The translations under genes and the position numbers were made by a program. The notes below the pieces were generated by a model. It worked only from the letters and a program-made list of their open reading frames with translations. It made no database searches and was not told the DNA's origin. From Candidatus Saccharimonadales bacterium (lineage in GTDB: Bacteria; Patescibacteriota; Saccharimonadia; Saccharimonadales; UBA10212), in NCBI GenBank assembly GCA_025450575.1, contig JANWHE010000016.1, positions 93,874-157,873 on the forward strand: 64,000 nucleotides of DNA, written 5' to 3'. This document shows positions 1 to 64,000 of this stretch, piece by piece; within the stretch, counting starts at the first letter, position 1; the number at the start of each line of letters is the position of its first letter.

Positions 1-88
1 TAAAACTTTAGTATTTATTATTGCCAATCAAAACCTCCAAAAGTCGTAATAACTTCTTATCTATTCTAACGCAAGCCGGCACGAAACT

Positions 89-1333
89 CTATAAGCTAGT
101 TTGGCCGGACATGTAGGGCTGTAGGGCGGCCGGGATTGAAACGTTGCCCTGCGCGTCCTGGCGGTTTTCGATCAACGCGATAGGTATGCGGCTCATGGCG
201 GCCATCGTACCATTAAGAGTGTGGACGAATTCGCTGCCGGCGTCCTTCTTATACCTTATATTCAGCCGCCGGGCCTGGTAGTCCGTCACGTTACTGACGC
301 TCATCAGTTCGCGGTAAGAATTATCGACCGGCGTCCAATATTCCACGTCGTATTTTTTGTAGGCCGGCGCGCCCAGGTCGCCGGCGGCGATGCGGACCAC
401 CCGGTACGGGATCTCCAGCTGCTGGCAGAGACTCTCTTCCAGCGCCAGTAATTTCTGGTGCCATTCTTCGCTTTGTTCCGGTTTACAAAACACGTAGAGT
501 TCGAGCTTATTGAACTGGTGGACTCGGTAAAGGCCGCGGCTGTGCTTGCCGTAGGCGCCGGCTTCCAGGCGGTAAGCCGGGCTGTAGCCGGCGTAAAGCT
601 TAGGCAGGTCGGCCTCGGCTAAGGTTTCGTCGGCGTGGTAGCCGGTCATCGGAATCTCGGCGGTAGCGATCAGATGTAAATCCTCGCCCTCAATCTTATA
701 AATCTGCTTTTCCTCATCGCTTTTGGCGGTGAAGCCGGCGCCGTCGATTATCCGGCCGGTGACCATGTGCGGCACCAGCATCGGCATAAAGCCCTGCTCG
801 CGGGCGAGCTTTAACCCTAGCTGCAGCACGGCGAATTCCAGCTCAACCAGCGAATCTTTGGTGAAATAAAATTTGTTGCCGGCGACTTTGGCGCCGCGCT
901 CAAAATCCAGCAATCCTCGCTCCTCAGCCCAGGTCATATGATCCTTGGCTGGACGCTGATTGGTATCGCCCCAGGTCTTTTCCTGGCGATTATTTTCTTC
1001 GCCGCCCTGCGGCGTATCATCCGGAATGACGTTGGGAATGTCGCGCATCAGCTTATCGAACTCGTCGTTCACCGGGCCGAGCTGGTCTTCCAACTTGGCC
1101 AAGGATTCTTTAAGCTGTTTACCTTTTTCTATTTTTGCCGGTGACGGCTGCTCGCCAGCTATGAAGGCCGAAGCCTCGTTGCGTTCGGCCCGCAGGCCCT
1201 CTATCTCAGCTATCAATTTGCGGCGGTTATCATCCACCTCCAGCAGCTTGGCGACATCCACTTTATATCCTTTGGCGCCGGCGCTTTTTTCAACCAGCTC
1301 TCTGTTGTCTCTGATAAATCGGATATCTAACAT
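89..1333 (-). CDS. serS: seryl-tRNA synthetase
   Basis: 414-aa ORF. It has the N-terminal coiled-coil tRNA-binding arm (MLDIRFIRDN...RRKLIAEIEGLRAERNE) followed by a class II catalytic core typical of SerRS. Confidence 0.93.
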   Translation of the reverse strand: MLDIRFIRDNRELVEKSAGAKGYKVDVAKLLEVDDNRRKLIAEIEGLRAERNEASAFIAGEQPSPAKIEKGKQLKESLAKLEDQLGPVNDEFDKLMRDIPNVIPDDTPQGGEENNRQEKTWGDTNQRPAKDHMTWAEERGLLDFERGAKVAGNKFYFTKDSLVELEFAVLQLGLKLAREQGFMPMLVPHMVTGRIIDGAGFTAKSDEEKQIYKIEGEDLHLIATAEIPMTGYHADETLAEADLPKLYAGYSPAYRLEAGAYGKHSRGLYRVHQFNKLELYVFCKPEQSEEWHQKLLALEESLCQQLEIPYRVVRIAAGDLGAPAYKKYDVEYWTPVDNSYRELMSVSNVTDYQARRLNIRYKKDAGSEFVHTLNGTMAAMSRIPIALIENRQDAQGNVSIPAALQPYMSGQTSL

Positions 1334-1421
1334 ATGTATAGGATATAACGCCCACCGCTTTTTTTGTATTTGTTTATAGACCGTTTATAATTCTGCTTAA
1401 GCTAACCCGAAAAGGAAAAAA

Positions 1422-2048
1422 ATGAAAAGACTGAAAATCGGGCACCCGTCAAACCGGATGCTCGTTCTGATATTGACCCTGATAATCGCCCTGAACGTGG
1501 CGGTGCTTTGGTTCTACGGCGACCGCTTGAATACGCTATGGCAGCAGAACGGCAACGGCAGTCTATATAACAATGGGTCCGGTTACCAGAACCAACCGGT
1601 CTCCACGGACATCAAGTTTTATATCCAGACGGCCATGAAGTCCTTATATAACTCGCAGCCGGCGACCGATGCCGCGCAGCAGCGCCTTTATCTTCCGGAA
1701 GCCAAGATTTATCTGCCCCTGACCGCCTACTCCCGGACTTTGGTTTATAGGTACCAGCCGGCCGGCGACGGGATCCCCGAGACGCTTACCGTGACATCTA
1801 GCGCCAATACTAACGCCCTGCCCTCGACTTTCGATGACGTGCCCTGTTTGCAGCGCCACGCCACAGTTCTGATTAACAGCGAGGATAAGACATTCGCCGA
1901 CGGCAGTTTCGTGTCTGATATCAAACTGGCGGACGGCCGAAACTTGAGTCTATACGACCACGATAGTTCTGCCTGTGGCAGCGCCATATGGAGCCAGGGA
2001 GCACCCGCCAAGGTCGTCAGCCTGCTTAAGCAGGCTCAGTCTTACTAG
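1422..2048 (+). CDS. hypothetical membrane-anchored/secreted protein
   Basis: 208-aa ORF with an AAGGA-like RBS. It has one N-terminal TM helix (MLVLILTLIIALNVAVLWF). I recognise no family. Confidence 0.55.
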   Translation: MKRLKIGHPSNRMLVLILTLIIALNVAVLWFYGDRLNTLWQQNGNGSLYNNGSGYQNQPVSTDIKFYIQTAMKSLYNSQPATDAAQQRLYLPEAKIYLPLTAYSRTLVYRYQPAGDGIPETLTVTSSANTNALPSTFDDVPCLQRHATVLINSEDKTFADGSFVSDIKLADGRNLSLYDHDSSACGSAIWSQGAPAKVVSLLKQAQSY

Positions 2049-2802
2049 TCGCCTTGATAGCGTCAAGCGTCAGCTGGGTGCGGGCCCGGGCGTAGGCGCA
2101 GTATTCACAATCGGGATTTTCTTTAGGCATGTCGCCCTCTAGCGTTTCTTTGATTTTTGCCAATGTCGGCTCCACCCATTTATCGCTGCCCTTATACGGG
2201 AAGATGTTCGTCCGAAACTCCACTTTGTTGAAAAAGCCCTTGCCGCTGGCGATGCCGTTGGCGTAAACGAAATAGCCGGTATCGCTGACTTTATGGCCTT
2301 CGCCGCGCAGTAGCCACTGGTAGACTTCCATCTGGCGGCGGTAGCTATCATGCCACTTAGAGTCCTCTAGGTCGGTGATTTCCTTATTCTTGGCGGTGGC
2401 TTTATAGTCGACCACCACCAGTTCGTCGTCCGGCGTCACCCAGACGTCGTCCACGCCGCCGAAAATCAGCAGGTTGGTCGGTTCGTGCAGGTGCTGCACG
2501 CCCGTGAAAGTGTGCCGCCAGCGCTCCAGGTCCTTGTGGGCGAAAGGCTTGGCGTCGACCTTGAACTCAATCTGCCAGGGGTGGGGCTCGCCTTTCTCGC
2601 GGTAAACGTCGAATTCGGCTTTCAGCAGCGTGTCGATGGCGCTGTTGATTAAAAACGGCGGAGAGCTGGGCTGGTCGATCTTAAGGCGCTGAGCCAGCCA
2701 GAAACAGCGCGGACAGCGGATAAAATTCTCAATTCGGCTGCGGCTGAGCTTATACGCTCCTTTTTGTCCCGGCACGTAAGCCGGGCTTCTTTCATATCCC
2801 AT
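2026..2802 (-). CDS. PD-(D/E)XK nuclease family protein (Cas4/RecB-like, four Cys)
   Basis: 258-aa ORF. It has an N-terminal CPRC pair, a VVVDYK core motif and a C-terminal CEYC pair, a pattern like Cas4/AddB-type Fe-S nucleases. Its 3' end overlaps the convergent ORF 1422-2048 by 23 nt. Confidence 0.65.
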   Translation of the reverse strand: MGYERSPAYVPGQKGAYKLSRSRIENFIRCPRCFWLAQRLKIDQPSSPPFLINSAIDTLLKAEFDVYREKGEPHPWQIEFKVDAKPFAHKDLERWRHTFTGVQHLHEPTNLLIFGGVDDVWVTPDDELVVVDYKATAKNKEITDLEDSKWHDSYRRQMEVYQWLLRGEGHKVSDTGYFVYANGIASGKGFFNKVEFRTNIFPYKGSDKWVEPTLAKIKETLEGDMPKENPDCEYCAYARARTQLTLDAIKATSKTEPA

Positions 2803-2836
2803 TGCTCCTATTGTATCAGTCCGTCGAGCCTAAGAA

Positions 2837-3622
2837 TCAGAACGCGTCGACCCGGGCGACACTGTTGTCGGCCGCCGAATCAAGGTATATCTGTACCGTG
2901 CTGCCGGGCTGTACCGCGGCAATCGTGGATTTGTTATAGCTCTGATCGCAGAACAAGGTCGTGGCCGTGTAGTTTTTGGATGCGATAGGCGCCACGGCAT
3001 TGCCCGTACTATCAAAGACATATTGGTTATCGGGCGAGAAAGTGATTTTGGAAGTGGCTTGGTCGACGCTGGCAACGGTTAAGCTGCCGCTGACTTGGTA
3101 GCCGCTAGTATCGCCCAGACAGACCGAGGAAGCGCCGGTAGCAGCGCTTGACTGCAGGCTGGCATAAGATCCCGGATTAGTGTTCAGATAGGACGAGCTG
3201 ACAGTCTGGCAGTTGTTCCCCTTCTTATGCGACGTTTCGACGCTGCTATCAAAGTAGCTCCCGTTAGGAGAAACCGTCGTCTGCTGGCTGCCGCCGGTTA
3301 TCCCGCCGGTAAGTAGGCTGGCCCAGCCGGCGTCAAAGCCACTGCTGGCGCTATGATAATCAAAACATATCTTATATTTGGACGCTCCCATGGTCTGATA
3401 GCTTACCGTCTTAGGCGCATCTTTGACGCCCAGGGCATCCAAAGACTGTGGGATGCTCCCACCGTGATTAGCCGAATATTCATCCAGCTTGGTGCCAATC
3501 TGCTCCACGGCTTGGTCCGTGGCTTTATCGGCCTTGGCCGCGCCGGCCTGGCCAAGCGCGTAACCTAAAGACGCCAGAGTTATAGCCATCAGTACTATGA
3601 AACCGATGTAATACTTCTTCAT
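2837..3622 (-). CDS. hypothetical secreted/membrane-anchored protein
   Basis: 261-aa ORF with an N-terminal hydrophobic signal/anchor (MKKYYIGFIVLMAITLASLGYALG). The mature part is Ser/Thr/Gly-rich. Confidence 0.55.
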   Translation of the reverse strand: MKKYYIGFIVLMAITLASLGYALGQAGAAKADKATDQAVEQIGTKLDEYSANHGGSIPQSLDALGVKDAPKTVSYQTMGASKYKICFDYHSASSGFDAGWASLLTGGITGGSQQTTVSPNGSYFDSSVETSHKKGNNCQTVSSSYLNTNPGSYASLQSSAATGASSVCLGDTSGYQVSGSLTVASVDQATSKITFSPDNQYVFDSTGNAVAPIASKNYTATTLFCDQSYNKSTIAAVQPGSTVQIYLDSAADNSVARVDAF

Positions 3623-3643
3623 ATTGATGCCGCCGCCATGACC

Positions 3644-4300
3644 CTACTTGATCAGGCGGTGTTCGTCCCTCCAGTAGTAGGCTAGGACGCCGCCGGCAAT
3701 CACCAGGACGACCGCCAGGTTGGCCAGGGCTTTGGGTATGGACGAGCCGTGGCTGCTGCTGGCGTGCTGCAGCAGCACGTAGACGAAATAAATCAGGTTG
3801 ACCAGTACCGCGGTGTAGGCGATTATCTGGGTAATCTGCGACCAGCGCCGCTTAGAGGGGTCGAACCGCAGCCCCGGGTCGGCCAGTTCGGCTTTTTTAA
3901 GCCTTAAGAAAAACCAGCCGAAAATCGGCACGCAGATTACCAGCGCCGAAGTCGGAACTACTACGTAGTTGAAGCCGCGGCTGCCGTTGAGCATATTTAA
4001 AATCACCCAGCCCAGCGTTAAGGCGCCTATCCAAAGGACGATTGTCATCATCCCGTACTCCACGCCCCGGACGCTTAATACCTCCAGCACCGGAATGGGC
4101 TTATCGGTTCCCGGATCGGTAAGAGGCGCAGCCGCCGGAGGTTCTGGAATAATCACTGGCTGAACCGGGCTGGGAACGGCGCTATGCTGGACCGCGGGCG
4201 AGAACACCTGGGCCGCCGCCTGCGGCGGAAGGGGCGTGTAAGCGGCCGCCTGCCCCGCAGCGTTATCGGGAGCAGCAGGATAAATAGTTTCTGTTTGCAT
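3644..4300 (-). CDS. hypothetical integral membrane protein with Pro/Ala-rich N-terminus
   Basis: 218-aa ORF with a ~65-aa Pro/Ala-rich N-terminal segment followed by about four predicted TM helices. Confidence 0.55.
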   Translation of the reverse strand: MQTETIYPAAPDNAAGQAAAYTPLPPQAAAQVFSPAVQHSAVPSPVQPVIIPEPPAAAPLTDPGTDKPIPVLEVLSVRGVEYGMMTIVLWIGALTLGWVILNMLNGSRGFNYVVVPTSALVICVPIFGWFFLRLKKAELADPGLRFDPSKRRWSQITQIIAYTAVLVNLIYFVYVLLQHASSSHGSSIPKALANLAVVLVIAGGVLAYYWRDEHRLIK

Positions 4301-4365
4301 TTTTTGTCCTGATTATTAACTTAAGCGCAGATTAGCATATGCGTTTATAATTTACAACGGACAAT

Positions 4366-4399
4366 AAAAAACGGGCCCCACCGGCCCGTTTTTGTTTTT
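4366..4399 (-). terminator. intrinsic terminator (usable on both strands) downstream of the YggT-like gene
   Basis: Stem ACGGGCC(4371-4377)/GGCCCGT(4383-4389). It is flanked by an A-run on the left and TTTTGTTTTT on the right. Confidence 0.65.
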
Positions 4400-4417
4400 G
4401 GAACTAACTCTAAAGAC

Positions 4418-4738
4418 TTATTTGCGGCCGGACGGGGTCCAGAGCAAAGCTACGTTGTAGAGCAAGTAGCCGGCGGCCATGTAGACGGCCATCGCGAACA
4501 GGGCTACCCAGTCTATATACCAGTTGCCCGGAGTGGCAGTAGCGTGCGGGAACACGACGCGGAACGGTGCCAACAGCACGTCCGTAGTCGCGAATGCCCA
4601 GTGCACGAATCCGCCGCCGGCGCTAGTGAAGAAGAATTTCAGCACTACGCGCAGCGTCAGCAATAGCACCGCCAGATTGACGAACAAGTCAATCATACGA
4701 GCCACCATCGGCTTGGTTAGTTTATAGAAGTCCAACAT
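4418..4738 (-). CDS. YggT family membrane protein
   Basis: 106-aa ORF with two TM helices. The pattern LRVVLKFF...TDVLLAPFRVVFP...IDWVALFA resembles the YggT family. Confidence 0.6.
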   Translation of the reverse strand: MLDFYKLTKPMVARMIDLFVNLAVLLLTLRVVLKFFFTSAGGGFVHWAFATTDVLLAPFRVVFPHATATPGNWYIDWVALFAMAVYMAAGYLLYNVALLWTPSGRK

Positions 4739-4862
4739 TGGGTCCTCCTTAGTTAATGAGCCAATAATATGCCCGTTTCAGCGAATTTTCAATAACATAT
4801 CCACAATTTCAGGTGAATCGCCACCCTCACCCCTATTGATTGTTGTTTTGTTTACTGTCCGT

Positions 4863-5243
4863 TTAAGGTTTACGGCGGCTGTCCAGCTCCTGGATTCTAT
4901 CGTGATCCAGGCCGAAATAGTGGGCGACTTCGTGCCAGACCGTATGGCCGATATTCTGCCTAAGCTGGTCCTGGTCGCGGCTGACGGCCATCAGCGGGTT
5001 CCTAAAGATGGTAATCTTATCGGGCAGCAGCTTGGTGCGCCCGCCGCGCTTGGGCAGCGGCAGGCCTTCATATAGCCCTAGCAAAGTCTGGTACGGCGCC
5101 AGCTTCTGCTGCTGTCTCTGCTCCGGCGTAGGGTCATCTTCCAATATAAAAGCCACGTTCTCCAAACGAGACCGGTATGGTTCGGGCACGTTATCGATGG
5201 CCTCGGCCAGATACTTTTCAAACTCCTCATCGCTCGCCTGCAT
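4863..5243 (-). CDS. zincin-like metallopeptidase family protein (DUF1025-like)
   Basis: 126-aa ORF with an HEVAH (HExxH) motif near the C-terminus and the acidic N-terminal pattern of the small zincin family. Confidence 0.7.
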   Translation of the reverse strand: MQASDEEFEKYLAEAIDNVPEPYRSRLENVAFILEDDPTPEQRQQQKLAPYQTLLGLYEGLPLPKRGGRTKLLPDKITIFRNPLMAVSRDQDQLRQNIGHTVWHEVAHYFGLDHDRIQELDSRRKP

Positions 5244-5598
5244 CCCCTAATTCTACCAACTTTCTCCTCATTATTTTTCAGGGAAAGGTAGTGTTTCGGT
5301 TCATTGTGCCCTTTTTTTTCCGGAAGAGCCGGACCGTTTCCGCTTGCGGAATTGGGCTTTGCCCAAAGGCCCGATGAGAAACCGCGAAGGGGTTTCTCAT
5401 ATAAAAAGAGGCACCCTCACAATCTAGCGCCTCTCTCCCCAAAACCCCTCGATTACGTATTATCTGCTCTTTATATATAGGGCGCTGTAAGAAAACCCTT
5501 GTAGCCGGTCGTGAGATTTCTCACTAAAAGAACGTGATTTTACAAACGGTCAAAAAGTTTTTGTTCGTATATATTGATAAGCGTTATGGGAGTGAGGG

Positions 5599-6081
5599 AT
5601 GATAACAAAATTCATAAGCTTAGCTACGGCCATCGTTACTCTGGATGTATACCTGCAAAGTCAGCTATCTTCCAACGACCCGCTATTCTCGTTCATATCT
5701 AATAACCTGGCGGTAAATATGCTGATGGTGACACTGGCGGCAGTCGCTGTGGCGGTAAGTTTCCGAAAGCACTTTGACAGCTGGTACAGCTACGCCGCGG
5801 CTTCAGCCGGGGCGGCTATGTTGATAATTGTCGGCGGCGCCGGCTTTTTCTTCAGCGGCTTCTTACCTTCGCTGTGGATGGTAGCCTTGCCGCTTAACTA
5901 CCTACTGATGTTAGAGTTCGGCGTCATCCTAGGCGCCTGCGCCTTATCTTATAAGCACGCGCCTCGGCCGGCTTCTGTCCGCCTGCCGCGTCTGGTTACT
6001 GCCTTCAAGCTCGCTTTTCCGGTTCCCAAGATCCCTCACTTCCCCCTCGTCGGCCGGCCTACCGCCCATGACCCCGGGTAA
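5599..6081 (+). CDS. hypothetical integral membrane protein
   Basis: 160-aa ORF with about four hydrophobic helices. It is followed by a clean terminator at 6111-6134. Confidence 0.5.
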   Translation: MITKFISLATAIVTLDVYLQSQLSSNDPLFSFISNNLAVNMLMVTLAAVAVAVSFRKHFDSWYSYAAASAGAAMLIIVGGAGFFFSGFLPSLWMVALPLNYLLMLEFGVILGACALSYKHAPRPASVRLPRLVTAFKLAFPVPKIPHFPLVGRPTAHDPG

Positions 6082-6110
6082 CTTGAGATTTTTTTCACTA
6101 GAAATAAAAA

Positions 6111-6134
6111 AGGGGCCGCAAGGGTCCCTTTTTT
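6111..6134 (+). terminator. intrinsic terminator
   Basis: Stem AGGGGCC(6111-6117)/GGTCCCT(6123-6129) including one G-U pair. A T6 run follows, 30 nt after the stop of ORF 5599-6081. Confidence 0.7.
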
Positions 6135-6486
6135 ATGCTGTAACTAGCCCGAAGGTTCGTTACGGCCCGGAAAGCTCATTGCTGGACTTTCCGCGATCAC
6201 CTCACGATGACTATCCATTAGTTTATAGGACTGTGTTTTATTGTCAAAGGCTTATGTTTATGTTGTTAAAGCTTGTGTTTTATCTACAGATATGGCCTTG
6301 TGTACAACCTGTGGACAGCTTCTGGGCCGGGAACGAGTAAGGACGGTCCGCGAGGAACCGTCCTTAAGTTTTGTGAGGTGTACTTTTGGCCTTTTGCTTA
6401 GCCAATTTAAGCATAAACCCGATAATCCCTAAAAACAACAACTATTTTCAGGGTTTTTTTACCCACCTGTGAATAATTTCATATCC

Positions 6487-7344
6487 TTACGGGTTTTTAG
6501 CCTCGGCGGCCTGCCGCAGCAGGTCGTCCAGAGATACGTAATTACCTAGCTTTTCGGCGAACGGCGCCAGGCTAAGGCGTACCGTACCCTCGTTCTTGCC
6601 GGCCAGGGCGGCGATTTTAGGAACCCCATGGCCTTGTAACCACAGATCCATATACCCTACGGCGGCGGGTGTAACATGGCGCTTCCTGGGCTTCCTTAAG
6701 CTGTCGTCATATTTCTTAGTCGCTACTCTGACCGCGTCAGCGATAGCCGCTATCTCTTCGTTGCTTAGCTTATCCATGTCATCTAAATTCTCCTTGGGAT
6801 ACATCCAGGCCAGGTATTCCTGTGTCTGTTGGCGAGCGATGGGCGACAACTCCCCCCGCTCCGGCTCCATAACAACGGCTTCTCCCGTTTCCGGCTGCTG
6901 CTCTGCCTCATCTTCAGCCGGCGTTGCGTCTTCTTCGGCCGGGATTTCGACTTCCGGGAAGGGCTGGGCGGCCTCTTCGGGCACCGGAATTTCTTCGCCA
7001 AACTCTTGGGGTACCGGCGCTTCAATCAAGCCATCCCCTATCAGTAAATCAGCTAGCTCCGACAGTGGCAGTCCCGTCTGCCGCCTTATGTTTCCAATCG
7101 CCAGCTCAATCTGCTCAGACTGGGTGCTGCGGTACTTAGCGATATCTTTAATATCGTAATTTCTGAAAAGTTCGCTGACTATCAACACTTGCTCCCGGGT
7201 TAGTGAGCCTAAGATTCCCGGGTCAAACAACTCGCCGTCATCCACGGACCGCAGGTCTGATGGTTCTTCTTCGCCGCTAACTGGTTCTTCGTAAGCACAT
7301 TCCATAAGTACAGATAAGGTATCTTTTTTTAACCCCTTTCGCAA
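6487..7344 (-). CDS. hypothetical acidic protein with two HTH-like segments
   Basis: 285-aa ORF with a TTG start as annotated (an internal ATG at M14 is possible). It has a very acidic central region. Two segments look like sigma-70 region 4 / LuxR-type HTH: TREQVLIVSELFRNYDIKDIAKY and GVPKIAALAGKNEGTVRLSL. Confidence 0.45.
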   Translation of the reverse strand: MRKGLKKDTLSVLMECAYEEPVSGEEEPSDLRSVDDGELFDPGILGSLTREQVLIVSELFRNYDIKDIAKYRSTQSEQIELAIGNIRRQTGLPLSELADLLIGDGLIEAPVPQEFGEEIPVPEEAAQPFPEVEIPAEEDATPAEDEAEQQPETGEAVVMEPERGELSPIARQQTQEYLAWMYPKENLDDMDKLSNEEIAAIADAVRVATKKYDDSLRKPRKRHVTPAAVGYMDLWLQGHGVPKIAALAGKNEGTVRLSLAPFAEKLGNYVSLDDLLRQAAEAKNP

Positions 7345-7612
7345 GCATAGGCCTTATGGTCGGCCTAACAAGAAAGGAACCTTTTTAGGGGTTCCTTCCT
7401 TGCGAAGCGGTGCCACCCTAAGTGGTGTCGCTTCTGACCACCTCACAGTGGTCAATTTAATAATATGCCAGCCTATTACGCCTCGCTGTGACCGGCGTCA
7501 CACGCCGCCGGCTCTTTTAGAGGGCTGTTCAAAGTGTGCTAAATATCACTTTACAAACTGGGCGTTAAGCGTATTCTTCGCTTATAACCAAACTAAACAA
7601 AAAGGTTAAAAA

Positions 7613-7858
7613 ATGGAAAGCGATCCCCAGGAAGAATTATTTGACGACTTATATCTGGCCCAGCTTCTCCCGGCGCCCGTGTCCGCCGAACGCGGTCCGG
7701 TCAGGACCGTCTTATTCGAAGCCCGGGATATAGTCATGGGCGGCATCGACCTGCTGCGCAATCACCCTGTAGGCTCCATCGAAGTCGGGGCCAGCTTAGC
7801 CGCCACCGGCGTAGCCTTAGGCGCGGTCATCGTCCCCCGTTTGCGCCACGCCCACTAG
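7613..7858 (+). CDS. small hypothetical protein
   Basis: 81-aa ORF with AAGGT upstream of the ATG and a C-terminal hydrophobic stretch. No family recognised. Confidence 0.4.
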   Translation: MESDPQEELFDDLYLAQLLPAPVSAERGPVRTVLFEARDIVMGGIDLLRNHPVGSIEVGASLAATGVALGAVIVPRLRHAH

Positions 7859-7924
7859 GGGTCTAGGTTCTGCTAATTTATCAGCGGCGGTTTATGTATT
7901 AATAGGGCTGCTTGTGCCATAATT

Positions 7925-9334
7925 ATGCTTATGCAAAATGATAATCAAAACGCCCAACCCGGCCCCGAACCGCCACCTCAGATTAATCCGTCGCCCCAAG
8001 CATCGCCAGCACCCTCCCCTTCTGTAATTCCTCCAGACACAACGTCTCCCGCGCCTAAGCCCGGCTCTCGAAAAAAATTATTACTTTTATTCGTACTTGT
8101 ACTGGTGGTAGCCGGAGCCGCCGCGATTTATTTCCTGGTTTTGCATAAGACCAAATCGCCGGCGCCCGTCGCATCAACGCCCCCTAGCGGCTCGGTTCTG
8201 CAAAGCGCCAAGAAACAATATTTTCTAAACGATTCGGTAGCCGGTTATATCAATTACGACCCCTCGGCTTTCAAAGAGGTGGATACCACCAAACTACCGA
8301 CCATCCCGGCGGCCGACCCTAACGTCAATACTATAATCGTCCAGGCTAATGTCGTCGGTTTCAGCGACAGCGGTCTTTACCTCTACGATCTCAAAGCCAA
8401 TAAGACTTACCGGCTGACGGATGGCGGCGGTTCGCCGCGCATCATGAGCGATCATTACTTGCTTTATGGTTTCGACACTGGCAGCGGTACTACTAAACGC
8501 CTGGGCGGAAAACTGCTCAACCTGCAGACCGGGCAAACACAGACCGTCTTTTCCGACACGCCCGAAAATGTTCCGGGGACCATCTGCTGCAGCGTCTCGC
8601 CGGACGGTTTTAGAGCGGCTTTCGTCCAAAAGAACAAAATAAGCGTCTGGGATATCCGCACCCAGAAATTTACCGACTACGCCGCGACCGTCAATCCCAT
8701 AGACCCTAACTTCAGCCGCACGTCCACCAACGACTACAATACCGAAAACAGTTACGCCACTCCGGCGTGGTTGGATAACGACACAATCATTTACACCGAC
8801 AAACCGGCCGACTCCCCAGTCGCCAACCAGCCGGCCCAGATTGTTGATGACACTCTTTACAAACTGACCCTCAGCGACGACAAAAACACCGAGATAACCA
8901 CCAATACCAGCGGCATCTATAACATTTACACAGCTGCCGGCTCGACTTTCGTCGATGAAGTCCCGGTATCAAGCCCGGGCAACTCTCAGATCTCCCTGGT
9001 ACTTCTGGACGGCACGGCGCCCAGGACTATCGGTTCTAACCCGGGCTTCGCCTTGGTTTCGCCGAGCGCCCTTGGCGTGTACATGTTCAGTACTCAAGAC
9101 AGCGGCGGATATACCATGTTAAAAACTGATGCCAACGATCCTAACCAAGCACCCTCAGCTTTCGACCCGCATATCAGCGGCATCAAAGTCAGCCAGATAT
9201 TACCGCGAGGTTGGATAGACAATGACCGGATGCTACTGGCCGAACTCGACACAGCCGGCACGCAGAATCATGAGTACATAGCCGTCTATAACTCTACTAC
9301 CAATAAAGTCGAGCAATATCTCAAGATAAACTAG
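7925..9334 (+). CDS. hypothetical membrane-anchored protein, possible beta-propeller ectodomain
   Basis: 469-aa ORF with a Pro-rich N-terminus and one TM helix (LLLLFVLVLVVAGAAAIYFLVL). PD40/TolB-like snippets (SPDGFRAAFV...) suggest beta-rich repeats. The family call is tentative. Confidence 0.5.
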   Translation: MLMQNDNQNAQPGPEPPPQINPSPQASPAPSPSVIPPDTTSPAPKPGSRKKLLLLFVLVLVVAGAAAIYFLVLHKTKSPAPVASTPPSGSVLQSAKKQYFLNDSVAGYINYDPSAFKEVDTTKLPTIPAADPNVNTIIVQANVVGFSDSGLYLYDLKANKTYRLTDGGGSPRIMSDHYLLYGFDTGSGTTKRLGGKLLNLQTGQTQTVFSDTPENVPGTICCSVSPDGFRAAFVQKNKISVWDIRTQKFTDYAATVNPIDPNFSRTSTNDYNTENSYATPAWLDNDTIIYTDKPADSPVANQPAQIVDDTLYKLTLSDDKNTEITTNTSGIYNIYTAAGSTFVDEVPVSSPGNSQISLVLLDGTAPRTIGSNPGFALVSPSALGVYMFSTQDSGGYTMLKTDANDPNQAPSAFDPHISGIKVSQILPRGWIDNDRMLLAELDTAGTQNHEYIAVYNSTTNKVEQYLKIN

Positions 9335-9455
9335 CAATGCCTGCGCCCCGCCCACTGGGAAAACCGCGCCTCTCTACTCCTAGGCATGTGATTCGGATCA
9401 CATCGTACTCTATGCTAAAAGCCCACAATCAGATGATTACCATACTAAAACGCAA

Positions 9456-10832
9456 ATGACTAAACACCCCTTAAAGTCCGGCCTGCAATCGTTGATGATC
9501 AGTGACGTGCCGGCTTATGCTAACAAGTTCTTCTACTCTCTTGGCTTCTTATCGATGACCTCATTTATGCTGCTGCTGGTTAGCGGCGTCATAATGGCCG
9601 TATTCGGTCCGGACTGGTGGCTGACCAGCTCGCCGGGTAGGTATCTGCGCAGTGTTCATCTGTGGGCTACTCAAGCATTCGTACTATTCATAATCCTCCA
9701 TCTGCTTATCGTCTTTTTAACTTCGGGGTTTAAAAAACCGCGCCGGCTGACTTGGGTCATCGGGGTTTTTATGTTCTTGTTCGTCCTGATGGAGGCGGAG
9801 TTCGGCTACGTACTGCGCGGTGACTACTCCAGCCAGTGGCGGGCGCTCCAGGGGGCCGACCTATATAACGGCACCGGTCTGGGATATTGGCTGCACAACA
9901 TAAACTACCGGCAGATATTCGGTCTGCACGTGGTAGTTATCCCGGCGGTTATAATCGGGCTGTTGTTCTTCCACTATCTGTTAGTCAGAGTTCTGGGCAT
10001 AGCCAAACCGCACCGCAAAGACGTGCATGTACCGACCGTCAAAGCCAACCATACCGTCCTATTCGTGCGCGGCGGCGCGCTTATAGCGTTAATTTTAGGC
10101 CTGGCGGCGTTCTTACCTTCGCCCTACATAAAACCCGATACCGCCCAAAGCATCGCCCAGTCCGATCCCAAAATCATCGCCCAGACCCTTGTAAAGGAAT
10201 TCGACCACTCATCCGACACCGCCACCTATATGGACAGTATTAATCCGTACAATTTCGATACCAGGAAGGTGTACATAAATGACCCTTACGCCCAGTACGT
10301 GGTGCTGACGCGGTCGCCGGATATGCTAAGCCGCTTCAACGCCCTGCCGCCGGCGGTCCAGCAGGCCCAGACCCAGGCCGCCGCCGACTTCTTCGACAAT
10401 TCCTATCCGGCCCAGCGGCCGGGCTCCGCTAATCCTCTGGAAAGCGTGGTGGTGTCTCTCACGGATATGGCGGCCGCTGGATTGTACGAACCGGCCCTTG
10501 ATTCCGCGCCGTCCGGAGGCGACCAATCCACTTATTCACTGCGCTTTTTGGCGGATACCGGGGTATTGGAAGATAACGCTACTTCACTCGGCATAACCAC
10601 CGACCAATACGGCATGCTGCGCGAAGAAAAAGGAACTATACCGCCCGGCGCGTGGTGGCTGGCGCCAATTGGACTGATGAACCATACCATTCTTGCCAAC
10701 GACGATAATGGCGACCGCGACGGCGCCATCATTTTGGGCTGTTTTCTGCTGCTGCTTATGGCTTTCCCGTTCATACCGGGGCTTAACCGCCTCCCGGAAT
10801 GGCTGAAAGTCTACAAACTTATCTGGCGGTGA
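9456..10832 (+). CDS. cytochrome b6/b N-terminal-domain protein with long C-terminal extension
   Basis: 458-aa ORF. It matches cytochrome b6 as I recall it: LRSVHLWATQ...ILHLL, GFKKPRRLTWVIGV (b6 has GFKKPRELTWVTGV) and FGLHVVVIP...FFHYLL. The His pairs H68/H82 and H158/H173 are spaced 14 and 15 residues apart, the b6-type spacing. Confidence 0.78.
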   Translation: MTKHPLKSGLQSLMISDVPAYANKFFYSLGFLSMTSFMLLLVSGVIMAVFGPDWWLTSSPGRYLRSVHLWATQAFVLFIILHLLIVFLTSGFKKPRRLTWVIGVFMFLFVLMEAEFGYVLRGDYSSQWRALQGADLYNGTGLGYWLHNINYRQIFGLHVVVIPAVIIGLLFFHYLLVRVLGIAKPHRKDVHVPTVKANHTVLFVRGGALIALILGLAAFLPSPYIKPDTAQSIAQSDPKIIAQTLVKEFDHSSDTATYMDSINPYNFDTRKVYINDPYAQYVVLTRSPDMLSRFNALPPAVQQAQTQAAADFFDNSYPAQRPGSANPLESVVVSLTDMAAAGLYEPALDSAPSGGDQSTYSLRFLADTGVLEDNATSLGITTDQYGMLREEKGTIPPGAWWLAPIGLMNHTILANDDNGDRDGAIILGCFLLLLMAFPFIPGLNRLPEWLKVYKLIWR

Positions 10833-10859
10833 TCCCAACTGGGCTTATAATAGGTACGC

Positions 10860-11180
10860 ATGGGCCATGAGGACGACTTACCGCAGATAATCGGCGAGGT
10901 GCCGGGCGACGAGGCTTTGATGTACGAGCCGGCACTTGAATTCTTCCAACGAAGGTCCCAGCCGCACGGCGGCCGCATGGCCGACGGCCACGAACTGGCT
11001 ACTAAGATAGAGGATGACATCGTAGGGTTAGACGACCTCATTATTGAACGTAACGGCGATAACCGCACTTTCACCGCCCGCCACAAAAAAGGCTTAGAAA
11101 TCGTCGCCGTAACCCTTACCGTGGCCGGCGTCCTGGCCGCCACCCACCAAATCCGCACCCGCCGCCGGCATGGCACGTGA
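10860..11180 (+). CDS. small hypothetical protein (uncertain)
   Basis: 106-aa ORF that fills the gap between the cytochrome b-like gene and the cupin gene. It has a C-terminal hydrophobic segment. I prefer it to the overlapping antisense ORF only on composition. Confidence 0.3.
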   Translation: MGHEDDLPQIIGEVPGDEALMYEPALEFFQRRSQPHGGRMADGHELATKIEDDIVGLDDLIIERNGDNRTFTARHKKGLEIVAVTLTVAGVLAATHQIRTRRRHGT

Positions 11181-11240
11181 GCCATGTCACTACCATCCCG
11201 GCCGGTTAGTGCGATGCTAAAGCTGTAACAGGAGACAGCT

Positions 11241-11666
11241 ATGGCATTAGTAAATAACATTACCGGACAAGCAAAGGCCAACGATTATTTCCGGCAAGTA
11301 TTGGCAACCGGCAAGCATACCCAGGTAGTAATTATGAGCATTCCGGCCGGCGACGATATCGGCGAAGAGGTCCACAAGGATAACGACCAGGTCTTATATC
11401 TGATAAGTGGCAGCGGCCAGGTCGTGCTGGATGGTCAAACTTCGGATTTCAATACCGGCGACTTAGTGTTGGTGCCGGCCGGCACCAAACACAACTTCAT
11501 CACAAAAGGCGACCAGCCCATGAAAATAATCACTACTTACTCCCCGCCCCACCACCCTGATGGCACGATCCATAAGTCCAAACAAGACGCCCAAAACGCC
11601 GAGGATAAAGCCAAGAAAATCGCCACCACAGCCGCTATCACCGCTTCCACCTTCCAAGTCCTTTAG
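11241..11666 (+). CDS. cupin domain protein
   Basis: 141-aa ORF with a GGAG RBS. The cupin motifs are present: GEEVHKDNDQVLYLISGSG...GDLVLVPAGTKHNF. Confidence 0.85.
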   Translation: MALVNNITGQAKANDYFRQVLATGKHTQVVIMSIPAGDDIGEEVHKDNDQVLYLISGSGQVVLDGQTSDFNTGDLVLVPAGTKHNFITKGDQPMKIITTYSPPHHPDGTIHKSKQDAQNAEDKAKKIATTAAITASTFQVL

Positions 11667-11679
11667 CTTTTAATAAGCG

Positions 11680-11707
11680 AAGAGGGGCCGTTTTTTCGGC
11701 CCCTCTT
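11680..11707 (+). terminator. stem-loop terminator after the cupin gene
   Basis: Perfect 11-bp stem AAGAGGGGCCG/CGGCCCCTCTT with a TTTTTT loop, 14 nt after the stop. There is no trailing U-tract. Confidence 0.5.
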
Positions 11708-11983
11708 GGTACCCTGCTCCGTCGTCACGAACCAGCGCATTTTTTTTCAGCCATTTTTGTGGATGACTACCAAAATGATAATCCTTACTTACTACAGCTT
11801 CCAGTGATTTCCATCACACCAGAAAATTATTGAATAATCCGCGTCATAAAAAAGGAGCTTGTTTAGGGCTCCTTTCTCCGCAGCTTCCCCACCGAAGCAG
11901 TTCGCTGCTAGCCGCTCTCACGATTGGTTACAAAAATCATAAACCCACCCAGCAATCACGCACAGTGATTTCCCTCACATTTT

Positions 11984-12331
11984 TTAAATTTTTATACCTT
12001 GGACGATTTGTTGCTCACGTATTTTAGCAGCCTCGGCAAGAGCCTTAGCGATCTTTCCTAAATCAGAGTGAATGTATGCGTTAGGGATATGTACAGTTTC
12101 GTACCCTAACTTGTCCGAATAATAGGTGCGAGCCATATCGCTAATAATCTGATGCGGGTTTGTAAGGTGCTGTTTCCCGTCAACTTCAATATTTATTTTG
12201 GCGTCCGGAATAGTTAAGTCTATCTTTTTAAACCCGTCTCTAACTTGAGCCAAGACCCGAAGCCCATGTTCTTCTAATGCTTCTTTCAGCATTTTCTCTT
12301 CAGGGGTGGGCCTTCTTCGCCAGTATTTCAT
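11984..12331 (-). CDS. DUF559 / Vsr-like endonuclease domain protein
   Basis: 115-aa ORF. The pattern IDLTIPDAKINIEVDGKQH...YYSDKLGYETVHI resembles the DUF559 (restriction-endonuclease-like) domain. It lies in a low-G+C stretch. Confidence 0.6.
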   Translation of the reverse strand: MKYWRRRPTPEEKMLKEALEEHGLRVLAQVRDGFKKIDLTIPDAKINIEVDGKQHLTNPHQIISDMARTYYSDKLGYETVHIPNAYIHSDLGKIAKALAEAAKIREQQIVQGIKI

Positions 12332-12389
12332 CTATTTATCATATTAAGTTTGATTTTCATGGGATCAAATTTACTGACGTCTGAACTCC

Positions 12390-12539
12390 CTATGCGAGCG
12401 CTTCTTTGAGTATTATTTCTTCCCGTTCTTTATCATAGTGATAATGGATTATCTCACCATTAATGATTAAACTAATTGCTCTATCTCTTATTCCAAGCGG
12501 AGCAATATTCTCCTCAACTGCATTTAATGTAATTCTCAC
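12390..12539 (-). CDS. possible 49-aa ORF (GTG start) upstream of the DUF559-like gene
   Basis: My own translation is VRITLNAVEENIAPLGIRDRAISLIINGEIIHYHYDKEREEIILKEALA*. It is below the ORF-track cutoff and very A+T-rich, and I see no recognisable RBS. Confidence 0.2.
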   Translation of the reverse strand: MRITLNAVEENIAPLGIRDRAISLIINGEIIHYHYDKEREEIILKEALA

Positions 12540-12583
12540 TTCTAGCTTATTTTACCCCTGTTTCGGGGAATTTTATAGGCCGG

Positions 12584-12931
12584 TTAGAGCTCGGTGTATT
12601 TGGCGTGGGAGCCTTTGGCTTTAGAGACAGGATACTTGGCTTCGTTTTGTTTCATCTTGCTATCAAAAGCTTTGGCTAAATCTATATCCATATCGTGGGC
12701 GATTAAAAGGACCCAGTATAAGACGTCTATCAGCTCGTCGCTGACATCGGTGTGCTTGACTTTGAGATGCTTTTTAACTTCGTCGGACGATTTCCACTGG
12801 AAATGCTCCAGAAATTCGGCGGCTTCTAAAAGCATAGACACCGCCAGGTCCTTGGGATTATGGAACTGTTCCCAATCGCGGGCATCACGGAAGGCCACCA
12901 CCTGTTTTTGCAGATCATCCAAACTAGCCAT
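12584..12931 (-). CDS. MazG-like nucleotide pyrophosphohydrolase
   Basis: 115-aa ORF. The sequence FRDARDWEQFHNPKDLA...LLEAAEFLEHFQW...ELIDVLYWVLLIA is typical of the all-alpha NTP pyrophosphohydrolases (MazG/DCTPP1-like). Confidence 0.85.
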   Translation of the reverse strand: MASLDDLQKQVVAFRDARDWEQFHNPKDLAVSMLLEAAEFLEHFQWKSSDEVKKHLKVKHTDVSDELIDVLYWVLLIAHDMDIDLAKAFDSKMKQNEAKYPVSKAKGSHAKYTEL

Positions 12932-13004
12932 GCACTATCCCTTTCTACCAGAATTATACTTCTGTTTCCGGCAAGAATACAGCCGTCATGCGCGGCAAGC
13001 CGCC

Positions 13005-13694
13005 TTAGCCGGCCGCCGCCAGCAGACCGGTGAGAAACTGGATGTTTTCCGGCTGGCAGCTGAACAGGTAGCGGGCTTCGTCGGTGTAATATCGATGGTT
13101 GCCGACTATTTGGATCTGGTTTGCTAGGAAAGCCAGAAGAACTTCGCCGGTCAGCTGGATTCCCGGATAAGTTTCGGCGAAGAACCGGCGTGCTGACTCC
13201 CAATACTCGGTTTCGGGCAGACCGAATGACGACAGATCGGCATCGGCCATCAGCATGGTAAGATAATCGTCCGGCGAAGCGGATTGCTCTATGCGCTGGT
13301 TAGCAACCGCTTTGACCTTAGTGGCGGCGATGATGTTTTTGACGCGGTCGGTTTCGGCCTGAGGAAAGATGCCTAGCATGTTCATATGCCGGGCGGCCAG
13401 TTCGGCGCTGAGTTCTTCGCTGTCACTTCTTTGGACGTCGTAGACGGCATCGTGATAAGCGGCGGCGATCATCAGCAGATCGTGCTGGGCGCGGTCTATC
13501 CTGCCGGCCGCCATAGCGGCATCGGCCAGCCGGCCGGCCGAGGTTATGACCATCAAAGTGTGTTCCGGCCCATGGTACGGCTTAGGATCGGGGCTGCTGG
13601 GCCCATAATTTCTGGTGGCGGTATCCAAACCTCTGGATATCAAAGCTTTTACGGCAAGCTCGCGCGGGGATTCGGGCCGGTGGGAGGTCTCCAT
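13005..13694 (-). CDS. HD-domain phosphohydrolase-like protein
   Basis: 229-aa ORF with the H...HD signature (YHGPEHTLMV ... AAAYHDAVYD). Confidence 0.6.
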   Translation of the reverse strand: METSHRPESPRELAVKALISRGLDTATRNYGPSSPDPKPYHGPEHTLMVITSAGRLADAAMAAGRIDRAQHDLLMIAAAYHDAVYDVQRSDSEELSAELAARHMNMLGIFPQAETDRVKNIIAATKVKAVANQRIEQSASPDDYLTMLMADADLSSFGLPETEYWESARRFFAETYPGIQLTGEVLLAFLANQIQIVGNHRYYTDEARYLFSCQPENIQFLTGLLAAAG

Positions 13695-13801
13695 TTATAA
13701 TATTTTAACATTTTATCAACACTTTGTCGATTAATAACTCTCGGGATGATCGCCGCCATCCCTTTTTGTAAGGTTTAGAGCATTACGGTTATAATAGAGG
13801 C

Positions 13802-14050
13802 ATGAACCCCGGGCAAAACGACGTGAACCTGCGCTACACCTCGCCAATAGTGGTATCCGACGGCCACGTAGTAGCTATCAGCGACGAAGGCGTGCCCAGC
13901 CTGATGTTTTTCCAGGCCCGCGAACAGCACGAAGGCCATCTGCACGCCGACGTGGTGGCCGCCGTACGCTTAAACAAGATAGACGACCTTAAGGCGCTAG
14001 CCAAAGCCATCAACGACACCATCAAACAACACCAGAGCCGCGAACCTTAG
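13802..14050 (+). CDS. small hypothetical protein (possibly DUF3467-like)
   Basis: 82-aa ORF. The C-terminal pattern VRLNKIDDLKALAKAINDTIKQH is loosely like DUF3467. Confidence 0.4.
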   Translation: MNPGQNDVNLRYTSPIVVSDGHVVAISDEGVPSLMFFQAREQHEGHLHADVVAAVRLNKIDDLKALAKAINDTIKQHQSREP

Positions 14051-14104
14051 GCTATTGCGCTCACGCTTATTTTATGTTGTGAAATTGTTTTAAACTATTG
14101 ACCG

Positions 14105-14448
14105 CCCGTCTTCCCCGGCGATAGTATCAATTTAGGCGCCAGCCATGCCCGCAAGGTATGACTGACAGCTTATGAAATTTGTGAGTCGCAGTAAGTTCCG
14201 ATTCCATAGACAGCCTGCCGTTCTAGACAGCCGGCTTCACTAGGGAGACGAAGGTCTTCTGACGAAACAGTGCGCCGACCGCGGACGTTCCATAAACGAC
14301 CGCGGACAGCGTGCCTTCGCCGGGGCAAAGGAGACAGGTCATACAGCGTCCGGCCGGATGTTACAATTCCGAGAGATATCTAGGAAGTATGGCTGAAAAT
14401 GCAATCGGCGCTTTAAATCCCGCACCTAGGCAGTGCCGGGATTTTTTG
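14105..14448 (+). ncRNA. rnpB: candidate RNase P RNA (reduced type A); ends approximate
   Basis: This is a 470-nt gap with no ORF. GUAAGUUCCGAUUCCAUAGACAG (14191-) resembles the CR-I region GGAAAGUCCGGGCUCCAUAGGGCAG. ACGAAACAGUGCG resembles ACGACCAGUGCA. AUAAACGACCGCGGACAGCGUGCC resembles GUAAACUCCACCCGGAGCAAGGCC. A P4-like long-range pairing joins 14193-14203 to 14403-14413 (10 of 11 positions). The region ends in a hairpin plus T-run at 14415-14447. The E. coli M1 sequence was recalled from memory. Confidence 0.5.
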
Positions 14449-14519
14449 TATATAAGACACCCCGCGACTCTGTTAACTAAGTAACATACCTTTGTGTCCG
14501 TTTAGGCTATATTTATCGG

Positions 14520-15194
14520 GTGGAGGAGACTGAATCCGATTATCTGAAGCAGATTAACCAGCTGTTCGCCAGCGGGCGTTCTAAGACATACCCCAAAAGC
14601 CAGCTGATCCACTACCAGGGTGACCCTTTGACTCAGATATACCTGGTGAAAAGCGGTTTCGTCAAAGCCTATACCATCCTGGAGTCCGGCGATACCCGGA
14701 CCATCCTGCTGCTGGGCGCCGGCGATATCTTTCCACTGGCTTTCGCCTCGACCATGGACTGGAGCGACTACAACATCCACTATTTTTACCAATCGCTGGT
14801 CGATACCGAGCTGGCGGCTCTGCCGGCCAAAGAGCTGATGGAGCATCTGCGCTCCGACCCGGCGGCCATGAACACTTATATGGCCTACTTATCAGCCAGC
14901 AACGAGATAATTATGAACCAGCTGGAAGTGATGAAGAATAAAAAGGCCATCGACAAAGTCTGCCTGCTGCTGCCTTACCTGATATCCAAGTCCGGCAAAC
15001 AGATCAAACCCGATATTTATGAGCTGCAGCTGAAACTATCGCACCAGGAGCTGGCCGACTTATCCGGCGTCACCCGCGAGACTACCACGACGCTTCTCAA
15101 GCAGCTGGAAAACCTCGGCATCATCGACCAAAAGCACGGCAAGTGGCAGGTCAATACCATCGCCCTGAATAAGATGCTGGAGGGTAAGCGCTAA
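14520..15194 (+). CDS. Crp/Fnr family transcriptional regulator
   Basis: 224-aa ORF with a GTG start. It has an N-terminal cNMP-binding-like beta-roll and a C-terminal Crp-type HTH (SHQELADLSGVTRETTTTLLKQLENLGII). Confidence 0.85.
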   Translation: MEETESDYLKQINQLFASGRSKTYPKSQLIHYQGDPLTQIYLVKSGFVKAYTILESGDTRTILLLGAGDIFPLAFASTMDWSDYNIHYFYQSLVDTELAALPAKELMEHLRSDPAAMNTYMAYLSASNEIIMNQLEVMKNKKAIDKVCLLLPYLISKSGKQIKPDIYELQLKLSHQELADLSGVTRETTTTLLKQLENLGIIDQKHGKWQVNTIALNKMLEGKR

Positions 15195-15286
15195 AGGGTT
15201 GTTGTAACAAACTTTACTGTTTCTTGGATATGATGGGGTCATAGTGGGATTCACCGGCTTTTTAGAGAGAAAAATGGAGATTTATA

Positions 15287-15763
15287 ATGGCAGCCGAAGA
15301 TAATCAGGGACTTGATATCATCAGCCCGGTTTTCCGTAACGGGTCGCCTATACCGCCGCAATATACTTGCCGAGGCCAGAACGTCAACCCGCCCTTAAAC
15401 ATCTTTAACGTGCCGGACGGCGCCCAAAGCCTGACGCTTATCATGCACGACCCAGACGCTGTAAGCGGCGACTATCTGCACTGGCTGATGTGGGATATCC
15501 CGCCGGGGACCGATTCGATCCCGGTCAACAGCGTGCCAGTGGGCGCCGTCCAGGGACCAAACGGCGGCGGCTCATCTGGCTATAGCGGCCCCTGCCCGCC
15601 CAAGGGCACCGGCACCCATCATTACGTTTTTGATTTTTACGCCTTGGACACCACGCTGGATCTGCCTAGCGGTTCCGGCATCCAGGATGTTATCAAGGCC
15701 CAGGCCGGCCACGTGCTAGATCATTGCGAGCTGGTCGGATTATTCGCCGCCGAAGAAGATTAA
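15287..15763 (+). CDS. YbhB/YbcL family Raf-kinase-inhibitor-like (PEBP) protein
   Basis: 158-aa ORF with the motifs LIMHDPDA...HWLMWDIP...GPCPP.GTGTHHYVF.FYALD. Confidence 0.88.
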   Translation: MAAEDNQGLDIISPVFRNGSPIPPQYTCRGQNVNPPLNIFNVPDGAQSLTLIMHDPDAVSGDYLHWLMWDIPPGTDSIPVNSVPVGAVQGPNGGGSSGYSGPCPPKGTGTHHYVFDFYALDTTLDLPSGSGIQDVIKAQAGHVLDHCELVGLFAAEED

Positions 15764-16254
15764 TCTACCGGCGCATAGTTGACGTGGCAGGCGCCGTAGC
15801 CGTTCTTTTGGGAGAATTTCTGGTGGTATTCTTCGGCCGGCCACCATTTGCTGGCCGGCTCCAGCGTGGTAACTATCGGTTTTTTGAAATCGCCGGATTC
15901 ATCCAGCTCTTTTATTAAAGTTTGAGCGGCCCGCTTCTGTTCGTCGTCTTTATAAAAAACGGCTGAGCGGTAATTATCACCGACATCCGGGCCCTGGCGG
16001 TTCAGCTGCGTCGGATCGTGCATATGGAAAAATTGTTTCAGAAGAGTTTGGTAGCTGACTTTTGCGGGGTCGTAGACCACTTTCGTGGCTTCGGCGTGGC
16101 CGGTGCCGTGAGCGCTGACCTGTTCGTAAGTGGGGTTATCCAGGTGGCCGCCGATGTAGCCGACTTCCGTCTCCAGTACGCCCGGGACTTGGTCGAAATA
16201 GTCCTGTACTCCCCAGAAACACCCGGCCGCGAATATGGCTTCTTCTCTGCTCAT
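15760..16254 (-). CDS. msrA: peptide-methionine (S)-S-oxide reductase
   Basis: 164-aa ORF with the GCFWGVQDYF active-site motif and a conserved MsrA core. Its 3' end overlaps the convergent PEBP gene by 4 nt. Confidence 0.93.
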   Translation of the reverse strand: MSREEAIFAAGCFWGVQDYFDQVPGVLETEVGYIGGHLDNPTYEQVSAHGTGHAEATKVVYDPAKVSYQTLLKQFFHMHDPTQLNRQGPDVGDNYRSAVFYKDDEQKRAAQTLIKELDESGDFKKPIVTTLEPASKWWPAEEYHQKFSQKNGYGACHVNYAPVD

Positions 16255-16272
16255 ACTCCTATTATATCCCGG

Positions 16273-17073
16273 CTAGCTGGCGAGGTCGCGGCGGCGGAAA
16301 GCCAGCCAGGCGGCCCCCAGGCAGACGGCGGTTAGTCCGGCGAAATAAATCAGATTGGCAAAATTGTACTGTCCGGTCAGCAGCTGCGCCGCATGATAAT
16401 AATTGAACGGGAACGCTTTGGCCGGCCAGCGCAGCCAGCTGACGGAGGGCACCAGCGAAACGATTATGTAGCCACCCAGGCCAAAGGCGGCCGCCGCGGC
16501 TATGCTGGCGGTCCGGCCCACCCGGCCCATAGCCGTCAGCATAAAGGCCACCGCTCCGAAACAAAGAGCTAGGAGCATGCATACGGCCGCTGTCTCGGCG
16601 ACGTATAGCGACGATATATCCAGTTTTACTAACCGGCACATCACCACTACGAAGGCTATCGACACGCCGCCAACGATGACCAGCGCCTCCAGGCCGGCCA
16701 AAGCCTTACCCAGCAGCAGCCGGGCACGGGATATCGGCCGGGCCAGCAGCATTTCTATGGTGTTATCCCTCTCTTCCCTGCCAATCAGCGACATGCCCAG
16801 ATTGATAGCGAAAATAGATAGCAGCAGCGGCAGCAACAGGTAGAATATCTGGCTGCTTAAATAGCCGACCGGCGAAAAGATATTGCTGGTATCGGTGAAT
16901 AGCTGCTTGGCGGTCTGCGGAATTTGATTGAACGATTTATCCAGCTGAGCCGCTTGATCTTTAAGCGTCGGATAAAAAATCAATGTCAAAAAGATAAAGA
17001 AGATAATGCCGGCCGCCCACCAGAAAATCGACCAGCGGCGCTGCCAGAGAGCCCATTTGGCTATCGTCTTCAT
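16273..17073 (-). CDS. ABC-2 type transporter permease
   Basis: 266-aa ORF with six TM helices. It overlaps the upstream ATPase gene by 4 nt (ATGA), suggesting translational coupling. Confidence 0.7.
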   Translation of the reverse strand: MKTIAKWALWQRRWSIFWWAAGIIFFIFLTLIFYPTLKDQAAQLDKSFNQIPQTAKQLFTDTSNIFSPVGYLSSQIFYLLLPLLLSIFAINLGMSLIGREERDNTIEMLLARPISRARLLLGKALAGLEALVIVGGVSIAFVVVMCRLVKLDISSLYVAETAAVCMLLALCFGAVAFMLTAMGRVGRTASIAAAAAFGLGGYIIVSLVPSVSWLRWPAKAFPFNYYHAAQLLTGQYNFANLIYFAGLTAVCLGAAWLAFRRRDLAS

Positions 17074-17978
17074 CGCTTCCCCTTATAAAAGCTTAGGAAT
17101 TCTTCTTCCAAATCGATCTCGCGGCGGTCTATGGCGTGGACGTTGCGCCTAGCCAAGAGACTGAAAAACGGCTTTAAGTCGCCTTTTAACTTAACGGTGG
17201 CGTGGTGGGCCGAGTTAGAAATGACCTTGGCACCTTTTAGCCGCTTAAGCTCGCCGACCGGCACCGGCTCGGCGAAGGAGATATCGTAGGTCTGGACGGC
17301 GCTTTGGGACAGCTGGCCGATAGTCTGCTGAGCGACCAGCTTGCCGTCGCGGATAAAACCAGCCCGGTCGCAGATTTTCTGGACCTCGGTAAGATTATGG
17401 CTGCTAAAGAAAACCGTACCGCCTTTATCTTTGACATCGCGGACCAGTTGGAAGAAAGCTTCCTGCATCAGCGGATCCAGGCCGCTGGTTGGCTCGTCCA
17501 ATATGAGGATTTCGGGCTCGGCGGCGAAAGCCTGGATAATGGCGATTTTCTGGCGGTTGCCTTTGGATAAGGTGTTGATCTTGCGGCTGAGCGGGACGTC
17601 GAAAGTAGCCGCCAATTTAGATACGTTGTTCTTATGCTTTAGCGGCAGAAGATCGGTCACATATTCCAGCAGCTGGCGGCCGGTCATATTGGGATATAAG
17701 GCTATTTCCCCCGGCAGGTAGCCGATATGGCGTTTGATTTCGGTGGATTCGCTGACGATATTCCTGCCCAGGATGCAAGCGTGGCCCTCGGTGGGCTGGA
17801 TGAAATTCATCAGTAGCCTGATGGTGGTGCTTTTACCGGCGCCGTTGGGCCCCAAAAAGCCGTAAATCTCGCCCGGCATGATAGTGATATTAAGATTATG
17901 CAGGGCCGGCTTATCGGTTTTGCGATACTGCTTGCCCAGGCCGAAGGTCTCTATCGCCGGCATGCTGGCTGTATTCAT
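17070..17978 (-). CDS. ABC transporter ATP-binding protein
   Basis: 302-aa ORF with Walker A GPNGAGKST, signature LSKGNRQK and Walker B ILILDEPTSGLD. Confidence 0.92.
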   Translation of the reverse strand: MNTASMPAIETFGLGKQYRKTDKPALHNLNITIMPGEIYGFLGPNGAGKSTTIRLLMNFIQPTEGHACILGRNIVSESTEIKRHIGYLPGEIALYPNMTGRQLLEYVTDLLPLKHKNNVSKLAATFDVPLSRKINTLSKGNRQKIAIIQAFAAEPEILILDEPTSGLDPLMQEAFFQLVRDVKDKGGTVFFSSHNLTEVQKICDRAGFIRDGKLVAQQTIGQLSQSAVQTYDISFAEPVPVGELKRLKGAKVISNSAHHATVKLKGDLKPFFSLLARRNVHAIDRREIDLEEEFLSFYKGKR

Positions 17979-17986
17979 TGACCTAA

Positions 17987-18571
17987 TTATAACCTTGGCT
18001 GAGCTTTAGAGACAAAACGATTATCCTTGATGTAAAACCGCCAGGGCTGGTCGGCGGCTTTGGTAATACCGATACGCTGCCCGACTACGATTTCTTCGCC
18101 TGGCGCCACTTTGCCCGGTTCTAATATAATACTTGACTTGTTAAGTATTTTGCCGGAGAGGGAGGTATCGGTTATGCCCAATGCCTGAGCCAATCGGCCG
18201 GGACCACTAGCCAGTTTATATATGTCACGGATACCTCTGTTAGTTTGCATTATTTCTACACCATCTAGCGGTTCGGCGGCCCGGATCAGCACGGCTTCTC
18301 CCCTGCCCGCCGAACCGGTGACAATGTTCAGCGCGTAGTGCATCCCGTAAGTGAAATAAACGTACAACCGGCCGCCGGCCTGGAACATCGGCGCCGTCCG
18401 CGGCGTCAAGCCGCGGAAACTATGGCTAGCCGGGTCGTCCTGATGGTAGGCTTCGGTCTCGACAATCCGGACTTTGATTATTCCTTCTGGCGTTTGGCGT
18501 ACCAAGCAACAGCCCAGTAACCGCGGCGCCGCTTCCAGTGAGCTACGGCTAAGGACTTCCCGCAGATCCAT
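17987..18571 (-). CDS. mpg: DNA-3-methyladenine glycosylase (Mpg/AAG family)
   Basis: 194-aa ORF. The motifs LLG..LVR...VRIVETEAY...DPASH.FRG.T.R...MF..GG..YVYF.YGMH..LN are typical of the family. Confidence 0.9.
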   Translation of the reverse strand: MDLREVLSRSSLEAAPRLLGCCLVRQTPEGIIKVRIVETEAYHQDDPASHSFRGLTPRTAPMFQAGGRLYVYFTYGMHYALNIVTGSAGRGEAVLIRAAEPLDGVEIMQTNRGIRDIYKLASGPGRLAQALGITDTSLSGKILNKSSIILEPGKVAPGEEIVVGQRIGITKAADQPWRFYIKDNRFVSKAQPRL

Positions 18572-18983
18572 AGTTGTCGTCCACGTCTAAAGCCAGCTGA
18601 TTAGGGTCGCTAAGCTCCATGCCGCGGACGATATGATTGAAGACGGCGTCTACCCCGAAACTGGCGAGCGTGGCGTTAAAATAGGGGTCGCCGGGACGGT
18701 AATCCGGAGTTTTGCCGGGTACTTGGTCTATCAGGTACTCCATCAGGCGGTGCTGGGCGAACGGCGACAGCAGGCTTTTTATGTCAGTAAGGCTGGCCTG
18801 CAAAGCCAGTTCGACGGCAGCTGCCGAATTTACCGGCTGTTTTGATGAGGCCAGGCGCGAAGCCATCTGATGCCCTAGGGCCCGGAAAACATCCGGAGTC
18901 CGGTCTTTTACGCGGCCGCCCTTGGCAAACTCTTCGAAATCCCAGGCTAGCTGCTGGTGCTTATCCGGCTGGGATTCGGGCAT
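18549..18983 (-). CDS. hypothetical protein
   Basis: 144-aa ORF between lysS and mpg, overlapping mpg by 23 nt. No family recognised. Confidence 0.5.
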   Translation of the reverse strand: MPESQPDKHQQLAWDFEEFAKGGRVKDRTPDVFRALGHQMASRLASSKQPVNSAAAVELALQASLTDIKSLLSPFAQHRLMEYLIDQVPGKTPDYRPGDPYFNATLASFGVDAVFNHIVRGMELSDPNQLALDVDDNYGSAGSP

Positions 18984-18986
18984 ATT

Positions 18987-20519
18987 CTAAGCCTCCAGCA
19001 TCAACCGTTTAAGCAGCCAGTCGCGCGGCAGGATTGATAAGAACCAGCCGGCGCGCGGACCGGATTCCTGATTGATCAACACTTTATAAAGCGCGCTGAA
19101 AAGCTGTTTGGGCGCCAGGCCGGCGCTGTCTTTGAACTCGTAGATGGCCTTATGGAACCATTCGCCGTCGGCGTCCGGCGGCGCGGCTTCGACCTTTTCG
19201 GCCAGCGCCAGCAGATATTCCCGCTCCGGCTCGGATATGAGTTTCGGCGGCTTTTGGGCCAGCTCGAACTTGATATCATCCGGCGCCCAGTTCTTAAGCC
19301 ACTGGTCGATGAATTTCAGTTCTTTTTTGATGGTTTCTTCTTGGGCGTCTACGGTCTCCTTGTGTTCGGTGCGCCGGATGATTTCCAAGGTGTTGGCCGG
19401 GTCCTTTAAGGCCGCTTGATAACTGGCTACCAGGTGCGAGAACGGGATATTGCTGATGGTGCTTTGCTCGATATTGCCCATCGATATCTGAATAAGCTGC
19501 TCGTCGTCGGCTGTTTTATCGGGTTTGGCCAGCAGGGCCGCGAAATCGTCGAACAGTTTGATAAGCCCGTCGTTCTCATCGAAAAACAACGTTTTGTCCG
19601 GCGAGTGACGCAGCACGAAGTAGCGTAGGACTTCTGGCGGCAGGATCTGCAGCATGTCGCTGATAGCCAAGGTGTCGCCGGAGCTTTTGCTCATCTTTTT
19701 GGTCTGGCCGGTGCGGTTTATGAAATTATAAGGTACCGGCAGCGGCGGCTTGTCTTTGAAGACGCTTTTCATTAAGGCCACTCCGGTGTCGTAGCTGCCG
19801 CCTTTGGTGGCGTGGTCGCGGCCGAAAGGTTCGACGTCCACCCCCAGCAGCCACCAGCGGGCCGGCCAATCCAGCCGCCAGTACAGTTTGACCTCGCCGC
19901 CGGCGTAGCTGACCTCTTTTTGGCGGCCGTTCTTATCTTCGTAACTTACCACTTTGCGGGCGGTATCGACATCTAGGAATCGGCGGCTTTTAAGATAGGA
20001 GTCTTCTTTGATCTGAATAGGCGACCAGTTTTCGTCCAATGAGCGGCCGGCAACCGAGGTCAAGACGTCCCGGGCTTTATCAATCTTGCTTAAAACAACT
20101 TCGATAGCCGGAACGAAAAAACCGGCGCGGTATTTTTTGTGAGAGCGCATGATCTCCATATCCAGACCCAGCTTTTTGACGCTGCGGGCAAAATCTTTGA
20201 AGTAATAATCGGCCCAGCTGGAACCGGCTTTGCCATCGGGCGCCGGCACGTCGCACAGCGACATGCCCATATATTTTTCGAAGCTGTCATCAACGCCGGC
20301 CGGGATCTTGCGCAGCGGGTCCAGGTCGTCCACGACATGGATATGCCGGGCGTCCCGTCCCCGGCGGCGCAGAGCCAGCAGAATGGCGTCGGCAGTCAGT
20401 ACTTCGCGCAAGGTGCCTACGTGATAAACGCCGGACGGCGAGACTCCCGAAGATACCAGGATCTCCCCTTCCGGATGGGCGGCAATCACCTCATCGACTA
20501 CCTTATCGAGCCACTGCAT
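18987..20519 (-). CDS. lysK: lysyl-tRNA synthetase, class I
   Basis: 510-aa ORF with a HIGH-like motif (SGVSPSGVYHVGTLRE) and KMSKSSG. This is the class I LysRS architecture rather than class II LysS. Confidence 0.9.
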   Translation of the reverse strand: MQWLDKVVDEVIAAHPEGEILVSSGVSPSGVYHVGTLREVLTADAILLALRRRGRDARHIHVVDDLDPLRKIPAGVDDSFEKYMGMSLCDVPAPDGKAGSSWADYYFKDFARSVKKLGLDMEIMRSHKKYRAGFFVPAIEVVLSKIDKARDVLTSVAGRSLDENWSPIQIKEDSYLKSRRFLDVDTARKVVSYEDKNGRQKEVSYAGGEVKLYWRLDWPARWWLLGVDVEPFGRDHATKGGSYDTGVALMKSVFKDKPPLPVPYNFINRTGQTKKMSKSSGDTLAISDMLQILPPEVLRYFVLRHSPDKTLFFDENDGLIKLFDDFAALLAKPDKTADDEQLIQISMGNIEQSTISNIPFSHLVASYQAALKDPANTLEIIRRTEHKETVDAQEETIKKELKFIDQWLKNWAPDDIKFELAQKPPKLISEPEREYLLALAEKVEAAPPDADGEWFHKAIYEFKDSAGLAPKQLFSALYKVLINQESGPRAGWFLSILPRDWLLKRLMLEA

Positions 20520-20554
20520 AAACTAAATTATATAGTGAATCGCCCTTAAGCGGG

Positions 20555-21016
20555 TTAAGAAATCTCTATGACTTTGTACAAGTGGGCGCCGGCCGGAGTC
20601 TTGATCTCTACCTTGTCGCCGACTTTCTTGCCTAAAAGCGCTTTGCCGATCGGCGATTCGTCGCTGATCTTGCCGGCCGCCGGGTCGGCCTCTATGGTCC
20701 CGACCACCTGATAACCGATCGGTTTGCCGCCGTCTTTAAGCTTGACGGTCGAGCCCAGGCGCACCTGGCCGTCGTTTTTGGGTTTTTTGATAATCTGGGA
20801 GTTCTGTATGACATGTTCCAGTTCGGAAATGCGGGTTTCTAAGCGGTCCTGCTCTTCGCGGGCCGTCTGGTATTCGGCGTTTTCGCTTAAATCGCCCAGT
20901 TCGCGGGCATGCTTAATACGGTCCGCGACGTGCGGCCGCTGGGCAACCAAACCGGCAAGTTCGTCCTTAAGCGCTAGGACGCCTTCCTGGGTCAGGCGAT
21001 ATGTCTTTTTTATCAT
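20555..21016 (-). CDS. greA: transcription elongation factor GreA
   Basis: The ORF track starts at a TTG at 21052. I prefer the ATG at 21016 (MIKKTYRLTQEG...), which has an AAAGG RBS. GreA coiled-coil and C-terminal domain motifs are present (AREEQDRLE...LGS.V...). Confidence 0.9.
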   Translation of the reverse strand: MIKKTYRLTQEGVLALKDELAGLVAQRPHVADRIKHARELGDLSENAEYQTAREEQDRLETRISELEHVIQNSQIIKKPKNDGQVRLGSTVKLKDGGKPIGYQVVGTIEADPAAGKISDESPIGKALLGKKVGDKVEIKTPAGAHLYKVIEIS

Positions 21017-21074
21017 GAAAAAACCTTTCTTTATCTCAGTTTGTGCCCTCAAATCTGTGATTCCAATTATTATA

Positions 21075-22337
21075 TCAGGCTTGTAAAGGATTTTTTAACC
21101 GATTTGCCAACTGGTCCTTTTGGACTATCTCGACCTCTGTCGAGGCTCGTTTTTTTAGCTCTAACCCGCCGGCCGCCAAGCTTTTGTCGCTGACAACCAG
21201 CCGGTACGGGATGCCAAACAGGTCGGCGTCGGCGAACTTCTCGCCGGGGCGCTCGTCGCGGTCATCATACAACACTTTGATATGGTTTTCTGTTAGATAA
21301 TCGTAAGCGGCATCGGCGGCTTGCCGGGCGGCCTCTGAATCGCCCAGGCCGGCCAAGTACACCATGTACGGTGCAATGTTTTCGGGCCACACCAGCCCCT
21401 TATCGTCGGCAAAGTGCTCGGTCACGACGCCCATCAGGCGGGTGACGCCGATGCCGTAACTGCCCAGGACCGCTGGCTTTTGGCTGCCATCTTCATCTGT
21501 AAAATATAACCCCAGTTGCTCGGACTTATGGGTACCGAAGCTAAATATGTTGCCGACTTCGGCGGCCTGGACTTTATCTAGCTTGTCGCGGTTGACGCCG
21601 GCCTGGGCGACGACCTCGTCACTCATGACTTCCTCGTTGATAGCGATGCCTTTCTCGCGGTCCAGATATATGGTGTCTTCGCCGTTGCCAGTGACGGTCT
21701 GGAATTCGTGGCTGAACTGAGTGAAAGCGCCGCCGGAGGCGTAAGTTAAGTAAGTATCGCCGCCCAAGCCGATTTCTTTGAATATCCGAAGGTAAGCCTG
21801 GGTCATCGAGTCGTAGAACTTCTGGTGTTCCTCGTCGCTGCGGGTGAAGGAATAGAGGTCCTTCATGATGAATTCGCGGCTGCGCATAACGCCGCTTTTG
21901 GCCCGGACTTCGTTGCGCAACTTGGTCTGGAACTGATAGACATAGGCTGGCAGGTCGCGGTAGGACGCGATGAACTCGCGCATCATGTCGCTGATCGGCT
22001 CCTCGTGGCTCCAGGCCAGGCCGACTTCGCTGCCGTTGGCTAAATGCGACTTGAACCAGATGTCCACCTTGGCGTCGTCCCAGCGGTCGGTGTGCTCCCA
22101 TAATTCTTTGCGCTGCAAAGACGTCATCAGCAGTTCGTTGCCGCCCTGTTTATTCATTTCGTGGCGGACTATCCGCTTGATGTTCTCGATGACCGCTAGA
22201 CCCATCGGCAATAGAGCGTAAACGCCGGCGGAGTCCTTATAGATAAAGCCGGCCCTTATCAGCAGCTGAGCATTTTTGCTTTCTTCGTCGGCCGGCGCCT
22301 CTTTGCGGGTTTTTATAAACAGTTGTGAGCGTCTCAT
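21075..22337 (-). CDS. proS: prolyl-tRNA synthetase (bacterial type, INS editing domain absent)
   Basis: 420-aa ORF. The N-terminus MRRSQLFIKTRKEAPADEESKNAQLLIRAGFI matches bacterial-type ProRS. It is about 150 aa shorter than INS-containing enzymes. Confidence 0.9.
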   Translation of the reverse strand: MRRSQLFIKTRKEAPADEESKNAQLLIRAGFIYKDSAGVYALLPMGLAVIENIKRIVRHEMNKQGGNELLMTSLQRKELWEHTDRWDDAKVDIWFKSHLANGSEVGLAWSHEEPISDMMREFIASYRDLPAYVYQFQTKLRNEVRAKSGVMRSREFIMKDLYSFTRSDEEHQKFYDSMTQAYLRIFKEIGLGGDTYLTYASGGAFTQFSHEFQTVTGNGEDTIYLDREKGIAINEEVMSDEVVAQAGVNRDKLDKVQAAEVGNIFSFGTHKSEQLGLYFTDEDGSQKPAVLGSYGIGVTRLMGVVTEHFADDKGLVWPENIAPYMVYLAGLGDSEAARQAADAAYDYLTENHIKVLYDDRDERPGEKFADADLFGIPYRLVVSDKSLAAGGLELKKRASTEVEIVQKDQLANRLKNPLQA

Positions 22338-22427
22338 AATTGCTGGCTTAATTCTATCAGATTGCTAAATCATTCCGAAAATTGTACAAATTTTTTATTC
22401 GCCACTATCGGTTCAGTGGAGCGAGCA

Positions 22428-23180
22428 TTATTTGAAATGGACGCCGAAGGCAATCAGATTGTTGAGCATATGGACCAGCATACCGGCGTACAGCGCCCCT
22501 GTCCGGTCACGGAGGAAACACAGGACGATGGATAGCATGAAAGTATCGATGGCGGCCGCCCAGACCAGCGGGCCGCCGCTGCCGAATTCCAGATGGGCAG
22601 CGCCGAAAATCAGGCTAGTAACCAGTACCGCCGGCCAGAAGCGCCAGGCTTTGCGCAGGCCGGAGAACAGATAGCCGCGCACTAGCGTCTCTTCGCCCAG
22701 CGGCGGCAGCAGCACCAAAGAGATGAAGGCCAGCAGGTTCTCGGTGCCGTTATTGATATTGTTGAAGCCGAGGTTCTGCTGCTGGTTGTTGATATCCGGC
22801 GAAATAAGATTGATGATGACCCCGGCGACAATCAGTAGCGCGTAGAAAGCCGCGAAACCGATGGCGCCTTTCCATAAATCGTTCATTTTTGGGCGCCGCC
22901 CCAGGCCGATAACGGATAGTTTGAGCCCTTGGCGGCGAACCAGCATGACAGCCAGCCACGCGGCCAGGCCTTCGGCGATCAGTATATAAAAGAATTGTCC
23001 GGTGATGGAATTGTTAAGGTCGGGGCTGGCGCCCGGCCGGACCAATCCGTAAATTATATCGACTACGAAGAATCCGGCGGCCTGGCTGATGATGAATATC
23101 AGGACTGTTCGGAAAATTACGGTCAGCGGCCGGCCTAAGGTCCCCTTAGACTGCTGCGGACCGGCGGCTGCTTCTTCCAT
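22428..23180 (-). CDS. CPBP family intramembrane glutamic endopeptidase
   Basis: 250-aa multi-TM ORF with EETLVRGYLF, FGAAH and HMLNN motifs. Confidence 0.85.
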   Translation of the reverse strand: MEEAAAGPQQSKGTLGRPLTVIFRTVLIFIISQAAGFFVVDIIYGLVRPGASPDLNNSITGQFFYILIAEGLAAWLAVMLVRRQGLKLSVIGLGRRPKMNDLWKGAIGFAAFYALLIVAGVIINLISPDINNQQQNLGFNNINNGTENLLAFISLVLLPPLGEETLVRGYLFSGLRKAWRFWPAVLVTSLIFGAAHLEFGSGGPLVWAAAIDTFMLSIVLCFLRDRTGALYAGMLVHMLNNLIAFGVHFK

Positions 23181-23183
23181 TGC

Positions 23184-24371
23184 TTAGAAGAACCGCTTAA
23201 CGTCAACGATAGTGATCAGGACGACCAGCGCCATTATCAGCGCGAAGCTGGCGCCGACGATACGTTCTTCGGACGCCCGGCTTAAGGGGCGGCGCAAGAC
23301 GCCGCGGCTGATTATCATCATGGATAGCCGGCCGCCGTCCAGCGCCGGTATCGGCAAGACGTTCATGATGGCCAGCGTCAAAGATATCAGCGCGATAAGC
23401 AGCAGCATGAAATTGATGCCCAGGCTGCCGGAATTCCATAGCGCTACGCCGATGGCGACCGGGCCGCCGACCTGGGCGCTGGCATTATTCTGGCCGTTCT
23501 CCCTGGCCTGATGGTTATTAGTGACCAAGCCGGCGATAGCCGAGCCTAATCCGCCCAGGGCGTGGCCCAGCCCCTGGAAAGTCAGCACGGTTATCTGTTT
23601 AGCGAGCCCTAGGGCGACGATCGGCGCGCTCCAGGTACTGCGTTGGATAGTGACGTTAGTCGGGATGACGCCCAGATTGCCTTGGGGGTTATCGGTTTTA
23701 AGGCTGGCGTCGACCTGGGCTTTGCTGAGCAGCCGGGTGCTGCCAGTCAGCGTCTGGCCGCCACGCTTATAAAAGATAGTCACCTTTTGGCCGGCGAAAG
23801 CCGAAGTGGCGTCGTGGAGCTGGGGTACCGTAGTAATAGTTCTGGCCTGGGAGCCGTCGCTGATGCTGTAAATCTGATCCGAGCTGCGCAGGCCGATTTT
23901 CTGAGCCGGCGAACCGGCCAACACGGAACCGGCCAGGACGGCTTGGCGGATGACGCGCGTATCGCTGGCCACCGTGAACTGGTCTTGGCCGACATTGTCC
24001 TTGGTAATAAGTTTGGGCATGCCGATGAGAGCTAGGACTGTTAGCAAGACCAGCCCGGCGATCAGATTCATGGTGACGCCGGCCAGCATGATCTTGGTCT
24101 TGGTGCCCAGACTGGCCGCACCCAGGCTGCCCTTGCGCTCATCGCTGTCGTGCTCGCCTTTTAATTTCACGAAGCCTCCCAAAGGCAGGATATTGAGGCT
24201 GAGAATCATGCCGGATCTGAGTTTACGGCTCCAGGCCCGAGGCGGAAAACCAAGACCGAACTCTTCGACGTCCACGCCGCTATGGCGGGCCATGATGAAA
24301 TGCCCCCACTCATGGACTAGTATCAAGCCGATGAACAGCAGAAGGCCAAGCCCGAAAACTAAGAACTGCAT
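23184..24371 (-). CDS. rseP: RIP metalloprotease RseP (site-2 protease)
   Basis: 395-aa ORF with HEWGHFIMAR (HExxH) in TM1, a PDZ-like middle region and a C-terminal LPIPALDGG motif. Confidence 0.88.
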   Translation of the reverse strand: MQFLVFGLGLLLFIGLILVHEWGHFIMARHSGVDVEEFGLGFPPRAWSRKLRSGMILSLNILPLGGFVKLKGEHDSDERKGSLGAASLGTKTKIMLAGVTMNLIAGLVLLTVLALIGMPKLITKDNVGQDQFTVASDTRVIRQAVLAGSVLAGSPAQKIGLRSSDQIYSISDGSQARTITTVPQLHDATSAFAGQKVTIFYKRGGQTLTGSTRLLSKAQVDASLKTDNPQGNLGVIPTNVTIQRSTWSAPIVALGLAKQITVLTFQGLGHALGGLGSAIAGLVTNNHQARENGQNNASAQVGGPVAIGVALWNSGSLGINFMLLLIALISLTLAIMNVLPIPALDGGRLSMMIISRGVLRRPLSRASEERIVGASFALIMALVVLITIVDVKRFF

Positions 24372-24400
24372 ACGTTTATTCTAACAGTTTGAAGCTGAGA

Positions 24401-24964
24401 CTAAACTGTTAAAATTTCCTGTTCCTTGGTTTTGGCTAAAACTTCGGCGTCGGTTTTCTGTTTGGCTAGTAAATCATCAATCTGTTTTTCCAGGCCGAAG
24501 CGTTCGTCTTTGCCAATATCTTTGTCCTTTTCGGCCTGGTCGGCGGCCCGCATGGCCTCGTGTCGGGCATTGCGGCCGGCAATCATGCAGTCTTCTAATT
24601 TCTGGTGTAGGACCTTGACCATGGCCTGCCGGGTCTCTTCGGTCAGCGGCGGGATCTGGATGCGCACCACCCGGCCGTCATCAGCCGGATTGAGGCCCAG
24701 GGATTCATCCTTGGAGATAGCATCAGATATGGCCTGCAGATTGGACGGATCGAAAGGCGTGACCTGCAACAACTGGGGTTCCGGCGTGACGATGCTGGCC
24801 ACGGCTTTGAGCGGCATACTTTGGCCGTAGGCTTCGACGGTCACGTTATCCAGCATGCCCGGGTGGGCCCGGCCGGTGCGGATCTTGCCGATTTCCTGGC
24901 GGAAATGTTCGGTGGCGGCATCAAGTTTACCTTTGGTCTGCTGGATCAATTGGTCTTTGTTCAT
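24401..24964 (-). CDS. frr: ribosome recycling factor
   Basis: The ORF track starts at a TTG at 24967. The ATG one codon later (24964) is more likely. The sequence is typical Frr (..MLD.V.VEAYG...PL...A.I...). Confidence 0.93.
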   Translation of the reverse strand: MNKDQLIQQTKGKLDAATEHFRQEIGKIRTGRAHPGMLDNVTVEAYGQSMPLKAVASIVTPEPQLLQVTPFDPSNLQAISDAISKDESLGLNPADDGRVVRIQIPPLTEETRQAMVKVLHQKLEDCMIAGRNARHEAMRAADQAEKDKDIGKDERFGLEKQIDDLLAKQKTDAEVLAKTKEQEILTV

Positions 24965-25110
24965 CAACCATAATTATATAACATTTAGCAGTTGTTGAAA
25001 AATAAGCGGTTCGGTTGTATAATCTTATGTCTGGCAAGCGGGCCACAACGCTTGGTATCTACTAAGATAAAGCGGGCCCGGGCCCGCACATCGACTCCCA
25101 GGAGGGGTGA

Positions 25111-25551
25111 ATGGCACTGCATCTTGAAGTCACATCGACGGCACTGCTCGTCATGAGCCTGTTCTTATACGGCCTGGCGGTGCGGATGGGCAACCGCCAT
25201 GACGCGCGTCGAGCGAAGCGGACAGCCCTGCTCTTCGGGGCTCTCAGCTTGGCGCTGGCGTTCCCCGTCGGTGCCTTGGGCTGGCAGGACCTCTGCCTGG
25301 TCACAGGCCTGGTCCTGTGCGCGGCGGCGGTCCGGGTCCGCGAGGACGTGGAACTGATGATCGTGTACGTCGGGCTGGGAGCGGTAGCTTTCGGCCTATG
25401 GGTGCTTCTCTACCCGATGACCTCGGCGGAGTACGGCTTCGGGTTCGGGTTCGCCGTTCTGGACGCGGCCCTCCTGGCCGTGATCCTGCGGATGGACCGA
25501 CCGAAGAAGGACCCCGCCCCCGAAGCCGGAGCGTCAACGCTGGCGTTCTGA
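25111..25551 (+). CDS. hypothetical 4-TM membrane protein in G+C-rich cassette
   Basis: 146-aa ORF with a GGAGG RBS 6 nt upstream. Codon third positions are strongly G/C-rich, unlike the neighbouring genes, and there are four hydrophobic helices. Confidence 0.6.
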   Translation: MALHLEVTSTALLVMSLFLYGLAVRMGNRHDARRAKRTALLFGALSLALAFPVGALGWQDLCLVTGLVLCAAAVRVREDVELMIVYVGLGAVAFGLWVLLYPMTSAEYGFGFGFAVLDAALLAVILRMDRPKKDPAPEAGASTLAF

Positions 25552-25565
25552 AGAAGGGAGAGTCC

Positions 25566-25703
25566 GTGTTTTTCGCGGCCAACCTGACGGAGTCAAAGCT
25601 GCTTGGGCTCTGCGCCCGACTGAAGTCAGCCTGGTGGACAATCAGCGACAACCTCGCTGAAGTCCGCGGTTTCATCGGCTGGCTCGGGGGCGGCGCGGAG
25701 TAA
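25566..25703 (+). CDS. possible 45-aa ORF (GTG start) in G+C-rich cassette
   Basis: My own translation is VFFAANLTESKLLGLCARLKSAWWTISDNLAEVRGFIGWLGGGAE*. A GGGAG lies 5 nt upstream. It has the same G/C-rich third-position bias as the first cassette gene. Confidence 0.3.
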   Translation: MFFAANLTESKLLGLCARLKSAWWTISDNLAEVRGFIGWLGGGAE

Positions 25704-25730
25704 GCGGCCCAACAAGCGCAAGGAGCAAGC

Positions 25731-25865
25731 ATGAGTCTGACCGAAAAGCTCGGCCTAACGCTGGGCGTATACGCCGCCGTCATGGCGGCGGTCGCCTGGA
25801 AGTTCCGGCTACCCGTGGCCTTCAACCGGGCCCGTAGCAACACCGGCGACCCGTACTACGACTAG
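25731..25865 (+). CDS. possible 44-aa single-TM ORF in G+C-rich cassette
   Basis: My own translation is MSLTEKLGLTLGVYAAVMAAVAWKFRLPVAFNRARSNTGDPYYD*. An AAGGAG lies 6 nt upstream of the ATG. Confidence 0.35.
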   Translation: MSLTEKLGLTLGVYAAVMAAVAWKFRLPVAFNRARSNTGDPYYD

Positions 25866-25951
25866 TTCCAGACAGAGGACGCGGGGTGAGCGCGGCAAGT
25901 CAGCGCTCCCCCGCCCCAGCGGCACGAGCCGCTGCTCGAGATTTTTATCTC

Positions 25952-25974
25952 GCGGCAGTTCCTGCCGCTTTTTT
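25952..25974 (+). terminator. intrinsic terminator closing the G+C-rich cassette
   Basis: Stem GCGGCAG(25952-25958)/CTGCCGC(25962-25968) followed by T6. The T-run overlaps the tsf stop codon on the other strand. Confidence 0.6.
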
Positions 25975-26437
25975 AGTTGATTTCGCCCAGAGCCAGGCGA
26001 CTGAAGCGGCGGACCACGATGTTCTCGCCCAGCTGGGCGTTGGCTTCTTTGACGATATCGCCGACGGTTTTAGAGGGATCCTTGACGAACTCCTGCTTGA
26101 GCAGATCCTCGACGCCTTCCGGCTCACTGGCGGCAATATGCAAGCATAAATCTTTGACTAATTCTTTGAATTCATCGGTTTTAGCCACGAAATCGGTCTC
26201 GCAGTTAACTTCCACTAAGACGCCGATGCGGCCGTCGTGGATGTAGCCGCCTATCAGTCCGGCCCGGGCTTCGCGCTCGCCGCGCTTTTCGGCCTTAGTC
26301 AGGCCTTTGGCGCGCATCTCGCTTAAGGCCTTGTCGAAATCGCCGGCGCTGTCCTGCAGGGCTTTTTTGGCGTCGGTAATGCCGACGCCGGTCAGCTGGC
26401 GCAGGCGCTTGATGTCATCGATCGATATATCGGCCAT
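25973..26437 (-). CDS. tsf: elongation factor Ts (short form)
   Basis: 154-aa ORF with the N-terminal UBA-like motif (IKRLRQLTGVGITDAKKAL) and the core VEVNCETDFVAK. It is much shorter than the ~280-aa EF-Ts of E. coli. Confidence 0.9.
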   Translation of the reverse strand: MADISIDDIKRLRQLTGVGITDAKKALQDSAGDFDKALSEMRAKGLTKAEKRGEREARAGLIGGYIHDGRIGVLVEVNCETDFVAKTDEFKELVKDLCLHIAASEPEGVEDLLKQEFVKDPSKTVGDIVKEANAQLGENIVVRRFSRLALGEIN

Positions 26438-26439
26438 GG

Positions 26440-27219
26440 TTATTTTTCCTCCTTGGTTTCGGCTGCGGCCTCGGCTTTCGGTTCTTCGGCCGGTTTGTCG
26501 GCCTTGTCGGCGGCTTTGGGCTTATCGGCTTGTTTTTTGCCGGCCTCAATAGCGGCTTGAACGTAATCCAGGATAAGATTAATGGCTTTGGTGGCATCGT
26601 CGTTGGCCGGAATCGGGTAATCGGCGACGGTCGGGTCGGCGTTGGTATCAATCAGCGCTACGACCGGTACGCCCAGTTTGCGGGCTTCTTTGATGGCGAT
26701 AGAGTCCTGCAAGGCGTCAACTACGAACACGGCGCCGGGCTTGGCGGCCAGTTCCTTGATGCCGCCGTATAAGTGGTTCATCTCGTCGATTTCTTCCTGG
26801 AAGCGCTGGACTTCCAGCTTGGAGTAGCGGTTAGCCAGCTCGCCGCTGATCATCCGGCTTTCCAAATCCTTAAGGTGTTTGATGCGGCCGCCGATAGTGG
26901 CGCCGTTGGTCAGCATGCCGCCCAGCCAGCGCTCGGTGACATAGGGCATGTTGGTAGCCAAAGCTACTTCTTTGACCTTGTCTTTGGCTTGGCGTTTGGT
27001 GCTGACCAGCAGGATCTGCTTGCCCTGGCCGGTGGTTTTGGTAATGAATTCCAAAGCCCGGTCCAGCGCCTCGACGGTCTTGGTCAGATCGATGATGTGA
27101 TTGCCCTCGCGTTTGCTATGAATATAGGGCGCCATTTTGGGGTGCCAGCGGCTGGTCTGGTGGCCAAAGTGGGCGCCGGCCTCTAATAACTGTTTGATAT
27201 CTACCTGAGCGGTAGCCAT
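26440..27219 (-). CDS. rpsB: 30S ribosomal protein S2
   Basis: The ORF track starts at 27267. I prefer the ATG at 27219 (MATAQVDIKQLLEAGAHFGHQTSRWHPKM), which has an AAAGGA RBS. It has a Lys/Ala/Glu-rich C-terminal tail. Confidence 0.93.
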   Translation of the reverse strand: MATAQVDIKQLLEAGAHFGHQTSRWHPKMAPYIHSKREGNHIIDLTKTVEALDRALEFITKTTGQGKQILLVSTKRQAKDKVKEVALATNMPYVTERWLGGMLTNGATIGGRIKHLKDLESRMISGELANRYSKLEVQRFQEEIDEMNHLYGGIKELAAKPGAVFVVDALQDSIAIKEARKLGVPVVALIDTNADPTVADYPIPANDDATKAINLILDYVQAAIEAGKKQADKPKAADKADKPAEEPKAEAAAETKEEK

Positions 27220-27318
27220 GATGAATCCTTTCTCTTCGGAAAGCGCTTGCCCTGACGGACCCTGCACGAGTCTCGCCGGGAGGATTGATATGCTCCCCTG
27301 CTTAATGTTTACCGGGTT

Positions 27319-27347
27319 ATTCTACCTCTGTTAGGCTTTTTTTGCAA
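27319..27347 (-). promoter_or_regulatory. candidate sigma-70-type promoter of rpsB-tsf
   Basis: On the minus strand: TTGCAA, 17-nt spacer, TAGAAT. This lies about 95 nt upstream of the rpsB ATG. Confidence 0.35.
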
Positions 27348-27373
27348 GCCTTGCGGGGTTCTTTGAACCGAAT

Positions 27374-27958
27374 TTAGTCGGCGTGCTGATAGAAGGTCTC
27401 GTTGACCCGCTCGGCATATTGTGGATTAAGCCGCGGGTCTCTGGCGGCGATCAATAGTTCATCATATGTTCTTTGTACGCGGTCCATGTCTTCTAGAAGC
27501 CGTTCGGCTTCGTCATCTGTAAAGTCGCCGGCGCCCAGACGGGTTTCGGCTTCCCGGTCCAAAGGTTGGGCCGCTTCCACTCTGCCATAGCCACCACTTC
27601 CATAATTAGCTCCATAAAAGACGCTGAAGGCTACGGCTTCTTCGGGATATCGGGTGGCGTACGGAGTGTACTGTTGACCCGAGGCTTCGCCGCCTTTGGC
27701 TGCCGGGAACCCATATACCAGAGCATATTCCTCCTTCCATCCCTCTTTTGAGGTCACGATTCTGACCGATGGCGGGGCGTAGGGTAGCGGTACATCCGGA
27801 CCGGCTATAAGCGTCTGCAGGTACCGAGACAAGCTGGGGCCAACATTATATTGCATGGCTAGTTCCGCCCCCAAACCACGTATGTCGTCTATCTTCGCGC
27901 CCTCTTCTTCCGCCCAGTCGTTATCAAGCGCGAATTCTCCTAATCTTACGTGGCGCAT
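27374..27958 (-). CDS. hypothetical protein
   Basis: 194-aa acidic ORF with no signal peptide. No family recognised. Confidence 0.5.
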   Translation of the reverse strand: MRHVRLGEFALDNDWAEEEGAKIDDIRGLGAELAMQYNVGPSLSRYLQTLIAGPDVPLPYAPPSVRIVTSKEGWKEEYALVYGFPAAKGGEASGQQYTPYATRYPEEAVAFSVFYGANYGSGGYGRVEAAQPLDREAETRLGAGDFTDDEAERLLEDMDRVQRTYDELLIAARDPRLNPQYAERVNETFYQHAD

Positions 27959-28052
27959 AGCATCTCCTCTTTGGAGATTAAGATAGCATCAGCTAAATCG
28001 GCGCGCAAGAGGGATTGACCAACAGGGGTAAATCGATTACAATATCCAAGTT

Positions 28053-28454
28053 ATGAAAAAAGGTGTTCACCCTGATAATTATCGGCCTGTGGTTTTTCAG
28101 GACAGTAACGATAATTCGACCATCATCACCCGCTCGACGGTAACTACCGACGAGGTTATTACTATTGACGGCGTGGAATACCCGCTGGTCAAGATCCATA
28201 TCAGCAGCTCTTCGCACCCGTTCTTTACCGGCGAGGAGCGCATCGTCGACGTCGAAGGCCGGGTTGATAAGTTCAAGGCCCGCCAGGAGGTTGCCAAGAA
28301 AGCCCGCGAGGCCCGGGCGGCCGCCAAGCCCAAAGCTGCCAAGAAGATGCGCGTCGACGAGACCCAGAAACTGGGCGTCAGCGCCGCTCCCAAGGCCAAA
28401 GTCGCCGAAGGCAAGAATTTTTCCGAAGGCAAGCCAGTCGCCAGCGTCGAGTAA
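28053..28454 (+). CDS. rpmE: 50S ribosomal protein L31, type B, with Lys/Ala-rich C-terminal extension
   Basis: The N-terminal 80 aa (MKKGVHPDNY...SSSSHPFFTG...RVDKF) are L31 without the CxxC zinc motif, i.e. type B. About 50 extra basic residues follow. Confidence 0.9.
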   Translation: MKKGVHPDNYRPVVFQDSNDNSTIITRSTVTTDEVITIDGVEYPLVKIHISSSSHPFFTGEERIVDVEGRVDKFKARQEVAKKAREARAAAKPKAAKKMRVDETQKLGVSAAPKAKVAEGKNFSEGKPVASVE

Positions 28455-28521
28455 CTGAATAATACCGAGCTTCCCTGACCGCTTAGGCTAAAGGGGAGTT
28501 TTTATATAAACTAGGACTAGC

Positions 28522-29577
28522 ATGAACCAGGAGCAATCTTTACGCGAAGAATATGACGGTCTGAAGCAACGGCTGCAGGACCCGGCTGTCTATTCGTCCA
28601 AAGATTATCCCAAATTGGCTCGCCGGATGGCCGAACTGGAAAAAATCCTGAATTTATTCGATGAACGCCAGAACCTCCAAAACGATATGAAACAAACCCG
28701 GGAGATGCTGGGCGGCGGTGACCCGGACCTGGCCATACTAGCCCATGATGAGATAGACGCTCTGGAGGCTAAAATAGCCAACAACGAAGCTTTGCTGAAC
28801 GAAACGCTGCTGCCTAAGGATCCTAACGACGACCGTGACTGCATCGTGGAGATCCGAGCGGCCGCCGGCGGCGACGAGGCCTCGCTTTTCGCCGGCGATT
28901 TATACCGTATGTACAGCCGCTGGTGCGAGACCCATGGCTATAAGACCGAGCTGATCAGCGAAAGCCCTTCCGAGGCCGGCGGTTTCAAAGAAATCATTTT
29001 TATGGTCCGCGGCGAAAACGCCTACAAGATGCTTAAATTCGAGGCCGGCGTCCACCGCGTCCAGCGCATCCCGGTTACCGAAAGCCAGGGCCGCATCCAC
29101 ACCAGCACCGTCACCGTGGCGGTGCTGCCGGAAGCCGAAGAGACCGACGTTGAAATCCGGCCGGAAGACATTCGCATTGATGTCTTTAGAGCCAGCGGCC
29201 ACGGCGGCCAGTCAGTCAACACTACCGACAGCGCCGTGCGCATCACCCATCTGCCCTCCGGTGTCGTAGTGTCCCAGCAGGACGAAAAAAGTCAGATCAA
29301 AAACCGAGATAAGGCCATGGGCGTCTTGCGCTCGCGGCTGCTGGCCGCCAAGATAGAAGAAGAGCAAAAACAGCTGGGCGACGCCCGCCGGTCGCTTATC
29401 GGCAGCGGCGACCGCAGCGAAAAGATCCGGACTTATAATTTTCCGCAGGACCGTATCACCGACCACCGTATAAATTACAGCCGCTCCAACCTGCCCGGCG
29501 CCCTGGACGGCAACATCGACGATCTTATAGAACAGCTGGCCGCCAAGGAGCTGGAGCTGCTGAAATCCGGCGGCTAA
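28522..29577 (+). CDS. prfA: peptide chain release factor 1
   Basis: 351-aa ORF with the GGQ motif (SGHGGQSVN) and the P-x-T anticodon-like motif (RIPVTES). Confidence 0.95.
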
Positions 29578-29578
29578 G

Positions 29579-30394
29579 ATGCGGTTAAAGAGTTTACTGG
29601 CCCATGGCCAGAAAAAGCTGGAGGCCGCCGGGATATCTTCGGCCCGATTGGACGTTCTGATATTGCTTGAGGATATGCTGCACAGAGATCGCAGCTGGAT
29701 TCTGGCCCACCCTGAACATGAGCTAAACAATCTGCAGGTCCGACGATTACTGCGCAAGGCAGAAAGACGCGCCGGCCACGTGCCCCTGGCTTATATCCGC
29801 GGCCATACCGAATTTTACGGCCGGCATTTCAAAGTCAACCGGCATGTTTTAGAGCCGCGGCCGGAAAGCGAGACGATGATCGAGCTGCTGCTTAAGCTTA
29901 AACTGCCGCCCAAACCGTCCATCGCCGATATCGGCACCGGCAACGGCGCCATCGGCATCACGGCGGCCCTGGAAATCACCGGCAGCCGGGTCGATTTATA
30001 CGAGATAAGCTCCGGCGCGCTGGCCGTCGCCAAACATAATGTCCATCTGCACGAACTGCGCCTGCACGCCCGCAAGATGAACCTGCTTAGCCGGCCGCTT
30101 AGGCCTTATGACGCGCTGCTGTGCAACCTGCCTTACGTACCGGACCATTGGCAGATAAACCAAGCGGCGCTGGCCGAACCCAAAATCGCCATTTTTGGCG
30201 GCCCTGACGGTCTGGACTTGTACCGCAAATTATTCAAACAGCTGCAGCGCTTCACCTGGAAACCGCGCTATGTTCTGACCGAAGCCTTGCCGCCTCAACA
30301 CGAACAACTGGCCGCAATTGCCGCCGCCCATGGCTTTGCCCTGCAGTCCTCGCAGGATTTCATCCAAATTTTCACTCCTGTTAAAAATACTTGA
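29579..30394 (+). CDS. prmC: release factor glutamine N5-methyltransferase
   Basis: 271-aa ORF starting immediately after prfA. It has an SAM motif DIGTGNGAIG and an NLPYV (NPPY-type) catalytic motif. Confidence 0.9.
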   Translation: MRLKSLLAHGQKKLEAAGISSARLDVLILLEDMLHRDRSWILAHPEHELNNLQVRRLLRKAERRAGHVPLAYIRGHTEFYGRHFKVNRHVLEPRPESETMIELLLKLKLPPKPSIADIGTGNGAIGITAALEITGSRVDLYEISSGALAVAKHNVHLHELRLHARKMNLLSRPLRPYDALLCNLPYVPDHWQINQAALAEPKIAIFGGPDGLDLYRKLFKQLQRFTWKPRYVLTEALPPQHEQLAAIAAAHGFALQSSQDFIQIFTPVKNT

Positions 30395-30408
30395 CAAGTC
30401 AAGTATTT
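30385..30408. terminator. palindromic bidirectional terminator shared by convergent prmC and htrA
   Basis: AAATACTTGAC-AA-GTCAAGTATTT. The arms overlap both stop codons (TGA at 30392-30394; minus-strand TAA at 30407-30409). Confidence 0.55.
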
Positions 30409-31681
30409 AACTTGTCGGGGCGTTGCCGATGGTGGCGTGCAGAGTAATCGTCTTGCCGCCGCGGACGACAGTCAAAGCCACTTTGTCGCCTACCTTGAAT
30501 TTGGCCAAGGCGGCCGTCAGGCTGGTCTTATCATCGATGGAAATATTATTAAGCTTGGTAATAACGTCGTGGTCTTTGACTCCGGCTTTGTCGGCCGGGC
30601 TGCCAGCCACGACCGCCGGCTCGGTGTCGCTGCTGAACACGTAGGCGCCGCGGCTTACCTTGAGATTGAACTCGCTGGCGATGTCGTTGGTCAGCGATAT
30701 GTAGCGGACGCCCAGGTAGGGCTGCTGCAGCTGGCCGCTACTAAGGACGCTGGATATCAGGGCTTTAAGGTCATTGACCGGCTGGGCAAAGCCTATATTC
30801 TGGGCATTGGCGGCCACGGCGGTATTGACGCCGATGACTTCGCCGTTGATGTTGACTAGCGGGCCGCCGGAATTGCCTTCGTTGATGGCGGCATCGGTCT
30901 GGAACAGATCCGTCAGGCTCTCGCTAGTCTCAAGACCGCTGCTGTCGCCGGCCGTAACGTCCCGTCCGTAACCGGAAATTATGCCGGTGGTAACGGTGTT
31001 TTGGAACTGGCCTAGAGCGTTGCCGATAGCGATGACCCGATCGCCGACCTGGACTTTTGAAGAGTCGCCCAAAGTGACCGGCGTCAGGGTTTTGCCGTTA
31101 AGGTTGGTGATTTTCAAAAACGCGATATCCTGCGGACTGCTATCGCTGGTGCGGCCGATAACTTGGACGTTATCGTACTTGGTCCCATCGGCCAAAGTCA
31201 CGCTGACCGATGTCGTGCCAGCCGGCACGACGTGCCGGTTAGTGACAATGATGCCGTCGGGACTGATTATGAAGCCTGTACCGGCGGCCGCCGTCTGCTG
31301 AGTCTGAGGGAAGCCGAAGAAATCGGTGGCGGTGTCCTGCCCCGTCACATCGACGGACACGACGCTTTGGCCGACATTCTTGGCGATCGATCCGATAAGC
31401 TGGCTTTCATTAGAGATATATTGCTGCTTGGCGGCGGTACTGGTACCGATAGCGGTTTTGCCATGGTTTTCGGCCCAGGCGCCTAAGAAACCGCCACCGA
31501 AACCGAATAATAAGCAGGCTAGCAGGAGCACAGCGATAGTTTTGGATAATCTGAAGGCCGGGCGCCTGGGCCGCAGATTCTGGGTGCGGGCTTTCAAGGC
31601 ATCGAGGTTGATGACCGGCTGCGGCCGGGTCGAGTAACTACCGCCCCGGGCCGGCTTCTTTGTCTTTGTATCATCGTCCAT
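30407..31681 (-). CDS. htrA: HtrA/DegP family serine protease (trypsin-like + PDZ)
   Basis: 424-aa ORF with an N-terminal TM anchor, the catalytic GNSGGPLVN motif and a C-terminal PDZ domain. Confidence 0.9.
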   Translation of the reverse strand: MDDDTKTKKPARGGSYSTRPQPVINLDALKARTQNLRPRRPAFRLSKTIAVLLLACLLFGFGGGFLGAWAENHGKTAIGTSTAAKQQYISNESQLIGSIAKNVGQSVVSVDVTGQDTATDFFGFPQTQQTAAAGTGFIISPDGIIVTNRHVVPAGTTSVSVTLADGTKYDNVQVIGRTSDSSPQDIAFLKITNLNGKTLTPVTLGDSSKVQVGDRVIAIGNALGQFQNTVTTGIISGYGRDVTAGDSSGLETSESLTDLFQTDAAINEGNSGGPLVNINGEVIGVNTAVAANAQNIGFAQPVNDLKALISSVLSSGQLQQPYLGVRYISLTNDIASEFNLKVSRGAYVFSSDTEPAVVAGSPADKAGVKDHDVITKLNNISIDDKTSLTAALAKFKVGDKVALTVVRGGKTITLHATIGNAPTS

Positions 31682-31722
31682 ATTTAATATTCTAGTCGTT
31701 AAACTGAATTAAACCTGAAAAT

Positions 31723-32478
31723 CTATAAAGTCGCGCCGGTCCAGTTGGAGAAAACTATGATTATGAACAGAATCGCCAGCATGATGCCCAGCATCTGCCG
31801 CCTCAGTAGTCCGGACAGCCTTTCGGTGGCGTCCAAGTAATAAAGAGCGGCCAAGCCGTAGCCAATAGTCGTTAGGATCACGATGATCTGGGCGACCGTG
31901 CCGTAAAACAGCAGCCAGTGGGCCAATACAAAAGCCAAGCTGGCCGAAAAATAAGCCCAGATGTGGGCTAACAGCGCGCTATGCGGCTCCTCGAACGAAG
32001 TCAGGTAATGGCGGGCGGATAAATAGGTTACCAGCCAGGTACCGGCCACTAGGCCGACGATGGAACTGTCGCCGAATTTCAGATAAAGCAAGCTTAATCC
32101 CAACAACTGGCCGATCATCGCCTGCGCCGAGACGCTTAGAACGTCATAGCGCGGCTTCAGCCATAGCAGCCAGCCGCCGTAAAGCACCATCCAAAACAGT
32201 TGCCACCAGCCACCGGTAGTGCTGGCCATGAATAGCACCAGCGACACGGCCACCATGATATCCACGCCGTTACCGATAAGATTAGCCATCCAATAACGCG
32301 GCCGGACGGCGAACATCCGCCATTTGCTTAAGACAATCAGCAGGATAGCAATGCTGACGAAGTCTATGCGCACTAAGATGTAGGCCAGTATCGGCAGCAG
32401 TAAGTTCAAGCCCAGATAAAAGATATGGGAAAAGCCGCGGCTGGGCTTGATTCTAGCGGGTAGAGCTCGCATCTTCAC
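31723..32478 (-). CDS. hypothetical polytopic membrane protein
   Basis: 251-aa ORF (GTG at 32478 or ATG at 32472) with 7-8 hydrophobic helices. It overlaps the 3' end of the LCP gene. Confidence 0.55.
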   Translation of the reverse strand: MKMRALPARIKPSRGFSHIFYLGLNLLLPILAYILVRIDFVSIAILLIVLSKWRMFAVRPRYWMANLIGNGVDIMVAVSLVLFMASTTGGWWQLFWMVLYGGWLLWLKPRYDVLSVSAQAMIGQLLGLSLLYLKFGDSSIVGLVAGTWLVTYLSARHYLTSFEEPHSALLAHIWAYFSASLAFVLAHWLLFYGTVAQIIVILTTIGYGLAALYYLDATERLSGLLRRQMLGIMLAILFIIIVFSNWTGATL

Positions 32479-34090
32479 CTAAGATTATAACAAATTTGGT
32501 CCCCGACGGCGGCGTGACCCCGAACTGCGCGGGCACTTTACCGACAGAGGTGACTCCCAACCGGCCTTCCAGGTAATGAGCCGTGTATTTATCGGCGCCC
32601 TTACTTAAGTCCACCAAAGTGCTGGCCGACGGATCGGTGGCGTTGCCGGCGTTCTGGACAGTAGTGACGTTATAACCATACGATTTCAGCAGCTTGGATT
32701 CGGCCGTCGCCACACCGGCCGTGCCGGTGGCGTTATATATCGCGACCGAAGCGTTCTCGCGGGTTATCAGGCCGTCTTTCAGCGCGCCATGCAGGAATGT
32801 ATGGATGTCGGTGTAATCATACAGCCCGGCCCGCGGCTCAACGATGGATAAGCCGCCCATGTTACCGGTAGTCAGCAGGGCGTTGGGCGGCGTGACCATA
32901 TCCAGCGATTGGATTGAGGCGCTAGGAATAGTGGACATTTGCTTATATAAGCATTTGATATCGGTGACCGAAAAGTCGGTGTAAACGTTGGCACCCAGGC
33001 TGTCCAGCAAGCTGGAGATCCTCAGCGGATTGGCGAAAGTACCGGCGCTGAAGGTCTTATCTTTGATGGCGGCGATCAGCAGGCGCTGCCGCTGGCCGCG
33101 GGCGAAGTCGCTGGATGTCTCGCGCGAGCGGGCATACAGTAATGCTTGGGCGCCATTAAAAGTCTGGACGCCTTTTTTAGCAATTACCGGATTGTTATGG
33201 TTCTCCCAAGCGATAGTCGGGTCGTACACAGTTTCGGGCACGTTAACCGTTACCCCGCCTAAGGCATCAACCATCTCTTTGAAGGCCGAGAAGTCCAACA
33301 GCACGTGATAGTTGATATGTACTCCGTCCAATATGGGCTGCAATGTCTTATCCAGTTCGGCGATGCCGGCCTCTTCTTGGCCGGCCTGCGACTTGGAATT
33401 CGATTCGTCGACGGCATCGGCGTAAGCGGCATTGATCTTTTGAGTGCCATTATTAGGGATATGGACCCATAGGTCGCGCGGGATAGACAACAAGACGGCT
33501 TTGTCGTTAATGGGGTCGATGCTGGCCAGTAGGATGGTATCCGTCAGATTAGGGCCGTCATGTCCCGGGCCGCCGATCCCCAGCAGCAATATATTGATGC
33601 GGCTGTCGCCCTCCTTGTTGACCTGTGAGACATCGACATTATCCGTACAGACGGTCACCGATTTGCCGCCACCAGCCAAGACTTTCTTCTGAGTATGATA
33701 AAGCTTGTATCCGAAGTAGGCGCCGCCGGCCAGAATAAGGATCATAAAAGTCATAGCCGTGCGCTTGATCCGCCGCTTCAGTTTGGCATGGCGCTGCCAG
33801 AACCGCAGTTTACGCTGGCGGCTCTGGATGTCATCTAAAACTATCGGTTCTTCTAATAGGTGGGCGGCTTCTTCGGATTCGGAATAATCCAGCGGCCGCG
33901 ACGGCATGGCCTCGCGGGCCGAATAAAAACCGTCGGTCCGTCCAGTAAAGTTGCCAAGGGTCGGCGTCGGAGCCGGCCGCGACGGCTGGTAAGAGGACGT
34001 CTTGGGAAAGCCTATCTGCCTTCCGCTCTGAACAATTCCATCAATCGAAGCCGGTTGGTTACGGCCCCTACGGCCCTTATGTTTTTCCAT
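32453..34090 (-). CDS. LytR-CpsA-Psr (LCP) family cell-envelope transferase with LytR_C-like tail
   Basis: 545-aa ORF with a cytoplasmic basic N-terminus, one TM helix and the LCP core (INILLLGIGG...NLTDTILLASIDP...LLSIPRDLWV). Confidence 0.88.
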   Translation of the reverse strand: MEKHKGRRGRNQPASIDGIVQSGRQIGFPKTSSYQPSRPAPTPTLGNFTGRTDGFYSAREAMPSRPLDYSESEEAAHLLEEPIVLDDIQSRQRKLRFWQRHAKLKRRIKRTAMTFMILILAGGAYFGYKLYHTQKKVLAGGGKSVTVCTDNVDVSQVNKEGDSRINILLLGIGGPGHDGPNLTDTILLASIDPINDKAVLLSIPRDLWVHIPNNGTQKINAAYADAVDESNSKSQAGQEEAGIAELDKTLQPILDGVHINYHVLLDFSAFKEMVDALGGVTVNVPETVYDPTIAWENHNNPVIAKKGVQTFNGAQALLYARSRETSSDFARGQRQRLLIAAIKDKTFSAGTFANPLRISSLLDSLGANVYTDFSVTDIKCLYKQMSTIPSASIQSLDMVTPPNALLTTGNMGGLSIVEPRAGLYDYTDIHTFLHGALKDGLITRENASVAIYNATGTAGVATAESKLLKSYGYNVTTVQNAGNATDPSASTLVDLSKGADKYTAHYLEGRLGVTSVGKVPAQFGVTPPSGTKFVIILGEDASSTR

Positions 34091-34333
34091 TTCGCACGTA
34101 CCAGTATAACAAGAAGCCGGTTACGCTCAAACTCGCCAGCCGGCCGTACCGTCTGAGCTTACGGCGAATCGCAGCGTTGCCGGCTGTGCTACTACTTCGA
34201 AGTATATTTAGATACATCTCAGTGCATTGCTCGCCGCCTTGCGTTTCATCCGTAAATCGGCTTCTTACTGCCGTGAACTTAAAACCTAATGTTTATGAAT
34301 ATCAAGACCGAATATATATAATAGGAGGCTGAC

Positions 34334-35008
34334 ATGGAGATAATCCCACCTAAAAAACAGGTCGGCCATAAGGCTTACCACCGGTCCCATGAGCCCGCGG
34401 CCGGGCCGGCGGCGTCCACCGAGCCGGCCGGACAGCCGACCGAAAGCCGTTTAAGAAACACTCTGTCAACTGTCGGCCTGTTCGCCTCGGCCCTGCTGAT
34501 AGCCGTCCTTTTGAACACCTTCGTCATCCAAAGCTACCAGGTGGACGGCCAGAGCATGGAAAGCACCCTGCACAACGGCGACCGGCTGATCGTTAATAAA
34601 CTTCCGCGCACCCTTTCCCGTCTGGACGGCCACCAGTACGTACCCGAACGGGGCGATATCATAATCTTCAACGAGCAAGGCCTGCCGGGCTTTATCGGCG
34701 AAAAACAGTTAATCAAAAGGGTGGTCGGCCTGCCAGGCGACCATGTGGTGGTGGCCGGGAGCAAAATCACCATCTATAACTCTCAGCATCCGGACGGCTT
34801 CAATCCTGACACATCCGGCGATTACCGGATCAGCCAGCCGACCGGCATTCCCTTTGACGGCGTGCTTAAAAGCGACGAGTTATTCGTCTGCGGCGATAAC
34901 CGCGGCAACTCCGAAGACTCACGGTCGTTCGGGCCGATCAAAACCAGCCAGGTCGTGGCCAAACTAGTGCTGAGAATCCTGCCACTCAATGAAACCCAGA
35001 GTTTCTAG
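34334..35008 (+). CDS. lepB: signal peptidase I
   Basis: 224-aa ORF with an AGGAGG RBS. Catalytic motifs are GQSMESTL, GDRLIVNK and GDNRGNSEDSR. Confidence 0.9.
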   Translation: MEIIPPKKQVGHKAYHRSHEPAAGPAASTEPAGQPTESRLRNTLSTVGLFASALLIAVLLNTFVIQSYQVDGQSMESTLHNGDRLIVNKLPRTLSRLDGHQYVPERGDIIIFNEQGLPGFIGEKQLIKRVVGLPGDHVVVAGSKITIYNSQHPDGFNPDTSGDYRISQPTGIPFDGVLKSDELFVCGDNRGNSEDSRSFGPIKTSQVVAKLVLRILPLNETQSF

Positions 35009-35072
35009 CCAGTCTGTCCGCCAAAATACAATATAGGCTTAAGCGGACTGTATAACTTTTTTGAACGATTAA

Positions 35073-35939
35073 CTAAGAACTTAGATTTAATTTCTGACTG
35101 ATATCGTTTAAGTGTTCGTCGTTATCGAACCGGATTATCAGCTGGCCGCCCTTGGCGGTATGCTTTATCTGCACCTTAGTACCCAGTTTCCGGCCGATAG
35201 ACTTAGTCAGTTCGGTCTCGCTGGCCGTCCGAGTGCGAGCCGATTTGGCGTCGGCTCCGGCTTTGGCGGCGGTAGCGAACTGTTCGGCTTGGCGGACGGT
35301 CCAGCCGTTGTTTTCGATACTACGTAAAAGTTCTCCTTGTTTTTCGGGCCAAGCCTTCAGCGACAGTATGGCGCGGGCGTGTCCTTCACTTATCCGGCCT
35401 TGACGCAGAGCCTCGCGGGCACTGTCCGGTAACTGTAGTAGGCGGGTCAAGTTACTGATAGTACTGGTGGCTTTGCCGAGTTTTTTAGCGATTTCATCAA
35501 GCCCCAGATTAAACTGCTGTTGTAATTTATAAACACTCAGCGCTTGCTCTAACGGAGACAAGTCTACTCTTTGAATGTTCTCTATCAGAGACAGCTCTAT
35601 TTCTTCCAGTTCGCGCATTGAACGGACGATAGCCGGAATTGTGTTCAGCTGGGCGGCTTGAGCTGCCCGCCAGCGGCGCTCGCCGGCAACGATTCGGTAG
35701 CCATCTTTGTGCCTGATGACGATGATCGGCTGCACGACGCCGTGCTGCTTGATACTGGCAGCCAGTTCGGCGAGCGACGACTCCTCGAACACCCGGCGCG
35801 GCTGGTCGGGGTTAGGCACGATGTCCTGTATAAGTAATTTCTGCACCCGCTCGTTATCTTCTTGCAAGATAGATTGGTCCAGGTCGGTGGAAATCAAAGC
35901 CCCTAGCCCTCGCCCTAACGATTGATTCTGTGCGCTCAT
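35073..35939 (-). CDS. parB: chromosome partitioning protein ParB/Spo0J
   Basis: 288-aa ORF with LGRGLGALI, the ParB box IVPNPDQPRR and an HTH. Confidence 0.92.
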   Translation of the reverse strand: MSAQNQSLGRGLGALISTDLDQSILQEDNERVQKLLIQDIVPNPDQPRRVFEESSLAELAASIKQHGVVQPIIVIRHKDGYRIVAGERRWRAAQAAQLNTIPAIVRSMRELEEIELSLIENIQRVDLSPLEQALSVYKLQQQFNLGLDEIAKKLGKATSTISNLTRLLQLPDSAREALRQGRISEGHARAILSLKAWPEKQGELLRSIENNGWTVRQAEQFATAAKAGADAKSARTRTASETELTKSIGRKLGTKVQIKHTAKGGQLIIRFDNDEHLNDISQKLNLSS

Positions 35940-35958
35940 GACTTAATTATACGATATT

Positions 35959-36717
35959 TCAGAGAGTTCTTTTCTCGACTTCACGAGCCAGGGCTTTGTA
36001 AGCCCGGGCGCCCTTGCTCCATTTATCATGTTCAATGATGGTCCGGCCGAAACTGGGCGCCTCGGCCAAGCGCACATTGCGCGGCACCACCGTCTCAAAC
36101 AGTTTGGCGCCGAAGTAATCCTCTAATTCCTTCTTGACTTGAGCCGATAAGGAGTTGCGACTGTCAAATAACGTAATCAAAACCCCCAGGATCTCTAGTC
36201 CTGGGTTGAGGGCCTGGCGGACCTGCTGGATGACACTCAGCAGCTGGCTCAAGCCTTCCAACGCGTAATATTCGGCCTGGACCGGGATTAACACCGAGTT
36301 AGCCGCCGATAAGGCGTTAACAGTCAGCAGCCCCAGGCTGGGAGGACAGTCTATGAAGATATAGTCATAGTTCAGCTCGGCCAGGGCCTGGCGCAGTTTG
36401 AGCTCCCGGTCGGTTTCGCTGACTAGCTCCACCTCGGCGCCGGCTAAATCGGCGTTGGATGGGATGATGTGCAGTTTGGAATTGACTTTCTGGATGGTCT
36501 GGGATGCTCCGGCCCGCGAAAACAGGACGTCGTACAATGTCGAAGCCTGGGCCTGCTTGTCTATACCAAGGCCGCTGGTGGAGTTACCTTGCGGATCGGC
36601 GTCGACCAGCAGCACGGAGTGCCCGGCCTTGGCCAGATAAGCCGCCAGGTTGATGGAGGTGGTGGTTTTGCCAACGCCGCCCTTCTGGTTCAGTACCGCG
36701 ATTATATTTTTAGCCAT
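35959..36717 (-). CDS. parA: ParA/Soj family partitioning ATPase
   Basis: 252-aa ORF with the deviant Walker A NQKGGVGKTTT. Confidence 0.92.
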   Translation of the reverse strand: MAKNIIAVLNQKGGVGKTTTSINLAAYLAKAGHSVLLVDADPQGNSTSGLGIDKQAQASTLYDVLFSRAGASQTIQKVNSKLHIIPSNADLAGAEVELVSETDRELKLRQALAELNYDYIFIDCPPSLGLLTVNALSAANSVLIPVQAEYYALEGLSQLLSVIQQVRQALNPGLEILGVLITLFDSRNSLSAQVKKELEDYFGAKLFETVVPRNVRLAEAPSFGRTIIEHDKWSKGARAYKALAREVEKRTL

Positions 36718-36819
36718 TTTTATGTCTTCCCTGTCTGTTTAAGATTAGCATAAGCAGGGCTAGTGGGCTAGATGTCAATACTTGTTAAGCTTTATGTTTT
36801 AAGGTAAATTAACACCTAT

Positions 36820-37536
36820 ATGGACGATATCCGCCGCCCTCATCACCAGCGACGCGATTTCGCTATGCGCCATCGCCCTCACCAGCCCCCGCCCAGTCCT
36901 AACTCTCCGGCTCCCGGTCCCGCGCCGGCGCCGGCCATTCCCCATCATACACCGGCCGCGGTCCCTCAGGACGGCCTGGCGCCGGCAGCCGCCTCCGAAA
37001 CCGGTTATGAACATTACGGCCGGCCGGCGCCGCGGCCTAATCTCCAGCCGGCCGCCAAAAAAAAGCTGCTGCCCAAGATCCGGCCCAGATACGCCGCGGC
37101 CGGTTTAGCCGCCGTCTTATTGATAGCCGCCGGCGCTTATCTGCTCACCCGGCCGGCCCAAAAATCCGGGTTTTCGGTAGCCCAGCTGGCCAAAAAGTCG
37201 GCTTTCAGCTTTTATTATCCCCAGCCGCTACCCAACGGCTACGCTTACGTGACGAAAATCAACGCCTTCCAGGGCGGCCAGGCGTACTTTATGCTGGCCA
37301 ACGGGTCCAAACATATTATCTTCCGCGAACAAGCGGCCGGCGGCCAAACGACCGGGGGCCTGAGCGGCTCCCATAATATCCGTTCGGCGGCCGGCACGGC
37401 GGCCATTGGCACCCAAGCCGGCCAGCCGGCCGCCAAAGTGCTGGCCGGGTCCACGCTGATATCTATTAATACCACCGGCTCGGTGCCGTCCGCCGATCTC
37501 ACCTGGGTTATCGATTCTCTGAAAACTGACCGTTAA
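36820..37536 (+). CDS. single-pass membrane protein, paralog A (Arg/Pro-rich N-terminus, conserved ectodomain; DUF4367-like, tentative)
   Basis: 238-aa ORF: MDDIRRP..RRDF, a Pro-rich linker, a TM helix (AAGLAAVLLIAAGAYLL), then YYPQPLPNGYAYV.. It shows clear similarity to ORFs 37576-38247 and 40290-40958. Confidence 0.65.
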   Translation: MDDIRRPHHQRRDFAMRHRPHQPPPSPNSPAPGPAPAPAIPHHTPAAVPQDGLAPAAASETGYEHYGRPAPRPNLQPAAKKKLLPKIRPRYAAAGLAAVLLIAAGAYLLTRPAQKSGFSVAQLAKKSAFSFYYPQPLPNGYAYVTKINAFQGGQAYFMLANGSKHIIFREQAAGGQTTGGLSGSHNIRSAAGTAAIGTQAGQPAAKVLAGSTLISINTTGSVPSADLTWVIDSLKTDR

Positions 37537-37575
37537 TGTTGCTAAGCGTAAGCGATTTAAGGTAAATTATCAGAT

Positions 37576-38247
37576 ATGGATGAGATGAGAGACCGCTACC
37601 GTATGCCGCGGCGGGATTACGCCGCACCGGTCCGCCGGCCAATGGCGCCTGCTCCTTCGTCTGCGCCGCCTAACCCAGCGGCTCCCGCCCCTGTCAGCCA
37701 AGCCCCGCAGCCTCAGCACGAGCCAAGCCCGTACCAAGCGCCGGCCAGACCGCCCCGCCGGGCTAAAAAACGCCGGCTACTGAAGTTATTTATCATCTTA
37801 CTGATCTTGGCGGCGCTGGCTGGTGGCGTCTTTTTGGCTTACCGTAAGTATTACGTCAAAAATCCCTTCCCGGCCGATATCCGCCAAAACGCCGGCCTTG
37901 ACCTGCTGTATCCCACTAAATTGCCGACAGGTTATACGATCGACCCCACCTCTATGCAGCAGACCAACGGCATATTACTGTACGATGCCACCAGCGGCAG
38001 CAACCGGCTGGTCTTCACTCTGCAAAAAACCCCTTCGACGTTCGATTTCGCCACTTTTTACAAACAGCAGCTGCAGGATAACCAGCAGTTCTCCACTCCT
38101 TACGGACAGGCGGCAGTCGGCAAGAACAGTAACCGTTATCTGGGCAGCTTAGTAGACGGTAATACTTGGCTGCTGCTCAGCACCAACACCTCCAGCTTAA
38201 GCGCCAGCGACTTCACCCAGACGCTTAATAGCCTCAAAAATTATTAG
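37576..38247 (+). CDS. single-pass membrane protein, paralog B
   Basis: 223-aa ORF: MDEMRDRYRMPRRDY, a Pro/Ala-rich linker, a TM helix (LFIILLILAALAGGVFLAY), then LLYPTKLPTGYTID.. Confidence 0.65.
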   Translation: MDEMRDRYRMPRRDYAAPVRRPMAPAPSSAPPNPAAPAPVSQAPQPQHEPSPYQAPARPPRRAKKRRLLKLFIILLILAALAGGVFLAYRKYYVKNPFPADIRQNAGLDLLYPTKLPTGYTIDPTSMQQTNGILLYDATSGSNRLVFTLQKTPSTFDFATFYKQQLQDNQQFSTPYGQAAVGKNSNRYLGSLVDGNTWLLLSTNTSSLSASDFTQTLNSLKNY

Positions 38248-38298
38248 TTTACAGATTCTAAAGGTATAATGGAGCTAGCTTTCACGGAATAAACAAAC

Positions 38299-40245
38299 AT
38301 GCGAAAAAACCCACTACCCAAAACTAAGGTAGCCAAAAGAGCTGTCAGTATGCTGGTCTTACTGATTTTCATATCGACCTTGATGTTTGTCTTCTATCGG
38401 CCGAGGGTACATGCCCAGGTCTTCCTGACAAGTGGAAATACCTGGACGGTACCCTCGGACTGGTCGAATGGCAATAATATTATCGAGGTCATAGGAGGCG
38501 GAGGCGGAGGCGGTGGTGGTTCTTCGGCTGGTCCTGGCAATGGCTGGGGTGGTGGTGGTGGTGGTGGTTATTCTAAGATTCTGAACACCAGCTTCACGCC
38601 CGGTACGGTTGTGACTATAGCCATTGGGGTGGCCGGCACGGCCGGAGCAGCCGGGGGTAATGACGGCGGCGCCGGCGGCGACACTTACCTATGCAGCGCG
38701 ACGACCAGCTGCTCGAGCATAACTGATACGAACGTGATCGTTGGCGCCAAAGGCGGCGGGGCCGGTACATCAACGGGTGGCGGCGCGGGCGGAGCAGCCG
38801 CTAGCGGCGTAGGCTTGAGCAGCTTCAGCGGTGGTACTGGTGGAGCCGGCGCCGGCGGAGCTGGTAACGCCGGAGGCGCCGGCGGATCGGCGGGCGGCGC
38901 GGGCGGACCTAGCGCCGATGGCAACGCAGGCGCTAACGGTTCAGGTGGTAGCGGTAACAGCGGCGGGGCTGGAGCTGCTGGTGGCCGGGCTGACGGCAGC
39001 GCCGGAGGCGCGGGCGGAACGGCCGGAACAGCCGGCGGCGGGGCCGGCGGAGCGGCTGGAAATGGGACTGAATATGATTCTACCCATGGTTCAGGTGGGG
39101 GTGGCGGCAGTGGTGGAGGCGGTGACCGTAGCGCTAACGGCGGGGCCGGCGGAGCTTCCGGTAATTACGGTGGAGGCGGTGGAGGCGGTGGAGGCGGCGG
39201 TCGTAGCGCCGTTGGTAGCGCTGGTGCTGTTGGCAAACAAGGCATCATCCGGATAAGCTATACTCAGGTAAGCCAGGCAGATTACCGTTGGCGGTCCGAT
39301 GACGGCAACGAAACCACTGGCTCTTCCCTGGCGGCTCAGGATACACCGGCCTCGATTAACAGTAGTTCCGCCGTACGATTAAGATTCCTGATTACTGACA
39401 ATGGTGAAAGCACCACTAACACCTATCGTTTAGAGTACGCTCCACACTTAGCAGGCTGTTACACCTGGACTACCGTACCGAATGTAGCTACCACCGAGCA
39501 CTTTAATATGTATAGCACTAGCAATTATACGGACCAGGCGGCCTCGACCAACGTATTATCGGGCCCGGCAGTCATCACCGACCCGTCCGGTTTCAGTTTC
39601 ACGGCCGGCAAGCTCGTCAAATCGACCTCCAACTCCGCGACGGTCACAATCGGCGGCGGCCAGTTCACAGAGATAGAGTATGCTTTCCAGGCCAATTCTA
39701 ACGCCACTTATTCATCCTACTGTTTCCGGGTGACCAACGCCGGCACGCCTTTGGATATTTATAATAATTACCCCATCCTGAATGTCCAGTACACACCTTC
39801 GGCACCGATGGTTTATAGCCCGGCCAGCAGTGCCACCGGAGTGTCGCGGCTGCCGATTTTCCAGATGAGGAGTACCGACCTTAATAATGACTATCTGCAG
39901 TACGTAGTCGAAGTTTGCTCGGCGAACAGCTTCCCTTGCGGCGCGGCTTACAACAAGACATACAATGAGACCAACGCCTGCTGGAGCCAGCAGGATCTGC
40001 AGTCTGGCACGGCTTTCACCGGCTCCAGCGATTTGAACGTCTCGGCGATGGCCTATTGCCAGATCCCGGCCGCCGATTTACTCAGCCCCAATACTACGTA
40101 TTATATGCGCGCCAAAGCCATCGACCCCGGCGGCAGCAACACCTACAGCGCCTATTCATCGGTAGTCAGTTTTACCACATCGACCCTAGACGTCCAGATA
40201 AACGGCGGCTCGACAATCAAAGGTGGCACTAAAATCGGCGGTTAA
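38299..40245 (+). CDS. secreted glycine-rich-domain protein with C-terminal beta-sandwich/FN3-like modules
   Basis: 648-aa ORF with an N-terminal signal/anchor. TSGNTWTVPSDW..IEVIGGGGGGGGG is followed by about 270 aa of Gly/Ala-rich sequence ending in GIIRISY. A non-repetitive C-terminal half follows (YRWRSDDGNET..RLRF..YRLEY, ..TTYYMRAKAIDPGG). Confidence 0.7.
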   Translation: MRKNPLPKTKVAKRAVSMLVLLIFISTLMFVFYRPRVHAQVFLTSGNTWTVPSDWSNGNNIIEVIGGGGGGGGGSSAGPGNGWGGGGGGGYSKILNTSFTPGTVVTIAIGVAGTAGAAGGNDGGAGGDTYLCSATTSCSSITDTNVIVGAKGGGAGTSTGGGAGGAAASGVGLSSFSGGTGGAGAGGAGNAGGAGGSAGGAGGPSADGNAGANGSGGSGNSGGAGAAGGRADGSAGGAGGTAGTAGGGAGGAAGNGTEYDSTHGSGGGGGSGGGGDRSANGGAGGASGNYGGGGGGGGGGGRSAVGSAGAVGKQGIIRISYTQVSQADYRWRSDDGNETTGSSLAAQDTPASINSSSAVRLRFLITDNGESTTNTYRLEYAPHLAGCYTWTTVPNVATTEHFNMYSTSNYTDQAASTNVLSGPAVITDPSGFSFTAGKLVKSTSNSATVTIGGGQFTEIEYAFQANSNATYSSYCFRVTNAGTPLDIYNNYPILNVQYTPSAPMVYSPASSATGVSRLPIFQMRSTDLNNDYLQYVVEVCSANSFPCGAAYNKTYNETNACWSQQDLQSGTAFTGSSDLNVSAMAYCQIPAADLLSPNTTYYMRAKAIDPGGSNTYSAYSSVVSFTTSTLDVQINGGSTIKGGTKIGG

Positions 40246-40289
40246 AGCCGCTTGTGGTTTAAACCACCAATACGTTATCTTATCTATAG

Positions 40290-40958
40290 ATGGATGAAGA
40301 GTTACGTAGCCGACACCGGCGCGATTTTCGGAACGAGGTGATTGGGCGGCGCCCAGCTCGGGCCCAAAAGCCCTTAAGGGCAGAGCCGGCCGAAGTTATC
40401 AATTTTAGGCCCGTTGAAATGCATAAACCGTCTACCAGGCCCCGCCACGGCCGCCGCAAAGGGATTTTAATTGGCTTGATGGTTCTTTTATTGGCCAGCG
40501 CCGGCATTGTCCTATACTTGTGGTGTCCCTGGCATAAGAACCTCCAGGCTACCCAAAAAATCCCAGTCGTACCCGCAGCTATTTCAAATGGTGTCAGCTA
40601 TAAGGTTTACTACCCTGACCCGGCTAAATTGCCGGCTGGCTACACGTTGGTCCGCAGTTCATTCACTATGCCGGTTAAGAACGGCGTGGCTTACTGGGTG
40701 AGCTATGATAATGGCAAACATATAGTCTTTTCGGTGCAAAGCAAGCCCTCCGATACCGAACTCCAGACTTTCAATAGCAACTACATCCCCCTGCGCAACG
40801 ATTACCAGACAGGGGTGGGCCAGGCCGAGATTGGCGCCTACCATAACCAAACCCTGGTCAGCCTGCCGGCTACCAACGGCCCTTGGATAGTCATATCCGC
40901 CCCCCAGGACATCAGCCAGGACAAGCTAAAACAAGTCCTCAGCTCGATTACTAAATAG
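40290..40958 (+). CDS. single-pass membrane protein, paralog C
   Basis: 222-aa ORF: MDEELRSRHRRDF..GRRP, a TM helix (ILIGLMVLLLASAGIVLYLW), then VYYPDPAKLPAGYTLV..HIVFSVQ.. Confidence 0.65.
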   Translation: MDEELRSRHRRDFRNEVIGRRPARAQKPLRAEPAEVINFRPVEMHKPSTRPRHGRRKGILIGLMVLLLASAGIVLYLWCPWHKNLQATQKIPVVPAAISNGVSYKVYYPDPAKLPAGYTLVRSSFTMPVKNGVAYWVSYDNGKHIVFSVQSKPSDTELQTFNSNYIPLRNDYQTGVGQAEIGAYHNQTLVSLPATNGPWIVISAPQDISQDKLKQVLSSITK

Positions 40959-40959
40959 T

Positions 40960-43900
40960 CTAATTGCCGGTCACTACGTATTGGTCGGTGGTTATTGTAT
41001 TGGACGCGCTATTGGCGCTCCAGACCGGGAAGAGATAAAGGTTAGCCGCCGAAGACGTAGTGAGGCCGGTAGTGCTGGCCGTGGATACCATGTTGAATAC
41101 ACCGAACTGACCGGTGGCGGTAGTGGTGGTGACAGTCTGCAGGTAGAACAGCCCCTGGCCGTCCATGCTGGTAGTCGAGAAGCAGACTATCTTGTAATCG
41201 ATTATCCATTGGGCGTTGCTTATCGTTGAGCCGGCAGTGGCCGTCGGCGATGCCGCGCCGATAAGCGTATCGCTGGTACGGGTGGTGTTGGTGCCATAGC
41301 GGACTTCCATCTGCAGGGTCGGGGCGCTGGTCGTACCATAGTGGCCGCGGGCATAGATATGTATCACCCGTCCGGCCTGGCAGTAGTTGGCCGGAATCGA
41401 TGCCGCGCCCAGATTGCCGCAAGCCGTCGTACAGGTGTTGATGGCCGATCCAATGGAAGTATTAGAGTAAAGCAAGCCGTTACAGGTAGTCCAGGCGCCG
41501 GCCACGCCGCACATGAAGTTATGGTCGGTTGAACTGTAGAACATGGCGCCGTTTATCTCGGTGGCAGCGTTGGAAATCGTACCCTGGTTGAAGGTTGAAT
41601 CGCTGTCGGTGTCGAGCACTAGCAGCGTACCGGTAGTGTCGGATGTGCCGATGTTCACAGTGCCGGTGCTGGTGTTAACGTTCAAGAGGCTGGTGCCAAG
41701 ACCGCCGGCGTTGGTGCCGCGAACCGCGAATATTATACCCGCCAGGCTGGTATCGGCGTCCTGGATGTCGAACGCACCGGTATCAGTGCCGCCGGCATTC
41801 AGTTTAATTTCCGGAGTAGTGCTACCTGTCGAGGAGTTATATGTAGTCTGCAATGTAGGCGTGCTGATGGAACCCATCGACGACCAGGTGCCGTTCAGGC
41901 AGCCGCGGAAAGTATTAGAGGTAGTGTTATAGTAGAAGGCCCCGTTGATACAAGTCGGATCGGCGCTGGCCGAACCGAATTTTACTACCGCTGAACCATT
42001 GACCTGCACCTGGCCAGAGCCGCCGGAGTTAAGTATCAAGTAATCCGATGAACCGCTGCCGCTCTGCAGAGTCAGCGTACCGGCGGTAGTCTGCCAGCTA
42101 GAGGCAGCGTGGCCGGTAATATTAACTGCTGCCCCGCTACCAGAATTGACCGTTATGGCACCGCTGCCGGTACCGACCGCTACCGTACCGCTGCTGGCCG
42201 TGTAGTTAGCTGTGCTGGTAGCTGTATCGTAATAAATCAAGGCGTAATTGGTTGAGCCGCCGTTTTCCATAACCCGCAGGGCCCGGCCGCTGGTATCAAC
42301 CGACAAGACGGTGGCGTTACCGGAGTTCTGGACGACGAAACCAGCGGTCGAATCAGTGTTGGTATGGAAAGTGGTCTGCCCGGAGCTATTGACCGTTATG
42401 GAGTTAGCCGCGTTGGCGTTAACCTGCAGCTCAAACCCCTTGCCGGAAGCCGCCTTGACCGAGGCCGCGCCGTTAGCGCCGTCATAGCCAAACTGCGCGC
42501 GGCTATTATTGGCCCCGTAGTAAAAGGAGTTGCTGGAGCTATCGGTGGTAGCCAGCAAATCAACGGCTGAATTGGTACCAGCGCCGGCGTAAATTTTTAC
42601 CCCTTGGGTGGCGGTCAGAGCCTGTGAGGTCGAGCCCAGCGTAATGTAATCGCTGGTAGTGTCGATATTAAACAGGCTGTTGTTGCTGCTGTTCTGTACT
42701 TGGAGAGCCGCCGTTGAATTGGTGGTCACGCTTTGAATCAAGACGCCGTTGTTGGTCGACGAATTCGTTTTTAGGTTTATGCCGGCATCAGATTTCAAGT
42801 TGACCACGCTGCTGCCGCTGTTAGAACCGATATTGACCGTCTGCGTAGTGGTGCTGGCGCCATTGCCGATATTAAAGGTGTGGGTGACGTCGGTGTTGCC
42901 CAGATTGATACCGCCGGTGTTACCGCCCTCGATATTGACGGCGTTGGTCGTGTTACCATTGCTGCCGATAGTTATAGTGTTGGTCGCCGAAGCGTTGGCG
43001 TTAGTAGCGATATTGATAGTCGAGTTACTGGCGTTGCTGGCCGTCAGGCCGATGTTGACCGTCTGGGCGTGGCCGCCGACGTTGCCGATCTTGACGGTAC
43101 CGGCGGCGCCGGTATCGCTATCGATGGTCACGCTGTTGCCGCCGGAAGTAGTGTCGACCGCTATAAAGTTATTGTTGCTGGCGTCTTGGACCACGAAAGC
43201 CGTGGTGCTGCCGCTGCCGGTGGTGTGAACCTTGGTGGCGCCGGTATTGCCAACGCCGAAGACTACTGTTCCCAGGCCTCCCCCGCCGCCGTTACTGGCG
43301 TTGATATCCAGGATATCGGCACCTACCGTACTATCGGCGTCTTGGATATTAAGAGTACTGCGCGTGCTATCAAGTTTGATTTCCGGTGTCGTGCCGCCAA
43401 TTGAGTTAGTGTAGCCGAGCTGAAGCGTACTGGCGTCAATACCGGCGATTGTCCAGGCTGAACCTATGTATATGAGCGTCGCCGAACTGCCCGGTGCCAG
43501 ATTATAGCTGCCCGCCCCCGTATTCAGCGTGAAAGCATTGGTGCCGCCGTTACCTACATAAAGCAGCCGGCCAGTGGTCGCCGTCGTCGGCGCCGGGACC
43601 GTGAAAGTCAGGCCTGTAGCCGTAGCCGTGGCGCTGATGGTGGTATTGTTATCGACCAAAGACTGGGTGATGGTGCTGTTAGCGCCACTGGTGTAGGTGT
43701 TAGATGCGAAAACCGTGCCGCCGGCCACAGTTACGGTCGGCGTGGAGGTATTGACGCTGAAGACAGCGGCGCTACCAGTGGTCTGAACCTGGAAGGCCGA
43801 CGTGGAGTTGGCGGCGTTCTTGACGGTCACGTTACCGGCGGCGCCGACGCCGGTATTCAGTCCGGCGACCAGAGTGATATTGCCACCGGCGTTGTCACCG

Positions 43901-46900
43901 GATCCGCCGGCGGCGCCGCCATTGATGCTCACGTTGCCACCGGCGGATCCGGTGCTGCTGCCGTTGCCGGCGCCCCCATAGAGGTTCAAGTTGCCGCCGG
44001 CCGTCCCGGTCGCCGATGAACCCGTACCCTTGACGTTGAAGTTATTCGGTGCGGCATTCGTTCCGCTGCCATCGGCGTTGCCTAAGTACAAGTTATTGCT
44101 CTGATCAAAAGTAGCTCGCCCCGTGTTGTTAGTTATAATCTGCAAGCTGTTGGCGTCTTTGGTTCCCAAGCTGGCTAAGCTGCCGGTCAGGCTGCCTAAG
44201 GTGTTGCCGCCGTTCACGAAAGCCACGCCGGTTCCGGTAGTGATACAAGCCGCCAGTTTGTTGGAGCTATTCCGGCACAGGTAAGAGGTGTTATCAGCTG
44301 TGCCTAGGGCTCCGGCGGCCACAATGATGCCGCCGCCCGGCTGCAAGGTTAGGCTGCCGCCGATGGTCGAACCGATAGTAATCGTGCTGGCGCTGCTGGC
44401 CGTAGTATTGGTCGAACCGATGTTTATCGTCTGGGTTACGGCCACGCCGGTAGAGTTACCTATCTGGACAGTCGAACCGGTCTGAGTATTGCCAAGATAT
44501 AGAGTGCCACCGTTGGTGTCGGCCTGTATGTAAGTATGGCTGCCAGCGGCGTCCTGCACCTGGAAGCCGTTAGTGTTGGTTACTTGGAAAGAGTTAGTGC
44601 TAGAGAAAGTGTTAGCCGCGTTATTCAGGACGATGTGGGAGCTATCGCTAAGGTTAGTGCTAGCGATTTGCGAGCCGCCGACTTCGTAGAATTTAGTGGC
44701 CGGAATATTGACATTACCATCCTTATCAACGCTGAATTTCTCAGCGCCCCCATTTTGCAAGCTCAACAGCTTAGCTCCGGCTGTAGAATAGGTATTGGCA
44801 GTATTGAGCGTAAAGCCGACAGCGCTGGCGCCGTCGGCCAGATTGCTGAATAGCTTGTTGGTGGTGGCGTCAACGCCCAGCACCGTGACGCTAGAGGAGT
44901 TCTGAACCTGGAAAGCCGTGCTTGAGGTGTTGGTTATCAGCAACGGCGCCGGCTCGTTGGCTTTCTTCAGATAAAAATCATCGAAGTAGAACGTGCCGGT
45001 GGTTGCCGTAGCTTTGACGCTAGCCGCCAGCCGCAGGAAGTAAGAACCGGCCGGGACAGTGGCGGTTATCGTCTTCTTGACATAGCTGGTGCCTGGCAGT
45101 CCGGTGTCGGCGTTGCTGAAGGTCGTGCTGGCTTTGTCTTTGTCGTCAAATTCTATGTAGATTCCGGCATCACCGGTAGCGCCAGCGCTGTTCTTGACCC
45201 AGGCTTCGGCGTAGATAGTATCGCCCGGATGTACTGCGAAGTACGGTGTCGTTACGGCGTGAGTCGTGGAGTTGCCGGTTACCTGCAGTTCGTAATTGCC
45301 GCTGTGGGCATTGGCCGAGCTGTTGGTTATCACCTGCGTGGCGCTAGGCGTATACCAGCCGGTGGCATCGGTTGTCCCGCTGGATTCAAAACTAGGATTT
45401 TGGATTTCATTGCCCAGGTTATCTACCCCGTTATTAATCACGTAACCGTCGCTGGTGTTGGCATTAAGCAAAGCCGAAGCCGTTGAGGTCTGGATTCGAA
45501 AAGCGGTGTTTGAATCACTGAAGTTTTCAAAAGCGGCGGCGCCGGTAGTGGACAGACTTTGAACCACGTGATTATTAGTTATGATATTCAGACCATTCGA
45601 ATCAATGGTGCCCAAGACTCCAGTACCTCCAAAGCCGCTATTTCCGCCGTTGACAAAGGCGGTGCCCGTCCCAGAAATAAACCCGCAGCTGGAACTGGCC
45701 TGAATACACAGCGTTCCATTTTCGGCCGGTAAATGGATAGTGTAGCCGGTACTGCTTGGGTTAGTGGCATCAAGCGTTATGGACCCAGTCTGGGCGGCGA
45801 AATTAAACTTTAATTTGCCGGTAATGCCACTGGCGCCGGAGTTGCCCAGAATCACCGTATCACCCGCGGTATCGACAGTTAAGACAGACTTGCTTGAGGC
45901 CGAATCGTTTATTACTAGACCGGCGGCATTATTGTTGGCTAAGGTGGTCAATCCGCCATTAGCGATCGTCAGTACCGGCGTGGCATTATTCTTAAAGACG
46001 GCGATATTCCCAGTCGAGGTTGAATTAGACACATTCAGGGCGTCGCCGCTGGTCGAGCCGGTCAATGAAGTCAGCGCCGATGTTACCGTCAAGGTTTTAC
46101 TGGCCGCCACCGTCGTGTTGCCGCCCAGGCTGATGCCGCCGGAACCGGAGTTCAGACTCAGCGCCCCGCCATTAACGCTATTGCCGATCGTGACGTTGGT
46201 CAACCCGGTACCAGCCGGCGTGCCGGCGCCGATATTAATGGTCTGGGTCTTGCCGGTAGCGGTATTGGCGTTGCCGATGTTAATGGTATTGGTATCCGTT
46301 GATTGGCCGAAGGTCAGGCCGCCGGTTTCGGATGTCGAACCAATTGTGATAGTACTGGCAGCCGTATCCGGGTTGATATTAAGGCCGCCGCCATCGCTTA
46401 TAGTAAGAACGGGGGTAGAATTATCATTGAATACGGCGATATTGCCGGTCGAGGTGGAGTTGCTGACGTTTAGAGCGTCGCCGCTGGTCGCGCCGGTCAG
46501 CGATGTTAAGGCCGATGTGACAGACAGAGTCTTGCCGGCCGCCACGGTCGTATTATTGCCCAGAGTTATCCCGCCTCCGCCATCTATGGCCGTCACCGCC
46601 GAACCACCGGTCTGGCCGATAGTTATGCCGCTGGCGCTAGTCGTACCGATTGATATGGTGCCGGTAGTCCCGGTGCCGGATTTCGTGCCCGAGTCGATGG
46701 TGATATTGCCGCTGCTGCTGTTGGTGCCGCCGGCGGCATCGCCGGACTTGATAGTCACGCTGCCGGAACTTAAGCTGCTGCCGGTCTCGTTGCCGCTGCG
46801 CAAGGTTATGGCCGCGGTATTGGCGGCCGCCGAATCAGTGGTCTGGACCAGCGGCGTCTGCAGCGCCGTGCCAATAATCCCCGTTCCGCTGATGTTAAAG

Positions 46901-47580
46901 CCGGCCGTCTGGACGGCCGCTGTCTGGTTCTGAATAAAATCCGTACCCGTGGTTGTTTCGAACCCGCAGGCACTAGACGTCTGCAGACAAATCGTACCAG
47001 ATGCGTCCGGCAGCAGAATATTTGGATCGTTGGCCACCGTGTTAAAGCCCAGCGTTCCGCGGTGGGCGCCGCTGGTCAGTGCCAGCTGGCCAGCCGTGAA
47101 GGCGTAGGGTAAAGCCGTCAGCGCGATGCTGTGGCCGCTGTTCTGCATCTCCCCGTCCCAACTCGGTGTACCCGTACCGCCGATTCTCATAGTCAGCCAC
47201 AGCTGTTGATCCCAGTTAATACTACCGAAGGCCGTAACACTGCCCAGATTGACACTGAAATAACCGTTTATCACAGGAATGACATTAGCGCCGGTTCGGG
47301 TTTCCATCCACAGACAAGCGCCGCTACAACTACCCTGAGACCCAGTGGTACTGTCGGCATTATAAATCTTAAACTCAATGTTGTAGTTGCCGTCCGGCAC
47401 GATGCCCCCGGCGCTGTTCAGTAGCCGGGCCTGGAAATTAAGGGTCGAAGAGGTGGTTGCCGCTTGCGCCACCGGAGCGGCTACCGACATGAAAACGCCC
47501 ACAAACAAAGCGAACCCCAATAGGGGGGCCATTAGCCATATATTGACCGCGCGCGTACGCGCAAGTAGGCGTCGATGCAT
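40960..47580 (-). CDS. giant secreted surface protein (2206 aa) with Thr/Ser/Gly/Asn-rich repeats and a CBM4/9-like carbohydrate-binding module
   Basis: Single uninterrupted ORF with a signal peptide (..FMSVAAPVAQA/ATT). The motif [AG]F.VQ(N/D/T)....(V/I)D recurs at least 7 times. A jelly-roll-like module spans aa 717-873 (NPSFESS..GW..HSGNYELQV..FYFDDFYLKK). The C-terminal region is Cys-containing. Confidence 0.85.
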   Translation of the reverse strand: MHRRLLARTRAVNIWLMAPLLGFALFVGVFMSVAAPVAQAATTSSTLNFQARLLNSAGGIVPDGNYNIEFKIYNADSTTGSQGSCSGACLWMETRTGANVIPVINGYFSVNLGSVTAFGSINWDQQLWLTMRIGGTGTPSWDGEMQNSGHSIALTALPYAFTAGQLALTSGAHRGTLGFNTVANDPNILLPDASGTICLQTSSACGFETTTGTDFIQNQTAAVQTAGFNISGTGIIGTALQTPLVQTTDSAAANTAAITLRSGNETGSSLSSGSVTIKSGDAAGGTNSSSGNITIDSGTKSGTGTTGTISIGTTSASGITIGQTGGSAVTAIDGGGGITLGNNTTVAAGKTLSVTSALTSLTGATSGDALNVSNSTSTGNIAVFNDNSTPVLTISDGGGLNINPDTAASTITIGSTSETGGLTFGQSTDTNTINIGNANTATGKTQTINIGAGTPAGTGLTNVTIGNSVNGGALSLNSGSGGISLGGNTTVAASKTLTVTSALTSLTGSTSGDALNVSNSTSTGNIAVFKNNATPVLTIANGGLTTLANNNAAGLVINDSASSKSVLTVDTAGDTVILGNSGASGITGKLKFNFAAQTGSITLDATNPSSTGYTIHLPAENGTLCIQASSSCGFISGTGTAFVNGGNSGFGGTGVLGTIDSNGLNIITNNHVVQSLSTTGAAAFENFSDSNTAFRIQTSTASALLNANTSDGYVINNGVDNLGNEIQNPSFESSGTTDATGWYTPSATQVITNSSANAHSGNYELQVTGNSTTHAVTTPYFAVHPGDTIYAEAWVKNSAGATGDAGIYIEFDDKDKASTTFSNADTGLPGTSYVKKTITATVPAGSYFLRLAASVKATATTGTFYFDDFYLKKANEPAPLLITNTSSTAFQVQNSSSVTVLGVDATTNKLFSNLADGASAVGFTLNTANTYSTAGAKLLSLQNGGAEKFSVDKDGNVNIPATKFYEVGGSQIASTNLSDSSHIVLNNAANTFSSTNSFQVTNTNGFQVQDAAGSHTYIQADTNGGTLYLGNTQTGSTVQIGNSTGVAVTQTINIGSTNTTASSASTITIGSTIGGSLTLQPGGGIIVAAGALGTADNTSYLCRNSSNKLAACITTGTGVAFVNGGNTLGSLTGSLASLGTKDANSLQIITNNTGRATFDQSNNLYLGNADGSGTNAAPNNFNVKGTGSSATGTAGGNLNLYGGAGNGSSTGSAGGNVSINGGAAGGSGDNAGGNITLVAGLNTGVGAAGNVTVKNAANSTSAFQVQTTGSAAVFSVNTSTPTVTVAGGTVFASNTYTSGANSTITQSLVDNNTTISATATATGLTFTVPAPTTATTGRLLYVGNGGTNAFTLNTGAGSYNLAPGSSATLIYIGSAWTIAGIDASTLQLGYTNSIGGTTPEIKLDSTRSTLNIQDADSTVGADILDINASNGGGGGLGTVVFGVGNTGATKVHTTGSGSTTAFVVQDASNNNFIAVDTTSGGNSVTIDSDTGAAGTVKIGNVGGHAQTVNIGLTASNASNSTINIATNANASATNTITIGSNGNTTNAVNIEGGNTGGINLGNTDVTHTFNIGNGASTTTQTVNIGSNSGSSVVNLKSDAGINLKTNSSTNNGVLIQSVTTNSTAALQVQNSSNNSLFNIDTTSDYITLGSTSQALTATQGVKIYAGAGTNSAVDLLATTDSSSNSFYYGANNSRAQFGYDGANGAASVKAASGKGFELQVNANAANSITVNSSGQTTFHTNTDSTAGFVVQNSGNATVLSVDTSGRALRVMENGGSTNYALIYYDTATSTANYTASSGTVAVGTGSGAITVNSGSGAAVNITGHAASSWQTTAGTLTLQSGSGSSDYLILNSGGSGQVQVNGSAVVKFGSASADPTCINGAFYYNTTSNTFRGCLNGTWSSMGSISTPTLQTTYNSSTGSTTPEIKLNAGGTDTGAFDIQDADTSLAGIIFAVRGTNAGGLGTSLLNVNTSTGTVNIGTSDTTGTLLVLDTDSDSTFNQGTISNAATEINGAMFYSSTDHNFMCGVAGAWTTCNGLLYSNTSIGSAINTCTTACGNLGAASIPANYCQAGRVIHIYARGHYGTTSAPTLQMEVRYGTNTTRTSDTLIGAASPTATAGSTISNAQWIIDYKIVCFSTTSMDGQGLFYLQTVTTTTATGQFGVFNMVSTASTTGLTTSSAANLYLFPVWSANSASNTITTDQYVVTGN
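45952..46134 (-). repeat. internal protein repeat, copy 2 (aa 483-543 of the giant protein)
   Basis: ISLGGNTTVAASKTLTVTSALTSLTGSTSGDALNVSNSTSTGNIAVFKNNATPVLTIANGG. It is near-identical to copy 1, which lies 145 aa upstream. Confidence 0.75.
46387..46569 (-). repeat. internal protein repeat, copy 1 (aa 338-398 of the giant protein)
   Basis: ITLGNNTTVAAGKTLSVTSALTSLTGATSGDALNVSNSTSTGNIAVFNDNSTPVLTISDGG. Confidence 0.75.
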
Positions 47581-47667
47581 TTTTGTAAGGTGTTTTTGTG
47601 TTTATTTTGGCTTTTGGTTTTTGTAAAGCCTAGTAACAGGTTACGCTTATCTGTTAGGCGCGTCAAC

Positions 47668-47690
47668 GAAAAAACGGCCTTTCGGGCCGT
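47668..47690 (-). terminator. intrinsic terminator of rplU
   Basis: Stem ACGGCC(47674-47679)/GGCCGT(47685-47690). On the minus strand a T5 run follows, about 25 nt after the rplU stop. Confidence 0.65.
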
Positions 47691-47715
47691 CACTTATCCA
47701 CACCTTGACTACAGT

Positions 47716-48087
47716 TTAAGAAATCCTGGTGATTTTGATTTTGGCGTGGCGCTGCCGGTGGCCGCGGACCTTGCGGACGCGTTTCTTGGCCTTATAGCGG
47801 ATAGCCACCACTTTGTCGTCTTTGATGGATTGTTCAAGGATATCGGCAGTCACTTTCACCCCTGATACGGTAGGGGTACCAACGGCTATGGTGTCGCCGT
47901 CAATGACCAGCAAGGCCTCGAAAGCGGTAGTCTCTTGGGCCGGGTCTAAAAGCTCGATCAAAAGCTCATCGCCGACAGATACCAGGAATTGGTGTCCGCC
48001 GGTTGAGATAACGGCTTTCTTGGCGCTTTTAGTCGCTGCCTTAGGAGCGGCCTGGGCCCTTGGTTTCTGAGCTGTTGCTTCTGCCAT
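47716..48087 (-). CDS. rplU: 50S ribosomal protein L21 with ~25-aa Ala/Lys-rich N-terminal extension
   Basis: 123-aa ORF. The core AVISTGGHQFLVSVGD...KVVAIRYKAKKRVRKVRGHRQ is typical L21. No rpmA gene follows it. Confidence 0.9.
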   Translation of the reverse strand: MAEATAQKPRAQAAPKAATKSAKKAVISTGGHQFLVSVGDELLIELLDPAQETTAFEALLVIDGDTIAVGTPTVSGVKVTADILEQSIKDDKVVAIRYKAKKRVRKVRGHRQRHAKIKITRIS

Positions 48088-48364
48088 AACCTAAGGAGTT
48101 TAACAGATACGAAAATATCTGTCAAAACAGAGGGGTCAAACGAGCCCATCATTGAAGAACCATGTGCAGTTAACCTGAAGCCGGTGCTGTAAAACAGTCT
48201 GTCCTTGGGTACGAGGGTATGGACCGACTGTTTGGAGGTCTATTACCGACGTAAAGACTGGTTTCACTAGCTATAGGCATCAAACGGGCGGAGCGGGTTT
48301 GAAAAGGGTTGGGCGAGTGATAACTAGCCGTGTAGGACTAGCCTTTTATGGCTAGTTATATCTG

Positions 48365-51244
48365 TTAACTCTTAGAGAGTTTGATTTCGGCAGCCTGACC
48401 GTCCAGCTCCACCTGCTCGCCGTGCCGCGGTTCGCCCTTTAAATCACCGGTGGCTAGCGTCTCCCGGTAAACCTCATCTTTGTGGGCCTTAAATGCCTCG
48501 TTTACTTCTTTGGAGTCAGATTTAACAACCAGTTCTATACGGTCGTCGACATTTAGGCCGGCGTTCTTGCGGGCCTGCTGGATGTGGCGAATCAGCTCAC
48601 GAGCTAACCCTTCCCTTTTAAGCTCATCTGTTATTTCTAGATTCATCTCCGTTTTAGCGGGCTGTCCTTCAGCCAGCTTTTCAAAGTTGACTTCTTTAAC
48701 GTTCAGCTCCTCTTTGATAATTTCCAGCAGTTCCGGTTTCAGATCCAGGCCGGCCGCAATTTTAACTGATGACAGCGGCTGGCGGACCTTGATGCTAGCG
48801 GCCGCCCGCTGGGCCAAGCCCAAGGTGATAGCCTCTCTAACAACGGCCATCTCACCAACGATGAGGCCGTTGGCCTGCCCGGCGGGCGGCCAATCGCACA
48901 AGTGCACGCTCTCGCGGCCGGTGAGCTTGATATACAGCTCTTCGGCCAAAAACGGCGTGAACGGCGCTAAGACCAAGCTTAGACGTACCAAGACGTAGTG
49001 CAGCGTCTTATAAGCCATGTCCTTGTCTTTATCGTTGTCGCTCTTCCAAAAACGCTTGCGGGAGCGGCGGATATACCAGTTGCTGGCGTCATCTATGAAC
49101 GGCAGCACGCCTTTTAAGGCATTGGGCAGGTCGTAGCGGTCCATGTGCTCGCCGACCTCGGCAGTCAGCTGGTGTACCCGGCTGACGATCCACTGGTCCA
49201 GCGGGTGTTCCAGCTCAGGATACGGATCATCCAAACTGCCGTCCCATTCCCAGCCATCGACGCTGGCGTACAGCGTGAAGAAGTCGTACATATTCCAGAC
49301 CATCGCCAGCTTGCGGTTGACATCGTTGACGTCCTTGTCCTGCAGGGCGAAATCCTCGCCGTTCAACAGGGGCGAACTTAGGAATAAGAAGCGCAGGGCG
49401 TCGGCGCTGTAGCGGTCCATCAGCTCGTTGGGATCGGTAAAGTTATTGTAGCTTTTGCTCATCTTGCGGCCGTCATTGCCGGCGATGGTGCCGGTAACGA
49501 CGACGTTCTTAAAGGAGTTAGTGCCAAACAATCCGACGCTCAAAGTATGCAGGTAGTAAAACCAGGCCCGTACCTGGCCGACGTATTCGGCGATAAAGTC
49601 GCCTGGGAAGTTCTGCTCGAACTTCTGCTGGTTTTCAAAGGGGTAATGGAACTGGGCGAACGGCATGGAGCCAGCCTCGAACCAGCTGTCCATCACCTTG
49701 TCGACGCGCTTGTATTCCACGCCGTCGATTACGAAAGTAACCTCATCTATCCAAGGCCGGTGGTAATCGTCTAATTCTTGGCCGGACAACTCCTTAAGTT
49801 CCGCGTAGCTGCCGACAACTTTGACTAGTTCATTGCCGACCTCATCAATTCCCTTCCAGACCGGCAAAGCTGTCGCCCAGAAACGGTCGCGGCTTAGGTT
49901 CCAGTCCGGCGCTTGCTGGATGTTCTTGGCGAACCGCCCCCGTTTGAAGTGGGTCGGAAACCAGTTGATGTCGCCGTTTTTCTCCAGCATCAGCTCGCGC
50001 TGGTCGCCGACGTTCATGAACCAGCTGGGGTGGGCCCGGTACATCAGCCGGGTGCCGCAGCGGTGGCAGTGCGGATAAGAGTGGGTGATGTAGGTGATTT
50101 TCCAGACTTCGCCACGCTCGTGCAGGGCTTTGGCGATGTCCTTGTTGACGTCCCAGACCAGCTGGCCTTGCCACTCGTCTTCGGTGTAAAAGCCGTTATC
50201 GTCAATGACGCTGACGGCCGGGAAATCTTTTTCCTTAGCCAGTTCATAGTCCTCTTCGCCGTAAGCCGGCGCCAGATGGACGATGCCGGTACCTTCCTCG
50301 GTAGTGACGTACGGCGCGGCCCACACCTTGTGGGCGTTATGGCCACGGTCCTTAAATAGCGGCTCATATTCCTTGCCGACCAGCTCACTACCCTTGAAGG
50401 TCTTTTCAACCGTATAATCCAAGATTTGATGCTTCTCGTCGGTCAAGACCTTATCCAGCAGGTCACGAGCCAGGATAAAACGCTGACCGTCGACGATGAC
50501 CTGGGCGTATTCTATATCGGTATTAACCGCGGCGGCGGTGTTGGCCGGCAGGGTCCACGGAGTGGTCGTCCAGGCTAGTAAGAACGCGTCTTCGTCTTTG
50601 AGCTTCAGCTTAACGTAGACCGACGGGTCGGTGACGTCCTGGTAGCTGTTGTCCATGGCCACTTCGGCCTTGGCGATAGGCGTGGCGTCGCGGGTGCAGT
50701 ACAGCAGGACTTTCTCGCCCTCGTAAATCTTGCCATCATCATATAACTTCTTAAAAGCCCACCAGACGCTCTCCATGTAGGGTTTGTCCATGGTCTTATA
50801 GGCGCCTTTGAAGTCGACCCAGCGGCCGATACGGGCGATGGTCGCTTCCCATTCGTCGCCGGTCTGGACCATATTCTCCCGGCAAGTGGTGATATATTCT
50901 TCCAAGGATATTTTGGTACCGATGTCTCGGCGGTCTTTGATGCCCAGCTTGCGCTCGGTGAATACTTCGGCCGGCAGGCCGTGGCAGTCCCAGCCCCAGA
51001 CCCGCTCCACCCGCTTGCCTTTCATGGCCTGGTAGCGCGGCACGGCGTCCTTAACCACACTGCTTAGCAGTGTACCGTGGTGCGGCACCCCCGTTATGAA
51101 CGGCGGCCCGTCGTAAAACACGTAGCTGTCGGCGGCCGGTCGCTGGTCGACGGATTTTTCGAATATCTTCTTATCTTGCCAGTAGGCGACCAGATCGTTT
51201 TCATATTCAATCGGTTTACGGCGTTTGCCAGGCTGGAACTTCAT
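48365..51244 (-). CDS. ileS: isoleucyl-tRNA synthetase (type 2, eukaryote-like)
   Basis: 959-aa ORF with a HIGH region (PPFITGVPHHGTLL), KMSKS (GRKMSKSYNN) and a CP1 editing domain. The N- and C-termini follow the IleRS2 pattern. Confidence 0.95.
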   Translation of the reverse strand: MKFQPGKRRKPIEYENDLVAYWQDKKIFEKSVDQRPAADSYVFYDGPPFITGVPHHGTLLSSVVKDAVPRYQAMKGKRVERVWGWDCHGLPAEVFTERKLGIKDRRDIGTKISLEEYITTCRENMVQTGDEWEATIARIGRWVDFKGAYKTMDKPYMESVWWAFKKLYDDGKIYEGEKVLLYCTRDATPIAKAEVAMDNSYQDVTDPSVYVKLKLKDEDAFLLAWTTTPWTLPANTAAAVNTDIEYAQVIVDGQRFILARDLLDKVLTDEKHQILDYTVEKTFKGSELVGKEYEPLFKDRGHNAHKVWAAPYVTTEEGTGIVHLAPAYGEEDYELAKEKDFPAVSVIDDNGFYTEDEWQGQLVWDVNKDIAKALHERGEVWKITYITHSYPHCHRCGTRLMYRAHPSWFMNVGDQRELMLEKNGDINWFPTHFKRGRFAKNIQQAPDWNLSRDRFWATALPVWKGIDEVGNELVKVVGSYAELKELSGQELDDYHRPWIDEVTFVIDGVEYKRVDKVMDSWFEAGSMPFAQFHYPFENQQKFEQNFPGDFIAEYVGQVRAWFYYLHTLSVGLFGTNSFKNVVVTGTIAGNDGRKMSKSYNNFTDPNELMDRYSADALRFLFLSSPLLNGEDFALQDKDVNDVNRKLAMVWNMYDFFTLYASVDGWEWDGSLDDPYPELEHPLDQWIVSRVHQLTAEVGEHMDRYDLPNALKGVLPFIDDASNWYIRRSRKRFWKSDNDKDKDMAYKTLHYVLVRLSLVLAPFTPFLAEELYIKLTGRESVHLCDWPPAGQANGLIVGEMAVVREAITLGLAQRAAASIKVRQPLSSVKIAAGLDLKPELLEIIKEELNVKEVNFEKLAEGQPAKTEMNLEITDELKREGLARELIRHIQQARKNAGLNVDDRIELVVKSDSKEVNEAFKAHKDEVYRETLATGDLKGEPRHGEQVELDGQAAEIKLSKS

Positions 51245-51316
51245 AAGACCGCCCCGACCACATCAAATAAATCCACGTTTTCGCTCTCACTCATCTAAGA
51301 AGTAATTATATCTCAC

Positions 51317-51586
51317 TCAGCGGCCGGATGAATAGGAAAAGACTTCCTCGGCGGCCGGCCAGGGCTGGTCTTGCCACATCTGCTGGAAACTGCCGTCGGT
51401 ATTGATGACCAGGATTGCCGGGTAGCGCACTATGTCGTAGGTGCGGGCCAGGTCGGCGCCTTCCAGGGTCTCCAGGCTGATAAGTTCGATTTTGAAACCG
51501 TAGTGCCGGGCTTCGTAATCATGCTTGAAAGTCTCGGCTAAACCGGCTTGTTCACTTTGAGGATGATAAAGAATAATCGTCCGCAT
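51317..51586 (-). CDS. small thioredoxin-fold-like protein lacking CxxC (tentative)
   Basis: 89-aa ORF. The beta-alpha-beta pattern (TIILYHP....RYPAILVINTDG) resembles the Trx/NrdH fold, but no redox cysteines are present. Confidence 0.35.
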   Translation of the reverse strand: MRTIILYHPQSEQAGLAETFKHDYEARHYGFKIELISLETLEGADLARTYDIVRYPAILVINTDGSFQQMWQDQPWPAAEEVFSYSSGR

Positions 51587-51664
51587 AAAGCTATTCTAAC
51601 AGTATGCGGGACTCGGGATATAGCTCCCTGGTTCGATAGCCGGTCGCAATACGCCGTTTGGAAA

Positions 51665-52135
51665 TTATTTCTTGTTGTCGCCGGCGGACTTACCGTACCA
51701 CCCCCAGGCATTGGAACGGGCCTCTTCCTTGGACATACCGGAGTGCTTACCGGCATCATAAATGCTCAAGACAGCCAAAAGGCCCAGTGAATCACCGATG
51801 CTCATGCCTTCTTTGATGCGACCGAACATTTCGCGACGCCGGTCTTTACTGACTACTGCTTTGGACACGGAGGCCATGAGTTTCCAAGGATTTACCGGTG
51901 GGAGATCCGCGTCATCTGGCAATTCTTCTTCGGGCGTGCCGATGGCGCAATGGCCTAGGCATCGGAGTATGCCCCTCACGAACGACACTTCCCCCTCCTC
52001 GCCCGTAGAAAAGACCTCATTGAGGCCGCGGACCATGTCTACGGCGTTAGGCAAGGTGCCATCGGGCCTGGCCACGGGGCCGGTATATCTTTCTTCGGTT
52101 TCTGTCTGAGGTGCTTGCGCTTCTAAAGTTGCCAT
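51665..52135 (-). CDS. hypothetical protein
   Basis: 156-aa ORF immediately downstream of nrdJ. It contains a CLGHC motif. No family recognised. Confidence 0.5.
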   Translation of the reverse strand: MATLEAQAPQTETEERYTGPVARPDGTLPNAVDMVRGLNEVFSTGEEGEVSFVRGILRCLGHCAIGTPEEELPDDADLPPVNPWKLMASVSKAVVSKDRRREMFGRIKEGMSIGDSLGLLAVLSIYDAGKHSGMSKEEARSNAWGWYGKSAGDNKK

Positions 52136-52180
52136 TTTTTGTTTTTTTGATTAACTCTTTTACATTAGCATAAACACCTT

Positions 52181-52207
52181 AAAAAGTCAACCAATTCCCT
52201 CTGGTTG
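52181..52207 (-). terminator. intrinsic terminator of nrdJ
   Basis: On the minus strand: stem TCAACCA/TGGTTGA (52186-52207) followed by CTTTTT. This is about 50 nt after the nrdJ stop. Confidence 0.55.
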
Positions 52208-52259
52208 AGTGAGTATCCGGCACCAAAGAACGTGCTCTTAAGGCCGGGTACGAGTGGTT

Positions 52260-55133
52260 TTAGCTGCAGCCGGTAGTCGAACCGCAAGCAGTGCAGACGT
52301 AGCACGTCCCCGCCCTCTGCGTCTGGTTGCCGCAGTTATAGCACAGCGGTGCGTTATCGTCCTGGCGGGCTTCGGTCTTCTTGACTTCGACCGGTTCATC
52401 TACTGAAAAGCTGGTGCTGGCGGTGATTATTTCGGCCGGCATCGTAATCGTGGTTTCGGTGGTCGGTTCGCTGGCGATGCTCTGTTCGGCGACGGCGATC
52501 TCTTCGGCGACCTCCACCGCGTCTAGCAGGCTGGCTTGGCCGGCGGGGATATCGTCTAAAGTGGCAAGACCGACTTCCAGCTGGTCGTCAAAGCTTAGGT
52601 AGGTCTTACCCAGGCGTTTGAAAATATAGTCGATGATGGAGCTGGCGGTCCGGATATCCGGATCGTCGGTGACGCCGGCCGGCGCGAAGCTGGTGTGCGT
52701 AAAGGAACGGACCAGTTTTTTGAGCGGTACGCCGTACTGTAGCGCGAAGCTGACCGACGTAGCGAAAGCATCCATCACGCCGCGCAAGGTCGAGCCTTGC
52801 TTGGAGATACTGATGAACAGCTCGCCGGGGCGGCCGTCGTCGTACTGGCCGACGGTAAAGTAGCCGCGGGTTCCGGAAAGCGTAAAGCGGAAGGTCTTGG
52901 AATTACGGACCCGGGGCAATTGTTCGCGGGCACCCAGCTGTCGGCCGGCCGGGCCGGCCTGAGGTACCATGTGTTCGGCGGCGATGGCCATAACTTGCTC
53001 GGGCGTTTCGGCCACGGTGGCGTTCACCGAAGGCGAGTCCTCTTCCTTGGTCTCTTTTTTGGCCATACTTAGCGGCTGGGCCACCTTGCAGTTGTCGCGG
53101 TAGATAGCCACGGCTTTTAAGCCCAGTTTCCAGGCTTCGGTGTGTAGCTGTTCGACCTCTTCGACGGTGACTTCTTCGGGCATGTTGACGGTTTTACTTA
53201 TCGCGCCGGACAAGAACGGCTGGACGGCGCTCATCATTTTGACGTGGCCCATGTAGTGGATGGCGTTATCGCCCATGCTGCAGGAGAACACCGGCAGGTG
53301 CTCGTCTTTGAGGTGCGGCGCGCCGATGATGGTTTTTTCTAAATCGATGTAGTTGACGATATCTTCTATCTGGGCGCGGTTGTAGCCCAGAGCCTTAAGA
53401 GCCCGCGGCACGGTCTGGTTGACGATGAACATCGTCCCGCCGCCGACTAACTTCTTGACCTTCGTCAGGCCCAGATCCGGCTCGATGCCGGTGGTATCAC
53501 AGTCCATCATCAGGCCGATGGTGCCGGTCGGGGCCAGTAAGGTAGCTTGGGAGTTGCGGACGCCGTAGCGTTCGCCCAGCTCCACGGCTTCGTCCCACGA
53601 CGCCGCGGCGGCGCTCAATAATTCTTCCGAGACCATCGACGGGTCGATTTTTTTGACTTCGTCGCGGTGCATGCGTAGCACTTTGTTCATACCGTCGCGG
53701 TCCTTATGGTAGCCGGCGAACGGCCCCACGACCTTGGCGATACGGGCGCTGGTAGCGTAAGCGTGGCCGGTCATCAGCGCCGTGATGGCGGCCGCCTGGG
53801 CGCGTCCTTCGTCGCTGTCGTAAGGCAGGCCTTGGGCCATCAATAGCGCGCCGAGATTAGCGTAGCCCAGACCTAGTTCGCGGTAGGCACGAGCGGTCTT
53901 GGTGATGTTCTTAGTCGGATATTCGCTGTAGCCGACCAGTATTTCCTGGGCGGTGAACATGATTTCCACGGTATGGCGGAAAGCCTCGACGTCGAAACTG
54001 AAATCATCGTTCAGGTACTCAAGCAGGTTGATGGACGATAAGTTGCAGGCCGAGTTATTGAGATGCATATACTCGCTGCAGGGGTTGCTACCTTCAATGC
54101 GGCCGGCGTTGGGCGTGGTGTGCCAGCGGTTGATGGTGGTGTCGAACTGCATGCCGGGGTCGGCACACTCCCAGGCAGCTTCGGCGATCTGGCGGAAGAT
54201 ACCGCGAGCTTTGACCGTCTCGACGGTCTGGCCGGTGGTGACGGCTTTTAGGTCCCAATCGTCGTCATTCTGGACGGCCTTCATGAAATCGTCGGTGACG
54301 CGCACCGAGTTGTTAGCGTTCTGATACTGGACGCTGTGGCTGTCCTTGCCATCTAAGCTCATATCGAAACCGGCAGTCTCCAGCACCCGGGCTTTGCGCT
54401 CCTCGAGCGCCTTGCACCAGATGAAATCCTCTACGTCGGGGTGATCGACATTCATGATCACCATCTTGGCGGCTCGCCTTGTCTTACCGCCGGACTTGAT
54501 AGCGCCAGCAGAGGCGTCGGCGCCGCGCATGAAGCTCAAAGGCCCGCTGGCGGTGCCGGCGGACTTGCCTAGGGCTTCTTTACTGGAACGCAGGCTGGAA
54601 ACGTTGATACCGCTGCCCGACCCGCCCTTGAAGATCATGCCTTCTTCGGCGTACCAATTGAGGATGGCCGGCATGGTGTCTTCGACGGCCAGGATAAAAC
54701 AGGCGCTGGCCTGCTGGCTACGTTCCTTGACGCCGATATTGAACCAGACTGGCGAATTAAAGGCCGCCCGCTGGGTGGCCAAGATGAACTTCAGCTCTTC
54801 GCGGAAATCCTCGGCTTCGGCCTGGGATACGAAATAACCCTCCTGCAGGCCGGTGCGGGTAATGGTGTCGGCCACCCGGTTGATAAGTTTCTTAAGTGAA
54901 TCTTCGCGCTCTGGAGTGCCGGGCGTACCGGAAAAATACTTCTGGGCGACGATGTTGATAGCGTTCAAGCTCCAGCTATCCGGAAACTCCACGCCTTTTT
55001 GTTCAAAGACGGCTTTGGCAGTCATCGGGTTGATGATGGCGCTGTCGCGCTTCACCCAATTAAGAGCTTCATAAGCCTTGGTTTTGGGCTTAGTGAACAC
55101 CCTTTTGACATTTTGTTTGGTAGCTTGCGCCAT
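52260..55133 (-). CDS. nrdJ: adenosylcobalamin-dependent (class II) ribonucleotide reductase
   Basis: 957-aa ORF. The N-terminus (..RDSAIINPMT.KAVFEQKGVEFPDSWS..A.NIVAQKYF) is typical of NrdJ, the active-site NPCSEY is present, and there is a Cys-rich C-terminal tail CYNCG...CYVCTACG. Confidence 0.9.
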   Translation of the reverse strand: MAQATKQNVKRVFTKPKTKAYEALNWVKRDSAIINPMTAKAVFEQKGVEFPDSWSLNAINIVAQKYFSGTPGTPEREDSLKKLINRVADTITRTGLQEGYFVSQAEAEDFREELKFILATQRAAFNSPVWFNIGVKERSQQASACFILAVEDTMPAILNWYAEEGMIFKGGSGSGINVSSLRSSKEALGKSAGTASGPLSFMRGADASAGAIKSGGKTRRAAKMVIMNVDHPDVEDFIWCKALEERKARVLETAGFDMSLDGKDSHSVQYQNANNSVRVTDDFMKAVQNDDDWDLKAVTTGQTVETVKARGIFRQIAEAAWECADPGMQFDTTINRWHTTPNAGRIEGSNPCSEYMHLNNSACNLSSINLLEYLNDDFSFDVEAFRHTVEIMFTAQEILVGYSEYPTKNITKTARAYRELGLGYANLGALLMAQGLPYDSDEGRAQAAAITALMTGHAYATSARIAKVVGPFAGYHKDRDGMNKVLRMHRDEVKKIDPSMVSEELLSAAAASWDEAVELGERYGVRNSQATLLAPTGTIGLMMDCDTTGIEPDLGLTKVKKLVGGGTMFIVNQTVPRALKALGYNRAQIEDIVNYIDLEKTIIGAPHLKDEHLPVFSCSMGDNAIHYMGHVKMMSAVQPFLSGAISKTVNMPEEVTVEEVEQLHTEAWKLGLKAVAIYRDNCKVAQPLSMAKKETKEEDSPSVNATVAETPEQVMAIAAEHMVPQAGPAGRQLGAREQLPRVRNSKTFRFTLSGTRGYFTVGQYDDGRPGELFISISKQGSTLRGVMDAFATSVSFALQYGVPLKKLVRSFTHTSFAPAGVTDDPDIRTASSIIDYIFKRLGKTYLSFDDQLEVGLATLDDIPAGQASLLDAVEVAEEIAVAEQSIASEPTTETTITMPAEIITASTSFSVDEPVEVKKTEARQDDNAPLCYNCGNQTQRAGTCYVCTACGSTTGCS

Positions 55134-55259
55134 GATTCGTTACCCCTCTCTTACTTTCTTTTTTATTGTTTTTGGATTTTTTATTTACTGAGCTCGCTGA
55201 TGGTTTGCCGTCTCTCACGGCCGGCAAAACACCACCCTTTGCTCCCATTGGTACTTATT

Positions 55260-55288
55260 ATCATAGTGCGAATAAGTGTCCATGGCAA
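55260..55288 (-). promoter_or_regulatory. candidate nrdJ promoter overlapped by an inverted repeat
   Basis: On the minus strand: TTGCCA, 17-nt spacer, TATGAT. The inverted repeat ACTTATT-N11-AATAAGT (55253-55277) spans the -10 element. Confidence 0.35.
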
Positions 55289-55424
55289 CAAATAAGCTGC
55301 TTTTTTCGAAACTTCCGCCGCTCTACGAAGGAAAGGAGAGCAGGAACGGTTCGCTGACGAGCGAATGCGAATTTATTTCGCAAGTTCCGATGAGGGGACA
55401 ACCTTGGTTTGCCTCTCGTTGAAT

Positions 55425-55916
55425 TTATTTGGCGGGTTGTTTCTTGGGTGCCGGGCGGGCTTCTTTGCTTTCGCGGATACGCGACAGTTCGCGCTCGAAA
55501 CTGCTGATATCGCGGAACTTGCGGTAAACGCTGGCGAAGCGCACGTAGGCGACTTCGTTTAGTTTAGGCAGGCCGGCCATCACCAGTTCGCCGATGTCGG
55601 TGCTGGATACTTCCGGTTCGCCGCGGCCGTAGAGGTCGCGTTCTATCTGGGCCACGAAGCTTTCCAGCTGCAGGTTGGTGACGGATGTCTTTTCGGTGGC
55701 GTGCTGCAGGCCCTGCAAGAGCTTCTCGCGGGAAAACAGCTGGCGGTTGCCATTACGCTTTATGACTACCAAGCTGGGCCGTTCCAGGCGCTCGTAGGTC
55801 GTGAAGCGGTAGCCGCAGTTCAGGCATTCGCGGCGGCGGCGAATAGCGTCGTTGTCGGCGACGTCTCTTGATTCCACTACCTTATTATCTAAACTTCCGC
55901 ATCTCTGGCACTTCAT
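55425..55916 (-). CDS. nrdR: transcriptional repressor NrdR
   Basis: 163-aa ORF with an N-terminal zinc ribbon (MKCQRCGS...CLNCGYRFTTYE) and an ATP-cone. Confidence 0.95.
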   Translation of the reverse strand: MKCQRCGSLDNKVVESRDVADNDAIRRRRECLNCGYRFTTYERLERPSLVVIKRNGNRQLFSREKLLQGLQHATEKTSVTNLQLESFVAQIERDLYGRGEPEVSSTDIGELVMAGLPKLNEVAYVRFASVYRKFRDISSFERELSRIRESKEARPAPKKQPAK

Positions 55917-55956
55917 CGATTTTACCCCTTAAAACAACTTTTTGTTTAATGTACGG

Positions 55957-55972
55957 CCACTATATGTGGTGT
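55957..55972. promoter_or_regulatory. candidate NrdR box upstream of nrdR
   Basis: CCACTATATGTGGTGT compared with the palindromic NrdR-box consensus acaCwAtATaTwGtgt. It lies 41 nt upstream of the nrdR ATG. A weaker second match (CCACTCATAGCG) lies about 35 nt away. Confidence 0.4.
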
Positions 55973-56061
55973 TCGTAGACTTTATATTACCCCCACTCAT
56001 AGCGCCTATGCAAGCGGAAATCTGGTGTAGTTTTAACAAGGCTTTTACCCTTTTCGGCGGT

Positions 56062-57447
56062 TTATTTCTTAGTGGATTTGGAAGATTTGCCGGCTTTTTT
56101 GTCGTCGGGTTTTTGGTCATCGTCGGCGTCGGCGGGCGTGTCGTCAGCCGGACTGTCATCATCCGTAGAATCATCATGGGCGAACGGATAATCCGGTTCG
56201 TCGCTGCCGGCTGGCGTGTCGTCGGCTGGCTTGCGGCCGCGCAGGCGCCGCAAGAACGACGGCCGCTCAAGCTCGTCCTCGGTCGTCTCTTCGCTGGCGA
56301 TATTCTCTTCGTCCGGCAATGCCCAGATATTAGGCGTCTCGTCACTATGGAAATCCTCGGCCGGATGGGTCTCGTCTGTGATATTCATATCTAGATCTTT
56401 AAGCGTTTCGGCGTCTATCTTATTTTCGGTAGCCGGTTCTTCTTGGGCCCGGCGGATCAGATCGGCGGTCTTATTGTCGCGGGTGGCGAAGTAGCTGTCG
56501 TCGAAGCCGGTAGCCACCACGGTGACGATGATTTCGCCTTCCAGGTCCGGATTGATGGTAGCGCCGAAGATGATGTTGGCTTCGGGGTCGGCGGCGGTGG
56601 TAATTGTCTCGGCGACGGTGTTGATTTCGTGCATGCTCATGTCTAAGCCGCCAATGACGTTGAACAGAATGCCGCGGGCTCCGTCGATGGAAACCTCCAG
56701 CAGCGGGCTGGAGATAGCTTGCTGGGCGGCGTCCATAGCCCGGTTGTCCCCACTGGCCCGGCCGATACCCATCAGGGCGGAGCCGGCGTTGGCCATGACG
56801 GTTTTGACATCGGCGAAGTCCAGGTTAACTAAGCCGTGGACGGTAATCAGATCCGAAATGCCTTGCACCCCTTGGCGCAGAACGTCATCGGCCACTTTGA
56901 AGGCTTCTAACAGCGGCGTGCGGCGGTCGATGGTCTGCAGCAGGCGGTCATTAGGGACGGTAATGAGCGTATCGACGTTGCCGCGCAGCCGCTCGATGGA
57001 AGCGTCGGCGTTACGGCGCCGTTTTTCGCCTTCGAAAGCGAACGGTTTGGTGACGAAGCCGATGACTAAGGCGCCGGCTTCTTTGGCGGCTTTGGCGACC
57101 AGCGGGCCGGCGCCGCTGCCGGTACCGCCGCCTCCGCCGAAGGTTACGAATATCATATCCGAACCGGTGACGGCCTGCTTGATGTCTTCGGCGGATTCCT
57201 CGGCGGCTTTGGTGCCTACGCCCGGATCGGCGCCGGCGCCCAGGCCGCGGGTGGCCTCGTTGCCGATATGGACCTTTTGATTGGCTTTGGAATGATGGAG
57301 CGCCTGGGCGTCAGTATTGATCGCCACGAAATCTACCCCCGTTATGCCGGCATCCACCATCCGGTTGACGGCGGCGCCGCCGGCGCCGCCGACCCCCACT
57401 ACTTTTATACGGGCAAAGGTTTCAACGGCGGGGTCGACTTTAGGCAT
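56062..57447 (-). CDS. ftsZ: cell division protein FtsZ with extended C-terminal tail
   Basis: 461-aa ORF with [13 protein letters not shown] and the [10 protein letters not shown] tubulin signature. A long acidic linker and tail follow the globular core. Confidence 0.95.
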
Positions 57448-57582
57448 TCTTATTCCACTCCATTAACTAGTGTCTTAATTATATTGGCTTTATAAATTGA
57501 ATGCAATTAATACTCAGAGTAAAGTTGTGGATTCTCAGCTGGACGGACCGGCGGCAAAAATTATTGTCGGCTCCGGAAAGGT

Positions 57583-58824
57583 TTAGCCGCGCTTCTTAAA
57601 GCGACCAATAATTGTGTTCAATGATGAATTAACAGATGATAACATACCGTGATTCTGCTCTACGTAGCTGACTTCGGCCGCCGGCCCAAGGTACATATCC
57701 AGCAGCATCAGCCCAACGGCCGGCGCGAATTCGTTCTCGTCCATACCGTCCACGACGCGTTTAATGTGCTTCCAATTGCCTACCCGAGCCGGCAATTCCA
57801 TGGCTTCTTTGGCGAAATCCGCCAAGCCGGGCAGCTTGCTGGTGCCGCCGGTCAGGACTACGCCACCCGGCAGCTTGCGCGATTTTCTGATTTTCTTCAG
57901 CTCATGATCAGCGAACTCCAAGATCTCTTCTACCCGGGCCTCGATGATCAGCCGCATCATCTCGCGGTCGAACCGCAGTTCCTCGCCCTTGACTACGAAA
58001 CTGGTCTCGCCGCTCACGCTTTTGGCTAAGGTGGCGTGTTTGACCTTGATCAGCTCGGCGATGTGCAGCTCGGTCTTTAAGCCGATAGCCAGGTCGTTGG
58101 TGATATGGGTGCCGCCCATCGGAATGACGGCGATGTGTTCCACTTCCCCGTCTTCGATAACTAACAGATTAGTGGTGGCCGCGCCGATGTCCAGCACGCA
58201 GACGCCGCTGTCCTTCATCTGGCGGTCCAAAACCGCCTCGCCGGCCGCCAGCGAAGTCACGGTCCGGTGGCTGGCCTGCAGCTCGGCCCGGTGTAGTACT
58301 TGCTCCAAACTCTTTAGGGCCGGGGTACTGGCCACTAATATATGGGTGTCGACTTCCAGACGCACGCCGTGCATGCCGACCGGGTCCTTGATGTTCTCCT
58401 GCCCATCTAATCTGTAATTCTTGGCGAAAACCTGGATGATTTCCTTGTTGGCCGGCAGCTGGACGACGGTAGCGGCTTCTTCGACGCGCATCCGGTCTTC
58501 GACCCCGATGATCCGGTCGGCCGAACTAATGGCTACCACGCCTTTAGAATTGACGCCTTCGACATGCGAGCCGTTGACGTTGACGGTGGCGTGGCGGACT
58601 TCCCGGCCGCTCATCCGTTCGGCTTCCTGCACGGCGTTCACCACGGCTTGGGCGACTTCTTCGATGTGGGCGACATTACCCTTGCGCATGCCGCTGTTAG
58701 AGGCGCTGGAAAAGCCGATGACCGTCGGTATCTGGGCGTCGCCGGCCAATTCTCCGACCACGCAGCGCACGGCGGTGGTACCTATATCCAGGCCTACGAA
58801 ATATTGGAGTTGCTGTTCAGACAT
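57583..58824 (-). CDS. ftsA: cell division protein FtsA
   Basis: 413-aa ORF with actin-fold motifs (VGLDIGTTAVRCVVGE, DIGAATTNL, VLTGGTSKLPG). Confidence 0.9.
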   Translation of the reverse strand: MSEQQLQYFVGLDIGTTAVRCVVGELAGDAQIPTVIGFSSASNSGMRKGNVAHIEEVAQAVVNAVQEAERMSGREVRHATVNVNGSHVEGVNSKGVVAISSADRIIGVEDRMRVEEAATVVQLPANKEIIQVFAKNYRLDGQENIKDPVGMHGVRLEVDTHILVASTPALKSLEQVLHRAELQASHRTVTSLAAGEAVLDRQMKDSGVCVLDIGAATTNLLVIEDGEVEHIAVIPMGGTHITNDLAIGLKTELHIAELIKVKHATLAKSVSGETSFVVKGEELRFDREMMRLIIEARVEEILEFADHELKKIRKSRKLPGGVVLTGGTSKLPGLADFAKEAMELPARVGNWKHIKRVVDGMDENEFAPAVGLMLLDMYLGPAAEVSYVEQNHGMLSSVNSSLNTIIGRFKKRG

Positions 58825-58923
58825 TTTGTGTTTTTATTATAGTCTACTGCCCATAACTATACTGCTAGAGGCAATAAGAAACAAGTGAGCAGTGAGTAGT
58901 TGATAGCGGGTAGTAAGGCCAAA

Positions 58924-58948
58924 TAAAAAAACCGCCTGAAGGGCGGTT
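58924..58948 (-). terminator. intrinsic terminator upstream of ftsA
   Basis: Stem AACCGCC/GGCGGTT. On the minus strand a T7 run follows, 23 nt after the stop of ORF 58971-59219. Confidence 0.65.
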
Positions 58949-58970
58949 AGAGTTTAGAGCTGCTAGGGGA

Positions 58971-59219
58971 TTAGCGAGGCGAGCGTTCCATCTCTTCTCT
59001 GGCTTGAGCTTCGAGAACATCTTGGTTTTCCAGCTGCCAAGTGTGCGCATCCTGTAGGTGTTTGGCACCCCGGCTTTTGCGGGTTTCAGCCAGTCCGATA
59101 TCACCTCTGGCTAAGGCAGAGTCGACGCTATCTGAGACAACCTTATGAAGTACATATTCGCCTACGGCGCGTTGATCGGCATGTGAGGCTTTGGTGTCGG
59201 GAGAGGCTTCTAAAAGCAT
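58971..59219 (-). CDS. small hypothetical protein
   Basis: 82-aa ORF with an ATG start, followed directly by a clean terminator. I prefer it to the overlapping 58865-59104 ORF. Confidence 0.45.
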   Translation of the reverse strand: MLLEASPDTKASHADQRAVGEYVLHKVVSDSVDSALARGDIGLAETRKSRGAKHLQDAHTWQLENQDVLEAQAREEMERSPR

Positions 59220-59300
59220 TTTTGGGTTTTCCTTTCGGACTTTTTGTTTTTGAAGAACTTAAGTAATACCTTATCACACTTACGCTTATTTTGCAAGTAT

Positions 59301-59558
59301 TTATCTGGCGCGTAGGTTGATGTTACCTCCCAGTGCGACATCTTGCCGGTCCAGCTCGAACATCATACTCATAAATCTATGTCTTTGCTCGGAGTTTTGA
59401 AACCTAAGACTGACATGGCTCATGAAGTCGTTAGGCGATCGGCTGGGTCTTTCTTGAAGCTCTATACCGGTGGAATCCCGAACCAATTTTCTAACTATCG
59501 CCTGCCGGCCTTTGGTGGCCAGGAAACTCTGACGGCGGTCTTCGGGTGATTTTTCCAC
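59301..59558 (-). CDS. small hypothetical protein (uncertain)
   Basis: 85-aa ORF with a GTG start 10 nt after the map stop. I see no clear RBS and recognise no family. Confidence 0.3.
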   Translation of the reverse strand: MEKSPEDRRQSFLATKGRQAIVRKLVRDSTGIELQERPSRSPNDFMSHVSLRFQNSEQRHRFMSMMFELDRQDVALGGNINLRAR

Positions 59559-59568
59559 ACTTTATATT

Positions 59569-60321
59569 CTATACCAGGGTCAGGATCTCGGCGCCGTCTT
59601 CTGTAACTAAGACCGTGTGTTCGAAATGGGCGCCTAAGCTGCCGTCTTTCATGATGATGGTGTTCTTGTCCTTAGCGACAGCGATATGCCAGTCGCCGAG
59701 AGCGGCCATCGGTTCGATGGCGATGGTCATGCCGGCATGCAAGGTCGGGCCGGTGCCGGCCACGCCGTAGTTAGGGATGTTGGGCGCCTCGTGTATCTGG
59801 TAGCCGACGCCATGGCCGACCAGTTCGCGGATGACGCTGAGCCTATATTCTTTTTCTAGGACGTCCTGGACGGCTTGGCTGATGTCGCCGACCCGCGTGC
59901 CTTCGCCTTTGACGGCGGCTATGCCGGCGTCCAGTGCGGCTTTGGTGCCGTCCAGCAGGCGCTGGACGCCGGCCGAGCCATGGCCGCCGGCGATCACCGA
60001 CACCGCTGAATCGTTGATCATGCCTTTATAACCGAGAGTCAGATCCAGTTTGACCAGGTCGCCCTGGCGGATCGGCTGGTTGCCGGGAATACCGTGGACG
60101 ATGGCGTTGTTGATTGAAATGCAGATGACGTCCGGGAAACCGTCGTAGCCCAAGACCACCGGCTGCATGTTACGTTTTTTAATCTGTTCGGCGGCATCGG
60201 CCGCCAGGTCTTTGGGCGTGATGCCGGCTTCGACTTTGCCGGCCAGATCTTTTAAGATGGCGGCTAACAGTTTGCCGCCTTCGCGCATGTTCTTCAGGTC
60301 GGCCGGTGTTTTGGCGCGCAT
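59569..60321 (-). CDS. map: type I methionine aminopeptidase
   Basis: 250-aa ORF with the conserved metal-ligand context (VHGIP, DLVKLD, GHGVG, EPM, FEHTV). Confidence 0.95.
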   Translation of the reverse strand: MRAKTPADLKNMREGGKLLAAILKDLAGKVEAGITPKDLAADAAEQIKKRNMQPVVLGYDGFPDVICISINNAIVHGIPGNQPIRQGDLVKLDLTLGYKGMINDSAVSVIAGGHGSAGVQRLLDGTKAALDAGIAAVKGEGTRVGDISQAVQDVLEKEYRLSVIRELVGHGVGYQIHEAPNIPNYGVAGTGPTLHAGMTIAIEPMAALGDWHIAVAKDKNTIIMKDGSLGAHFEHTVLVTEDGAEILTLV

Positions 60322-60322
60322 A

Positions 60323-60859
60323 CTAAACTCCCAGCGCCTTTTCGATGTCGGTTTCGACCTGGTGCGGCGGCTGGTCGGCGTCGATTTCGTGAACTTTATA
60401 CCCTTCTTTTGTCAAATAATCGATAATCGGCACGATGGCTTCGTCGTACTCACGGAAGCGCTCGGCGATGGCTTGGTCGTGGTCGTCGGGGCGCTGGCGG
60501 GCCAGCAAGCGGTCTTTGGCTTTCGGCTGGTCGATATTAAGATGGATTATCCCTGTTATTTTGAGCTCGCCGGCTTGGTCCTTATCGGCCAGCCACTTGG
60601 CCTGGCGCATGGTGCGCGGCGTGCCGTCTAAGACGAATTGGTGCGAGTCGGCGCCGATGCGGCGAAATTCCTCGTCTAGCACGGCCAGGGCGTGGTTGTC
60701 GTTGACTATTTCGCCGCGAAGCATCTGTTTCTGGGTGTCCGCGTCCATACTTTGGCGCAGCAGGCTGCCGGTGGAAACCCATGGACAATGTAGATGGGCG
60801 GCTAACAGCTGGCCCATGGTGCTTTTACCGGAGCCGGCCAGGCCCATGAATATGATCAT
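60323..60859 (-). CDS. adk: adenylate kinase (short LID, no zinc motif)
   Basis: 178-aa ORF with P-loop GLAGSGKST, STGSLLR and LDGTPRT..QA. It occupies the usual position upstream of map. Confidence 0.8.
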   Translation of the reverse strand: MIIFMGLAGSGKSTMGQLLAAHLHCPWVSTGSLLRQSMDADTQKQMLRGEIVNDNHALAVLDEEFRRIGADSHQFVLDGTPRTMRQAKWLADKDQAGELKITGIIHLNIDQPKAKDRLLARQRPDDHDQAIAERFREYDEAIVPIIDYLTKEGYKVHEIDADQPPHQVETDIEKALGV

Positions 60860-60862
60860 CGG

Positions 60863-61306
60863 CTAAAGTTTTTCCTTTACCAACCGGGCTATCAGGGCTC
60901 CATCGGCCGCTCCGCCGGCGCGGCCGCGCACGGCGCCGATAATCTGCCCCATGTTCTGCATCGACGCCCCGTCTACTTTGGCGATCTCTTCGTCGACAAT
61001 CTTAGCCAGTTCGTCCTCGCTCATCTGCTCCGGCAAGTAGGCATCGATGGTAGCTTTTTCGTCCAGTTCTTTGGCGGCCCGGTCAGCGGCCCCGCCCTGC
61101 TTGTATAAATCGGCGGCTTCCTGGCGTTTTTTGGATTCACGGACTAGGATCTTTTGGATCTGTTCGTCGGACAGGCCGCTGTCGCGGGCGCCGGCGCTGA
61201 TGGCTTCGTTCAATAAGGCGCTTTTGATGCCCCGCAGGGTTTCAGCTTTAGCTTTATCACCAGCTAACATGGCCTCTTTGAGGTCTTTATCTATCTGTTG
61301 CTGCAT
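60863..61306 (-). CDS. GatB/YqeY domain-containing protein
   Basis: 147-aa ORF. The sequence I.KDLKEAMLAGDK...TLRGIKSAL.NE...E.IAK is typical of the YqeY family. Confidence 0.85.
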   Translation of the reverse strand: MQQQIDKDLKEAMLAGDKAKAETLRGIKSALLNEAISAGARDSGLSDEQIQKILVRESKKRQEAADLYKQGGAADRAAKELDEKATIDAYLPEQMSEDELAKIVDEEIAKVDGASMQNMGQIIGAVRGRAGGAADGALIARLVKEKL

Positions 61307-61310
61307 CCGG

Positions 61311-61523
61311 CTATCTCCCTAGCTTGAGCTTCTTAATCTTATCGGCTTTGCGTTCGCGGCGGACGATGGCCTTCAAACGGCGGTCGCGGCGGCTCTCGGA
61401 CCGCTCGAAATACTGGCCCGATTTGGCCGTCGCCAAAACGCCGGATTGCTGGACCTTGCGGTTGAACCGGCGCAGCAGGTTTTCCACCGATTCCTTGGAA
61501 TCTTTGCGTGTAACTTGAATCAT
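61311..61523 (-). CDS. rpsU: 30S ribosomal protein S21
   Basis: 70-aa basic ORF. ..ESVENLLRRFNRKVQQSGVL....YFE..SE.RR matches the S21 pattern. Confidence 0.88.
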   Translation of the reverse strand: MIQVTRKDSKESVENLLRRFNRKVQQSGVLATAKSGQYFERSESRRDRRLKAIVRRERKADKIKKLKLGR

Positions 61524-61583
61524 CCCAGTTATTGTACACTATTAACCTCTTAGAATCTAGGGGGCGCGATCACCTCGGCTTGG

Positions 61584-61901
61584 TTATTGCTGCGGGGGGC
61601 GAGGCGGCTGGTTGGCCTGGGCGCGTTTGTTGGCAGCTACCCGTTGTGATTTGAGCACGATGCTTTGGAGCTCTTTGAAGATGGGGAACTGCTTGTTGGT
61701 GTAGTAAATCTTGGTGTTGCTTTGGCGTTCGCTGATCAGAAAACCGATTTTTTCCAGACGCTTGAGCTCGCGTTGGATGTTGCCGGCGTCTTCTTTGATA
61801 AGCTTGGCTAAACCTCTTACGTGGGTCTTGAAATCCGGATATTTAGCATAGACCACGATGATTTTGCGGCGGACCCTGGACGTAATGAATGTATCAAGCA
61901 T
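61584..61901 (-). CDS. winged-helix (ArsR/PadR-like) transcriptional regulator
   Basis: The ORF track starts at a TTG at 61943. I prefer the ATG at 61901 (MLDTFITSRVRRKI..), which has an AAAGGGG RBS. The HTH is RGLAKLIKEDAGNIQRELKRLEKIGFL. Confidence 0.65.
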   Translation of the reverse strand: MLDTFITSRVRRKIIVVYAKYPDFKTHVRGLAKLIKEDAGNIQRELKRLEKIGFLISERQSNTKIYYTNKQFPIFKELQSIVLKSQRVAANKRAQANQPPRPPQQ

Positions 61902-62012
61902 AAGCCCCTTTGTTGTTTCCCTTACTACGGATAGTATATACAAAAGTCCACAACATTTGCAATAAAGTGTCCGTTTGGGAAAAGCCGTCTTTATTTACAG
62001 GGTACAATATAG

Positions 62013-63968
62013 ATGATGAGGTATTACGAGGTGCTGTTGGCTGATACGAAGTATAAGAGCGGCGCGCCGCTGACTTATTCTTCGGAGGACGCGCTGGAGG
62101 TCTTGAACGTGGTCAGCGTGCCGCTGAGAGCCCGCACCGCCACCGGCTTCGTCTTGGGCGAAACCGGCAAGCCGGGGTTCGCCGTCAAGCCGGTCAAAAG
62201 CTTGGTCAGCGCCCATCCCCTCCCCTATCACTGCTTGCAGCTGGCCCAGTGGATGGAGGTTTATTACGCTATCAATCTAAGCGAATCTTTGCGGCAGTTC
62301 GCGCCCAGCAAGCCGGCCATCAGAAATATTAAAACCGATTCCCTGTCCAATGCCGGGCCCGCGCCCCAAGAGATCCAGCTGCAGATGCACGCACCGCTGA
62401 CTGCCGATCAGAAACGGGCCATAACTGAGATAAAACAAAGCCCTAGCACCACCGTCCTGCTGCATGGCGAGACCGGCACCGGCAAGACCCGAGTTTACCT
62501 GGAGCTGGCGAAAGAGACTTTGGCGGCCGGTAAATCGGTGATTTTGCTGACGCCGGAAATCTCACTGACTACCCAGCTGGCGGCGGCGGCCCAAGCCTAT
62601 TTACAGATCAAACCGATAGTCATGCACTCGCAGCTGAGCGCGGCCAAGCGCAAACAGCTGTGGCTGAGAAGCCTGGAAGCCGAGCAGCCGCAGCTGATTA
62701 TCGGGCCGCGCTCGGCCCTGTTCTCGGCGGTGCCCAGCATCGGCCTGATAGTCGTGGACGAAGCCCACGAACCGGCTTACAAGCAGGAGCAGACGCCCCG
62801 CTACAGCGCGTTGCGGGTTGCCAGCCAGTTGGGCGCGCTGACCGGCGCAAAAGTCATCTATGGCACGGCGACGCCTAACGCCGCCGACTATTATGTAGCC
62901 GATGAGCGGTCGGCGGTAGTCCGGATGACCGAGATGGCGATGGGCAGCACCGAAGGCGACGTCAGCATCGAAGTCATCGATCTGAAAGACCGGCGCAATT
63001 TCGGCTCGAACCACTATTTATCAAGAAAGATGATCGAGGCTATCAGCACTACGCTGGCGGCCAAAAAACAGGTGATCGTTTATCTTAACCGGCGCGGGTC
63101 GGCCCGGGTAATCCTGTGCGATAACTGCGGCTGGCGCGACCTATGCCCCAACTGCGACGTTTCGCTGGTCTACCATGCCGACCAGCACCTAGCCAAATGC
63201 CATATCTGCGGCTATGCCCACCAGCCGCCGGTCCAGTGTCCGAACTGCGGCAACACCGACGTCATATATAAGACGATCGGCACTAAGGCTTTAGCCGACC
63301 AGGTCGAAAAGCTGTTCCCCGACCGGGCCGTAGCCCGCTTTGACAGTGATAATAAGACCGATGAAAGCTTAAACGAGGTTTATCAGGACCTGTTGGGCGG
63401 TAAGATCGATATCTTAGTCGGCACCCAGTTGCTGGCCAAAGGCCTGGACCTGCCCAAGCTAGGGCTGGTGGCGGTAGTATCGGCCGAATCGTCGCTGACG
63501 CTGCCCGATTTTACCGCCGAAGAGCGGACTTTCCAGCTACTGTACCAGATTATCGGCCGGGTCGGCCGGGGCCACTCCAAAGGCCAGGTAGTAGTCCAGA
63601 CTTACGAACCGGACAGCGTGGTTATCCGGGCGGCTGTCGGCCGCGACTATCGGCTATTTTACGAACATACGCTCAAAGAGCGCCAAGCCTTCCGATTCCC
63701 GCCATTCAGTTATCTTATGAAGCTGACGGTCCGGCGAGCGACCGTCAACGGCGTCCAGAACGCTTCGCAAAAACTCAAGGACGAGCTGGCCGCCCAAGGC
63801 CGACCGGTCGAAGTCATCGGCCCGACACCGGCTTTTTACGCCCGCCGCGGCAAATATTTCTATTACCAGCTGGTGTGCAAAAGCAAAGACCGCGACCACC
63901 TGTTGGCACTGGCTCAAATCGTGCCCGCCGACTGGCAAATCGACCTGGATCCAGCCGACCTGCTTTGA
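62013..63968 (+). CDS. priA: primosomal protein N' (replication restart helicase PriA)
   Basis: 651-aa ORF with Walker A HGETGTGKT, DEAHE and the Cys-rich zinc insertion (CDNCG..CPNCD..CHICG..CPNCG). Confidence 0.92.
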   Translation: MMRYYEVLLADTKYKSGAPLTYSSEDALEVLNVVSVPLRARTATGFVLGETGKPGFAVKPVKSLVSAHPLPYHCLQLAQWMEVYYAINLSESLRQFAPSKPAIRNIKTDSLSNAGPAPQEIQLQMHAPLTADQKRAITEIKQSPSTTVLLHGETGTGKTRVYLELAKETLAAGKSVILLTPEISLTTQLAAAAQAYLQIKPIVMHSQLSAAKRKQLWLRSLEAEQPQLIIGPRSALFSAVPSIGLIVVDEAHEPAYKQEQTPRYSALRVASQLGALTGAKVIYGTATPNAADYYVADERSAVVRMTEMAMGSTEGDVSIEVIDLKDRRNFGSNHYLSRKMIEAISTTLAAKKQVIVYLNRRGSARVILCDNCGWRDLCPNCDVSLVYHADQHLAKCHICGYAHQPPVQCPNCGNTDVIYKTIGTKALADQVEKLFPDRAVARFDSDNKTDESLNEVYQDLLGGKIDILVGTQLLAKGLDLPKLGLVAVVSAESSLTLPDFTAEERTFQLLYQIIGRVGRGHSKGQVVVQTYEPDSVVIRAAVGRDYRLFYEHTLKERQAFRFPPFSYLMKLTVRRATVNGVQNASQKLKDELAAQGRPVEVIGPTPAFYARRGKYFYYQLVCKSKDRDHLLALAQIVPADWQIDLDPADLL

Positions 63969-64000
63969 AGCCCTAGGCGAAATAACAGAGGTAGGTTATA

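Follow-up and report, generated by a model that had tools for sequence, protein, structure and literature searches.

A candidate host-attachment adhesin with the build of a phage tail fibre in a soil Saccharimonadia bacterium

What might the largest ORF of a Saccharimonadales genomic stretch be for? The stretch analysed here (64,000 nucleotides, hereafter the window) contains a 6.6-kb gene, which a preliminary description, made from the letters alone, had read as encoding a giant surface protein and candidate adhesin of an episymbiont. The organism is a Saccharibacteria-type bacterium. The claim of a single, real ORF of 2206 codons was also borne out, with its coordinates and ATG start confirmed (Table 1); the database gene call starts at Met17 and yields the 2190-aa product P0001. 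Contigs from four independent soil metagenomes align to the gene at 99% identity or more and with zero indels, at patchy coverage and low depth, and 17 contigs carry the syntenic ortholog P0002 (2194 aa) without a break. As an observation the preliminary description was confirmed, and its interpretation is supported, all of its testable elements having held. Absent from it were the N-terminal hallmark domain, the phage-like knob, the actinophage kinship of the inner module and cassette exchange.

Table 1. Features of the giant gene and its upstream border
Feature	Position (nt)	Strand	Residues	Remarks
Whole gene	40960..47580	(-)	2206 aa	ATG start, 2206 codons + stop
Signal peptide or signal anchor	47461..47580	(-)	aa 1-40	Basic n-region, ~20-aa hydrophobic core, VAQA↓A
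Family-defining N-terminal domain	46963..47460	(-)	aa 41-206	Beta-sandwich; ends in junction motif 1 (LPDASGTICLQTSSACGF)
Stalk cassette A	45736..46962	(-)	aa 207-615	T/S/G/N/A-rich, 'xINIGx'-type strands
Junction motif 2 (LPAENGTLCIQASSSCGF)	45682..45735	(-)	aa 616-633	Repeats N-domain end
CBM_4_9-like module, phage minor tail protein type	44962..45432	(-)	aa 717-873	
Long distal stalk	41719..44961	(-)	aa 874-1954	Low-complexity, AFxVQ-x9-VD strand motifs
Pre-tip segment	41476..41718	(-)	aa 1955-2035	Includes small Cys-clamped hairpin 'NGAMFYSSTDHNFMCGVAGAWTTC'; alignment A3
C-terminal knob	40963..41475	(-)	aa 2036-2206	Predicted beta-sandwich
Intrinsic-terminator-like hairpin + T-run	47673..47691	(-)		After rplU (L21)

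The setting of the gene is chromosomal, between rplU/ileS and housekeeping genes on the parAB side, and the order IleRS-L21-giant gene is the same for ortholog P0002. Also nearby are genes for an LCP wall-polymer ligase and for further envelope proteins, and the gene downstream is convergent. The terminator-like hairpin that follows rplU implies, as far as sequence can tell, separate transcription of the giant gene. A 9-mer reported upstream of the start (TGTGGATAA, at 47702-47694 on the gene's strand) is present, but carries no significance alone, because chance would yield about 0.5 copies over the two strands of 64 kb.

The proposed signal peptide was recovered at the N-terminus (MHRRLLARTRAVNIWLMAPLLGFALFVGVFMSVAAPVAQA↓ATT), with its basic n-region, hydrophobic core and AxA site. 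An equivalent leader precedes 68 of the 69 homologs that have a comparably placed N-terminal domain, and the AxA-type site is kept across alignment A1. The protein is charge-poor and, as described earlier, rich in Thr, Gly, Ser, Ala and Asn (15.7, 13.2, 11.6, 11.1 and 9.7%, respectively). The recurring Cys pairs were likewise found in place: 15 of the 16 cysteines fall in seven short-range CxnC motifs (85/89, 198/205, 625/632, 1102/1112, 1877/1894, 2024/2033 and 2050/2054/2067, the last reading CTTAC...C), leaving C2133 alone outside them. Such short-range pairs are probably of the disulfide type, an extracellular feature. The strand motif said to recur does so, although with a spacing of nine residues and not seven: the literal pattern [AG]F.[VI]Q.{7}[VI][DN] has no match, whereas there are 5 instances of [AG][FL].[VI]Q.{9}[VI][DN] (shuffle mean 0.002) and 8 of its core [AG][FL].[VI]Q (shuffle mean 0.19). 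None of the recognised anchors was found in the protein, be it LPXTG, SLH or a C-terminal membrane segment, and cell association is therefore assumed.

The N-terminal beta-sandwich is the hallmark of the family. It was found, always directly after the leader, in 99 of 120 listed proteins (P0001, the window product, counted), while the remaining regions are common to just 6-31 of 119 listed proteins. Its Cys85/Cys89 pair is invariant in 41 sequences, and the AlphaFold2 model of the domain has a mean pLDDT of 80.8. Fold and sequence searches of the PDB gave nothing significant, and Pfam, PHROG and NCBIfam zero matches. At E<=1e-3 the domain is carried by 9,790 representative protein clusters; it was located in 305 genomic stretches, and nearly all titles among the 80 listed name Saccharibacteria, Saccharimonadales or Patescibacteria. 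Two copies of the family, at times in tandem, occur in several genomes. Inserts in the homologs are of binding or enzymatic types: CBM_4_9, Kelch, LVIVD, Beta_helix, Peptidase_S74 and Hep_Hag.

A domain so conserved could also bind the wall, as would suit a structural coat or S-layer-type protein that mainly builds or decorates the outer layer of the bacterium itself, whether to protect or space the cells or to fend off phages and predators. On this view the lectin modules would attach to wall polymers or EPS of the same cell, not to a host. The Thr/Ser/Gly/Asn/Ala-rich, charge-poor composition, the envelope-protein and LCP neighbours and the diffuse outer layer seen in a cultivated relative (PMC11880426) are consistent with this. 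We nevertheless regard a coat as unlikely: neither SLH nor any other known S-layer anchoring domain was found, there are several paralogs per genome with differing distal binding modules, and the replacement of tips and cassettes among close orthologs suits target recognition more than a self-assembling lattice.

This replacement can be followed in the stalk. Cassette A contains an internal duplication (nt 45953-46140 and 46388-46575), and its two flanks resemble each other, residues 147-216 and 580-643 being 37% identical. A third Cys junction lies in the distal stalk at aa 1102-1112. Ortholog P0002 is 82-98% identical to the window protein over aa 1001-1450, yet lacks aa ~200-620, that is cassette A, and ends in another C-terminus in place of the knob. 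Residues 187-222 of P0002 can be aligned to both junction copies. Junction motif 2 thus appears to be the recombination point for cassette A; orthologs have swapped modules where a disulfide-type junction motif recurs.

The discrete module that had been compared to a CBM4/9-type jelly roll lies at the residues and nucleotides first given for it and reads as quoted. Its relatedness to CBM_4_9 holds, but the window copy itself falls short of the Pfam cut-off (PF02018, 24.3 versus 25.9 bits, E 4.4e-5), lying 1.3-1.6 bits under the gathering score; PF02018 matches 12 of 24 homologous modules, with a best E of 4.7e-8. The module profile also aligns to the solved carbohydrate-binding modules 2zew (2e-4) and 2xom (1e-3), each over its full length. 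The best solved relative of the profile in the PDB is, at 3.3e-6, the central fibre gp20 of mycobacteriophage Douge. PHROG 16363 is matched at E 1.2e-9 and the minor tail protein PHROGs 346, 746 and 3493 at E 1.6e-8 to 1.3e-6, while hhalign gives 94% probability against Hawkeye gp31. Matches in phage genomes are to actinophages in 93 of 96 cases, in a collection that is actinophage-rich and where many matched genomes are near-identical; single tblastn matches are weak (E ~1e-3, 27-32% identity). By these profile comparisons, the minor tail proteins of actinophages are closer kin of the module than generic CBMs are.

This kinship bears on what might be bound. We take 2ZEW to be a CBM16 and 2XOM a CBM61, with plant-type glucans and galactan as presumed ligands. 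The two belong to an endoglucanase and an arabinogalactan beta-galactosidase, and this, with the soil metagenome origin, would fit an adhesin for non-host substrates such as plant, fungal or soil polysaccharides, or for attachment in biofilms. We find this rather improbable, in that the module's closest profile and solved relatives are phage tail proteins targeting bacterial envelopes and the family is essentially limited to an obligately host-associated lineage.

At the other end of the stalk, the modelled C-terminal region begins with nine 10-residue blocks of pLDDT 46-69, and the knob follows with 71-94 per block, most of them above 85. Where present, the knob is always at the extreme C-terminus. 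Foldseek against viral models returned 103 matches at E<=1e-3 (best 4.4e-11), among them the KP34 depolymerase and a 'pectate lyase superfamily' phage protein; similarity to solved structures is weak (TM ~0.3; 5LY8, E 1.8e-4), sequence identity to the phage C-terminal domains is 14-21%, and tblastn of the knob against 50,697 phage genomes gave no match. Its relatives at the sequence level are whole small stand-alone proteins of 177-214 aa, phage structural-region proteins on contigs of uncultured phages. These contigs range in GC from 35 to 70%, so the knob is uninformative on which host is bound. As modelled, the fold of the knob is like that of domains at the C-terminal ends of phage receptor-binding proteins.

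A depolymerase among the matches raises the question of a secreted or surface glycan-degrading enzyme, with a cryptic catalytic beta-helix in the stalk and the CBM directing it to substrate, an arrangement known from many glycoside hydrolases and tailspikes of phages. CBM_4_9 modules are, in general CAZyme knowledge, usual partners of glycanases; family members P0044 and P0087 have Beta_helix or GH28-related domains, and aa ~1335-1377 give a weak Phage_depo_C match (E 0.031). An enzyme is decidedly improbable, though, since searches of Pfam, NCBIfam, PHROGs and PDB sequences with the whole protein and tiles found no catalytic family and, among phages, the CBM module has its relatives in fibre or minor tail proteins. 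Still harder to credit is a role as polymorphic toxin or in delivering effectors, in which a conserved N-terminal part would serve export and a variable C-terminal tip would be toxic. The conserved N-terminus and variable C-terminus are as such a system would have them, but there were zero toxin-family matches and the tip is a beta-sandwich of lectin or receptor-binding-protein type, also found in small phage structural-region proteins. No immunity-type gene follows the giant gene, the next one being convergent.

We favour, as the probable reading, a giant fibre that a soil Saccharimonadia (TM7) episymbiont exports and keeps on the cell, with the plan of a phage tail fibre put to cellular use and with target specificity set by its distal modules. 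An exported giant fibre that combines a sugar-binding module with a phage-tail-related end knob is, on sequence grounds, a strong candidate for host attachment. Judging from its family-conserved features, the Sec leader would export the protein; by analogy, the N-terminal beta-sandwich, its sole family-wide part, would hold it on the cell's own envelope. The stalk, ~1,700 residues with the composition and cassette structure observed above, would project the distal modules, its cassettes being parted by what are probably small disulfide-clamped junction motifs. Contacts would be made by two lectin-type modules, the mid-stalk CBM_4_9-like one and the C-terminal knob, as homology and fold similarity suggest. 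Comparison with the syntenic ortholog and the family shows that cassettes and tips are swapped, and specificity would evolve in this way. Anchoring, oligomeric state and function of the fibre are inferred. The most likely target would be a glycan in the cell wall of a bacterial host, perhaps an actinobacterial one: module homologs occur in minor tail proteins of phages infecting Gordonia, Mycobacterium, Streptomyces and Arthrobacter; the central fibre of Douge has domains with affinity for mycobacterial arabinomannan/LAM, for alpha-glucan and for the surface of M. smegmatis (PMC13033339); and cultivated Saccharibacteria have Actinobacteria as growth hosts and essential envelope proteins with glycan-binding domains as proposed adhesins (PMC10633639; PMC11880426).

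Trimeric autotransporters, RTX adhesins (MpIBP) and LPXTG-anchored repeat adhesins are similarly long, repetitive and exported, with ligand-binding modules displayed on stalks; unlike them, the window protein has no beta-barrel translocator, RTX/T1SS signal, LPXTG or Ig-like tandem repeats. Closer in phylum-level lineage and lifestyle are the lectin-type envelope proteins SEML1_0315, 0890 and 0891 of Southlakia epibionticum, which are essential, glycan-binding and proposed host-glycan adhesins (Cell 2023, PMC10633639); they are set apart by their described domain families, VCBS, dockerin and FN3. With PF02018, 2ZEW (from an S-layer associated endoglucanase) and 2XOM (from an arabinogalactan endo-beta-1,4-galactosidase) the module matches as a whole, its N-terminal 'NPxFE' strand and its C-terminal 'YFDD' strand included, but it sits within a fibre and is not appended to a glycoside hydrolase. 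The knob shares its predicted beta-sandwich fold and extreme C-terminal place with domains known from the receptor-binding proteins and depolymerases of phages, and is likened to those of the Klebsiella phage KP34 K63 depolymerase D1L302 and the Lactobacillus phage J-1 Dit CBM2 (PDB 5LY8). Among actinophage minor tail and central fibre proteins (Douge gp20, PDB 8ZDO/8ZDP; Hawkeye gp31; gp26 of the Gordonia phage DelRio; PHROGs 346, 746 and 3493), similarity is limited to ~110-150 residues at 27-35% identity, and the window protein differs in its chromosomal gene, its Sec leader, its 2-4 times greater length and its lack of a virion-attachment domain. Common to both are the CBM-like jelly-roll module ending in a '...TGTxWFDD...K' strand and a modular, fibrous build in which a conserved attachment end is combined with exchangeable distal binding modules.

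The 2206-codon ORF on the minus strand is real, as initially proposed. It begins with ATG and is the largest in the window; 61% of its residues are Thr, Gly, Ser, Ala or Asn. It is uninterrupted elsewhere: contigs from four independent soil metagenomes cover the gene, patchily, at at least 99% identity and without indels, and the syntenic ortholog P0002 (2194 aa) is unbroken on 17 JGI metagenome contigs. The signal peptide also withstood inspection. The leader, MHRRLLARTRAVNIWLMAPLLGFALFVGVFMSVAAPVAQA before a predicted mature end starting ATT, combines a basic n-region with a hydrophobic core and closes on an AxA site, and a similar leader is found in 68 of the 69 homologs whose N-domain begins at residue 25–60. 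Public gene calls start at Met17 (47532), giving a product of 2190 aa (P0001, the database version of the protein) whose leader has lost the basic n-region. Because the ortholog and most homologs retain a leader of ~38–40 residues, Met1 at 47580 is more likely to be the true start; no Shine-Dalgarno sequence precedes either candidate (47580, 47532). Fifteen of the 16 cysteines fall within seven short-range CxnC motifs, and the pair in the N-domain is invariant in 41 aligned family members, pairing such as an extracytoplasmic protein is expected to show. The recurring motif of the preliminary description is real but had been given a wrong spacing: the pattern as written has no match, while there are five matches to [AG][FL]x[VI]Q-x9-[VI][DN] and eight to its core, in each case far more than in shuffled sequence.

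A hairpin and T-run immediately 3′ of rplU indicate separate transcription of the giant gene. A perfect DnaA-box-like 9-mer (TTATCCACA) sits, where first reported, after the stop codon of rplU and ahead of this terminator; its single copy compares with 0.5 expected, about chance level. The ParA/ParB-like genes, assigned by synteny with the ortholog locus L001, are ~11 kb away from it.

The family architecture was obtained by mapping homologs onto the giant protein. The first ~250 residues are common to about 104 of 119 homologs, each other 50-residue block being present in 6–31. A domain-wise search placed the N-domain (aa 38–215) in 99 of the 120 listed proteins (P0001 counted), always straight after the leader, and the CBM-like module in 24 of them, at variable positions. 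The last 170 residues recur in about a dozen full-length homologs, in C-terminal fragments on short contigs and in three small phage-encoded proteins; every giant protein that has them carries them at its extreme C-terminus. Inserts of other family members comprise CBM_4_9, Kelch, LVIVD, Beta_helix/GH28-related, Peptidase_S74, DUF4082 and Hep_Hag.

The giant protein, first row of the N-domain alignment (A1), possesses all invariant columns and scores 295 bits against the family profile; its leader is followed by the ~165-aa beta-sandwich with invariant NFQxR, DGxY, CxxxC and WDQ that defines the family. The profile retrieves 9,790 clusters (at 50% identity) at E ≤ 1e-3, 2,874 at ≤ 1e-10 and 970 at ≤ 1e-30, and in the best 150 matches listed the domain sits near residue 40 of proteins ranging from ~200 to 5,600 aa. 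With two N-domain peptide patterns, 305 stretches were confirmed in species-representative genomes; among the 80 listed, record titles are almost all Saccharibacteria, Saccharimonadales, Saccharimonadia or Patescibacteria, and several genomes hold two copies, some 5 kb apart. Named homologs are nearly all Candidatus Saccharibacteria or Saccharimonadales.

No match to the N-domain was obtained in Pfam, NCBIfam or PHROGs, and its profile gave only a chance match to PDB sequences (E 2). The model, a beta-sandwich with mean pLDDT 80.8, retrieved from PDB folds only generic Ig/macroglobulin-like sandwiches, none significant (E ≥ 0.04, TM ≤ 0.36). The whole protein searched against Pfam, PHROGs and NCBIfam, and the protein without leader searched against PDB sequences, returned nothing: database matches come from isolated modules only. 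We found no paper describing this family of giant proteins. The N-domain, which has neither a Pfam model nor a relative of solved structure, could be defined as a new domain family.

Cassette exchange is apparent from comparison with P0002. The two proteins are 78% identical over aa 1–218 and 68% identical overall over aa 605–1996 (82–98% over aa 1001–1450), P0002 is devoid of aa ~200–620 of the giant protein, and the last ~200 residues give way there to another C-terminus of greater length. A disulfide junction motif stands at each edge of the missing cassette, as LPDASGTICLQTSSACGF and as LPAENGTLCIQASSSCGF, and the single junction of P0002 aligns to both copies. The architecture is therefore that of a conserved proximal end with exchangeable stalk and tip cassettes, which is the logic of phage tail fibres. 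A 188-nt duplication inside the cassette missing in the ortholog (73% nucleotide identity; protein segments aa 326–420 and 471–585, 57% identical) points to recent expansion of the stalk and is the only direct repeat of at least 40 nt wholly inside the gene. Whole-protein self-BLAST was uninformative and low-complexity matches dominate a tiled self-comparison without composition correction, hence only four repeats were trusted. A 41-nt pair, 71% identical, looks like chance. No TR/VR pair of a diversity-generating retroelement was detected in the 64-kb window, and the possibility that the gene is a target of such an element was rejected on this ground.

A short stretch of the stalk merits separate mention. 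In three soil metagenomes, other contigs match 122 nt coding for aa 1329–1370 (APTTATTGRLLYVGNGGTNAFTLNTGAGSYNLAPGSSATL) at at least 95% identity and, still in frame, pass on either flank into GC-rich sequence that is unrelated. Depth about doubles over the stretch, which overlaps a weak Phage_depo_C match. This suggests a near-identical mini-cassette in another gene or organism. Searches of metagenomes with the loose-end sequences, and a protein search with aa 1296–1404, found nothing.

The second module, whose boundaries had been assigned correctly, was described at the outset as CBM-like, and homology bears this out. In isolation it matches Pfam CBM_4_9 (PF02018) with 24.3–24.6 bits (E 4.4e-5 at 24.3 bits), just short of the gathering threshold of 25.9 bits and hence outside formal membership; of 24 homologous modules, half (12) reach E ≤ 0.01 with this model, the best 4.7e-8. 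From these scores the module is best described as a divergent CBM_4_9 relative. Its profile also aligns end to end with two carbohydrate-binding modules of known structure, 2zew (E 2e-4), a CBM16 module, and 2xom (E 1e-3), a CBM61 module. Such matches would also fit a rival explanation, adhesion to non-host polymers; the closest solved relative is, however, a phage protein, residues 203–319 of the mycobacteriophage Douge central fibre protein gp20 (E 3.3e-6). Phage families are matched more strongly than Pfam (PHROG 16363, 1.2e-9), and the tail-fibre profiles suggested as a check proved significant: the ‘minor tail protein’ PHROGs 346, 746 and 3493 give E 1.6e-8 to 1.3e-6. Profile-to-sequence alignment (hhalign) likewise recovered modules of actinophage minor tail proteins, Hawkeye gp31 residues 407–558 at 94% probability and DelRio gp26 at 88%.

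A tblastn search of 50,697 phage genomes with the module gave 96 records, of which 93 belong to phages of Gordonia (44), Mycobacterium (38), Streptomyces (6), Arthrobacter (4) and Microbacterium (1), the matched genes being mostly annotated as minor tail protein. Single matches are weak (E ~1e-3), and many matched genomes are near-duplicates. As actinophages are roughly a tenth of such collections, the enrichment is strong but of uncertain size. Central-fibre domains of Douge are reported to bind the M. smegmatis surface and, on arrays, arabinomannan/LAM fragments and alpha-glucan (PMC13033339), although the domain tested may differ from the one matched here. The actinophage-like module allows a concrete, testable guess at host group and ligand class, namely actinobacterial wall glycans.

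At the other end, the last 240 residues retrieved 15 proteins, most of them ends of giant genes cut by contig ends. Three are complete proteins from phage-like contigs, where capsid, portal, terminase, tube, Gp77 or Gp80 genes are also present; they align over their full length with the C-terminal knob region and have motifs in common with it, e.g. IPANY..GR and W-SANSASNTIT. The small proteins match neither Pfam nor PHROG families and probably represent a receptor-binding knob not described before. Close to their genes are those for Gp77, Gp80, tube or Laminin_G_3. One of the three has relatives on 24 IMG/VR viral contigs (L092–L115) of 35–70% GC; the phage relatives are too diverse for the knob to indicate a host. 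No knob was found by tblastn in the 50,697 phage genomes or in a viral-contig scan.

Positions of the features discussed (nucleotides of the window, residues of the giant protein where marked aa, or positions on the phage-like contig named)
Feature	Position	Strand	Description
Giant gene	40960-47580	-	2206 aa
Cassette A	aa 207-615		stalk, between junction motifs 1 and 2
CBM-like module	44962-45432	-	aa 717-873
Knob	aa 2036-2206		C-terminal
Internal duplication	45953-46140 / 46388-46575		188 nt
Shared mini-cassette	43473-43594		122 nt
41-nt pair	42777 / 57342		
Hairpin and T-run	47691-47673		3′ of rplU
DnaA-box-like 9-mer	47694-47702	+	
ParA/ParB-like genes	35073-36717		
Four convergent genes	36820-40958	+	
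Cytochrome b-like gene	9456-10832	+	
Small phage knob proteins	L006 10001-10645 / L007 3304-3948; L008 4655-5212; L010 7296-7829		177-214 aa

Fold similarity leads in the same direction. An AlphaFold2 model of aa 1955–2206 has a mean pLDDT of 77, with 10-residue block means of 71–94, mostly >85, in the knob. Against solved structures the matches are weak and lectin-type (phage J-1 Dit CBM2, E 1.8e-4, then legume lectins, TM ~0.3); against predicted viral structures there are 103 at E ≤ 1e-3 (best 4.4e-11, TM up to 0.58), including the capsule depolymerase of Klebsiella phage KP34 and a ‘pectate lyase superfamily’ protein of a phage. The knob therefore has a fold characteristic of the tips of phage receptor-binding proteins. 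Enzymes among them might be taken to favour another rival, a glycan-degrading enzyme whose catalytic stalk went undetected; the whole protein, as mentioned, matched no family. A polymorphic toxin is very unlikely, and was discarded, since there is no immunity gene and the tip is lectin-like.

On one side the giant gene is flanked by genes for L21 (rplU), IleRS (ileS) and class II ribonucleotide reductase; on the other, four envelope-type genes precede parAB (ParA/ParB, assigned by synteny and gene length against L001), past which lie an LCP ligase, an HtrA-type protease, several aminoacyl-tRNA synthetases, FtsZ/FtsA and PriA. These being housekeeping genes, the giant gene is chromosomal and outside any prophage, and this syntenic context ruled a prophage out. 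The order IleRS-L21-giant-653aa-219aa-238aa-ParA-ParB around P0002 is as in the window. The four genes convergent with the giant gene, neighbours kept at the ortholog locus, look like an envelope-protein cluster without Pfam family: three are paralogs of ~220–240 aa that have a Pro/Arg-rich N-terminus, a single membrane segment and an ectodomain with ‘YYP..LP.GY’, and the fourth is an exported 648-aa protein whose Gly-rich region is very long and whose end is weakly fn3-like. Elsewhere, what is apparently a Saccharimonadia genome, from a group whose genomes usually lack respiratory chains, codes for a cytochrome b-like membrane protein (Cytochrom_B_N_2, E 4e-19). No Rfam family reached gathering score across 1–64000, and an exact look-up of P0001 found no contig on record.

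Taken together, the best-supported reading, which we think moderately probable, is that the gene encodes a cell-associated fibre with specificity set by its cassettes and tip. The protein would be exported and displayed outside the bacterium, the N-domain would anchor it on the bacterium's own cell, the two lectin-type modules would contact a target surface, and exchange of cassettes and tip would let specificity evolve. Of this scheme, the comparisons demonstrate the homology, the similarity of fold, the architecture of the family and the exchange of cassettes, whereas cleavage of the leader, attachment to the cell, oligomeric state, the fold of the stalk, the ligand and the host are inferred. 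Saccharibacteria in cultivation live on Actinobacteria, and in Southlakia glycan-binding envelope proteins have already been proposed as adhesins (PMC10633639); Mycosynbacter needs the mycolic-acid layer of its host for attachment (PMC11880426). A wider proposal, that Saccharimonadia recognise hosts via a large, fast-recombining, phage-fibre-like surface family whose receptor-binding modules are pooled with phages of the same hosts, is speculative and we hold it rather improbable. If true, the CBM-like module, common with tail proteins of Gordonia, Mycobacterium and Streptomyces phages, would be an example of the shared pool, and episymbiont host range could be read, perhaps predicted, from cassettes, as for phages. 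Only type IV pili and a small number of proteins with lectin domains have so far been linked to the way ultrasmall episymbionts find and hold hosts. The present family is very large, unannotated and largely confined to Saccharibacteria, with one conserved end and interchangeable phage-like binding modules; should its fibres mediate attachment, the cassettes would be host-range markers readable directly in metagenomes.

Several known systems invite comparison, phage tail fibres first. The flanks described hold no virion-structural genes and recur at the ortholog locus; the giant protein is not a phage tail fibre, though it may work like one. Peptidase_S74, an intramolecular chaperone of trimeric fibres, occurs in two family members and is only a hint that the fibre is trimeric. 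Unlike sortase-anchored Gram-positive adhesins, the protein ends in ...TITTDQYVVTGN, without LPXTG or a hydrophobic tail. A role as coat or S-layer is a further rival, which the Thr/Ser/Gly/Asn/Ala-rich composition would suit; in contrast to S-layer proteins, the giant protein, searched whole and in tiles against Pfam and NCBIfam, has no SLH or other known anchoring domain. Trimeric autotransporter adhesins differ as well, no Pfam match to a YadA-type barrel or Hep_Hag being present; likeness to their head repeats is limited to ‘xINIGx’ strands spaced 10–15 residues apart, and homolog P0099 has a precomputed PF05658 match. A pilin was dismissed because a class III signal would be expected and the leader is of another type. 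Among Patescibacteria, giant modular adhesins and envelope proteins bearing lectins are familiar kinds; this family adds a very common N-domain undescribed in any library, together with a phage-fibre-like modular logic whose modules apparently come from the phage receptor-binding pool.
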